Positions 1-32,000 of a stretch of DNA of 32,000 nt are shown here, one piece after another; position 1 is the stretch's first letter; each line of letters opens with the position of its first letter. The stretch lies in NCBI RefSeq assembly GCF_043950625.1, contig NZ_CP171007.1; one strand, 5' to 3'. The notes under the pieces were generated by a model. The model saw nothing but the letters and a program-made list of their open reading frames with translations, was not told where the DNA came from and ran no database searches. This stretch comes from Alkanindiges sp. WGS2144 (GTDB lineage Bacteria > Pseudomonadota > Gammaproteobacteria > Pseudomonadales > Moraxellaceae). The position numbers and the translations under genes were made by a program.

Positions 1-3000
1 TTGCTGTAATAGCGCATGAATGGCCTGCACGGGCATACGCTGTGTGGATACCGCCAGATGAAACTCAAACTCATGAATTTGTGTGGTCAAACCGGCAAGT
101 GTGGCCTCATCCGGTAGTCTGGCATGCAGAATATGGTTAAACCAGTCAACCATTTGCTCCATCTCAACAGGCGCTTGCTTGTAGCGTTCAAGCTGGGCGT
201 AAATGGCAAAGTTCTGAAGCTTTTTTTCAAAAATTCTGGGCCACTGTTCAGGGTAAGCCGGGTTGAGCTGCTCTAAAATATGATGCAGGCAATCCCCTGC
301 ATTGGCTCCGCGAGGAAAGCGAAAACATAGCGGTAAAAGCGCAGGCTCTGCTTCAGTTTGTGCTTGTATTAAGGCAACTGGTATGGCTGCGCCGGATTTA
401 CCGTCATGCTCATCATCGTGCATTAAGGTGTCGGCAGCAGGTACGTCTTCCGGTAAGACAGAAGTCCGCCTTTGGTGGCGTGATAACTGGCTAAAGCTGG
501 TTAATCCCCAGGCATAAACCTGATGATTGGGTAAAGGCCGCGCCTGAATATCAACGCTTGTATCAACTTGCTTATAAAAAAATTGTGGGCATTCACTTAA
601 GCCATCCTGTACGGCCGTATTATCATCGGCCCAGCCATCGCGTGCAGGGGGCAGCCAGTGATATAATGCACCTTTTATTTTACCCTTGTCATCCACAGGT
701 GGCGGCGCAACAACGTATAACCGCACACTGGCGCGGGTTAGGGCCACATAAATCAGGCGGCGCAGTTCGGCCTGTTCACGCTCCTGATGCGCTTGCAGTT
801 GCACTGCATCACGGTCAGAAAATGCCAGCATGCGCTGTTGGTCTTGCTCATAAAAAATAATTTTAGACGGCGACGCACGGTTTGACTTGTCTAGCCCGGC
901 CACAAAAACAATAGGAAACTCCAGTCCCTTGGATTTGTGAATGGTCATCAGTTGCACACCCTGCTCACCCGATAAGCGGCGCTCCAGTTCCCATTCACGC
1001 TGCTGCGGCTGGCTAATTTGCCGCATTAGCCAGGCCAGTAAATGATGCTGACCCTGAATTTTTTCACTTTGCTGGTGAATAATTTCAAGCAAATGGCGTA
1101 AATTGACCACCAACCGCTCCGCATGTGGTTGTCTGGACAATTGCTGCCAGATATCAAAATGCTCACTCAATTGTTGCCATGCAGCCAGAAAACCAGCCTT
1201 ATACCAGCGCTCACCCAGCGTAAAAAACAGGCCCTGCAAACTGGCCAACTCATCAGGGTTTTGATCAAGTTCGATCAGATCACTTAAGGTTTTACCCATC
1301 ATCAGACCAGACAAGGCACGGCGTAAACGACCTTCATGATACGGTGCCAGCATGGTTTGTAATACCGCAACAAGATCTTCTGCCAAAGGACTTTGAAAAA
1401 TACTGACCCGGGAACCACGCCATACCGGCACATTGGCACGCTGCAACGCGGCCTGTACTTTGTCCAGCTGGCTGTTGGAACGGCACAACACCGCAATATG
1501 ATTGGGCGTGATGGTCTCTTGTGTTGAGTTATTTTTAAGAAATACCTGCCCCTGCTGGCTAGTTTTGAGTAGCTGAATAATTTGCCAGGCCACCTGCTCA
1601 AATTCGGTTTTTTGTTCTTCTACACACAGCAGACGCAAGGGGCGATGGTTAATATTTGGCCCGTCATGCAGCTCGGCCGTATTGCGACCACCTGCCTGCA
1701 CCGGTTGGTAATACACATTTTCGCCCAGTTCCAGTGTGAAACTAAACAAACGGTCGACCGCAGCCACCAGCGGCGCAATAGAACGCTGGTTAAATTTTAA
1801 AAAATGCTGCTGACCACCCAGTTGCATTACTTCTGTTTTAGCACGCTGATAGGTCAGCATGTCGCCACCACGGAAGCCATAAATGGCCTGCTTGGGATCA
1901 CCCACCAACACCAGGCATGAGCGAGGATTAAGCAAAGCACTGCTTTGCCCGAGCGAACGAGGAAAAAGCAGAGCATTGCTCTGCCCTGAGGCGCACCGCG
2001 CCGCAAGAAGACGAGAGCTTTGCTCGAGCGGGCGAGGATTCCGCAAGGCATTATCCGGCTTAGCCGCAACAGCTTGCCGCCAGATATGCGCAATTACACA
2101 ATCCTGATCCGCGTTGGTATCCTGAAATTCATCTACCAGTGCCACCGGATAGCGATGCTGAATATGCCGTGCCAGAGTGTGTTGTTCATCCTGTTGCAAC
2201 ACACTGGCTAGTACACGCATTTGCTGGGCAAAGGTGGTCTCGCCGCGCTCGCTTAACAGTCGGGGTAGCTCGCTACGCATATGCTGGCTGAGGAAATAAC
2301 GTAGATGCCGGTCAATTTGCTCAATGGCAGCAATCAGCTGCTCGCGTTGCCGGGCAAGCTGCTGAATAAATGCAACCACAGGGATTTTTAAAAACTGCTG
2401 TAGCGCGTCCTGATCGGCAGGCTTTTTATTAAACATGCTTTCAATCGCCAAAAAGCCTTCGAGCAAGTCAGCATATTTTTTATGTTCATTGAGTTTTAAT
2501 AAATAGCTTAAGTCGTTACTGGCAATGCTATTGAGCATCGGCATCAGCAAAGCACCATGCTTTTTAAAGCATTTTATGCCATTCAGGTTGTTATAATATG
2601 TCCCATCTTCGGCAAAAAAATCATTAAAAGGCGCAAGTAGCTCATCATCAATTTGCTTTAACTGCTGATAAAGTTCATCAAAACTTGCCCAGTCCAGCTG
2701 CGGCATGGGTTCTGGCTGCACTTGCGCTGCCAAAAAATTCAGCACAGTTTCAATACTACCGCGATAATCTTCCACCTCTTTTAACTGGTCGGCCATGACC
2801 AGTAATTCAATCAGGCGGGCGGGCTGCTGGCTGCGCCATTGACGCAGTGCATCATGCATCAACTGGTAGCACAGTTCGGCTTCCTGCTCGGTAATTTGCA
2901 GGATTTCATGCTGGCCGCTATCAAAGGCAAATTCATTTAGCAGTTTTTGGCAAAAGCTGTCCAGTGTGCCAACAAATAACTCATCAAAGCTGTCCAGTGC

Positions 3001-3390
3001 CAGTTGCAGGCGGTTTTTGGCATGGATGAGTTCATCAACATCCAGCTTTTGCACTAAATAAACCGCCAGCCAGTCCTGTTCAGCATGCACGCGGCTTAAG
3101 GTATCCGCCCGGTTTAAGATGGCCTCGTGAAACAGGCTGCGGCACTGCTCAAAGCGGCTACGAATGCGGATTTTTAGCTCAGCTGCCGCTGCACGGGTAA
3201 AGGTAGTGGCAATAATTTGCCGGGTTAGAAATTCACCTTCAACAATTAAACGCACCATTAAGGCAGACAGTGTCCAGGTTTTTCCAGTGCCTGCTGAGGC
3301 TTCAATCAGATGAATACCATTGAGTTGAAGATCAATGGCCGGAATTTCCGGAATCGGCACAGGGGCAAAGGCCTGGACTTGTGTGTTCAT
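1..3390 (-). CDS. recB: Exodeoxyribonuclease V beta subunit RecB (partial; the C-terminal nuclease part continues past the left window edge)
   Basis: Absent from the ORF track because the frame is open to base 1. Reverse translation from ATG (3390..3388) gives MNTQVQAFAPVP...IEASAGTGKTWTLSALMVRL (Walker A). It continues with VDEFQDTN (motif II, 2136..2113), VGDPKQAIYGFRGGD (motif III, 1905..1861), MTIHKSKGLEFPIVFV and RRLIYVALTRA (motifs V/VI, about 960..720). The frame stays open to base 1 (...EFEFHLAVSTQRMPVQAIHALLQQ). The start overlaps the recC stop as ATGA (3387..3390), which suggests translational coupling. Confidence 0.93.
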   Translation of the reverse strand, partial: MNTQVQAFAPVPIPEIPAIDLQLNGIHLIEASAGTGKTWTLSALMVRLIVEGEFLTRQIIATTFTRAAAAELKIRIRSRFEQCRSLFHEAILNRADTLSRVHAEQDWLAVYLVQKLDVDELIHAKNRLQLALDSFDELFVGTLDSFCQKLLNEFAFDSGQHEILQITEQEAELCYQLMHDALRQWRSQQPARLIELLVMADQLKEVEDYRGSIETVLNFLAAQVQPEPMPQLDWASFDELYQQLKQIDDELLAPFNDFFAEDGTYYNNLNGIKCFKKHGALLMPMLNSIASNDLSYLLKLNEHKKYADLLEGFLAIESMFNKKPADQDALQQFLKIPVVAFIQQLARQREQLIAAIEQIDRHLRYFLSQHMRSELPRLLSERGETTFAQQMRVLASVLQQDEQHTLARHIQHRYPVALVDEFQDTNADQDCVIAHIWRQAVAAKPDNALRNPRPLEQSSRLLAARCASGQSNALLFPRSLGQSSALLNPRSCLVLVGDPKQAIYGFRGGDMLTYQRAKTEVMQLGGQQHFLKFNQRSIAPLVAAVDRLFSFTLELGENVYYQPVQAGGRNTAELHDGPNINHRPLRLLCVEEQKTEFEQVAWQIIQLLKTSQQGQVFLKNNSTQETITPNHIAVLCRSNSQLDKVQAALQRANVPVWRGSRVSIFQSPLAEDLVAVLQTMLAPYHEGRLRRALSGLMMGKTLSDLIELDQNPDELASLQGLFFTLGERWYKAGFLAAWQQLSEHFDIWQQLSRQPHAERLVVNLRHLLEIIHQQSEKIQGQHHLLAWLMRQISQPQQREWELERRLSGEQGVQLMTIHKSKGLEFPIVFVAGLDKSNRASPSKIIFYEQDQQRMLAFSDRDAVQLQAHQEREQAELRRLIYVALTRASVRLYVVAPPPVDDKGKIKGALYHWLPPARDGWADDNTAVQDGLSECPQFFYKQVDTSVDIQARPLPNHQVYAWGLTSFSQLSRHQRRTSVLPEDVPAADTLMHDDEHDGKSGAAIPVALIQAQTEAEPALLPLCFRFPRGANAGDCLHHILEQLNPAYPEQWPRIFEKKLQNFAIYAQLERYKQAPVEMEQMVDWFNHILHARLPDEATLAGLTTQIHEFEFHLAVSTQRMPVQAIHALLQQ
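1919..2050 (-). repeat. Intragenic tandem array of degenerate ~36-nt hairpin-forming units, in frame within recB
   Basis: Plus-strand units: GAGCGAGGATTAAGCAAAGCACTGCTTTGCCC (1919..1950), GAGCGAACGAGGAAAAAGCAGAGCATTGCTCTGCCCT (1951..1987), GAGGCGCACCGCGCCGCAAGAAGACGAGAGCTTTGCTC (1988..2025) and GAGCGGGCGAGGATTCCGCAAGGCA (2026..2050). Perfect 8-bp-arm palindromes lie at 1932..1948 (GCAAAGCA-C-TGCTTTGC) and 1968..1984 (GCAGAGCA-T-TGCTCTGC). In the recB frame the array encodes the peptide repeats LGQSSALLNPRS, ASGQSNALLFPRS and PLEQSSRLLAARC. Confidence 0.8.
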
Positions 3391-6300
3391 TGGGCAAGCA
3401 CCTGTGAAAACTGTTTAATGGGCTGATACAGGCCAATAGCGTGCTGTTCCAGAAAGCTTAAAAACAGGCGACCTGAATCCTGCCCACGCAAAATGAGCTG
3501 CCAGTCCCGATGCAAGGCACAGTCCTCCTGCTCATGGGCTGGTAAAAAGCCGTAGCTGCCTTCCAGCCATTGTTTTAACAAACCATCCGGGTTTTTAATA
3601 CTTACGCTGCTGGTTTTAGCATCATAATGAATTCCTGAATTGTGCAACACCAGGTTGGGCGGCAACACCCACGGCTGACAACTGGCCTGCTGCCAGACGT
3701 CCAGCCATTGCAGCAATTGCTCACGGGCCATGCTGGCCTCTACCGGATCATAAATAAGCGTGGTGTCACTGAGCACAATGACCCGCTGCCCTATGCCGTT
3801 TTGCACATCCTGCCCGCTGGTTTTGCGCTGGATTTGCCAGGCCAGATGCTCCAGCCAGTAACGTAGCTGGCGCTGGCCTTTATGCTTGTAGGGATACTGG
3901 CTTAACCATAATGCGCAATGTTCATCCTGTGGCATTTTTGCCAGCAATTGCCACGCGGCTAGCTCAAGCAGATATTCAGATACTGGCGTTTCACCTTCAC
4001 CATAGACTTGCAAACGCTTGCGGTTACGCGCGGCCTCCAGTTGGCTTTTTTTCCAGTAAGCCATAGCCGCACTGCCCACTGGTAATACTGCTTGCAGGTG
4101 ACCATGCGCCAGTTGCTCAGGCTGTTGCTGATGCAGGGCGCGAATATGGTATTCATCCAGCTTGCTTAGGCTGAGCGGCTCAAAAATAGTCGGCAAGTCC
4201 TGCCGTGCAATTGGCTGCACCCGGGTTTCACTTAAAAAATGACTGGCGGGACGACACAACTGGCGAATAATCCGGTCCAGTGACAAGACCTGACGCTCTC
4301 TCTGCTGAGCATTAATCTGTTGCTGAAACTGATGATTAAGCCAGGTAGATACCGGAAATTGCTGCTGTAAATTACTGGCAACATTTGACCAGGTGCCTAT
4401 AAAACTGCGCGGCTGTAGCGCCTGAAAATTATTGGCTTCAAAAGGTTCCAGAGTATGGTAATGCACAATGTGCACCAGTGTAGGCTGCCCCAATGGCTCA
4501 GGTTTGAGCATGGAATCGACAAATTCGATGAGTTCCTGAAGCGTACCGGACGGTTGCCGCGGGTGGCTATCGCCCGCATCAAAGCCATTATAAAACATCC
4601 AGCAGGCGTCCTGCGCCAGTAACAAGCCATCCAGAAAAGCACCCTGCTCATCAATTTGCCGCGAACGATCTCCGCGCTGGGCGGGCATGACCGACATTAA
4701 GTCAAACGTGTTTTTATTGTCTCGCGCCGGAAACAGGCCACTGTCCAGATTGAGCATCACCACCAGCCGATACGGCAAAGGCCGCAAGGTCCCCAGACGG
4801 CTAAAGGTAATTTTTCCGGTGGGTATGGAACCGGGCGGTGCCTGTTCCAGAATTTGCCCTACTTCATCCAGCACAAAACGTAAGGGCAGATTAAGCTGTG
4901 AGCTTTGGGTTAAATCAAGGCTGGCCTGTAATTCATCCAGTGCACAGGAAACGTCCTTGCCTGCCGTGCTATGAATGACATGGGCAAAATCGGTACTCAG
5001 CTCATCACGTAGTAAGTTCAGCCAGTCCTGCAAGTTGTTATGCTGCTGCTTAAACAAATCACGTCGCGCAGCCAGGTCCTGATAGATTCTGGACAAACGG
5101 GCAATCAGCTCAAAATCCTGCCGGCCAACATCCACATAGGGTAAAATATCCGCGTGAATGGCCTGAACCGGCATGGCAATTCCCAGCATCAGGCGGTTTA
5201 GGGCAAACTGCAAGCTAAAGCGGGTGTCGCGGTCATCCTGATGCAGGGTTTGCTGTAAATGCTCCGCATCAAAACCACGCCGGAAACCAGCATCAACCAG
5301 TAACTCGCCCAGCCGCTGCACCTGTTCACGGCTTAGGCAATACAATTCCTGCACGGCTTCCAGCGCCAGCCAGTCCAGCAAATCTTCAATACTAAAACGC
5401 CCATCCAGCAAGGCATAACGGCCAATCATTGCCTGCCATAGCTGCTCGGCATCGGCCTGTGCCACGCCAGTAATATGTACTGGTAAATGCATACCCGACT
5501 GACCGGAAAATACGGTACGAATCAGTGGGGCAATTTCCAGTAAATTGGGCACAAACACCACAATATCGGCAGGCTGGCGACTGGTATCTTCACTGAGCCA
5601 CTGAATCAGCTCTTCACGTAGCACTTCCAGCTGGCGCAGCGGTGAATGACAGGCATGTATCTGAATGGATCGATCCTGCGGCAACAGGCTATGGCTGTGT
5701 TTTTCAGGCTCAACCAGATATAAAATGTCGTTTTGCAATTGCCCCAGCAAGGTGTTGGGAAAATAATCAGGAAACAGGTCAACCCATTGCCCTTCATCAT
5801 TACCGGACAGCTCAACCAGCAAGGCAAAAATATCGCGAGCCTGCTTGCCCAGCCGGGTTAACAGGGGGTGCCTGCTGTCATAAAATGCCGCAGCACGTGG
5901 ATTTTTGAGTTCAAATTGCTTGAGCCACAAGGGGTCAACGCTATCGGCCCAGTATTCCTGCGACGGGTTATAATGTAAAAACTGCACGTCAATATACTGC
6001 GCCAGCTGTTTTAAAAAGTTGAACTCTGATGGTGGTAATTGCAGGACGGTAAAAACAGTCAGGCTTTTGGGCAGTACACGACGCTTGGCTATATTTTTCT
6101 CCAGTATTTGCCAAAATCGTTCGCCAATACCCTGATATTTTATAAAATCCTCACTAAACAGGGTTTGCCACAAAAACTGCTGCCAGATTTCCATCTGGCT
6201 ATAGCGTTCCAGTAGCCATTCAGGTGTCTGTCCATCAAATTTTTTGATTTGCGGCACAATATCCAGCAACTGACCCTTACCCCATTGCCGCAGCCACTCA

Positions 6301-6758
6301 GGCCGATACAGCACATAACTGGCAAATACCTGGGCAATCTGCTCAGCCATTTTCCACAGCAGGCGCTGCTGATGTTTTGCCCGGGTTTGCAATTTTTCCA
6401 ATAAGGGTTTGAGTACTGTGCCTGCCTGCTGGTGTTGCTCAGGTGCTGCCAGTACCGCTAAAAAGTACGAAAACAAACGCCACTGAATCACCTGCCGCGC
6501 AAATGGGGCATTTTTCGGAATGTCATTGCCCAGTACCCGGCGATACAATGTCCACTGGTAGGTGCCAAAAAAATCAGTATTTAAGCGTGCGCTAATGCCC
6601 TGCTGACTGGCCAGTTGATAGCGCAACCACACCCCGACCCCATGTGAAGGCACAATCACCTGCTGCGCCTCCAGCACCCCAATCGGATGCGCTGCAAAGA
6701 AGTCCTGCATGGTAGCAAACAACAGATCAATCCGTTGGCTCTGGGTAATATTAAGCAT
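3387..6758 (-). CDS. recC: Exodeoxyribonuclease V gamma subunit RecC
   Basis: An 1123-aa ORF, the same size class as E. coli RecC (~1120 aa). The N-terminus MLNITQSQRIDLLFATMQDFF...VIVPSHGVGVWLRYQLASQQGISA parallels E. coli MLRVYHSNRLDVL...ILVQSTGMAQWLQMTLSQKFGIAA. It lies immediately upstream of, and overlaps, recB. Confidence 0.93.
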   Translation of the reverse strand: MLNITQSQRIDLLFATMQDFFAAHPIGVLEAQQVIVPSHGVGVWLRYQLASQQGISARLNTDFFGTYQWTLYRRVLGNDIPKNAPFARQVIQWRLFSYFLAVLAAPEQHQQAGTVLKPLLEKLQTRAKHQQRLLWKMAEQIAQVFASYVLYRPEWLRQWGKGQLLDIVPQIKKFDGQTPEWLLERYSQMEIWQQFLWQTLFSEDFIKYQGIGERFWQILEKNIAKRRVLPKSLTVFTVLQLPPSEFNFLKQLAQYIDVQFLHYNPSQEYWADSVDPLWLKQFELKNPRAAAFYDSRHPLLTRLGKQARDIFALLVELSGNDEGQWVDLFPDYFPNTLLGQLQNDILYLVEPEKHSHSLLPQDRSIQIHACHSPLRQLEVLREELIQWLSEDTSRQPADIVVFVPNLLEIAPLIRTVFSGQSGMHLPVHITGVAQADAEQLWQAMIGRYALLDGRFSIEDLLDWLALEAVQELYCLSREQVQRLGELLVDAGFRRGFDAEHLQQTLHQDDRDTRFSLQFALNRLMLGIAMPVQAIHADILPYVDVGRQDFELIARLSRIYQDLAARRDLFKQQHNNLQDWLNLLRDELSTDFAHVIHSTAGKDVSCALDELQASLDLTQSSQLNLPLRFVLDEVGQILEQAPPGSIPTGKITFSRLGTLRPLPYRLVVMLNLDSGLFPARDNKNTFDLMSVMPAQRGDRSRQIDEQGAFLDGLLLAQDACWMFYNGFDAGDSHPRQPSGTLQELIEFVDSMLKPEPLGQPTLVHIVHYHTLEPFEANNFQALQPRSFIGTWSNVASNLQQQFPVSTWLNHQFQQQINAQQRERQVLSLDRIIRQLCRPASHFLSETRVQPIARQDLPTIFEPLSLSKLDEYHIRALHQQQPEQLAHGHLQAVLPVGSAAMAYWKKSQLEAARNRKRLQVYGEGETPVSEYLLELAAWQLLAKMPQDEHCALWLSQYPYKHKGQRQLRYWLEHLAWQIQRKTSGQDVQNGIGQRVIVLSDTTLIYDPVEASMAREQLLQWLDVWQQASCQPWVLPPNLVLHNSGIHYDAKTSSVSIKNPDGLLKQWLEGSYGFLPAHEQEDCALHRDWQLILRGQDSGRLFLSFLEQHAIGLYQPIKQFSQVLAQ

Positions 6759-7145
6759 GTTCTTTTGTACAATACGCCCGGTTTAAAGGTAAAAGTTTAC
6801 GCTTTCATCTTAAAACATTTAGCGATCATTTGCTTTTATTCATCATTATAAAAATAGGCTTACCGCACCACAAAAACCACCAGATTTTCAGGCTATAAGA
6901 AAATGTCAGACCACAATAATTATGGGCTTAAAAGGCAACAATTTAATTTTATGAGGAAATAGCCCTGCTGTAGTTACAAAGTTTATCAGGAATACTCAAT
7001 GAAATCTTAACTTAGCCTGCTGTTTTTATGGCATTTTATTAAAGGTAAGTTGATAAAATCATATACCATCCAGATTAGTTGCTATTTATAGGTAGCAGGA
7101 TCAGGCTGAGCTGTTTTTTTATATTTTTAATGTTCTGGAGGCAAA

Positions 7146-7658
7146 ATGACAACTCGCAAAAATGCTGATGAAACCCTGATTAGTCCAGCACTGGATCTGG
7201 AGCAAATCCGCAAAGAATGCATAGAACTAGTCAAAAAACGTGCCTGGATTTCTGCCGGTGCAGCGGTAGTACCGGTACCCTTTTTAGATGTAGTCATTGA
7301 TGTCAGTATACTGAGTGTATTATTACCTAAAATCAATGCAAAATTTGGTCTGGAGCCTGAGCAAATTGCGGTATATGACCCCAAAACCCGGCAGGTACAC
7401 TGGAATGCGTTGCGTAAGCGCGGAGTTGCATTTGCCGGACTGGTTACCACACGGGCTGTTGCACGCAAAAGCCTAAGTGGGTTTGCCGGTAAAATTCTTA
7501 CCAAACAGGTGACCAAATTTGTGCCACTGGGTGGGCAAATTGTTGCTGCCTCACTGGGCTATTATATTTTAAAGAAAATTGCCCTGACTCATGTTGAGGA
7601 CAGCTATAAACTGGCCAAGCAAATGCAGAGCCAGCAACGTACATCCGCTTCCCACTAA
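7146..7658 (+). CDS. Hypothetical membrane-associated protein, DUF697-like
   Basis: A 170-aa ORF with a strong SD (GGAGG at 7136..7140) 5 nt before the ATG and its own downstream terminator. The segment AWISAGAAVVPVPFLDVVIDVSILSVLLPKINAKFGL plus the later glycine-rich hydrophobic stretch (VPLGGQIVAASLGYYILKKIA) resembles the DUF697/YcjF-type domain pattern. This is from memory and was not searched. Confidence 0.7.
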   Translation: MTTRKNADETLISPALDLEQIRKECIELVKKRAWISAGAAVVPVPFLDVVIDVSILSVLLPKINAKFGLEPEQIAVYDPKTRQVHWNALRKRGVAFAGLVTTRAVARKSLSGFAGKILTKQVTKFVPLGGQIVAASLGYYILKKIALTHVEDSYKLAKQMQSQQRTSASH

Positions 7659-7705
7659 GCCTCAATTGATACGTTAACGTAAATCGCAATATAAAACTGA
7701 TTGTT

Positions 7706-7746
7706 ACAGGATAAAGCAGCCTAATTTATCCTGTGCTGATTTTTTT
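7706..7746 (+). terminator. Rho-independent terminator after the DUF697-like gene
   Basis: Perfect 10-bp stem ACAGGATAAA (7706..7715) / TTTATCCTGT (7725..7734) with a 9-nt loop. After a 5-nt spacer comes a T7 run (7740..7746). Confidence 0.65.
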
Positions 7747-7839
7747 ACAGTAAAATAACGCAATGCTGTCTGAAAAACTTTCCAATTTAGCTTTACTTCA
7801 TTTTTACCATTTTACTTAAGAGTTATTTAAGGATCTTCC

Positions 7840-9675
7840 ATGTTTCGCTGGTTTGAGCAACGCATTAACCCTTATCCGGCAGAAAAACCTCCAATCCTGC
7901 CACAGCAGTTTTTTGCGTTTATCTGGCAAGCCAGCAAGGGAACCCGGCTGTTGGTGCTTAGCTTAACCCTGTTCACCGCCATGATCGGGATTTTTGAAGC
8001 GCTACTGTTTGCCATGATGGGCAAGCTGGTGGACTGGCTCAGCAACGTGGAACCTGCCCTGCTGTGGGAAACAGAAGGAACAAAGCTAATACTGTTGGCT
8101 GCGGTGATTGGCGGCAGTATTTTTCTGATCGGCTTGCAGTCACTGATTAAACATCAGGGCTTGCTGGGTACTTTTCCCATGCGGTTGCGCTGGAACTTTC
8201 ACCGCCAGGTGCTCAACCAGAGCCTGGGATTTTTTAGTGATGATTTTGCCGGGCGAATTGCCACCAAAGTGATGCAAACCTCCCTGGCGGTACGTGACGT
8301 ATGGATGCTCATGGCGGATATTCTGGCGTTTATGCTGGTGTATTTTGTCACCCTGAGCCTGGTGATGGGTTCATTTAGCCTGTGGATGCTGGTGCCATTT
8401 TTTGTCTGGCTCAGTTTGTATATTCTGGCTATGAGCTATTTTTTACCCCGTCTTGGCCGAGTCGCCAAAGAACAGGCCAATGCCCGCTCTACCATGGTAG
8501 GCCGGGTGACCGATGCTTATACCAACATTCAAACCGTCAAGCTGTTTTCCCATGCGGGGCGTGAAGCCAATTATGCCAGAGAATCCATGGATGATTTCCT
8601 GGTTACCGTACACAGGCAAATGCGTATGGTGACCTGGCTACAAGTGACCAATCAGTCTTTAAATGCCTTTTTGATTTTATCCACGGCGGGTGTGGCATTA
8701 TGGTTATGGTCACACTCGGCATTAGGAATTGGTGCTGTCGCTGCAACGACTGCCATGGCCTTGCGTTTAAATGGTTTTGCCCAGTGGATTATGTGGGAAA
8801 TTTCTTCCCTGTTTGAAAATATAGGTACCGTACAGGATGGTATTATCACCCTGACCAAACCACAGCTCATCGAAGACCAAGCCAATGCTAACGCTTTGCT
8901 CGTGCGACACAGTACAGTACATTTTGACCATGTCAGCTTTGCCTATAGCCCGGAAAAGCCGGTTCTTAAGCAATTAAACCTGACGATTAAGGCCGGTGAA
9001 AAAATTGGTCTGGTGGGCCGCTCTGGTGCCGGTAAATCAACATTGATTAATTTGCTGCTGCATTTTTATGAACCACAGCAGGGCCGGATTCTCATTGATG
9101 GACAGGATATCGCCCATGTCACGCAGGATAGCTTGCGTGCCAATATCGGTATGGTGACACAGGATACATCACTACTGCATCGTTCAGTGCGCGAAAATAT
9201 CCTGTATGGCCGTCCTGATGCCAGTGAAGCTGAGATGATCGCCGCAGCCAAACAAGCCGAAGCAGATGAATTTATTCAGCATTTAACCGACCCCAATGGT
9301 CGGACCGGTTATGATGCGCACGTCGGTGAGCGCGGCGTTAAACTTTCCGGTGGTCAACGTCAGCGCATTGCCATTGCCCGGGTGATGCTCAAAGATGCGC
9401 CGATCCTATTGCTGGATGAAGCCACCAGTGCACTGGATTCTGAAGTGGAAGTTGCCATTCAGCATAGTTTGTACCGCTTAATGCAGGGCAAGACTGTCAT
9501 TGCCATTGCGCACCGCTTGTCAACCATTGCGGCCATGGATCGTCTGATTGTGATGGATCAGGGACAAATTGTTGAGCAAGGCACTCACCAGGAATTACTG
9601 GCTAAAAATGGAATTTATGCAAGGCTTTGGGCACATCAAAGTGGTGGCTTTCTGCTGGACGATGACCCTGCTTAA
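7840..9675 (+). CDS. ABC transporter, fused permease/ATP-binding protein (MsbA/multidrug-exporter type)
   Basis: A 611-aa ORF. The N-terminal ~320 aa contain multiple hydrophobic helices. The C-terminal NBD has Walker A GRSGAGKST, the signature LSGGQRQR, Walker B ILLLDEATSALD and an H-loop (IAIAHRLST). SD AAGGA lies 6 nt upstream of the ATG. Confidence 0.92.
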   Translation: MFRWFEQRINPYPAEKPPILPQQFFAFIWQASKGTRLLVLSLTLFTAMIGIFEALLFAMMGKLVDWLSNVEPALLWETEGTKLILLAAVIGGSIFLIGLQSLIKHQGLLGTFPMRLRWNFHRQVLNQSLGFFSDDFAGRIATKVMQTSLAVRDVWMLMADILAFMLVYFVTLSLVMGSFSLWMLVPFFVWLSLYILAMSYFLPRLGRVAKEQANARSTMVGRVTDAYTNIQTVKLFSHAGREANYARESMDDFLVTVHRQMRMVTWLQVTNQSLNAFLILSTAGVALWLWSHSALGIGAVAATTAMALRLNGFAQWIMWEISSLFENIGTVQDGIITLTKPQLIEDQANANALLVRHSTVHFDHVSFAYSPEKPVLKQLNLTIKAGEKIGLVGRSGAGKSTLINLLLHFYEPQQGRILIDGQDIAHVTQDSLRANIGMVTQDTSLLHRSVRENILYGRPDASEAEMIAAAKQAEADEFIQHLTDPNGRTGYDAHVGERGVKLSGGQRQRIAIARVMLKDAPILLLDEATSALDSEVEVAIQHSLYRLMQGKTVIAIAHRLSTIAAMDRLIVMDQGQIVEQGTHQELLAKNGIYARLWAHQSGGFLLDDDPA

Positions 9676-9712
9676 CTCCATCACAAGGATAGAATAATAA
9701 GCGATCAATAAA

Positions 9713-9761
9713 ATGGCTGACTGCATGTGGAGTTGATGCAATCAGCCATAACTATTCTTTT
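9713..9761. terminator. Probable bidirectional terminator hairpin
   Basis: ATGGCTGACTGCAT (9713..9726) pairs with ATGCAATCAGCCAT (9736..9749): 14 bp with one mismatch and a 9-nt loop. T-rich tracts follow on both strands (plus: AACTATTCTTTT; minus: TTTATTGAT). It sits downstream of the ABC gene on the plus strand and downstream of rnz and the small ORF on the minus strand. Confidence 0.6.
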
Positions 9762-9780
9762 AAAAGCATAATTATCTATT

Positions 9781-9981
9781 TCAGGAATGATTTTTTAAAA
9801 ACCAGTACCAATAAGCACGTGTTTCCCGTGGCAGGCGCTGCACCATTTTAGGATTTTTTAAATAAAACGCTTTGCTCTGCGGACAAATGACTGAAACAGT
9901 CAAACCCGTGCGCATATTTGCTGCTTTTATTGCTGTATTTAGAGAAACTATGCTTTTAGTACCGCGATAAACCATTAACAC
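9781..9981 (-). CDS. Hypothetical small protein (doubtful)
   Basis: A 66-codon ORF (GTG 9981 or ATG 9975) in an AT-rich 416-bp spacer, downstream of rnz on the same strand and upstream of the 9713..9761 hairpin. There is no convincing SD. The composition is more AT-rich than neighbouring genes. Only weak end-to-end resemblance to YcgL/DUF709 (MVYRGTKS..., ...QSKAFYLKNP), and much shorter than that family. Confidence 0.3.
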   Translation of the reverse strand: MLMVYRGTKSIVSLNTAIKAANMRTGLTVSVICPQSKAFYLKNPKMVQRLPRETRAYWYWFLKNHS

Positions 9982-10091
9982 ATGTCCCGATAAAATGTGA
10001 AATTCATCACACTTATTCTATTAAATTGTTAAACAGCGAGTCAAATAAACGTGGTTTTAAATGTTAAGACCAAAATTTTAATAATTAAGGC

Positions 10092-11060
10092 TCAAGAGGT
10101 AATCTGGCCTAACTGTAGCTGCCCAACTGCATCCAGTTTAAAATGGTCAAAATCACGGGCCAGATAAAACTTGCCCTGATAGTAGCGGCTTACTTCCTGC
10201 GCCATGGCAGCCTGCCCTGCGTCGCCCTGATGGCGCGGGCTAAAGTGAGTCAGGATAAGATTAGGCAAATTGATAAACTGGGCAAATTGGGCCACCTGCT
10301 GCGCTGCGCTATGCATATAAGCTGGCCCCACTTTATCCAAAGTAGTCTGCAAATACGTGGCTTCATGGATCAGCACATCAGCTTGCTCACAGGCCTGCGC
10401 AAGAATAAACGGTTCGGCATTATCACCGGCAATCACGGCACGCTGTTGCAAGGTTTGCAGGCTGACAAAATCCTGACTGTATAAAGTCTGCCCATTAAAC
10501 TCCACATTTTGGCCGTATTGCAGGGCACGCCAGCTTCGTCCGGCAGGTAGGCCAATGTTTTCCAGCTTTTGTGTATCCAAATGCCGTTGCTGCTGTTGTA
10601 TGGTTAACTGGTACGCGAAACACGGCACTCGATGCAGTAAGGGATATGTTTGAATGACCAGTCCTTCAAATAATTGCCAGCGGTTTGCCAGTAAAGCGGT
10701 ACTGTCCAGCATCACAAGCTCATAAGGTAAATATAAGCCACCGCTATTTAATGTACAGTTTAGCCAGTCCAGTACCTGTTTTGGTGCAATCAGGGTTAAA
10801 GGCTGAGTACGCCGGTTCATGCCTGCACTAGCCAATACGCCGGGCAAACCATAGCAATGATCGCCATGTACATGGGTTATACAGATACAGGCCAGTTGCT
10901 GTAATGATAACCCCACTTTTTGTAGTTGATGCTGAGTGGCCTCACCCGCATCAATCAGCACCCATTGCCGGTTTAAGCTGTTTTGTATGACAAGTCCGCT
11001 GACGTTTCGGGTTTTGGTCGGTACACCCGCAGAAGTACCTAAAAAAGTAAATGTAAGCAT
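10092..11060 (-). CDS. rnz: Ribonuclease Z / RNase BN (MBL-fold tRNA 3' endonuclease)
   Basis: The N-terminus [23 protein letters not shown] matches E. coli RNase BN [21 protein letters not shown]. The HxHxDH metal motif is present ([16 protein letters not shown]), as is the C-terminal [17 protein letters not shown] lies 9 nt before the ATG. Confidence 0.9.
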   Translation of the reverse strand: [322 protein letters not shown]

Positions 11061-11260
11061 GAATACATACTTCCTGCCTGATGCTGAAATTTACAGTGTT
11101 TGTGTTACGACTAGGGCAGCATAGCCTTAAACCAGTCCGGCAAACGTTTCAATCGCCATAACAAAGGTAAAGAACTGCGAACGCGGGCGGTTTATTCTTT
11201 TTTACAAACTCAAGCTTATAATTGGTTATCCTTGTTGTTCGACTTTTTATACCTGAATTC

Positions 11261-11968
11261 ATGTTAGCAACAACCACATTATCCAGACAACTCAAACACT
11301 ATAAACGCCTTGGCTTTCATGGCTGCCCGACTCTGGCAGCAACGCTCATCAATGTACAGCACTGGCAAAAAAGCCGGATGCAGGCTGTTCATCAGGAATT
11401 ATTTAGCCTGCCGGACAATCAGCACATCAGCCAGTTTTTGCTGGCGCGTCTATATCACTTTAATGATTTAAACCTTCTGGCGCAGCAACTGGACAAAGCC
11501 TTGCAGGAAAAAATCAAGCTGGATCGCTGGCTGCCTGACGGCGTACTCACGGCTGCTATTTTAAGTTTCAGGCTGGCCTATATGACCTTGCAACTGGACG
11601 AACAGCTGGCACGCCATGCTCTTGAACACCAGCTGGATATTAATGATACTACCATGCAGCGGGCCATACATGACCTAAACCAGTTTAAGGTCAGACACCA
11701 GCAACTTGATCTTCTGGAAAAATTTGCCCATGCACTGCACCGTTATAGCCGCAGCTTAATGATTCAAAGTGGTTTTAAGCTTGCCAAAAGTACCGCATAC
11801 CGGCGGCAATTTCATGAGTTGTATGATTATTTGGCGCAGGCTTTTGCAGCCATGCGTGCCAGCAACAATCCCTGCCATTTTTTTACCACGTTTATTGCGC
11901 AGGAAAAAACAGTGCTTGAGCATATAGCCACATATCATCCGCAACCGTTTATGCCTATTACTTGTTGA
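11261..11968 (+). CDS. Conserved hypothetical protein, paralogue 1 of a tandem pair
   Basis: The ORF-track TTG start at 11222 was replaced by ATG 11261. From there the product (236 aa) aligns residue-for-residue with the downstream paralogue: MLATTTLSRQLKHYKRLGFHGCPTLAATLINVQHWQKSRM versus MAKFDALQQQLVNFYNLEFHQNPTLAKRLNDVQTWQKERM. No enzymatic motif was recognised. Confidence 0.8.
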   Translation: MLATTTLSRQLKHYKRLGFHGCPTLAATLINVQHWQKSRMQAVHQELFSLPDNQHISQFLLARLYHFNDLNLLAQQLDKALQEKIKLDRWLPDGVLTAAILSFRLAYMTLQLDEQLARHALEHQLDINDTTMQRAIHDLNQFKVRHQQLDLLEKFAHALHRYSRSLMIQSGFKLAKSTAYRRQFHELYDYLAQAFAAMRASNNPCHFFTTFIAQEKTVLEHIATYHPQPFMPITC

Positions 11969-12063
11969 CCATAACGCAGGCATAAATTGGCATATCTGCT
12001 TATCCATCGTTTTTAAAAATCGGTTATGCTTGCCGCACTTAACATTGAGGTAATAAATGGCTT

Positions 12064-12768
12064 ATGGCTAAGTTTGATGCCCTACAACAACAACTGGTCA
12101 ATTTTTATAATCTGGAGTTTCATCAAAACCCAACCCTGGCCAAACGCTTAAATGACGTGCAAACCTGGCAAAAAGAGCGCATGAAAAAAACCCATCGTGA
12201 ATTTTTTGCGGTGCCTGAACATCATTTGATGACCCAATACTTTTTAAATCGTTTATATGGCGGCCCGGATTTTGATGTGCTGGCGCAGCAAATCTCCCGC
12301 CTGATTGACCACGCCGGTATTGTAGAAAAAATCATTCCGGATTCTGCCATTCGTACCGGATTTGCCGGGGTGGAGCTGGCTGTACTGGCAGTCAAGCTGG
12401 ATCAGGATTTAGCTATTGATCTATTAAATACCTATGCGCCGGATATGCTGCTCACTGATGAGATCATGCGCCAGGCCTATCTTAAGCTGGATCAGCAGGC
12501 TGCACGGCTGCATCAGATGGATTTACTGGAAGAGCTAGGTATTGGTCTGGATAAATATGTGCGCTCGCGCCTTGTTAAAACGGCGTTCAAAATGTCAAAA
12601 GGCCTGGCATATAAATATAAGGTTGCTCCCATTTATGATTTTATTGAAGAAGGTTTTGCTGCCATGCAGCCACTGGAATCCGCTGAAACCTTTGTTAAGG
12701 TCTTTACGACAGGTGAGCGCCAGATTATTGCCAGAGTGCATGCAGGGGAACCTTATCCATTTGCCTAA
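12064..12768 (+). CDS. Conserved hypothetical protein, paralogue 2 of a tandem pair
   Basis: A 234-aa ORF, collinear with the upstream gene. Shared blocks: PTLA, VQxWQKxRM, LAQQ, QxDLLE(E/K), Y(V/S)RS, YD(F/Y) and FAAM. GAGG lies at 12047..12050. Confidence 0.85.
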   Translation: MAKFDALQQQLVNFYNLEFHQNPTLAKRLNDVQTWQKERMKKTHREFFAVPEHHLMTQYFLNRLYGGPDFDVLAQQISRLIDHAGIVEKIIPDSAIRTGFAGVELAVLAVKLDQDLAIDLLNTYAPDMLLTDEIMRQAYLKLDQQAARLHQMDLLEELGIGLDKYVRSRLVKTAFKMSKGLAYKYKVAPIYDFIEEGFAAMQPLESAETFVKVFTTGERQIIARVHAGEPYPFA

Positions 12769-12952
12769 GCAAATCACCTTGTAATAAACGTTTTATTTTT
12801 TCAGTATAGTATTGCAGGTAAATTATGCCGGTTTTTGCAGTTTTGTCAGCAGCCTGACTCAAAATCTGGCATGATCGGCACCAACTTTTAAAATCAGGTG
12901 ATTAAAAGTCTAACGTCTTGGAGACCTCATGCTTTAAATATGTGGGCAGCCT

Positions 12953-13050
12953 ACTTGGGCTGGTCTGTTTTTCTTAAGTGATTATTCTGGACTTGGGGCT
13001 GGCACCAACTATTTTCTGACTTGTTATTTTCTGATTTAGTGGTTTTCTGG
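12953..13050 (+). repeat. Degenerate direct repeats in the ubiE leader
   Basis: ACTTGGG(G)CTGG occurs at 12953..12963 and 12991..13002. A TT(T/A)TTCTG-type motif occurs five times (about 12969, 12983, 13012, 13027, 13043); ATTTTCTGA is exact at 13011..13019 and 13026..13034. A further 10-mer, GGCACCAACT, is present twice (12877..12886 and 13001..13010). Confidence 0.55.
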
Positions 13051-13121
13051 TATCGTCTTGCCAGAACCATCGCAGCATGGCCTGGTCATGCTGTCTGCTG
13101 ATTTCTCATGGAGTGACCTCA

Positions 13122-14036
13122 ATGTCTAATGCCAACAATACCAATACCCCCCCTGCTGCACACAACAAGCAAAATACCGAGCAACAGAATACCGGACAAC
13201 CGGAAGCCGCCTCGCCTTTTTTAAATCAGCCCTTACCGCAGGGTGCCCCTCAGGGTCAGCAGCAAAGCCTGCCACAGGGCGCTAATCATGCTGGCATGGG
13301 TAGTACCACCCATTTCGGCTATAAAACAGTTGGCGTAGAAGAAAAACAGCAAAAGGTTGCTGAAGTTTTTCATTCCGTTGCCAGCAAATATGACCTGATG
13401 AATGACCTGATGTCCTTTGGTATTCATCGCTTATGGAAGCGCTTTGCCATTAACCTGTCAGGTGTACGCCGTGGGCAGCAGGTACTGGATATCGCAGGGG
13501 GCACTGGTGATCTGGCACTGGCCTTTAGCCGTGAAGTAGGTGAAAAAGGCCGCGTGGTGCTATCTGACATTAATGAGTCGATGCTCAATGTTGGCCGTGA
13601 TCGCTTAATTGACAAAGGCTGCACCAACGTGGAGTTTGTGCTGGCCAATGCCGAAACCCTGGAACCGTTTGAAGATGAAAACTTTGATCTGGTGACTATT
13701 AGTTTTGGCCTACGCAACGTGACCGACAAAGATGCTGCCTTACGCGCCATGTACCGCGTGCTCAAACCGGGTGGCCGCCTGCTGATCCTGGAGTTCTCCA
13801 AGCCGGTTTTTGAGCCATTATCCCGTCTGTATGACCTATATTCATTCACTGCCCTGCCCATTATGGGCAAACTGGTTGCCAACGATTCAGAAAGCTATCG
13901 TTATCTGGCCGAGTCCATTCGCATGCACCCGGATCAGCGCACCTTAAAACAAATGATGGAAAACGCCGGTTTTCATAGCTGTGACTACCATAACATGACC
14001 GGTGGCATTGTGGCGCTGCATCGCGGTTTTAAATAA
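13122..14036 (+). CDS. ubiE: Demethylmenaquinone/ubiquinone C-methyltransferase UbiE with a low-complexity N-terminal extension
   Basis: The core [46 protein letters not shown]...[10 protein letters not shown]...[12 protein letters not shown]...[14 protein letters not shown]...VALHRGFK is near-identical in pattern to E. coli UbiE. Start chosen at ATG 13122 (GGAG at 13110..13113, 8-nt spacer). Alternatives are the ORF-track ATG 13077 (no SD) and ATG 13296, which would give a canonical-length protein. Confidence 0.9.
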
Positions 14037-14063
14037 AGTCTTATTTAGCTTAGGAAAATTTCA

Positions 14064-14804
14064 ATGTTGGCTGTACTTGCGCTTGGCACGGCAGAGACCC
14101 TGATAAATCAATGGATTGATCTGGATGCGGCCACGCGTCAGCAGCTTAATGGTTTATCCGGCCAGTTATTGCGTGTGGTAATTGATGCCCCGCAGTTAGC
14201 CGTAGATGTGTGGTTTGATCATGACAAGATTCGCCTAAACCCCACTGTTTTAGGTGTGCCGGAGCGCCGCACAGCAATTTTTGAGCAGCGTCCGTATGAC
14301 CCGGCTTATGCACCGGAACAAGCCACAACTACCTTGCATGTGGCCAATCTGGTCGAGCTGGGTAAATTATTGACGGCTAAAGCAGGCGAAACCGGCAATA
14401 TTCCCCTGCAAGGCGATATGCGTCTGTTGCAGCAGCTACAAGTCATTTTGGCGCAGGCACAGCCCGATCTTGCCAGTCGCATCAGCCCATGGGTTGGAGC
14501 CATACCAGCCAGCCAGCTGGGCAGTATTATCCAGCAAGGCAAGCAAACCTTGGGTCGTATGGCATCCAATGCCACTAACCATGGCGCAGAAATGCTTAGC
14601 GAGGACAGCCGGTTATTTGTGGCACGCTGGCAAATGGATCAGTTTAAACGTAACGTGCGTACGTTGCGTCAGGATATTGAACGTGTTCAGGCCAGATTAC
14701 ATGTCCTGCAACAGCAGATTCAACCGGCACCAAATGAACCAGAAACCAGTATTGGTCAGGCGAGCAATGAAGTGCTGATACAACATATGCAGCAACAGCA
14801 ATAA
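14064..14804 (+). CDS. ubiJ: Ubiquinone biosynthesis accessory factor UbiJ (SCP2-domain protein)
   Basis: A 246-aa ORF between ubiE and ubiB, as in the E. coli ubiE-ubiJ(yigP)-ubiB operon. The N-terminal part looks SCP2-like (LINQWIDLDAATRQQLNGLSGQLLRVVIDAPQLAVDVWF) and the C-terminal part is coiled and Q-rich. SD AGGAAA precedes the ATG. Confidence 0.8.
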   Translation: MLAVLALGTAETLINQWIDLDAATRQQLNGLSGQLLRVVIDAPQLAVDVWFDHDKIRLNPTVLGVPERRTAIFEQRPYDPAYAPEQATTTLHVANLVELGKLLTAKAGETGNIPLQGDMRLLQQLQVILAQAQPDLASRISPWVGAIPASQLGSIIQQGKQTLGRMASNATNHGAEMLSEDSRLFVARWQMDQFKRNVRTLRQDIERVQARLHVLQQQIQPAPNEPETSIGQASNEVLIQHMQQQQ

Positions 14805-14824
14805 AGATTTTAGGACAACGCGCA

Positions 14825-16444
14825 ATGATTCCGCATTTTTCCCGTTTGCTTGAGTTATGGCGACTGGCGGCTCACCATCGTCTGGATAGCTTGATTCCTG
14901 AAGATGAACTGCCAGCCAGAGCAAAACCTATCGTTCAGCTCATTAGAATTCATCCGGCCGCCTGGGGTAGTCGCGCCGCTAAAGACCCTTTACGCCTAAA
15001 ACATGCCCTGGAAGAAATGGGGCCACTGTTTGTCAAGCTTGGGCAGTTACTGTCTACCCGCCGTGATCTTATCGCCCCTGAATTACTGGCGCAGCTGGTG
15101 CAGCTACAAGATCGGGTGGCGCCTTTTGCCAGTGATATTGCCAGACAGCGTGTGGAACAATCCTTAAATGCCACCATTGACACCCTGTTTGCCCGTTTTG
15201 ATGACACCCCACTGGCTGCTGCTTCCATTGCCCAGGTACATACTGCTGCCCTGCATGATGGCCGCGAAGTCATTGTTAAAATTGTCCGGCCGGATATTCG
15301 CCCACAAATTTTAAAAGATTTTGAAATTCTGAGCTGGCTGGGGCAATGGCTGGAAGCCCGGCTGGAAGCTGCCCGCGCTGTGCATTTGGTGCAGGTTATT
15401 GATGACTACCGTCAGGTCATTTTAAATGAGCTGGACCTGGATTTAGAAGCCGCCAACACCATGCAAATGCGCCATAACTTTCTGGGCTCAAGCATGATGT
15501 ACGTGCCAGAAGTTTATACCGCTACCAAAGATGTCATGGTGGCAGAGCGCATCACGGGTGTCCCTGTTTCGGATATTGCGACATTTGAACAACTGGGCAT
15601 GAATCGGGCGCAGCTAGGTGAAAAAGGCCTGACCATCTTTTTTACCCAGGTTTTTCGTGACAATTTTTTTCATGCCGACATGCACCCGGGCAACGTCTTT
15701 GTAGAAACCTTAAATCCGCAAAACCCGCGGTTTATTGCACTGGACTGTGCCATTGTCGGTGAGCTGTCCAAAAGCGACCAGATGACGGTTGCCCGTCTTT
15801 TGCTTGCAGTGATGAACAACAATTTTGAGCAGCTGATTCAGGTAGTACATCAGGCGGGCTGGATTCCAGCGGGTACTGACCAAACTGCCCTGGCGCGTGA
15901 AATGCGCCGCACCGTAGGCCCCATGATCTCCAAACCCATGGATCAGCTGGATTTTGCCGGCATTTTGATTCAGGTGATGGACATTGCCCGGCGCTACCAC
16001 CTGGAAATTCCACCTCAGCTGATGTTACTGCTAAAAACCCTGGTGCATGTCGAAGGACTAGGGCGCGATCTTTATCCGCAACTGGACATCTGGAAACTGG
16101 CCAAACCGATTTTAACCGAATGGGTCAAGCAAAATGTCAATCCTATCAATAGCCTGAAAGAACTGGGGCAACAAATTCCCGATATGCTCATGGGTGCAAC
16201 CGATCTACCCGCCCTGCTGATTGACAGCCTGCACAATTTACGCCAGCAAGGCGCATGGCAGGAACGTCAATGGCGTGAATTACAGCAAATGCGGCTGGAT
16301 ATGCAGCAGACCCGTCGGCATGACTGGCTAGCAGCAAGCGGCTTTTTAGGTTTACTGATTGTTGCCACACAAGTGGCCTGGCCAGTGGCGGTTGTACTGT
16401 TTGTTCTGGCAGGTCTTGTGGTATTGTGGCGCCTGATTTCATAA
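14825..16444 (+). CDS. ubiB: Ubiquinone biosynthesis regulatory kinase-like protein UbiB
   Basis: A 539-aa ORF with ABC1/UbiB family hallmarks: LGPLFVKLGQLLSTRRDL, AAASIAQVH, VIVKIVRPDI and FFHADMHPGNVFV. The C-terminus is hydrophobic (LLIVATQVAWPVAVVLFVLAGLVVLW). Confidence 0.93.
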   Translation: MIPHFSRLLELWRLAAHHRLDSLIPEDELPARAKPIVQLIRIHPAAWGSRAAKDPLRLKHALEEMGPLFVKLGQLLSTRRDLIAPELLAQLVQLQDRVAPFASDIARQRVEQSLNATIDTLFARFDDTPLAAASIAQVHTAALHDGREVIVKIVRPDIRPQILKDFEILSWLGQWLEARLEAARAVHLVQVIDDYRQVILNELDLDLEAANTMQMRHNFLGSSMMYVPEVYTATKDVMVAERITGVPVSDIATFEQLGMNRAQLGEKGLTIFFTQVFRDNFFHADMHPGNVFVETLNPQNPRFIALDCAIVGELSKSDQMTVARLLLAVMNNNFEQLIQVVHQAGWIPAGTDQTALAREMRRTVGPMISKPMDQLDFAGILIQVMDIARRYHLEIPPQLMLLLKTLVHVEGLGRDLYPQLDIWKLAKPILTEWVKQNVNPINSLKELGQQIPDMLMGATDLPALLIDSLHNLRQQGAWQERQWRELQQMRLDMQQTRRHDWLAASGFLGLLIVATQVAWPVAVVLFVLAGLVVLWRLIS

Positions 16445-16521
16445 ACTCATATCGCTTCTGGTCTACCGCATCATGCTGTGTCCCTCACTTTGTCTTGTTT
16501 CTATCAATTTGCAGCTTTTGA

Positions 16522-17124
16522 ATGCTTAGTTTAGACATCATCATTGCTTTAAGTATATTCGCCACTGTCAGCTCAATCACGCCTGGCCCCAATAATATTA
16601 TGTTATTGGCTTCGGGGGTTAACTTTGGTTTTAAGCGTACCATCCCGCATATTCTGGGGATTTGTTTTGGCTTTTTTATCCTGTGTTTTGTTACGGGGCT
16701 TGGCGTTGGTGCTTTTTTACAGCAATTTCCTACACTGCATTTAACACTTAAGCTGGTTTCTGCCCTTTACCTGGTTTATCTGGCTCTACAAATTGCCCGC
16801 AGTCGTAGCAGCAGTAATGAGGACAACAGTACCAGCAAGCCCATGAGCTTTATGCAGGCTGCCTTGTTCCAGTGGGTCAACCCCAAGGCATGGATGATGG
16901 CTATTTCTGCCATGATTATGTTTAGTAATACGCAGGCGCCGCTTGCCAGCATGTTTTGGATTTCTACTGTATTTTCTCTGGTGGGTTTGCCCTGTGTGGC
17001 AATCTGGGTGGTTTTTGGTGTTGGCTTAAAAAGGTTTTTAAGCCAACCGCAGTATTTAAAATGGTTCAATATTGGAATGGGTGTTCTGCTGATTGCCAGT
17101 ATTTATCCTATTTTTTATGTTTAA
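16522..17124 (+). CDS. LysE/RhtB-family amino-acid exporter
   Basis: A 200-aa polytopic membrane protein with the family-typical N-terminus (SITPGPNNIMLLASGVNFGFKRT) and about six hydrophobic segments. Confidence 0.85.
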   Translation: MLSLDIIIALSIFATVSSITPGPNNIMLLASGVNFGFKRTIPHILGICFGFFILCFVTGLGVGAFLQQFPTLHLTLKLVSALYLVYLALQIARSRSSSNEDNSTSKPMSFMQAALFQWVNPKAWMMAISAMIMFSNTQAPLASMFWISTVFSLVGLPCVAIWVVFGVGLKRFLSQPQYLKWFNIGMGVLLIASIYPIFYV

Positions 17125-17193
17125 ATCTGTGGGGCAAAGTATCTTATAATCCTGATACTCATTGCTAAACCACTATAGTAAAACGGATACCCC

Positions 17194-17970
17194 ATGAACA
17201 ACTGGCTAGATGATATCAAATTTGACCAAAACGGCCTGATTCCGGCAATTGCGCAAGATCAGCACACTGGCCGGATTCTCATGGTGGCATGGATGAACCG
17301 CGAGTCACTGCAACTGACCGCCGACAACAAGCGTGGTGTTTATTTTTCCCGCTCCCGTAATAAGCTGTGGCATAAAGGCGAAGAATCCGGTCACTATCAG
17401 CAAGTGCATGAAATTCGGCTGGACTGTGATGGTGATGTGATTGTGCTGCAAATTACCCAGCACGGCGGTATTGCCTGCCATACCGGACGGGAGTCCTGTT
17501 TTTACCGGGTACTAACACCACAGGGCTGGCAAGTGGTGGACGCGGTTAAAAAAGACCCACAAGCGATTTATGGCAAGGTGGAGCAGGCTCATGGCTCTCA
17601 TGACGATATTCACAACCGCTCTGAATCCCTTGATGTACTGGCTCATCTGGCCAGTGTGATGCAACAGCGCAAGCACGCCAGCGGCGATCAATCCTATGTC
17701 GCCAGTCTGTACCAGAAAGGCCTCAACAAGATTTTAGAAAAAGTCGGTGAAGAAAGTATCGAAACAGTGATTGCTGCCAAGGATTATGCGCTGGATAAAA
17801 ACTCGGCAGAACTTCAAAATGACTTAATTTATGAAACCGCAGATTTATGGTTCCATAGTATTGTCATGCTGGGTTATTTTGATATTACACCACAGCAGAT
17901 ACTTGATGAACTGGCTTGCCGCATGGGGCTGTCCGGGCTGGATGAAAAGGCATCCCGCACCACCCATTAA
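17194..17970 (+). CDS. hisIE: Bifunctional phosphoribosyl-AMP cyclohydrolase / phosphoribosyl-ATP diphosphatase HisIE
   Basis: The N-terminal HisI part reads [26 protein letters not shown]...[13 protein letters not shown]...DCDGD...GIACHTG. The C-terminal HisE part reads [24 protein letters not shown]...[17 protein letters not shown] ~30-aa hydrophilic linker joins them. Confidence 0.92.
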
Positions 17971-18117
17971 CTGCCGCTCACCTGTGTAATGTAGATCAGG
18001 CGTTCAGAGTGTGTCGGTTTAAATACCCGACACTCAAACGATAAAACCAAAAACGTAGATAAGGCTCAATACGCCTTGTATGGCAAATGACAAAGTATAG
18101 CGCATGAACAATCATAA

Positions 18118-18558
18118 TTATGACAGAGTACTCGTCTGTCCGGGCAGTGCCTGTTCAGCACGAACCTGCTCAAAACAGGCATATAAATAGCTTTTAATGT
18201 CTGCCAGCAAGCGCTCCGGGGAAATTAAAATACTTTTCCAGTCCGGGGTTAAAAATACCGAAGCAAGACACTGTTGCTCAATCATGAGTGGAATTAATTC
18301 TTCCACCAGTGTCTTGAGCGGCATTGCGGTGACTTCATGCCTGGTCCACATATTATTCCTGCATAATCTGGCATATTTGGCTTCCGGCCACATGGGCAAC
18401 GCCATTTTGCCATCTACTGTACCTGATACCGCCCAGCCATCCAGATATAAACCCCATACTTGACGCTCTGCCACGATCTTCTGGATAAAAAACTTGTAGC
18501 GTGCCCTGGCATCCATTTCCAGCACATCAGGCGCACGCGGCAATGCAGATTTTTGCAT
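18118..18558 (-). CDS. DUF2750-family protein (function unknown)
   Basis: A 146-aa ORF. The pattern ARYKFFIQKIVAERQVWGLYLDGWA...ALPMWPEAKYARLC...WTRHEVTAMPLKTLVEELIPLMIEQQCLASVF matches my recollection of the DUF2750 profile (RY.yF...v...evW.L..d.Gw......lP.WP...yA......W........i.L..f...l...L). It is divergently oriented to the helicase gene. Confidence 0.75.
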   Translation of the reverse strand: MQKSALPRAPDVLEMDARARYKFFIQKIVAERQVWGLYLDGWAVSGTVDGKMALPMWPEAKYARLCRNNMWTRHEVTAMPLKTLVEELIPLMIEQQCLASVFLTPDWKSILISPERLLADIKSYLYACFEQVRAEQALPGQTSTLS

Positions 18559-18840
18559 GGCTTATCTCTCGACAATTCATCATTTATTAAAATAGTTAAA
18601 AAAGTAAAACAATACCATGCGTCAATGTCAAGGTACACGTGCAATCGCTGGCTCATTCTCCTGAAAGTCCTATAGCCGCCTGTTTATAATTAACACTTCA
18701 TTTTTGCCTTAAACGCGGTTTTCGGGTAGCATTGAGCTCACTAAAACTTGCTGTATTTATCTCCTGATTTCAGGTTTTGTCCTGCTATTTTTTACTTTAT
18801 CTATATTGTTAACCCCTGCGCCTTAAACTCAAGGAATACT

Positions 18841-20376
18841 GTGTCCAATCAGCAGATGACAGAAAATCCAGCTTTTTTTGCCACCAAAGAGCAAAGCCTG
18901 GCAATTGACCATGCACGTCTGGGCGATTCCTTTAAAATTATGGCCTATGCGGGTACAGGTAAAACCACCACGCTAAAGCTGATTAGTGATGCCATGCCCC
19001 AGCGCAAGGGGTTGTATCTGGCTTTTAACAAAGGTATTGCCAATCAGGCGCAACAAAAATTTCACCGCGGGGTAGATTGCCGTACTTTTCACTCGCTGGC
19101 CTTTCGGCATGTAGAACGCGGCATTACCGACAAACTGCGCCTGCCACGCTTAAGCCCGACTATTCTGGCGCGTGAATATCAGCTTGAACCTGTTACTATC
19201 CGCCGGTTGCTCAGCGGTAGCTATGAAAACTATACCTTAACCGCTAGCCGACAGGCTAACCTGATTAGTAATGCGGTCAGCCAGTTTTGTGCCACCAATG
19301 CCCAACACCCTGCACCGCGCCATATCATGATGCCTGAATGGATGCACGAAGATGACGCCATTGCCCTGCAACAGCATTTATATCCTTTTGTAGAGCGACG
19401 CTGGCTGGAATCCATTGATCCGCGTCACCATGCCGGGATTGGCCATGACATTTATTTAAAAAAATGGGCGCTGTCCAGTCCGGTCATTCATAGCGACTAT
19501 ATTTTGTTTGATGAAGCGCAGGATGCTGATCCTTTAATGCTGGGCATTTTATTAAAGCAAAATGCCCAGGTCATTTATGTGGGTGACGCACATCAGCAGA
19601 TTTATGCCTGGCGCGGTGCAGTGAATGCCATGCAGCAACTGCCGCTGCCCTCTTCACGGCTCACCCAGTCATTTCGTTTTGGAGAAGCCATTGCCGCCAC
19701 GGCCAATGTATTTTTACAGGAACTGGGTGAAAATATTCCGCTGCACGGCCGTGACGACTTAAAATCTGTGGTGGATACACAGCCTTTTCCTAAAAAACGT
19801 GATGCGATTTTGTGCCGTACCAACGCCCGTGCCATGGAATTATTACTGTCCGGGCTGGTACAGGGTAATAAAGTCGCACTACAGGCCGATCATTTGCGAC
19901 TGGCCCGTTTTGTGGACGCTGCCAATGCCTTAAAACAGGGCCGCCGGGTGTTTGATGTGCCGGAACTATCGTGGTTTAGCTCGTGGCATGAAGTGCATGA
20001 ATACTGTGAAACGAATGAAGGCAGCGATCTAAAATCTCTGGTCAAACTGGTTGATGAACACGGCACCGAACCCTTAAAGCGTGCGCTGGCAAAAATCACT
20101 CCACTTGAGAGCGCCGATTATGTGATTTCCACGGCACACAAGGCTAAAGGGCTGGAATGGCATCATGTGCAAATAGAAGATGACTATAATTTTAAAATCC
20201 AGAAAGATGAGGCAAAAATTAGTGTAGAAGAGTTGCGCCTGCTGTATGTGGCCTGTACCCGTGCGAAAAGCAGCTTAAACGTGCATCATTTAATGCTGCT
20301 ACTCAACAGCTTACGAAAAGAACAGGCGAAAGAGGATAAAAGTAAACCCAGTGATAAGAAGATTGTGGCGTTTTGA
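18841..20376 (+). CDS. Compact superfamily-1 (UvrD/Rep-like) DNA helicase, DEAQD subtype
   Basis: Start moved from ORF-track TTG 18748 to GTG 18841 (AGGA 5 nt upstream); ATG 18856 is an alternative. SF1 motifs appear in order: KEQSLAI (Q-like), AYAGTGKTT (I), LAFNKGIANQA (Ia), CRTFHSLAF (Ib), ILFDEAQDADP (II), VIYVGDAHQQIYAWRGA (III), LTQSFRFG (IV), ISTAHKAKGLEW (V) and LLYVACTRAK (VI). At only ~510 aa, the large 1B/2B accessory domains of UvrD/Rep are reduced. Confidence 0.88.
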   Translation: MSNQQMTENPAFFATKEQSLAIDHARLGDSFKIMAYAGTGKTTTLKLISDAMPQRKGLYLAFNKGIANQAQQKFHRGVDCRTFHSLAFRHVERGITDKLRLPRLSPTILAREYQLEPVTIRRLLSGSYENYTLTASRQANLISNAVSQFCATNAQHPAPRHIMMPEWMHEDDAIALQQHLYPFVERRWLESIDPRHHAGIGHDIYLKKWALSSPVIHSDYILFDEAQDADPLMLGILLKQNAQVIYVGDAHQQIYAWRGAVNAMQQLPLPSSRLTQSFRFGEAIAATANVFLQELGENIPLHGRDDLKSVVDTQPFPKKRDAILCRTNARAMELLLSGLVQGNKVALQADHLRLARFVDAANALKQGRRVFDVPELSWFSSWHEVHEYCETNEGSDLKSLVKLVDEHGTEPLKRALAKITPLESADYVISTAHKAKGLEWHHVQIEDDYNFKIQKDEAKISVEELRLLYVACTRAKSSLNVHHLMLLLNSLRKEQAKEDKSKPSDKKIVAF

Positions 20377-20493
20377 CCTGTAGAATGACCTCAAAAAATA
20401 ATAAGTCTTATCAGCACTCGCCAACCGCCCAAAAATCCGCTATAAAGCGTTTTCTTTTGTTCCCAACACCTTCTATGACACCCTGAGTTGCTT

Positions 20494-21426
20494 ATGAAAC
20501 TGATCCTTGCGCCAATGGAAGGCTTAACTGATCCGTTGATGCGGGATTTACTCACCAGAGTGGGTAATTATGACTGGTGCGTGACCGAATTTATTCGCAT
20601 CACCGATAGCCTGCTGCCTGAACATGTGTTTTACAGTTTTTGCCCAGAACTAAAAAATGCTGGCAAGACAGCTAGCGGCACACCAGTGCATATACAGTTT
20701 TTGGGTAATGATGCCAACCGGCTGGCACAAAATGCAGTGCGTGCAGTAGAACTGGGCGCACCTGCAATTGATTTAAACTTTGGTTGTCCGGCCAAAACCG
20801 TCAACCGTCACCGTGGGGGCGCAGTGCTGCTGGATGAACCAGAGGTGATTTATAGTCTGGTCAGGGCAGTGCGCGATGCTGTGCCAAAGGATATTCCAGT
20901 ATCTGCCAAAATGCGCCTGGGCTATCTGGATGACAGTCACACACTGGACAATGCACACGCAATTGCCAATGCCGGGGCAAGCTGGCTGACCGTACATGCC
21001 CGCACCAAGTCTGATGGCTATAAACCACCGGCTTACTGGGAAAAGCTACCTGCTATTGGGCAAGCCATTAATATCCCTGTGATTGCCAATGGTGAAATCT
21101 GGACACTGGATCATGCAAAACGCTGCCTGGAAGTGTCAAACTGTGCAGATTTAATGCTGGGACGTGGTGCAGTAACCCGGCCTGACCTGGTCAACCGGGT
21201 ACGCCAGATGGATGATCAATCCCAGTTAAGCTGGCCGGATCTGGTACAACTACAGCTGGAATTCTTACACGCTACCAGTAAAACCGAACAAGGTTTAATC
21301 GGTCGTTACAAGCAGTGGCTGGGCATGCTCACCCAAGGTTATAGTGAAGCTGAGCAGCTATGGCAGCAAGTTAAAAAAATTAAGGATATGGATATTCTGC
21401 GTGCTGCACTGGTACAACAGCTTTAA
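20494..21426 (+). CDS. dusC: tRNA-dihydrouridine(16) synthase DusC
   Basis: Collinear with E. coli DusC: MKLILAPMEGLTDPLMRDLLT..YDWCVTEFIRI, LNFGCPAKTVN (catalytic Cys), VSAKMRLG, VHARTK, IPVIANGEIW and LGRGA. Start taken at ATG 20494 instead of the ORF-track TTG 20488. Confidence 0.9.
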   Translation: MKLILAPMEGLTDPLMRDLLTRVGNYDWCVTEFIRITDSLLPEHVFYSFCPELKNAGKTASGTPVHIQFLGNDANRLAQNAVRAVELGAPAIDLNFGCPAKTVNRHRGGAVLLDEPEVIYSLVRAVRDAVPKDIPVSAKMRLGYLDDSHTLDNAHAIANAGASWLTVHARTKSDGYKPPAYWEKLPAIGQAINIPVIANGEIWTLDHAKRCLEVSNCADLMLGRGAVTRPDLVNRVRQMDDQSQLSWPDLVQLQLEFLHATSKTEQGLIGRYKQWLGMLTQGYSEAEQLWQQVKKIKDMDILRAALVQQL

Positions 21427-21543
21427 GTACAACACCGCACACTTGAATTTTTTTGTCTGGGCTATGTAACGCTTAAGTGTGCATTAATTTTTATTTAGTA
21501 TAGTTGATTTTTAATTTTTCTGATCTTATAGGCATACGAGTTA

Positions 21544-21584
21544 TTTGCCCATGTTTTCTGCTTGGGTTTTTGCCCAGGTTTTGT
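21544..21584 (+). repeat. 17-bp imperfect direct repeat pair in the mrp leader
   Basis: TTTGCCCATGTTTTCTG (21544..21560) and TTTGCCCAGGTTTTGTG (21568..21584) match at 15 of 17 positions, offset by 24 bp. A third TTGCCC lies at 21598..21603. Confidence 0.6.
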
Positions 21585-21752
21585 GGGGTATGACTTATTG
21601 CCCTGCGGTGCATCACGCAATCGGGTTGAGGGTTGGTCATTGTTCCAGACGTTCATCTGGAAAATTCTGGCGATTTTACAATAACGTTGCGATGCATTTT
21701 TATGCTGAGTATTAAACGGGGTTGTGATATTAGATGAATACCAGTCGGCTAG

Positions 21753-24620
21753 ATGTTGCCAGCCATTTACGTGATGGAAATTAATGTGCTGCTATTAATT
21801 GTCCTGTTGCCACTTATTATTGGAACCAGCTTAAGCTGGTGGGTGGAGCGTTATTCACGATTATATAGCTGTCTGATTGCAACCGGAATCAGCTTGAGCT
21901 GCTTTGCCGCCTTACTATTAACCAGCAGTTTAAACAGCCTAGGCCAGCCTTTACTCCAGCAATGGCAGTGGTTACCTGAAATCGGCCTGAACCTGAGTTT
22001 TCGGCTTGATGGCCTGGCTTTAATATTTGGCATGCTCATTAGCGGCATTGGCACGCTGATCTGTATTTATGCCTGGTATTATCTGAGCCCAAAAAATTCC
22101 CTGGGTAAATTATACAGCCTGCTGATGCTATTTATGGCTGCCATGCTGGGTCTTGTCTTATCCAACAACTTACTATTATTGGTTGTCTTTTGGGAGCTTA
22201 CCAGTATTTCTTCGTTTTTGCTGGTAGGCTACTGGCAGAACAAAAAAGATGCACAGCAAGGCGCACTCATGGCGCTAACTATTACTGGGATGGGTGGCCT
22301 GGCACTCTTGGGTGGCGTGGTATTGCTGGGCTATACAGCAGGCAGCTATGAGCTGGATGTGCTGCTTGGAATGCGCGATCAAGTTCAGTCCAGTCCATAT
22401 TTTAATCTGGCGCTGGCTTTAATCCTGCTAGGTGCCTTTAGTAAAAGTGCCCAGTTCCCGTTTCATTTCTGGCTGCCTAACGCCATGGCTGCCCCTACCC
22501 CTGTTTCTGCTTATCTGCACTCGGCCACCATGGTCAAGGCAGGGATTTTTTTAATTGCCCGCCTGTTTCCGCTATTGGCAGGATCAATCTGGTTTCATGG
22601 CGTGGTCACCGCTGTCGGGTTACTGACCCTATGCTTTGCCGCTTTCATTGCCATTTTTAAGCATGATTTAAAAGGTCTGCTGGCCTATTCAACCAGTAGT
22701 CATTTAGGCCTGATCATGTGCCTATTAGGCATTGGGACACCGCTGGCAGTCGCTGCTGCTATTTTCCATGTGTTAAACCATGCCTCTTTTAAGGCAGCAT
22801 TATTTATGATTGCCGGCATGATTGATCATGAAGCCGGCACCCGGGATTTACGTCAATTAGGTGGCCTGTGGTCACTGCTACCATGGACAGCCACTTTGGC
22901 CATGATTGCTGCTGCTGCCATGGGCGGCGTGCCTTTAACCAACGGCTTTTTGTCCAAGGAGATGTTTTTAACCGAAGTATTGGCCTTAAGCGGTAGTACC
23001 TGGTTGCTCCTGGTACCTATACTCGCCACACTGGCAGGTGCTTTTGCCCTCACCTATTCGATCCGGCTGGTGCACAATACTTTTTTTGGTGGTTTTAATC
23101 CGCACATTTCCCATAAAAACATTCACGAACCACCACCAGGTATGCGCTTACCAGTCATATTACTGTGCAGCATTTGCCTGCTGGTGGGTATTGCCCCGGC
23201 GTTGTTTGCGCAGGCTATTGTACAGATAGGCACCAATGCGGTACTGGGATACGTGCCTGCCACTCCGGTTCATCTGGCATTGTGGCATGGCATTAACCTG
23301 CCGCTGACCATGAGCATCATTGCTCTAACAGGTGGCGCGCTGCTGTATGTTTACCTGATCAAAGACCAGAAAATTTTGCATATTCATAGTGAGCGCTGGT
23401 TTGGTGTCTATACTGGCGGCCAGATATTTACTATTTTATTGCAGCGTAGTATTGCCGGGGCACGCACCTTCATTGCCAATACAGAAAATGGTTCCTTGCA
23501 GCGTTACCTGGTATGGATCATTGCCACCACACTCGTCGTTGCCACTGTCCCATTATGGGGAGAAAACCTGAGTACTGGTAGTCGCCTACTTAACCATGCC
23601 TCATGGATTGCCATTATTTTATGGGTTCTGCTGCTGATTAGTTGTTTTATGCTGCTGTATTTCCATCATGAACGGATCAAGGCAGTGCTACTGGTAGGTG
23701 CTGTTGGCCTGGTGGCGGCAATGGTCTTTATTGGTATGTCTGCACCTGACCTGGCGCTCACCCAGATTTCAGTGGACGTGGTCAGCACCGTGTTGTTACT
23801 CATGAGCCTGTCTTTGCTGCCGCAGTTATCACCTTATGAATCCAGCCCTAGCCGGCACTGGCGTGATGTGGTCATTGCACTTGCCAGTGGTGGTGCAATT
23901 GCCTGGATTGCCTGGCTAATTTTAACCCGTGACCATCAATCCATTGCCTGGTTCTTTGTGCAGGAAGCCTTGCCTGCTGGTGGCGGCACCAACGTAGTCA
24001 ATGTGATTCTGGTCGACTTTCGTGGCTTTGATACCTTTGGTGAAATTTGCGTGCTGGCGATTGCAGCAGTCGGCGCACTGGTGATGATGGATGGCATGCG
24101 TGCCCATGGTGCCATTGCTACACCCGGCTTGACCCTGCGCTTTAACCCATCTCCCCTGATGCTGCGCATGACGGCCTCCTGGGTATTGCCCATTGCCCTG
24201 CTATACAGCCTGTATATTTTAATGCGTGGGCATAATTTGCCAGGTGGTGGCTTTATTGCCGGGCTCATTACCGCCATTGCATTGATTATTCAATATATTG
24301 CCATTGGACAGGAGCATGCTGAACAGTTGATTCATGCCAAGCGCGGTCGTCTGTATGAGTACTGGATTGGAGGCGGGCTTAGCCTGGCTGGCCTGACCGG
24401 ACTTGGTTCGCTGTTCTGGCAGCGTCCATTTTTAACCAGTGCGCATATTGAACTGGCGGTGCCAGTTGTTGGTACAGTACCACTGGCTTCCGCCATGCTG
24501 TTTGATATTGGTGTATTTTTAACAGTGGCAGGTTCTACATTATTGCTAATTTCAGTGCTGGGTGATTCACGCCACTCCACCCTGTCAGGACCAGTTGTAC
24601 CACCTGGCAAAATACCATGA
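21753..24620 (+). CDS. mrpA: Na+/H+ (monovalent cation/proton) antiporter subunit MrpA/MrpB fusion (group-2 Mrp, PhaAB-like)
   Basis: A 955-aa polytopic protein. The NuoL/ND5-like core includes FWELTSISSFLLVGYW, KSAQFPFHFWLPNAMAAPTPVSAYLHSATMVKAG and GLLAYSTSSHLG. The C-terminal ~150 aa are MrpB-like (NVVNVILVDFRGFDTFGE). Neither candidate start has a clear SD: ATG 21753 is given, and ATG 21774 (MEINVLLLIVLLPL) is an equally plausible alternative. Confidence 0.9.
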   Translation: MLPAIYVMEINVLLLIVLLPLIIGTSLSWWVERYSRLYSCLIATGISLSCFAALLLTSSLNSLGQPLLQQWQWLPEIGLNLSFRLDGLALIFGMLISGIGTLICIYAWYYLSPKNSLGKLYSLLMLFMAAMLGLVLSNNLLLLVVFWELTSISSFLLVGYWQNKKDAQQGALMALTITGMGGLALLGGVVLLGYTAGSYELDVLLGMRDQVQSSPYFNLALALILLGAFSKSAQFPFHFWLPNAMAAPTPVSAYLHSATMVKAGIFLIARLFPLLAGSIWFHGVVTAVGLLTLCFAAFIAIFKHDLKGLLAYSTSSHLGLIMCLLGIGTPLAVAAAIFHVLNHASFKAALFMIAGMIDHEAGTRDLRQLGGLWSLLPWTATLAMIAAAAMGGVPLTNGFLSKEMFLTEVLALSGSTWLLLVPILATLAGAFALTYSIRLVHNTFFGGFNPHISHKNIHEPPPGMRLPVILLCSICLLVGIAPALFAQAIVQIGTNAVLGYVPATPVHLALWHGINLPLTMSIIALTGGALLYVYLIKDQKILHIHSERWFGVYTGGQIFTILLQRSIAGARTFIANTENGSLQRYLVWIIATTLVVATVPLWGENLSTGSRLLNHASWIAIILWVLLLISCFMLLYFHHERIKAVLLVGAVGLVAAMVFIGMSAPDLALTQISVDVVSTVLLLMSLSLLPQLSPYESSPSRHWRDVVIALASGGAIAWIAWLILTRDHQSIAWFFVQEALPAGGGTNVVNVILVDFRGFDTFGEICVLAIAAVGALVMMDGMRAHGAIATPGLTLRFNPSPLMLRMTASWVLPIALLYSLYILMRGHNLPGGGFIAGLITAIALIIQYIAIGQEHAEQLIHAKRGRLYEYWIGGGLSLAGLTGLGSLFWQRPFLTSAHIELAVPVVGTVPLASAMLFDIGVFLTVAGSTLLLISVLGDSRHSTLSGPVVPPGKIP

Positions 24621-24665
24621 GGCAAATTCAAGTAATGCAGACAACAACACGGGGCGAGGTGAAGC

Positions 24666-25043
24666 ATGATTAGCCTGGAGTTTCTGGTAGCAAGCGGTAT
24701 TGGTGTGGTCACTGCCTCAGGTGTTTATTTGTTGCTCAGGGGGCGTACCTTTCCCGTCGTGCTGGGCCTGTCCCTGCTGGGTTATGCTGTGAACGTGTTT
24801 ATTTTTGCCATGGGCCGGCTTTTGGAAAATGCACCCCCTATCCTGATCAATACTTCCCGAACCACCGATCCCTTACCGCAGGCACTGGTACTGACTGCTA
24901 TTGTCATTGGCTTTGCCACTACTGCCTTTGTGATCCAGCTGGCCTTACGCAGTCGTTATGAGAGCGGCAGTGATCACGTGGATGCAGCGCTTCCTGAGCA
25001 ATCGCCACATGATATTAAGAACAAATTGAGGGATTCAGCTTAA
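24666..25043 (+). CDS. mrpC: Na+/H+ antiporter subunit MrpC (NuoK-like)
   Basis: A 125-aa protein with three hydrophobic helices (GVYLLLRGRTFPVVLGLSLLGYAVNVFIF...DPLPQALVLTAIVIGFATTAF). SD GAGGTGA lies 3 nt before the ATG. Its position in the operon fits. Confidence 0.88.
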   Translation: MISLEFLVASGIGVVTASGVYLLLRGRTFPVVLGLSLLGYAVNVFIFAMGRLLENAPPILINTSRTTDPLPQALVLTAIVIGFATTAFVIQLALRSRYESGSDHVDAALPEQSPHDIKNKLRDSA

Positions 25044-26858
25044 ATGTGGCATAGTTTATTGCAATTCTGGCATTTTCATACGCCTGTTTTTTCTATTTTA
25101 GTGCCAGCCTTTACGGCATTTAGCTTAATACTGGTTGGCTACCCTAGCCTTGACTCCAATAAACACAAGCGCCGTTTACACACCAGCCGCCTGCTTGGCC
25201 TGGCTGCAACGTTCATCGGCTTATTATTGTCTCTTGACCTGTTCCTACAAGCCAGTAACGGAACCATAAAGAGCTACTATCTGGGTGAGTGGGCAGCACC
25301 TTTTGGCATTGTACTGGTACTGGATCGTCTATCCGCACTGATGCTACTGCTCACCTATATACTGGCATTACCGGTACTATGGTATGCCATTGGGGGCTGG
25401 GATCAAAAAGGTCGTTTTTTTCACGCCATGTTCCAGTTTCAGCTGATGGGCCTGTGCGGTGCCTTTTTAACTGGCGACCTGTTTAACCTATTTGTGTTTT
25501 TTGAAATTCTGCTCATTGCCTCATACGTGTTATTGCTGCACGGACAGGGGCGTGTCCGCTTCCGCATGGGTGTGCACTATGTGGTCATTAACCTGCTGGC
25601 TTCCGCCCTGTTCCTCATTGGTCTGGCGATCATGTATGGCAACGTAGGCAGCCTGAATATGGTAGACGTTGCCCGTTTACTCCCTGAGCTACCACCCGAC
25701 CAGTTTGCCATGGCACAAACTGCGGGCATGATTTTGCTGGTAGTATTTGGCGTCAAGGCGGCCATATTGCCCTTATCGTTTTGGCTGCCCAGTACTTATG
25801 CAGCCGCAGTACCGCCAGTTGCGGCATTATTTGCCATCATGACCAAAGTAGGGGTTTATAGCATCCTGCGGGTGAACGGCACTATTTTTGCGACTGCGTC
25901 CACGCAAACAACCATTCAGTTCACCAGCTGGCTACTGCCCATTGCGCTGCTCTCCAGCCTATTCGGGGCGATTGGTGCGCTGGCTGCCCATAATCTGCGC
26001 CGGTTAGCTGGCTATATGCTACTCTCCTCAGTCGGTACGCTGCTTATTGGTATTGCCCTGTTTAATACGCAAGCCTGGTCTGCCGCCCTGTATTATCTGG
26101 TACATAGTACCCTGATTATTGCAGCATTTTATATGCTGGCGGAATGGATCAGCAACCAGCGCAATGCCACAGAAGATACCCTGCAACCCACCTTTGCCGT
26201 ACAGCAACCCGTGCTGCTGTCCATTTTGGCGCTACTGGTCATGATGATGATTGTTGGCCTGCCGCCGTTTAGCGGATTCCTGGGCAAAGTTATGCTACTA
26301 CAAAGCGCTACCGGGCTGGTGGGCAGTGAATGGATTATTATCACGATTCTGCTGGTAAGCTTTATTAGCCTGGTCGCATTAACCCGGGCAGGCATCGTAC
26401 TATTCTGGCAAACCGAACCACCCAATGCAGTCGTTCAGGCGCAGTATTCCAATGCTGAACGCATTATGCCTTACCATTTACCTACTGCGTTTTTCTGCGT
26501 ACTGGGCTGCCTTGTTCTACTGGTGATTTTTGCCTCGCCCGTTAAACAGTATATGAATGCCACCGCTGCCCAGCTTAAGGAGCAAAGTACCTATCAACAT
26601 GCCGTACTGCAATATGATGATAACCATCAAGCCATCAGTGAGCGCCTGTTTGATCCAGCCTATCTTCCTTATAGCAAAAACATGCAAGGGAATGCCATCA
26701 CCGATAATACAGACGCAGCCAACCACCATATACAAGAAGATGAACAACTGCTAGAACATGCCGAACAGGTTGAAAACCCCAGTCACTCAGCAGTTCAGGC
26801 TCCCCAGCTTCCCCGGGAAGTGACCTCTTCCCTTGAACCAGCAAGAGAAAAGAAATGA
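25044..26858 (+). CDS. mrpD: Na+/H+ antiporter subunit MrpD (NuoM/N-like) with a hydrophilic C-terminal tail
   Basis: A 604-aa ORF whose ATG directly abuts the mrpC stop. The ND2/4-type core includes LFNLFVFFEILLIASYVLL, KAAILPLSFWLPSTYAAAVPPVAALFAIMTKVGVY and LRRLAGYMLLSSVG. The last ~80 aa are non-membrane and acidic/polar. Confidence 0.9.
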   Translation: MWHSLLQFWHFHTPVFSILVPAFTAFSLILVGYPSLDSNKHKRRLHTSRLLGLAATFIGLLLSLDLFLQASNGTIKSYYLGEWAAPFGIVLVLDRLSALMLLLTYILALPVLWYAIGGWDQKGRFFHAMFQFQLMGLCGAFLTGDLFNLFVFFEILLIASYVLLLHGQGRVRFRMGVHYVVINLLASALFLIGLAIMYGNVGSLNMVDVARLLPELPPDQFAMAQTAGMILLVVFGVKAAILPLSFWLPSTYAAAVPPVAALFAIMTKVGVYSILRVNGTIFATASTQTTIQFTSWLLPIALLSSLFGAIGALAAHNLRRLAGYMLLSSVGTLLIGIALFNTQAWSAALYYLVHSTLIIAAFYMLAEWISNQRNATEDTLQPTFAVQQPVLLSILALLVMMMIVGLPPFSGFLGKVMLLQSATGLVGSEWIIITILLVSFISLVALTRAGIVLFWQTEPPNAVVQAQYSNAERIMPYHLPTAFFCVLGCLVLLVIFASPVKQYMNATAAQLKEQSTYQHAVLQYDDNHQAISERLFDPAYLPYSKNMQGNAITDNTDAANHHIQEDEQLLEHAEQVENPSHSAVQAPQLPREVTSSLEPAREKK

Positions 26859-27403
26859 AACCACCACGCTCCAGCCATAACCCACTGCGCTTCTGGTGGC
26901 TGCGCTTATTTCCGCATCCTTTTTTATCCTTGATCCTGGCAGCCAGCTGGTTAATGCTGATGCACCAGATCAATGTGGCTCATGTGATGATTGCCATAGG
27001 AGTCGCCATTATTATTCCAAAAATGACCCAGTTTTTTATTCATCCTGCTGAACCTGTGCACTGGTCCACTGCAGTAAAACTTTTTTTTATCGTGCTCTGG
27101 GATATTATTGTTTCCAATCTGCGCGTGGCCAAACAGGTATTGGGTCCTTTGGAAAACCTGCATCCCAAATGGCTGCGTGTCCCGCTGGATACCACTCATC
27201 CCAAAGTCAATACCCTGCTGGCCCTCATTATTACCACCACGCCCGGCACCGTATCTGCAGGGCTGGATGACAACCAGAATACTATCCTGGTACATGCCTT
27301 GAGTGCCGATAGTATTGACGACGTGATTGAGGAAATTAAAACCCGTTACGAAAAGCCCCTGATTAAAATATTCTCAGCCGACCTTATTGAGAAAACACCA
27401 TGA
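26855..27403 (+). CDS. mrpE: Na+/H+ antiporter subunit MrpE
   Basis: A 182-aa ORF with ATGA overlap to mrpD. It has an MnhE-like layout (two N-terminal helices, then ...VAKQVLGP...LRVPLDT...TLLALIITTTPGTVS...LVHAL) and the expected operon position. Confidence 0.85.
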   Translation: MKPPRSSHNPLRFWWLRLFPHPFLSLILAASWLMLMHQINVAHVMIAIGVAIIIPKMTQFFIHPAEPVHWSTAVKLFFIVLWDIIVSNLRVAKQVLGPLENLHPKWLRVPLDTTHPKVNTLLALIITTTPGTVSAGLDDNQNTILVHALSADSIDDVIEEIKTRYEKPLIKIFSADLIEKTP

Positions 27404-27681
27404 TCATTAACTGGTTAAATACTGCCCTGCAAATCAGCATTGCTGCTGTTAGTTTTGCCACAGCCCTATGTGTCTGGCGTCTGCTGATTGGCCCATCAGT
27501 AGTAGACCGGCTATTGGCACTGGACACCCTGTTCTTAAATACCACGGCGCTTATTATTATTTTGGGTCTGTACTGGCACAGTTTTGTGTATTTTGAAGCG
27601 GCACTACTGGTTGCCATGCTGGGTTTCATCTCTACCACTGCACTGTCACGCTATTTTACCACTGGCCATTTAATTGATTAG
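27400..27681 (+). CDS. mrpF: Na+/H+ antiporter subunit MrpF
   Basis: A 93-aa ORF with ATGA overlap to mrpE. It has three hydrophobic segments and the MnhF-typical RLLIGPSVVDRLLALDTL. Confidence 0.85.
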   Translation: MIINWLNTALQISIAAVSFATALCVWRLLIGPSVVDRLLALDTLFLNTTALIIILGLYWHSFVYFEAALLVAMLGFISTTALSRYFTTGHLID

Positions 27682-27693
27682 GATGTATGGCGC

Positions 27694-28068
27694 ATGAATC
27701 TGTTTCTTGAAGGTCTGGCAATTGTTTTTCTGCTTATTTCCTCTGCTTTTTTAGTAGTAGGTTCCATCGGACTAGTCCGTCTGCCTGACCTGTTTATGCG
27801 ACTGCATGCACCTACCAAATCTTCCACGCTAGGCCTGGGCGGCGTATTACTGGCATCCATCACCTTGTCCATCACTTTTGGACGCTTTGGCATGGCCGAG
27901 ATATTAATCACCTTACTGGCTTTTATTACCGCGCCCGTATCAGCCAATCTTATGGCACAGGCTGCAATCCACTTAAACCTGCGTTCGCAAAGTGGTGAAG
28001 TACCAGAGGCGATTAACCGCCCCCTGCCCTGGCAGCGCCCGCGGGAAAATATTAAGAATGATAGCTAA
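27694..28068 (+). CDS. mrpG: Na+/H+ antiporter subunit MrpG
   Basis: A 124-aa ORF with MnhG-typical GSIGLVRLPDLFMRLHAPTKSSTLG and FITAPVSANLMAQAA. It is the last gene of the operon. Confidence 0.87.
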   Translation: MNLFLEGLAIVFLLISSAFLVVGSIGLVRLPDLFMRLHAPTKSSTLGLGGVLLASITLSITFGRFGMAEILITLLAFITAPVSANLMAQAAIHLNLRSQSGEVPEAINRPLPWQRPRENIKNDS

Positions 28069-28276
28069 GCGAATTTCCAAAATTAAGCCAATTAATCAAT
28101 AACAAAAAATAACATGTATCGTGTAATTTTTCGCCACTCGTCGGAAAGTGACGTATATTGGTAGTTTTTTATCCAAATTTTCTACATTATTTAATATTCC
28201 AGCTTATTATTTGAGCACCAAACAGGCTCCAGTTGAAGGTAGCCAGAATAATCGTAATAAAATGAGGATAAGCACG

Positions 28277-29236
28277 ATGCTTAAAACCACCTTGATCAAA
28301 GGTATTGCTGCGTTTGCGCTAATAAGCAGTAGCTCTGCCTTTGCTGTCCTGCAAACCACCCCAACCAACACCAAAGCCACTTATGCCAAAACCAAGTATC
28401 CCATCGTATTAAATCATGGCATGTTTGGTTTTACCCGTCTGGGTACCCCAGAATTTGGCATGGATTACTTTTATCGCGTCATGCCTGACCTGGCCAGTAA
28501 TGGTGCGACTGTCTACGCCACTCAAGTATCACCACTGAACAGCACTGAAGTCCGTGGTGAGCAACTTGTTGCACAAATTGAAGAAGTACTGGCCATTACA
28601 GGTGCAGATAAAGTAAACCTCATTGGTCATAGCCATGGAGGCCCTACCACTCGCTACGCAGCAGGTGTGATTCCCAATAAAGTCGCTTCAGTGACCACCA
28701 TTGCGGGCGTAAACAAAGGCTCCAAAGTAGCTGACTTTATTTTGTCTACCGGCATTGGGGCACCTGTTATTTCCAAATTTGTAGAAGCAACGCTAGCACC
28801 GGTCATGGACTGGGCACAAGGAAAGCCTGATTTACCAACCGATATGATGGCATCTTTAAAAAGCCTGAGCACTGCCGGTTCCCTTGAGTTTAACCAGCGC
28901 TTTCCTGCTGGCGTACCAATCAGTGCCTGTGGCAATGGTACAGCCATAACCAATGGTATTTATAACTATTCCTGGAGCGGCAACCGCACAGTAACCAACC
29001 TGCTTGATCCTGACACCATTATCATGGGCATTGCCTCACTGGCGTTTGGCACAACACCAAGTGATGGACTGGTAGGTACCTGTAGTTCGCACTTTGGTCA
29101 GGTGATCAGGGATAACTACGCCCACAACCACTTAGACGAAGTCAACATGATTATGGGTCTACGCGGCTTATTGAGTCCTGATCCGGTTGCCTTGTTCCGT
29201 CAACATGCCAATCGTCTAAAAAATAATGGCCTGTAA
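28277..29236 (+). CDS. lipA: Secreted triacylglycerol lipase, bacterial family I.1/I.2 (Lif-dependent)
   Basis: Start moved from ORF-track GTG 28148 to ATG 28277 (GAGGA 8 nt upstream); ATG 28262 is an alternative. A signal peptide is present (MLKTTLIKGIAAFALISSSSAFA). Lipase features: YPIVLNHGMFGF (oxyanion region), the nucleophile elbow NLIGHSHGG, DGLVGTCSSHFG (Asp) and NHLDEVN (His), as in Pseudomonas/Acinetobacter LipA. Confidence 0.9.
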   Translation: MLKTTLIKGIAAFALISSSSAFAVLQTTPTNTKATYAKTKYPIVLNHGMFGFTRLGTPEFGMDYFYRVMPDLASNGATVYATQVSPLNSTEVRGEQLVAQIEEVLAITGADKVNLIGHSHGGPTTRYAAGVIPNKVASVTTIAGVNKGSKVADFILSTGIGAPVISKFVEATLAPVMDWAQGKPDLPTDMMASLKSLSTAGSLEFNQRFPAGVPISACGNGTAITNGIYNYSWSGNRTVTNLLDPDTIIMGIASLAFGTTPSDGLVGTCSSHFGQVIRDNYAHNHLDEVNMIMGLRGLLSPDPVALFRQHANRLKNNGL

Positions 29237-29251
29237 TACTTTCTAACCTTG

Positions 29252-29278
29252 CGGATACTTGCATCCAGCAGGTATCCG
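29252..29278 (+). promoter_or_regulatory. Intercistronic hairpin between lipA and the chaperone gene
   Basis: CGGATAC (29252..29258) pairs with GTATCCG (29272..29278): a 7-bp stem with a 13-nt loop and no clean U-tract. A TATAAT hexamer follows at about 29288..29293. It could attenuate transcription, stabilise mRNA or set the lipase:chaperone ratio. Confidence 0.4.
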
Positions 29279-29314
29279 TCATTTATCTATAATCACGTTT
29301 AATTTTTCTAATCC

Positions 29315-30361
29315 ATGCATAAAAAACAGGTTTTGACCATTGGGCTGCTAAGCTTAGTCATTGTATTGGGTATTGGCCTATTGTTATGGCTAAAGCCTGC
29401 TGACTCTACCCCGGATTCTACTGCCCTCCAAGTCAGTCACTCATCAGACATGATGTCGCCAATAGAGAATACTGACGCGCCTATTGCACCCTCCAGTACG
29501 GCACCTCTCACGCTGGATGGCTCTCTGGCAACTTCCCTGCAAGGCACTGAAATTGATTGTGCCATACAGGCAGATGCTTCAGGAAAATTGGTGCTAAACA
29601 TCAATGTGAAACGCTGTTTCGAATATTTTTTAAGCCAGCTTGGTGAAAAACCACTCAATGTGATTGACCAGCAAGTACAGCAACACTTAAACCAGATTCT
29701 GGCACCTACGGCCGCGCAGCAAGCCATGGATTTATGGCAACGCTATCTCAAATACCGTGAAGCCGAAAGCAAAATTAACGTCAATAGCTCAACCAGCGAC
29801 CCTGATCATTTACAACAGGTATTTAATGCCTTAAATCATTTACGACAGCAATATTTTGATGCCACTGAAATGACAGCCTTGTTTGGCGATGAAATGACCT
29901 ACAATCAATATACTATTGATCGCGTTAATATCATGCAAAACAAAAGCCTAAGTGCCAACGAAAAAGCCCAGCAACTCAAGCAGCGCTTTGCCCAATTGCC
30001 GCCTGACCTGCAAAAAAATCTGTCCGATATGAGCAAACTACAAGATTTGCGTGAACTTACCCAGCAAATTAAGCAACATCATGGTAGCAAGGCAGAATTA
30101 CGCCAGATGCGTGAACAGCTGGTCGGAGCAGCCGCCGCTGATCGCCTGGAACAACTGGATCAACGCCGCGAGAACTGGCAAACCCGCATCAATGACTACC
30201 TCTCCCAGCGTGATGCCATACTTAACAGCACTCAAGCCGATCAGGATAAGAAGGCAGCGATTGATGCCCTAAGAAACCGGCAATTTGCCAGCGAAGCCGA
30301 GCGCCAACGTGCCATCAGTTTTGAGCATTTTAAAGATCAGAACCTTCAGGCTCCCCAATAA
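29315..30361 (+). CDS. lifO: Lipase-specific foldase / lipase secretion chaperone (Lif)
   Basis: A 348-aa ORF with an N-terminal membrane anchor (LTIGLLSLVIVLGIGLLLWL). The conserved Lif motif RxxFDY(F/W)L(S/T)xxGE appears here as KRCFEYFLSQLGE. A long helical Q/E/R-rich body follows. The gene lies immediately downstream of the lipase gene. Confidence 0.88.
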   Translation: MHKKQVLTIGLLSLVIVLGIGLLLWLKPADSTPDSTALQVSHSSDMMSPIENTDAPIAPSSTAPLTLDGSLATSLQGTEIDCAIQADASGKLVLNINVKRCFEYFLSQLGEKPLNVIDQQVQQHLNQILAPTAAQQAMDLWQRYLKYREAESKINVNSSTSDPDHLQQVFNALNHLRQQYFDATEMTALFGDEMTYNQYTIDRVNIMQNKSLSANEKAQQLKQRFAQLPPDLQKNLSDMSKLQDLRELTQQIKQHHGSKAELRQMREQLVGAAAADRLEQLDQRRENWQTRINDYLSQRDAILNSTQADQDKKAAIDALRNRQFASEAERQRAISFEHFKDQNLQAPQ

Positions 30362-30407
30362 ACTATCACTGCCTACCCTGATACTCTATGTCAACAACAT
30401 CACTCAT

Positions 30408-30435
30408 AAAAAAACGCACCAAAAGGTGCGTTTTT
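30408..30435. terminator. Bidirectional rho-independent terminator (lifO on plus, rplS on minus)
   Basis: AAAAAA-ACGCACC-AAAA-GGTGCGT-TTTT: a perfect 7-bp GC-rich stem (30414..30420 / 30425..30431) flanked by an A-run and a T-run, between convergent genes. Confidence 0.85.
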
Positions 30436-30451
30436 CCAGTCAGCTGGCTGC

Positions 30452-30832
30452 TTATTTAGCAGGCGCTGTCTTGCGTGCTGGCAGCTTCTCGCGGATACGT
30501 GCAGCCTTACCTGAACGCTCACGCAGATAGTACAGCTTGGCACGACGCACCGCACCGCGACGCTTCACTTCAATACCGGCAACAATCGGTGAATGCGTCT
30601 GGAATACACGCTCAACACCAACACCGCTAGAAATTTTACGTACAGTGAATGCAGAGTTCAAGCCGCGGTTTTTAATTGCAATGACCACGCCTTCAAATGC
30701 CTGTAAACGCTCACGCTCACCCTCTTTTACCTTAACCTGAACAACAACCGTGTCACCAGGTGCAAAAGCTGGGATATCAGATTTTAACTGGGCATTTTCT
30801 ACCGCTTGAACTAAAGGATGCTTGCCACTCAT
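30452..30832 (-). CDS. rplS: 50S ribosomal protein L19
   Basis: Start moved from the ORF-track 30886 to ATG 30832..30830 (AGGAG 8 nt upstream). The product [81 protein letters not shown]...[23 protein letters not shown] is collinear with E. coli L19. Confidence 0.95.
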
Positions 30833-30985
30833 GGTGGATACTCCTGATGATGTGGTCAATCCTGATTGAAATACAGGCTGACACACTGGGGACAGAGGCT
30901 AAGGCGCATATCTCCCGTTTCTATTTACTCTTTAAAGTTAAAGAGCGCTTCATACTGGCCAAATCACTCGCTCAGGAAAAATCCT

Positions 30986-31720
30986 TTAAGAATGCTTCAG
31001 CCATTTCTTCTGTAGAGGGGTTAATACCACCCCATCCAGCAATTCTGGCCGGCGCTTTGCTGTACGCTGGTAGCGCTGTACAAACCGCCATTTTTCAATA
31101 TTCAGGTGGTGCCCGCTTTTAAGCACCTCAGGCACCGCTAAACCTTCAAACACCTCAGGCCGGGTATAATGTGGACAATCCAGTAAGCCATCCACAAAAG
31201 AATCCTGCTCAGCGGATTGATCATCAGACATCACATCCGGCAAGCGACGAATCAAACTATCCAGCATCACCATAGCGGGCAATTCGCCGCCAGTGAGCAC
31301 ATAATCGCCTATAGACCACTCCTGATCCACATAGCGTTCGATAATGCGCTCATCAATGCCTTCATAGCGTCCACACAGCACAATCAGGCCATCATGCTGA
31401 ACCAGCTGCTTAACGCCGGACTCAGTTAAGGTTTTGCCCTGCGGCGACATATACACGACCGGAACCTGCTGGCAGCCTGCCTCCACAGCCAAGCGTTTTG
31501 CATGGCAAATGGCCTGCGCCAGTGGCTCTGCCAGCATCACCATGCCGGGGCCACCCCCGAAAGGACGGTCATCAATCCGGCGATACGGGTCACTGGTAAA
31601 ATCACGTGGATTAATGCAGTGCAGCTTCACCTGCCCGCGCCCAATGGCACGGCCAGTAATTCCAAACTGGTTTAAGGCAGCAAACATTTCAGGGAACAGC
31701 GTAATGACCGCAAACCACAT
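30986..31720 (-). CDS. trmD: tRNA (guanine37-N1)-methyltransferase TrmD
   Basis: A 244-aa ORF with [40 protein letters not shown] and [24 protein letters not shown] precedes the ATG. It sits between rimM and rplS, as in the canonical operon. Confidence 0.95.
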
Positions 31721-31805
31721 TACTGTATTCCCTTAAGTACAAATACGTATTGTTTGAATAGCCGTTACCTGCAAGTCACATCCTGCTCGCCAAACAATAC
31801 CTACT

Positions 31806-32000
31806 TTAGTAATCAGCACCCCAATTCACAATGATTTGGCCTGCTTCCAGATTCACCTGCTGTACCACATCTGCATGCCAGGGAATCATACGTTCTTCAC
31901 CATCTATACTCTCTGGTGTAGCTCGCACCACCATCACATCATTGGCGCCGGTTTCAAACAACTCAGTAATTTTACCCAGATTAACCGGTTGACCTGCATC
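31806..32000 (-). CDS. rimM: Ribosome maturation factor RimM (partial; the N-terminus lies beyond the right window edge)
   Basis: Reverse translation of 32000..31806 gives DAGQPVNLGKITELFETGANDVMVVRATPESIDGEERMIPWHADVVQQVNLEAGQIIVNWGADY*, the PRC-barrel C-terminal domain pattern of RimM. It is upstream of trmD. It is not in the ORF track because it is open at the window edge. Confidence 0.88.
   Translation of the reverse strand, partial: DAGQPVNLGKITELFETGANDVMVVRATPESIDGEERMIPWHADVVQQVNLEAGQIIVNWGADY

What the first reader, a model, noticed from the sequence alone, without database searches (positions are those of the whole stretch)
1906..2112. In-frame hairpin-forming tandem repeat (REP/RPE-like) inside recB, between helicase motifs II and III
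Between VDEFQDTN (2136..2113) and VGDPKQAIYGFRGGD (1905..1861) this recB carries 69 codons. As I remember it, E. coli RecB has about 23 here (DPQQYRIFRRIWHHQPETALLLI).

The surplus coincides with 3-4 degenerate tandem copies of a ~36-nt unit (1919..2050). Thirty-six nt is 12 codons, so the frame is kept. The result is the peptide repeats LGQSSALLNPRS, ASGQSNALLFPRS and PLEQSSRLLAARC.

The two best-preserved units each hold a perfect palindrome: GCAAAGCA-C-TGCTTTGC and GCAGAGCA-T-TGCTCTGC. The A-to-G difference in the left arm is mirrored by T-to-C in the right arm, a compensatory change that preserves the stem. That points to selection or propagation at the nucleic-acid structure level inside an essential repair gene. 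It is reminiscent of Rickettsia palindromic elements or of REP/MITE-type elements landing in frame.

The segment also looks more GC-rich than its flanks. It creates two spurious ORFs on both strands in the track (1854..2093 and 1883..2107).
Basis: partly seen in the sequence, partly recalled or inferred. Interest (0 to 1): 0.7.

Follow-up and report, generated by a model that had tools for sequence, protein, structure and literature searches.

The report
Mobile hairpin repeats translated inside recB
The extra 45 codons in this Alkanindiges recB gene are in-frame copies of a small hairpin-forming repeat that is scattered over chromosomes and plasmids of the whole family Moraxellaceae; they sit in a floppy surface loop of the repair enzyme and their number differs even between closely related strains.

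Summary
This recB (Alkanindiges sp. WGS2144, minus strand 3390..<1) has 69 codons between helicase motifs II and III. E. coli has 23 and most Moraxellaceae 24.

The surplus (1918..2058) is not a simple 36-nt tandem repeat. It consists of a decayed remnant, one complete 75-nt three-hairpin element and one 36-nt second-hairpin module.

These belong to a dispersed repeat of about 60 nt that I found in Psychrobacter, Acinetobacter, Moraxella, Aquirhabdus and Alkanindiges chromosomes and on Moraxella and Psychrobacter plasmids. A covariance model built only from non-recB copies hits the recB inserts (E 1e-17 to 2e-9). Its stems covary strongly.

The canonical element is 60 nt (20 codons) and open in all three sense frames. 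The insert occurs only in three Alkanindiges lineages and is absent from A. hydrocarboniclasticus. It is length-polymorphic within ≥90%-identity clusters (39 to 97 aa) and is the only low-confidence internal segment of an otherwise confident RecB model.

Best reading: a tolerated, translated, REP/RPE-like insertion that keeps changing by unit gain and loss. REPs inside recB are already reported for Xanthomonas. The repeat family appears undescribed and its mobilising enzyme is unknown.

The parts
1..3390 (-). recB coding sequence (first 1130 codons; runs off the left end of the window). Host gene of the insert.
   Evidence: Translation. 100% identical to P0001, 1260 aa, 'UvrD-helicase domain-containing protein [Alkanindiges sp. 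WGS2144]'. Best solved-structure matches are E. coli RecB chains. The start ATG overlaps the recC stop (recC ORF 3387..6758).
2113..2136 (-). Helicase motif II codons VDEFQDTN, the left anchor of the variable spacer
   Evidence: invariant in 55 RecB homologues
1861..1905 (-). Helicase motif III codons VGDPKQAIYGFRGGD, the right anchor
1918..2058 (-). Whole repeat-derived insert, 141 nt = 47 codons (PDNALRNPRP LEQSSRLLAARC ASGQSNALLFPRS LGQSSALLNPRS); RecB residues 445-491
   Evidence: By the measure (which includes the Val before GDPKQ) the spacer is 70 aa here against 25 aa in insert-free relatives. Covariance-model hit 1915-1987(-), 53.8 bits, E = 3.7e-14 with filters off. pLDDT is below 50 for residues 446-487.
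2029..2058 (-). Unit A: decayed remnant. Its 3' 21 nt (GCCTTGCGGAATCCTCGCCCG) still resemble the tail of the second-hairpin module.
   Evidence: 63% identity to unit D. nhmmer hit 2059-2031, E = 0.0028. Resembles the EPDNVLL units of locus L003.
1954..2028 (-). Units B+C: one complete 75-nt (25-codon) three-hairpin copy. Hairpin 1 is GAGC-AAA-GCTC at 2015-2025, the middle hairpin GGCGC-GGT-GCGCC at 1990-2002, and the hairpin 2 core GCAGAGCA-A-TGCTCTGC at 1968-1984.
   Evidence: 59 of 79 aligned columns identical to an intergenic copy in Acinetobacter lwoffii (L089); the differences are concentrated in the middle hairpin, which is a palindrome in both (GGAATA/TATTCC versus GGCGC/GCGCC). RNA fold z = -2.4.
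1918..1953 (-). Unit D: second-hairpin module only (36 nt, LGQSSALLNPRS); core palindrome GCAAAGCA-G-TGCTTTGC at 1932-1948. It abuts the Cys codon of CLVLVGDPKQ.
   Evidence: 35 of 36 identical to the family consensus. Model hit 1915-1960(-), 40.3 bits, E = 2e-9.

Best explanation
The surplus between helicase motifs II and III of recB is a cluster of copies of a small, structured repeat that is dispersed through Moraxellaceae genomes and plasmids.

The canonical element is about 60 nt and has two hairpins in the same orientation:
- hairpin 1: xxGC-AYA-GCxx, with a freely covarying stem;
- linker: CTTGCG;
- hairpin 2: an almost invariant apical stem-loop GCAAAGCA-G-TGCTTTGC on a covarying basal stem, ending ...TCC-NNN-CTCA.

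A sub-family carries a third small hairpin between them and is 75 nt long.

Proposed sequence of events:
1. A copy entered the recB segment that encodes a surface loop, in the orientation in which the element has no stop codon in any frame. Being 60 or 75 nt long, it kept the reading frame.
2. The loop is disordered and lies outside the conserved helicase core, so RecB tolerates it. Selection filters only for frame and for absence of stops. The peptide (LEHSSRLALGQSSALLYPRS-like) is a passenger.
3. The array then kept changing in whole units. This happened by in-register slippage or unequal recombination between the repeated modules, and possibly by further insertion beside resident copies, as in the intergenic head-to-tail arrays. 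The result is different arrays in each Alkanindiges lineage and strain.

Shown here: homology to the dispersed family, the hairpin covariation, lineage restriction, in-frame status, length polymorphism, and the predicted disordered loop.

Inferred: insertion by transposition, neutrality for RecBCD, and the relative contribution of slippage versus new insertion. The enzyme that moves the element is unknown.
For: Family and homology
My own arithmetic for a uniform 596-Gb collection predicts about 17 chance hits. The hits are mostly Psychrobacter, Acinetobacter, Moraxella, Enhydrobacter, Aquirhabdus and Alkanindiges illinoisensis.
- 102 of the 136 matches carry the conserved TTGCG-like flank.
- Model R1, built from 23 non-recB copies, hits the recB spacers: L002 full length at 67.6 bits (E = 1.4e-17), L001 49.3, L004 45.8, L006 42.1, window 40.3 bits (E = 2e-9), or 53.8 bits with filters off.
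- Nothing else in the window or in the flanks of eight recB loci reaches E < 0.01.

Structure
- On 105 distinct copies, 20 of 21 pairs show changes on both sides. 82.9% of cells are paired against 71.3 ± 0.5 in shuffles and 30-58% when the partner is slid by 1-3 columns (for the hand-made alignment).
- Within recB alone (15 units from 6 alleles), 86.7% are paired against 75.9 ± 2.0, with 21 double-change cells against 8.1 ± 3.3.

Lineage restriction and dynamics
- By the measure (which includes the Val before GDPKQ) the spacer is 25 aa in Acinetobacter and most relatives and 70-89 aa in P0001-P0006.
- Gene order is the same in all loci.
- Within ≥90%-identity clusters the spacer is 39, 63, 83 or 97 aa in one cluster and 77, 89 or 97 aa in the A. 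illinoisensis cluster. It is 25 aa in all 11 A. hydrocarboniclasticus-cluster members.
- P0149 and P0150 differ by exactly one 20-aa canonical element at the right junction. P0138 is consistent with an in-register unit deletion.
- The same behaviour occurs between genes: 1, 2, 3, at least 4, or 5 head-to-tail copies at one A. lwoffii locus.

Tolerance
- AlphaFold2 model of residues 1-630: mean pLDDT 86.6. The only internal stretch below 50 is 446-487, between helix 427-436 and strand 492-497. Its best structural matches are RecB chains.
- All helicase motifs are intact.

Independent assemblies
- Arrays are seen in NCBI isolate genomes and several SRA-derived assemblies.
Against: - No copy of the element other than the recB one lies in the 32-kb window. 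I could not scan the rest of this genome, so dispersed copies are shown for A. illinoisensis (L018, L024, L026) but not for WGS2144 itself.
- No transposase was linked to the element. Clustering the ORFs within 8 kb of 119 copies gave only IS3 and IS630 transposases, which look like targets rather than drivers.
- No empty/filled site pair outside recB was available, so the insertion mechanism, target and any target duplication are unknown.
- The insert-free A. hydrocarboniclasticus allele is nested within the insert-bearing clade: 85% nucleotide identity to A. illinoisensis against about 70% for the other lineages. It keeps an ancestral-looking KEVKN. One gain plus one loss therefore needs a clean replacement, or there were several independent gains at one codon boundary. 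I saw no recombination tract.
- Neutrality for RecBCD was not tested.
Confidence: 0.8

Rival explanations
1. Exapted loop. The array is kept because the extra, variable peptide loop on RecB domain 1A changes RecBCD behaviour, for example processivity, partner binding, or sensitivity to phage-encoded RecBCD inhibitors. Its strain-to-strain variation would then be a contingency-type polymorphism.
For: The array has persisted in frame in three lineages that are only about 70% identical in recB. It never carries a stop in about 20 alleles. Di Nocera et al. 2013 (PMC3733652) argue that REP insertions in UvrABCD, RecBCD and polymerase genes are unlikely to be fortuitous and are often the only REP-tagged genes in a species. 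The exhaustive search found no other protein family with a similar array.
Against: The peptide is predicted disordered. Its sequence changes freely, and changes on the two arms of the stem go together (S to D with A to V), which points to the nucleic acid rather than the peptide. One lineage, A. hydrocarboniclasticus, does without it in all 11 members. In-frame status is explained by purifying selection on recB alone.
Confidence: 0.1
2. RNA- or DNA-level function inside the operon. The hairpins act within the recC-recB-recD transcript, or in single-stranded DNA, as REPs do elsewhere. They might pause ribosomes, block or attract RNases, or bind a hairpin-specific protein, and so tune RecB/RecD dosage.
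For: The apical stem-loop GCAAAGCA-G-TGCTTTGC is above 90% conserved across genera while the basal stem covaries, which suggests sequence-specific recognition. Stems are still 86.7% paired inside recB. Most dispersed copies lie just beyond gene ends, as with REPs, which are thought to act on transcripts (PMC3733652).
Against: The older units in the arrays are visibly decaying: unit A of the window, and mismatched stems in L003 and L002_b. Unit number varies freely. Folding energies are ordinary. There are no expression data.
Confidence: 0.12
3. Purely local origin. A 36-nt piece of the recB loop was duplicated by replication slippage. The palindromes are incidental, and the resemblance to elements elsewhere is chance or derives from recB.
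For: Units are in tandem and in frame. In-register unit deletions and duplications clearly occur.
Against: A model trained only on non-recB copies from other genera matches the L002 recB copy over all 66 positions, including hairpin 1 and the linker, at 67.6 bits. Unit D is 35 of 36 identical to the family consensus although recB itself is about 70% identical between lineages. The genera that hold most dispersed copies have insert-free recB.
Confidence: 0.02
4. Assembly or sequencing artefact in a repeat-rich segment.
For: Short-read assemblers can miscount tandem units, so the exact unit number in any one assembly could be wrong.
Against: Arrays occupy the same codon position in independent isolate genomes and in metagenome assemblies from different runs. 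Identical alleles were recovered from separate samples: L004 and L005, and five 83-aa-spacer members of the P0002 cluster. All are in frame.
Confidence: 0.01

Closest known systems
REP elements inside DNA-repair genes, including recB of Xanthomonas campestris and X. oryzae (Di Nocera et al. 2013, BMC Genomics 14:522; PMC3733652)
   Same: Short palindromic dispersed repeats that are mostly extragenic but occasionally lie in frame inside genes, notably uvrA-D, recBCD and polymerase genes. Single units, dimers or clusters encode 20-82 residues. Such genes are sometimes the only REP-tagged genes in a species.
   Different: A different repeat family and host clade. The site also differs: X. oryzae PXO_03906 carries its REPs at residues 84-126, whereas here they are at residues 445-491 between motifs II and III. 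The Moraxellaceae element lacks the GTAG or CGTC tag (2 and 24 of 105 copies) and combines two or three unlike hairpins in one orientation.
Rickettsia palindromic elements (RPE), as summarised in PMC3733652 (its references 13 and 14)
   Same: Palindromic mobile repeats found inserted in frame in genes likely encoding functional proteins (PMC3733652). That the added peptide segments are tolerated and lie on the protein surface is from my own knowledge of the RPE literature.
   Different: RPEs are longer (about 100-150 bp, from my own knowledge) and occur in many genes of obligate intracellular alphaproteobacteria. Here the only cellular gene found to carry in-frame copies is recB. No sequence comparison with RPEs was possible with these tools.
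REP/BIME and REPIN-RAYT systems of enterobacteria and pseudomonads
   Same: High-copy hairpin repeats at gene ends, with a conserved sequence plus a covarying stem, clustered in arrays. They are presumed to be recognised as single-stranded hairpins by a dedicated enzyme.
   Different: REPINs are inverted doublets mobilised by a single-copy RAYT gene flanked by REPs. Here the clear arrays are head-to-tail, although some inverted neighbours occur in Psychrobacter. No RAYT-like gene was seen near 119 copies.
Coding minisatellites (VNTRs) in bacterial genes
   Same: The array changes by whole in-frame units between close strains: 39, 63, 83 and 97 aa within one ≥90%-identity cluster.
   Different: The units are not native protein repeats. 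They are copies of a genome-wide non-coding element.

Membership tests
Moraxellaceae ~60-nt double-hairpin repeat (family defined here, model R1) | Significant full-length match to a covariance model built from dispersed, non-recB copies | tested here: met
   Window 1915-1987(-): 53.8 bits, E = 3.7e-14 with filters off. Orthologous recB arrays: 42-68 bits.
Moraxellaceae ~60-nt double-hairpin repeat (family defined here, model R1) | Conserved apical palindrome GCAAAGCA-N-TGCTTTGC (or a co-varied form) followed by ...TCC-NNN-CTCA | tested here: met
   Unit D is 35 of 36 identical to the consensus module. Unit C carries the GCAGAGCA/TGCTCTGC form that is also seen in dispersed copies.
REP elements in the broad sense (short, dispersed, mostly extragenic palindromes) | Short imperfect palindrome, many dispersed copies, mostly between genes and near gene ends | tested here: met
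   At least 119 stretches in the genome scan, with several copies per 8 kb in some loci. 98 of 136 copies are not spanned by any open frame of 150 aa or more. The A. illinoisensis copies are intergenic. Copy number per genome was not measured.
GTAG- or CGTC-tagged REP super-families (Di Nocera et al. 2013) | GTAG or CGTC tetranucleotide at one end of the palindrome | tested here: not met
   GTAG occurs anywhere in 2 of 105 distinct copies. CGTC occurs before the TTGCG linker in 24 of 105, where it is part of the covarying 3' arm of hairpin 1.
REPIN/RAYT system | Inverted REP doublets as the mobile unit | tested here: inconclusive
   The clear arrays are direct, with 58-60-nt periods. A few closely spaced inverted pairs with a weaker partner occur in Psychrobacter loci L055, L057, L059, L060 and L105.
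REPIN/RAYT system | A cognate Y1 (HUH) transposase gene flanked by the repeats | not tested
   Whole genomes could not be scanned. Clustering the ORFs within 8 kb of 119 copies gave only IS3 and IS630 transposases as recurrent neighbours, and only the eight largest or closest of the top 25 clusters were inspected by eye, with no domain scan.
MITE (miniature inverted-repeat transposable element) | Terminal inverted repeats and a target-site duplication | tested here: not met
   The left end (A)CTCGAGC and the right end CCTCGCTCA are not inverted repeats of each other. A target duplication could not be assessed for lack of empty sites.
Rickettsia palindromic elements (RPE) | Sequence membership in an RPE family | not testable with these tools
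   No RPE sequences or models were on hand, and Rfam holds no matching family. The resemblance is functional only (in-frame palindromic insert).
RecB (SF1 helicase-nuclease subunit of RecBCD): the host gene | Helicase motifs, RecB fold and recC-recB-recD gene order | tested here: met
   Motifs are invariant. Pfam UvrD-helicase, UvrD_C and PDDEXK_1 are recorded for P0001. Foldseek best hits are E. coli RecB chains at E about 1e-20. recC lies immediately upstream, and recD follows in the syntenic loci.

The most novel reading that the evidence does not exclude
The element is a new class of structure-specific mobile DNA in Moraxellaceae: not GTAG/CGTC-tagged, without terminal inverted repeats, and made of two or three unlike hairpins. 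It would insert next to its own 3' end, at a ...CA|TG-like junction, and so build head-to-tail arrays. Its accretion inside recB would have produced a hypervariable, translated loop that alters RecBCD, for example its interplay with phage inhibitors or its recombination rate, making recB a contingency locus.
Probability: 0.08. Interest if true: 0.8.

Novelty: new member of a known kind. Interest (0 to 1): 0.5.

Why it matters
It adds a clear, well-controlled case to the unexplained observation that small palindromic repeats, when they do sit inside genes, tend to sit inside replication and repair genes such as recBCD. This case has extra features: presence/absence among sister species, unit-number polymorphism among close strains, and a source family that can be modelled.

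It also brings to light a structured repeat family shared by Psychrobacter, Acinetobacter, Moraxella, Aquirhabdus and Alkanindiges chromosomes and plasmids. I could not find it in Rfam or in the literature I searched. Its apical hairpin is nearly invariant across genera, which implies a conserved, still unidentified binding or mobilising protein.

Practical consequences:
- the family creates spurious ORFs and gene-length differences in annotations;
- the recB array is a ready strain-typing marker for Alkanindiges.

Tried and rejected
- **Tandem Repeats Finder:** found no array in 1906-2112 even at score 30. The repeat is too degenerate and of mixed period.
- **Rfam:** scans of eight copy-bearing loci and of window 1700-2300 found no family on the element.
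- **Literature:** full-text search for the core sequence gave 0 papers. Three keyword searches for a Moraxellaceae repeat family found nothing specific. MITEAba12 surfaced in two searches. From my own recall it is a 113-bp element with terminal inverted repeats, hence a different thing; I did not read that paper here.
- **Thermodynamics:** z-scores for the whole insert are ordinary. The global fold pairs the two similar palindromes with each other, so I dropped energy as an argument.
- **Protein-index search with the five open-frame peptides:** only 18 candidates, which did not even include the Alkanindiges RecBs, so the index is too sparse for 20-aa motifs. It did reveal IS630 transposases with an in-frame copy.
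- **Exhaustive phmmer of the 47-aa insert against 1.84 billion representatives:** one hit, a spurious satellite-like ORF.
- **Metagenome scan for a recB-specific degenerate pattern:** 0 hits, although L007, from a JGI metagenome, matches the pattern. I did not use the second scan.
- **Recombination in the insert-free allele:** L007's flanks are no more diverged from L004 than the rest of the gene is, so loss versus independent gain stays open.
- **Other in-frame cellular hosts:** the apparent cases L062 (upstream of a LysR-type gene start) and L009 (spurious ORF) did not hold.
- **CRISPR array for the 58-nt periodic arrays:** considered and rejected. The whole period is repeated and there are no unique spacers.
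- **IS200/IS605-type mini-element:** considered because there are two sub-terminal hairpins that share AGC-ANN-GCT. Left as speculation; no Y1 transposase was seen.
Full report
**1. What is in the window**

On the minus strand an ORF starts at 3390 and runs off the left end. Its ATG overlaps the stop of the upstream 1123-aa recC ORF, 3387..6758. The 1130 codons in the window are 100% identical to a 1260-aa protein of Alkanindiges sp. WGS2144 (Moraxellaceae) with UvrD-helicase and PDDEXK domains. The best solved-structure matches are E. coli RecB chains.

Motif II (VDEFQDTN) is at 2136..2113 and motif III (VGDPKQAIYGFRGGD) at 1905..1861, with 69 codons between them.

The two perfect 8-1-8 palindromes are at 1932-1948 and 1968-1984. 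They are the only matches to the degenerate pattern in 32 kb (0.19 expected). The insert is 58.9% G+C against 49.0% for the rest of recB.

**2. The insert is lineage-specific and unstable**

I measured the stretch after DEFQDTx up to GDPKQ in 120 RecB homologues. This measure includes the Val before GDPKQ. The results were:
- 25 aa in Acinetobacter and most other Moraxellaceae;
- 32-41 aa of unrelated sequence in some groups;
- 70-89 aa, built of LGQSSALLNPRS-like units, only in the six closest relatives.

All eight loci I fetched have the same gene order: ABC transporter, recC, recB, recD, hemerythrin.

Outside the spacer the recB genes form three insert-bearing lineages that are about 70% identical to each other: the window, L002/L003, and the A. 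illinoisensis group L001/L004/L006. The insert-free allele L007 belongs to the A. hydrocarboniclasticus cluster and is 85% identical to the A. illinoisensis group. The insert-free outgroup L008 is about 65% identical to all the others.

Within clusters of at least 90% protein identity the spacer still varies:
- 39, 63, 83 and 97 aa in the P0002 cluster;
- 77, 89 and 97 aa in the A. illinoisensis cluster, with 85 aa in the separately clustered A. illinoisensis allele P0005;
- 25 aa in all 11 members of the A. hydrocarboniclasticus cluster.

Three allele comparisons show how the changes arise:
- P0138 (39 aa) reads ...SLRQ|SNALLSPRS. It is consistent with an in-register deletion between two units.
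- P0149 and P0150 differ by exactly one 20-aa block, LEHSSRLALGQGNALVSPRS, at the right junction.
- P0134 has the 25-aa form LEHSSRLLAAQHASGQSNALLSPRS where P0002 has the 20-aa form.

Every allele is in frame.

**3. The units belong to a dispersed family**

Nothing in the 172 kb of recB neighbourhoods resembled the units outside the spacer.

My own arithmetic for a uniform 596-Gb collection gives about 17 chance matches. The hits are mostly Psychrobacter, Acinetobacter (lwoffii, parvus, kookii, stercoris), Moraxella (atlantae, osloensis), Enhydrobacter, Aquirhabdus and Alkanindiges illinoisensis. About twenty hits in unrelated phyla lack the flanks, which fits the chance expectation.

In the Moraxellaceae hits the flanks are conserved and define an element of about 60 nt:

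(A)CTCGAGCAYAGCTCTCGTCTTGCGCTC-GGGCAAAGCAGTGCTTTGCT-TATCCTCGCTCA

A BLAST of the consensus against 72,556 plasmids found 31 records, all Moraxella (28) or Psychrobacter (3). None annotates it as a repeat. Rfam has no matching family. The core sequence occurs in no paper of the searched library.

**4. Structure of the element**

The element has the following parts:
- **Hairpin 1:** xxGC-AYA-GCxx. Its stem differs from copy to copy while staying complementary (GAGC/GCTC, AGGC/GCCT, GGGC/GCCC, AAGC/GCTT, AGAAAATC/GATTTTCT).
- **Linker:** CTTGCG.
- **Hairpin 2:** a nearly invariant apical stem-loop on a basal stem that covaries (AACGG/CCGTT, ACTGG/CCAGT, CAAGG/CCTTG, AGCGG/CCGCT, AAGGGG/CCCCTT).

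| Alignment | Cells paired | Shuffle control | Double changes |
|---|---|---|---|
| 23 copies, aligned by hand-independent MAFFT | 84.1% | 74.1 ± 1.0% | 11 of 21 pairs |
| 105 distinct copies, aligned to the model | 82.9% | 71.3 ± 0.5% | 20 of 21 pairs; 251 cells against 81.6 ± 7.7 |

In the 23-copy alignment, sliding the partner by 1-3 columns drops pairing to 29-55%. The 105-copy alignment is fitted to the model, so it leans towards the structure.

Both hairpins share an AGC-ANN-GCT centre. Neither GTAG (2 of 105 copies) nor CGTC (24 of 105) is a constant tag, and the two ends are not inverted repeats of each other.

A sub-family in A. lwoffii and A. kookii (L087, L089, L090) carries a third small palindrome between the two hairpins: CTTCTTGCGG-AATATATT-CCTCA-GGGCAGAGC....

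**5. The recB insert read with that knowledge**

Covariance model R1 was built only from dispersed copies outside recB. It matches the recB spacers as follows:

| Locus | Score | Note |
|---|---|---|
| L002 | 67.6 bits, E = 1.4e-17 | all 66 model positions |
| L001 | 49.3 bits | 33-nt insertion in the apical part |
| L004 | 45.8 bits | |
| L006 | 42.1 bits | |
| window 1915-1960(-) | 40.3 bits, E = 2e-9 | 53.8 bits over 1915-1987 with filters off |

In the window the array has three parts:
- **Unit A, 2029-2058:** a decayed remnant.
- **Units B+C, 1954-2028:** one complete 75-nt three-hairpin copy. It is 59 of 79 aligned columns identical to the A. lwoffii copy, and its middle hairpin is GGCGC-GGT-GCGCC instead of GGAATA-TATTCC.
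- **Unit D, 1918-1953:** a second-hairpin module, 35 of 36 identical to the family consensus.

The element lies in the same orientation in all alleles. The right-most copy always abuts the Cys codon of CLVLVGDPKQ (...CTCA|TGY). In the window, L002, L003 and L004 it is also the best-preserved copy; in L001 and L006 the right-most copy is the variant with the long apical insertion.

The canonical element is 60 nt, or 20 codons, and has no stop in any of its three sense frames. In the recB frame it reads LEHSSRLALGQSSALLYPRS.

**6. The compensatory-change argument**

On 15 second-hairpin units from six recB alleles, the 7-bp core is paired in 86.7% of cells against 75.9 ± 2.0% in shuffles. There are 21 double-change cells against 8.1 ± 3.3, and 4 of 7 pairs switch between A-T and G-C.

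Some switches change the protein on both arms. For example, caa-agc...gct-ttg (QS..AL) becomes caa-gac...gtc-tta (QD..VL). The nucleic acid, not the peptide, carries the pattern.

This does not prove selection inside recB. The dispersed family itself contains the same stem variants, so recB may have received different sub-family members. Older units also show uncompensated decay.

**7. Where it sits in the protein**

I modelled residues 1-630 with AlphaFold2 using 55 homologues. Mean pLDDT is 86.6. The only internal stretch below 50 is 446-487, which is the insert. It lies between helix 427-436, which follows motif II, and strand 492-497, which leads into motif III. The model's best structural matches are RecB chains. 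The insert is therefore predicted to be a disordered loop that leaves the helicase core intact.

**8. How the family behaves elsewhere**

- **Mostly between genes.** 98 of 136 copies are not spanned by any open frame of 150 aa or more. The A. illinoisensis copies lie between genes, next to tRNA genes or just beyond a stop codon.
- **Variable arrays.** At one A. lwoffii locus the element follows a CysG-like gene (identified by eye from its sequence; no domain scan was run) and supplies its last residues and its TAA stop. It is present as 1, 2, 3, at least 4, or 5 head-to-tail copies of 58 nt in different strains.
- **Inside insertion sequences.** In IS630-type transposases the ORF reads through the copy (...VIVMD-MSEDKAKHCFARAQDESCARV-...). 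In IS3-type transposases the copy sits just before the (C/W)(Y/W)DNA motif in two different IS3 lineages.
- **Rare in cellular genes.** No other cellular gene with an in-frame copy turned up. An exhaustive search of 1.84 billion representative proteins with the 47-aa insert found only a spurious repeat ORF.

**9. Comparison with what is known**

Di Nocera et al. 2013 (PMC3733652) catalogued GTAG- and CGTC-tagged REPs. They reported that intragenic copies often lie in replication and repair genes, including recBCD. They found REPs at about the same site in the recB genes of X. campestris and X. oryzae, and clusters encoding 43-82 residues. X. oryzae PXO_03906 carries its insert at residues 84-126, which is a different site from the one here. 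The same paper recalls the in-frame Rickettsia palindromic elements.

The present case is thus a further example of a known phenomenon, with a different and apparently undescribed repeat family. It fails the tag test for the GTAG/CGTC super-families and the inverted-repeat test for MITEs. Its relation to REPIN/RAYT systems is open.

**10. What remains open**

- **Mobilising enzyme and target.** Among ORFs within 8 kb of 119 copies, only IS3 and IS630 transposases recur.
- **Other copies in this genome.** I could not tell whether strain WGS2144 has copies outside recB; none lies in the window.
- **One gain or several.** One gain plus a loss in A. hydrocarboniclasticus is supported by the shared 75-nt sub-family copy in all three insert-bearing lineages. 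Several gains at one codon boundary is supported by the ancestral-looking KEVKN in the insert-free allele. I saw no recombination tract.
- **Effect on RecBCD.** Untested.

Noticed in passing
L085 3606-4143(-), L031, L118; proteins P0122-P0130: IS630-family (DDE_3) transposase genes in several Psychrobacter genomes carry one copy of the same element in frame, in antisense orientation (...KTKCVIVMD-MSEDKAKHCFARAQDESCARV-TRFHK...). The ORF continues into the normal C-terminal part, so the transposase may still be made with a 21-aa insert.
   Followed up: partly
L016 1332-1397, L052, L078, L111 (Psychrobacter); L037, L054, L100, L104 (Moraxella osloensis / Enhydrobacter): Two different IS3-family transposases carry the element at the equivalent position, just before the (C/W)(Y/W)DNA motif (...RRGN[P]-element-WDNAPTERFF and ...SRKG-element-CYDNA). 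The L016 copy is 61 nt by my count and would break the frame. Either this is a hot spot or the IS spread after being hit.
   Followed up: partly
L025, L028, L094 (1 copy); L074, L077, L092, L095, L123 (2); L015 (3); L041 (at least 4); L063 (5): At one orthologous A. lwoffii-group locus, downstream of a CysG-like gene (identified by eye, no domain scan), the 58-nt element forms head-to-tail arrays whose copy number differs between strains. The first copy supplies the gene's last codons (...WHERG) and its TAA stop.
   Followed up: partly
L054 (labelled Streptomyces cinereus JCM 3040) and L011 (labelled Lentimicrobiaceae MAG): These contigs carry full elements whose flanks are near-identical to Enhydrobacter/M. 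osloensis loci (L037, L100, L104) and to an Acinetobacter parvus locus (L035, L116). They are probably contaminant or mis-binned Moraxellaceae contigs.
   Followed up: no
L001 recB (P0005), alignment A1 columns about 1001-1027: The A. illinoisensis GCA_000619845 RecB has a second, unrelated in-frame tandem repeat, roughly five copies of KDGKI, in another loop where relatives have one or two copies.
   Followed up: no
Alignment A1 columns about 1100-1230 (the RecB linker between helicase and nuclease domains; in the window roughly 300-500, minus strand): The linker before the nuclease domain differs by up to about 100 residues among Alkanindiges alleles and shows no recognisable repeat. This accounts for most of the length differences between these RecB proteins outside the motif II-III spacer.
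   Followed up: no
window 3387-3390: The recC stop and the recB start overlap as ATGA on the minus strand, the usual sign of translational coupling.
   Followed up: no
L055, L057, L059, L060, L105 (Psychrobacter): Some loci hold closely spaced pairs of copies in opposite orientation, with one strong and one weak model hit 10-50 nt apart. The arrangement resembles REPIN-type doublets and contrasts with the head-to-tail arrays in Acinetobacter.
   Followed up: no
Metagenome-contig scan: A degenerate recB pattern that L007 (JGI metagenome 3300079843) matches exactly returned no hit. Either that sample is not in the scanned collection or heavily degenerate patterns are not fully searched.
   Followed up: no
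L026 4825-4890 and ORF 4887..5483: In A. illinoisensis the terminal CTCATG of one copy coincides with the ATG of the next ORF. In many copies the element is followed by TG. Whether the element prefers a ...CA|TG target or merely creates start codons is unknown.
   Followed up: no
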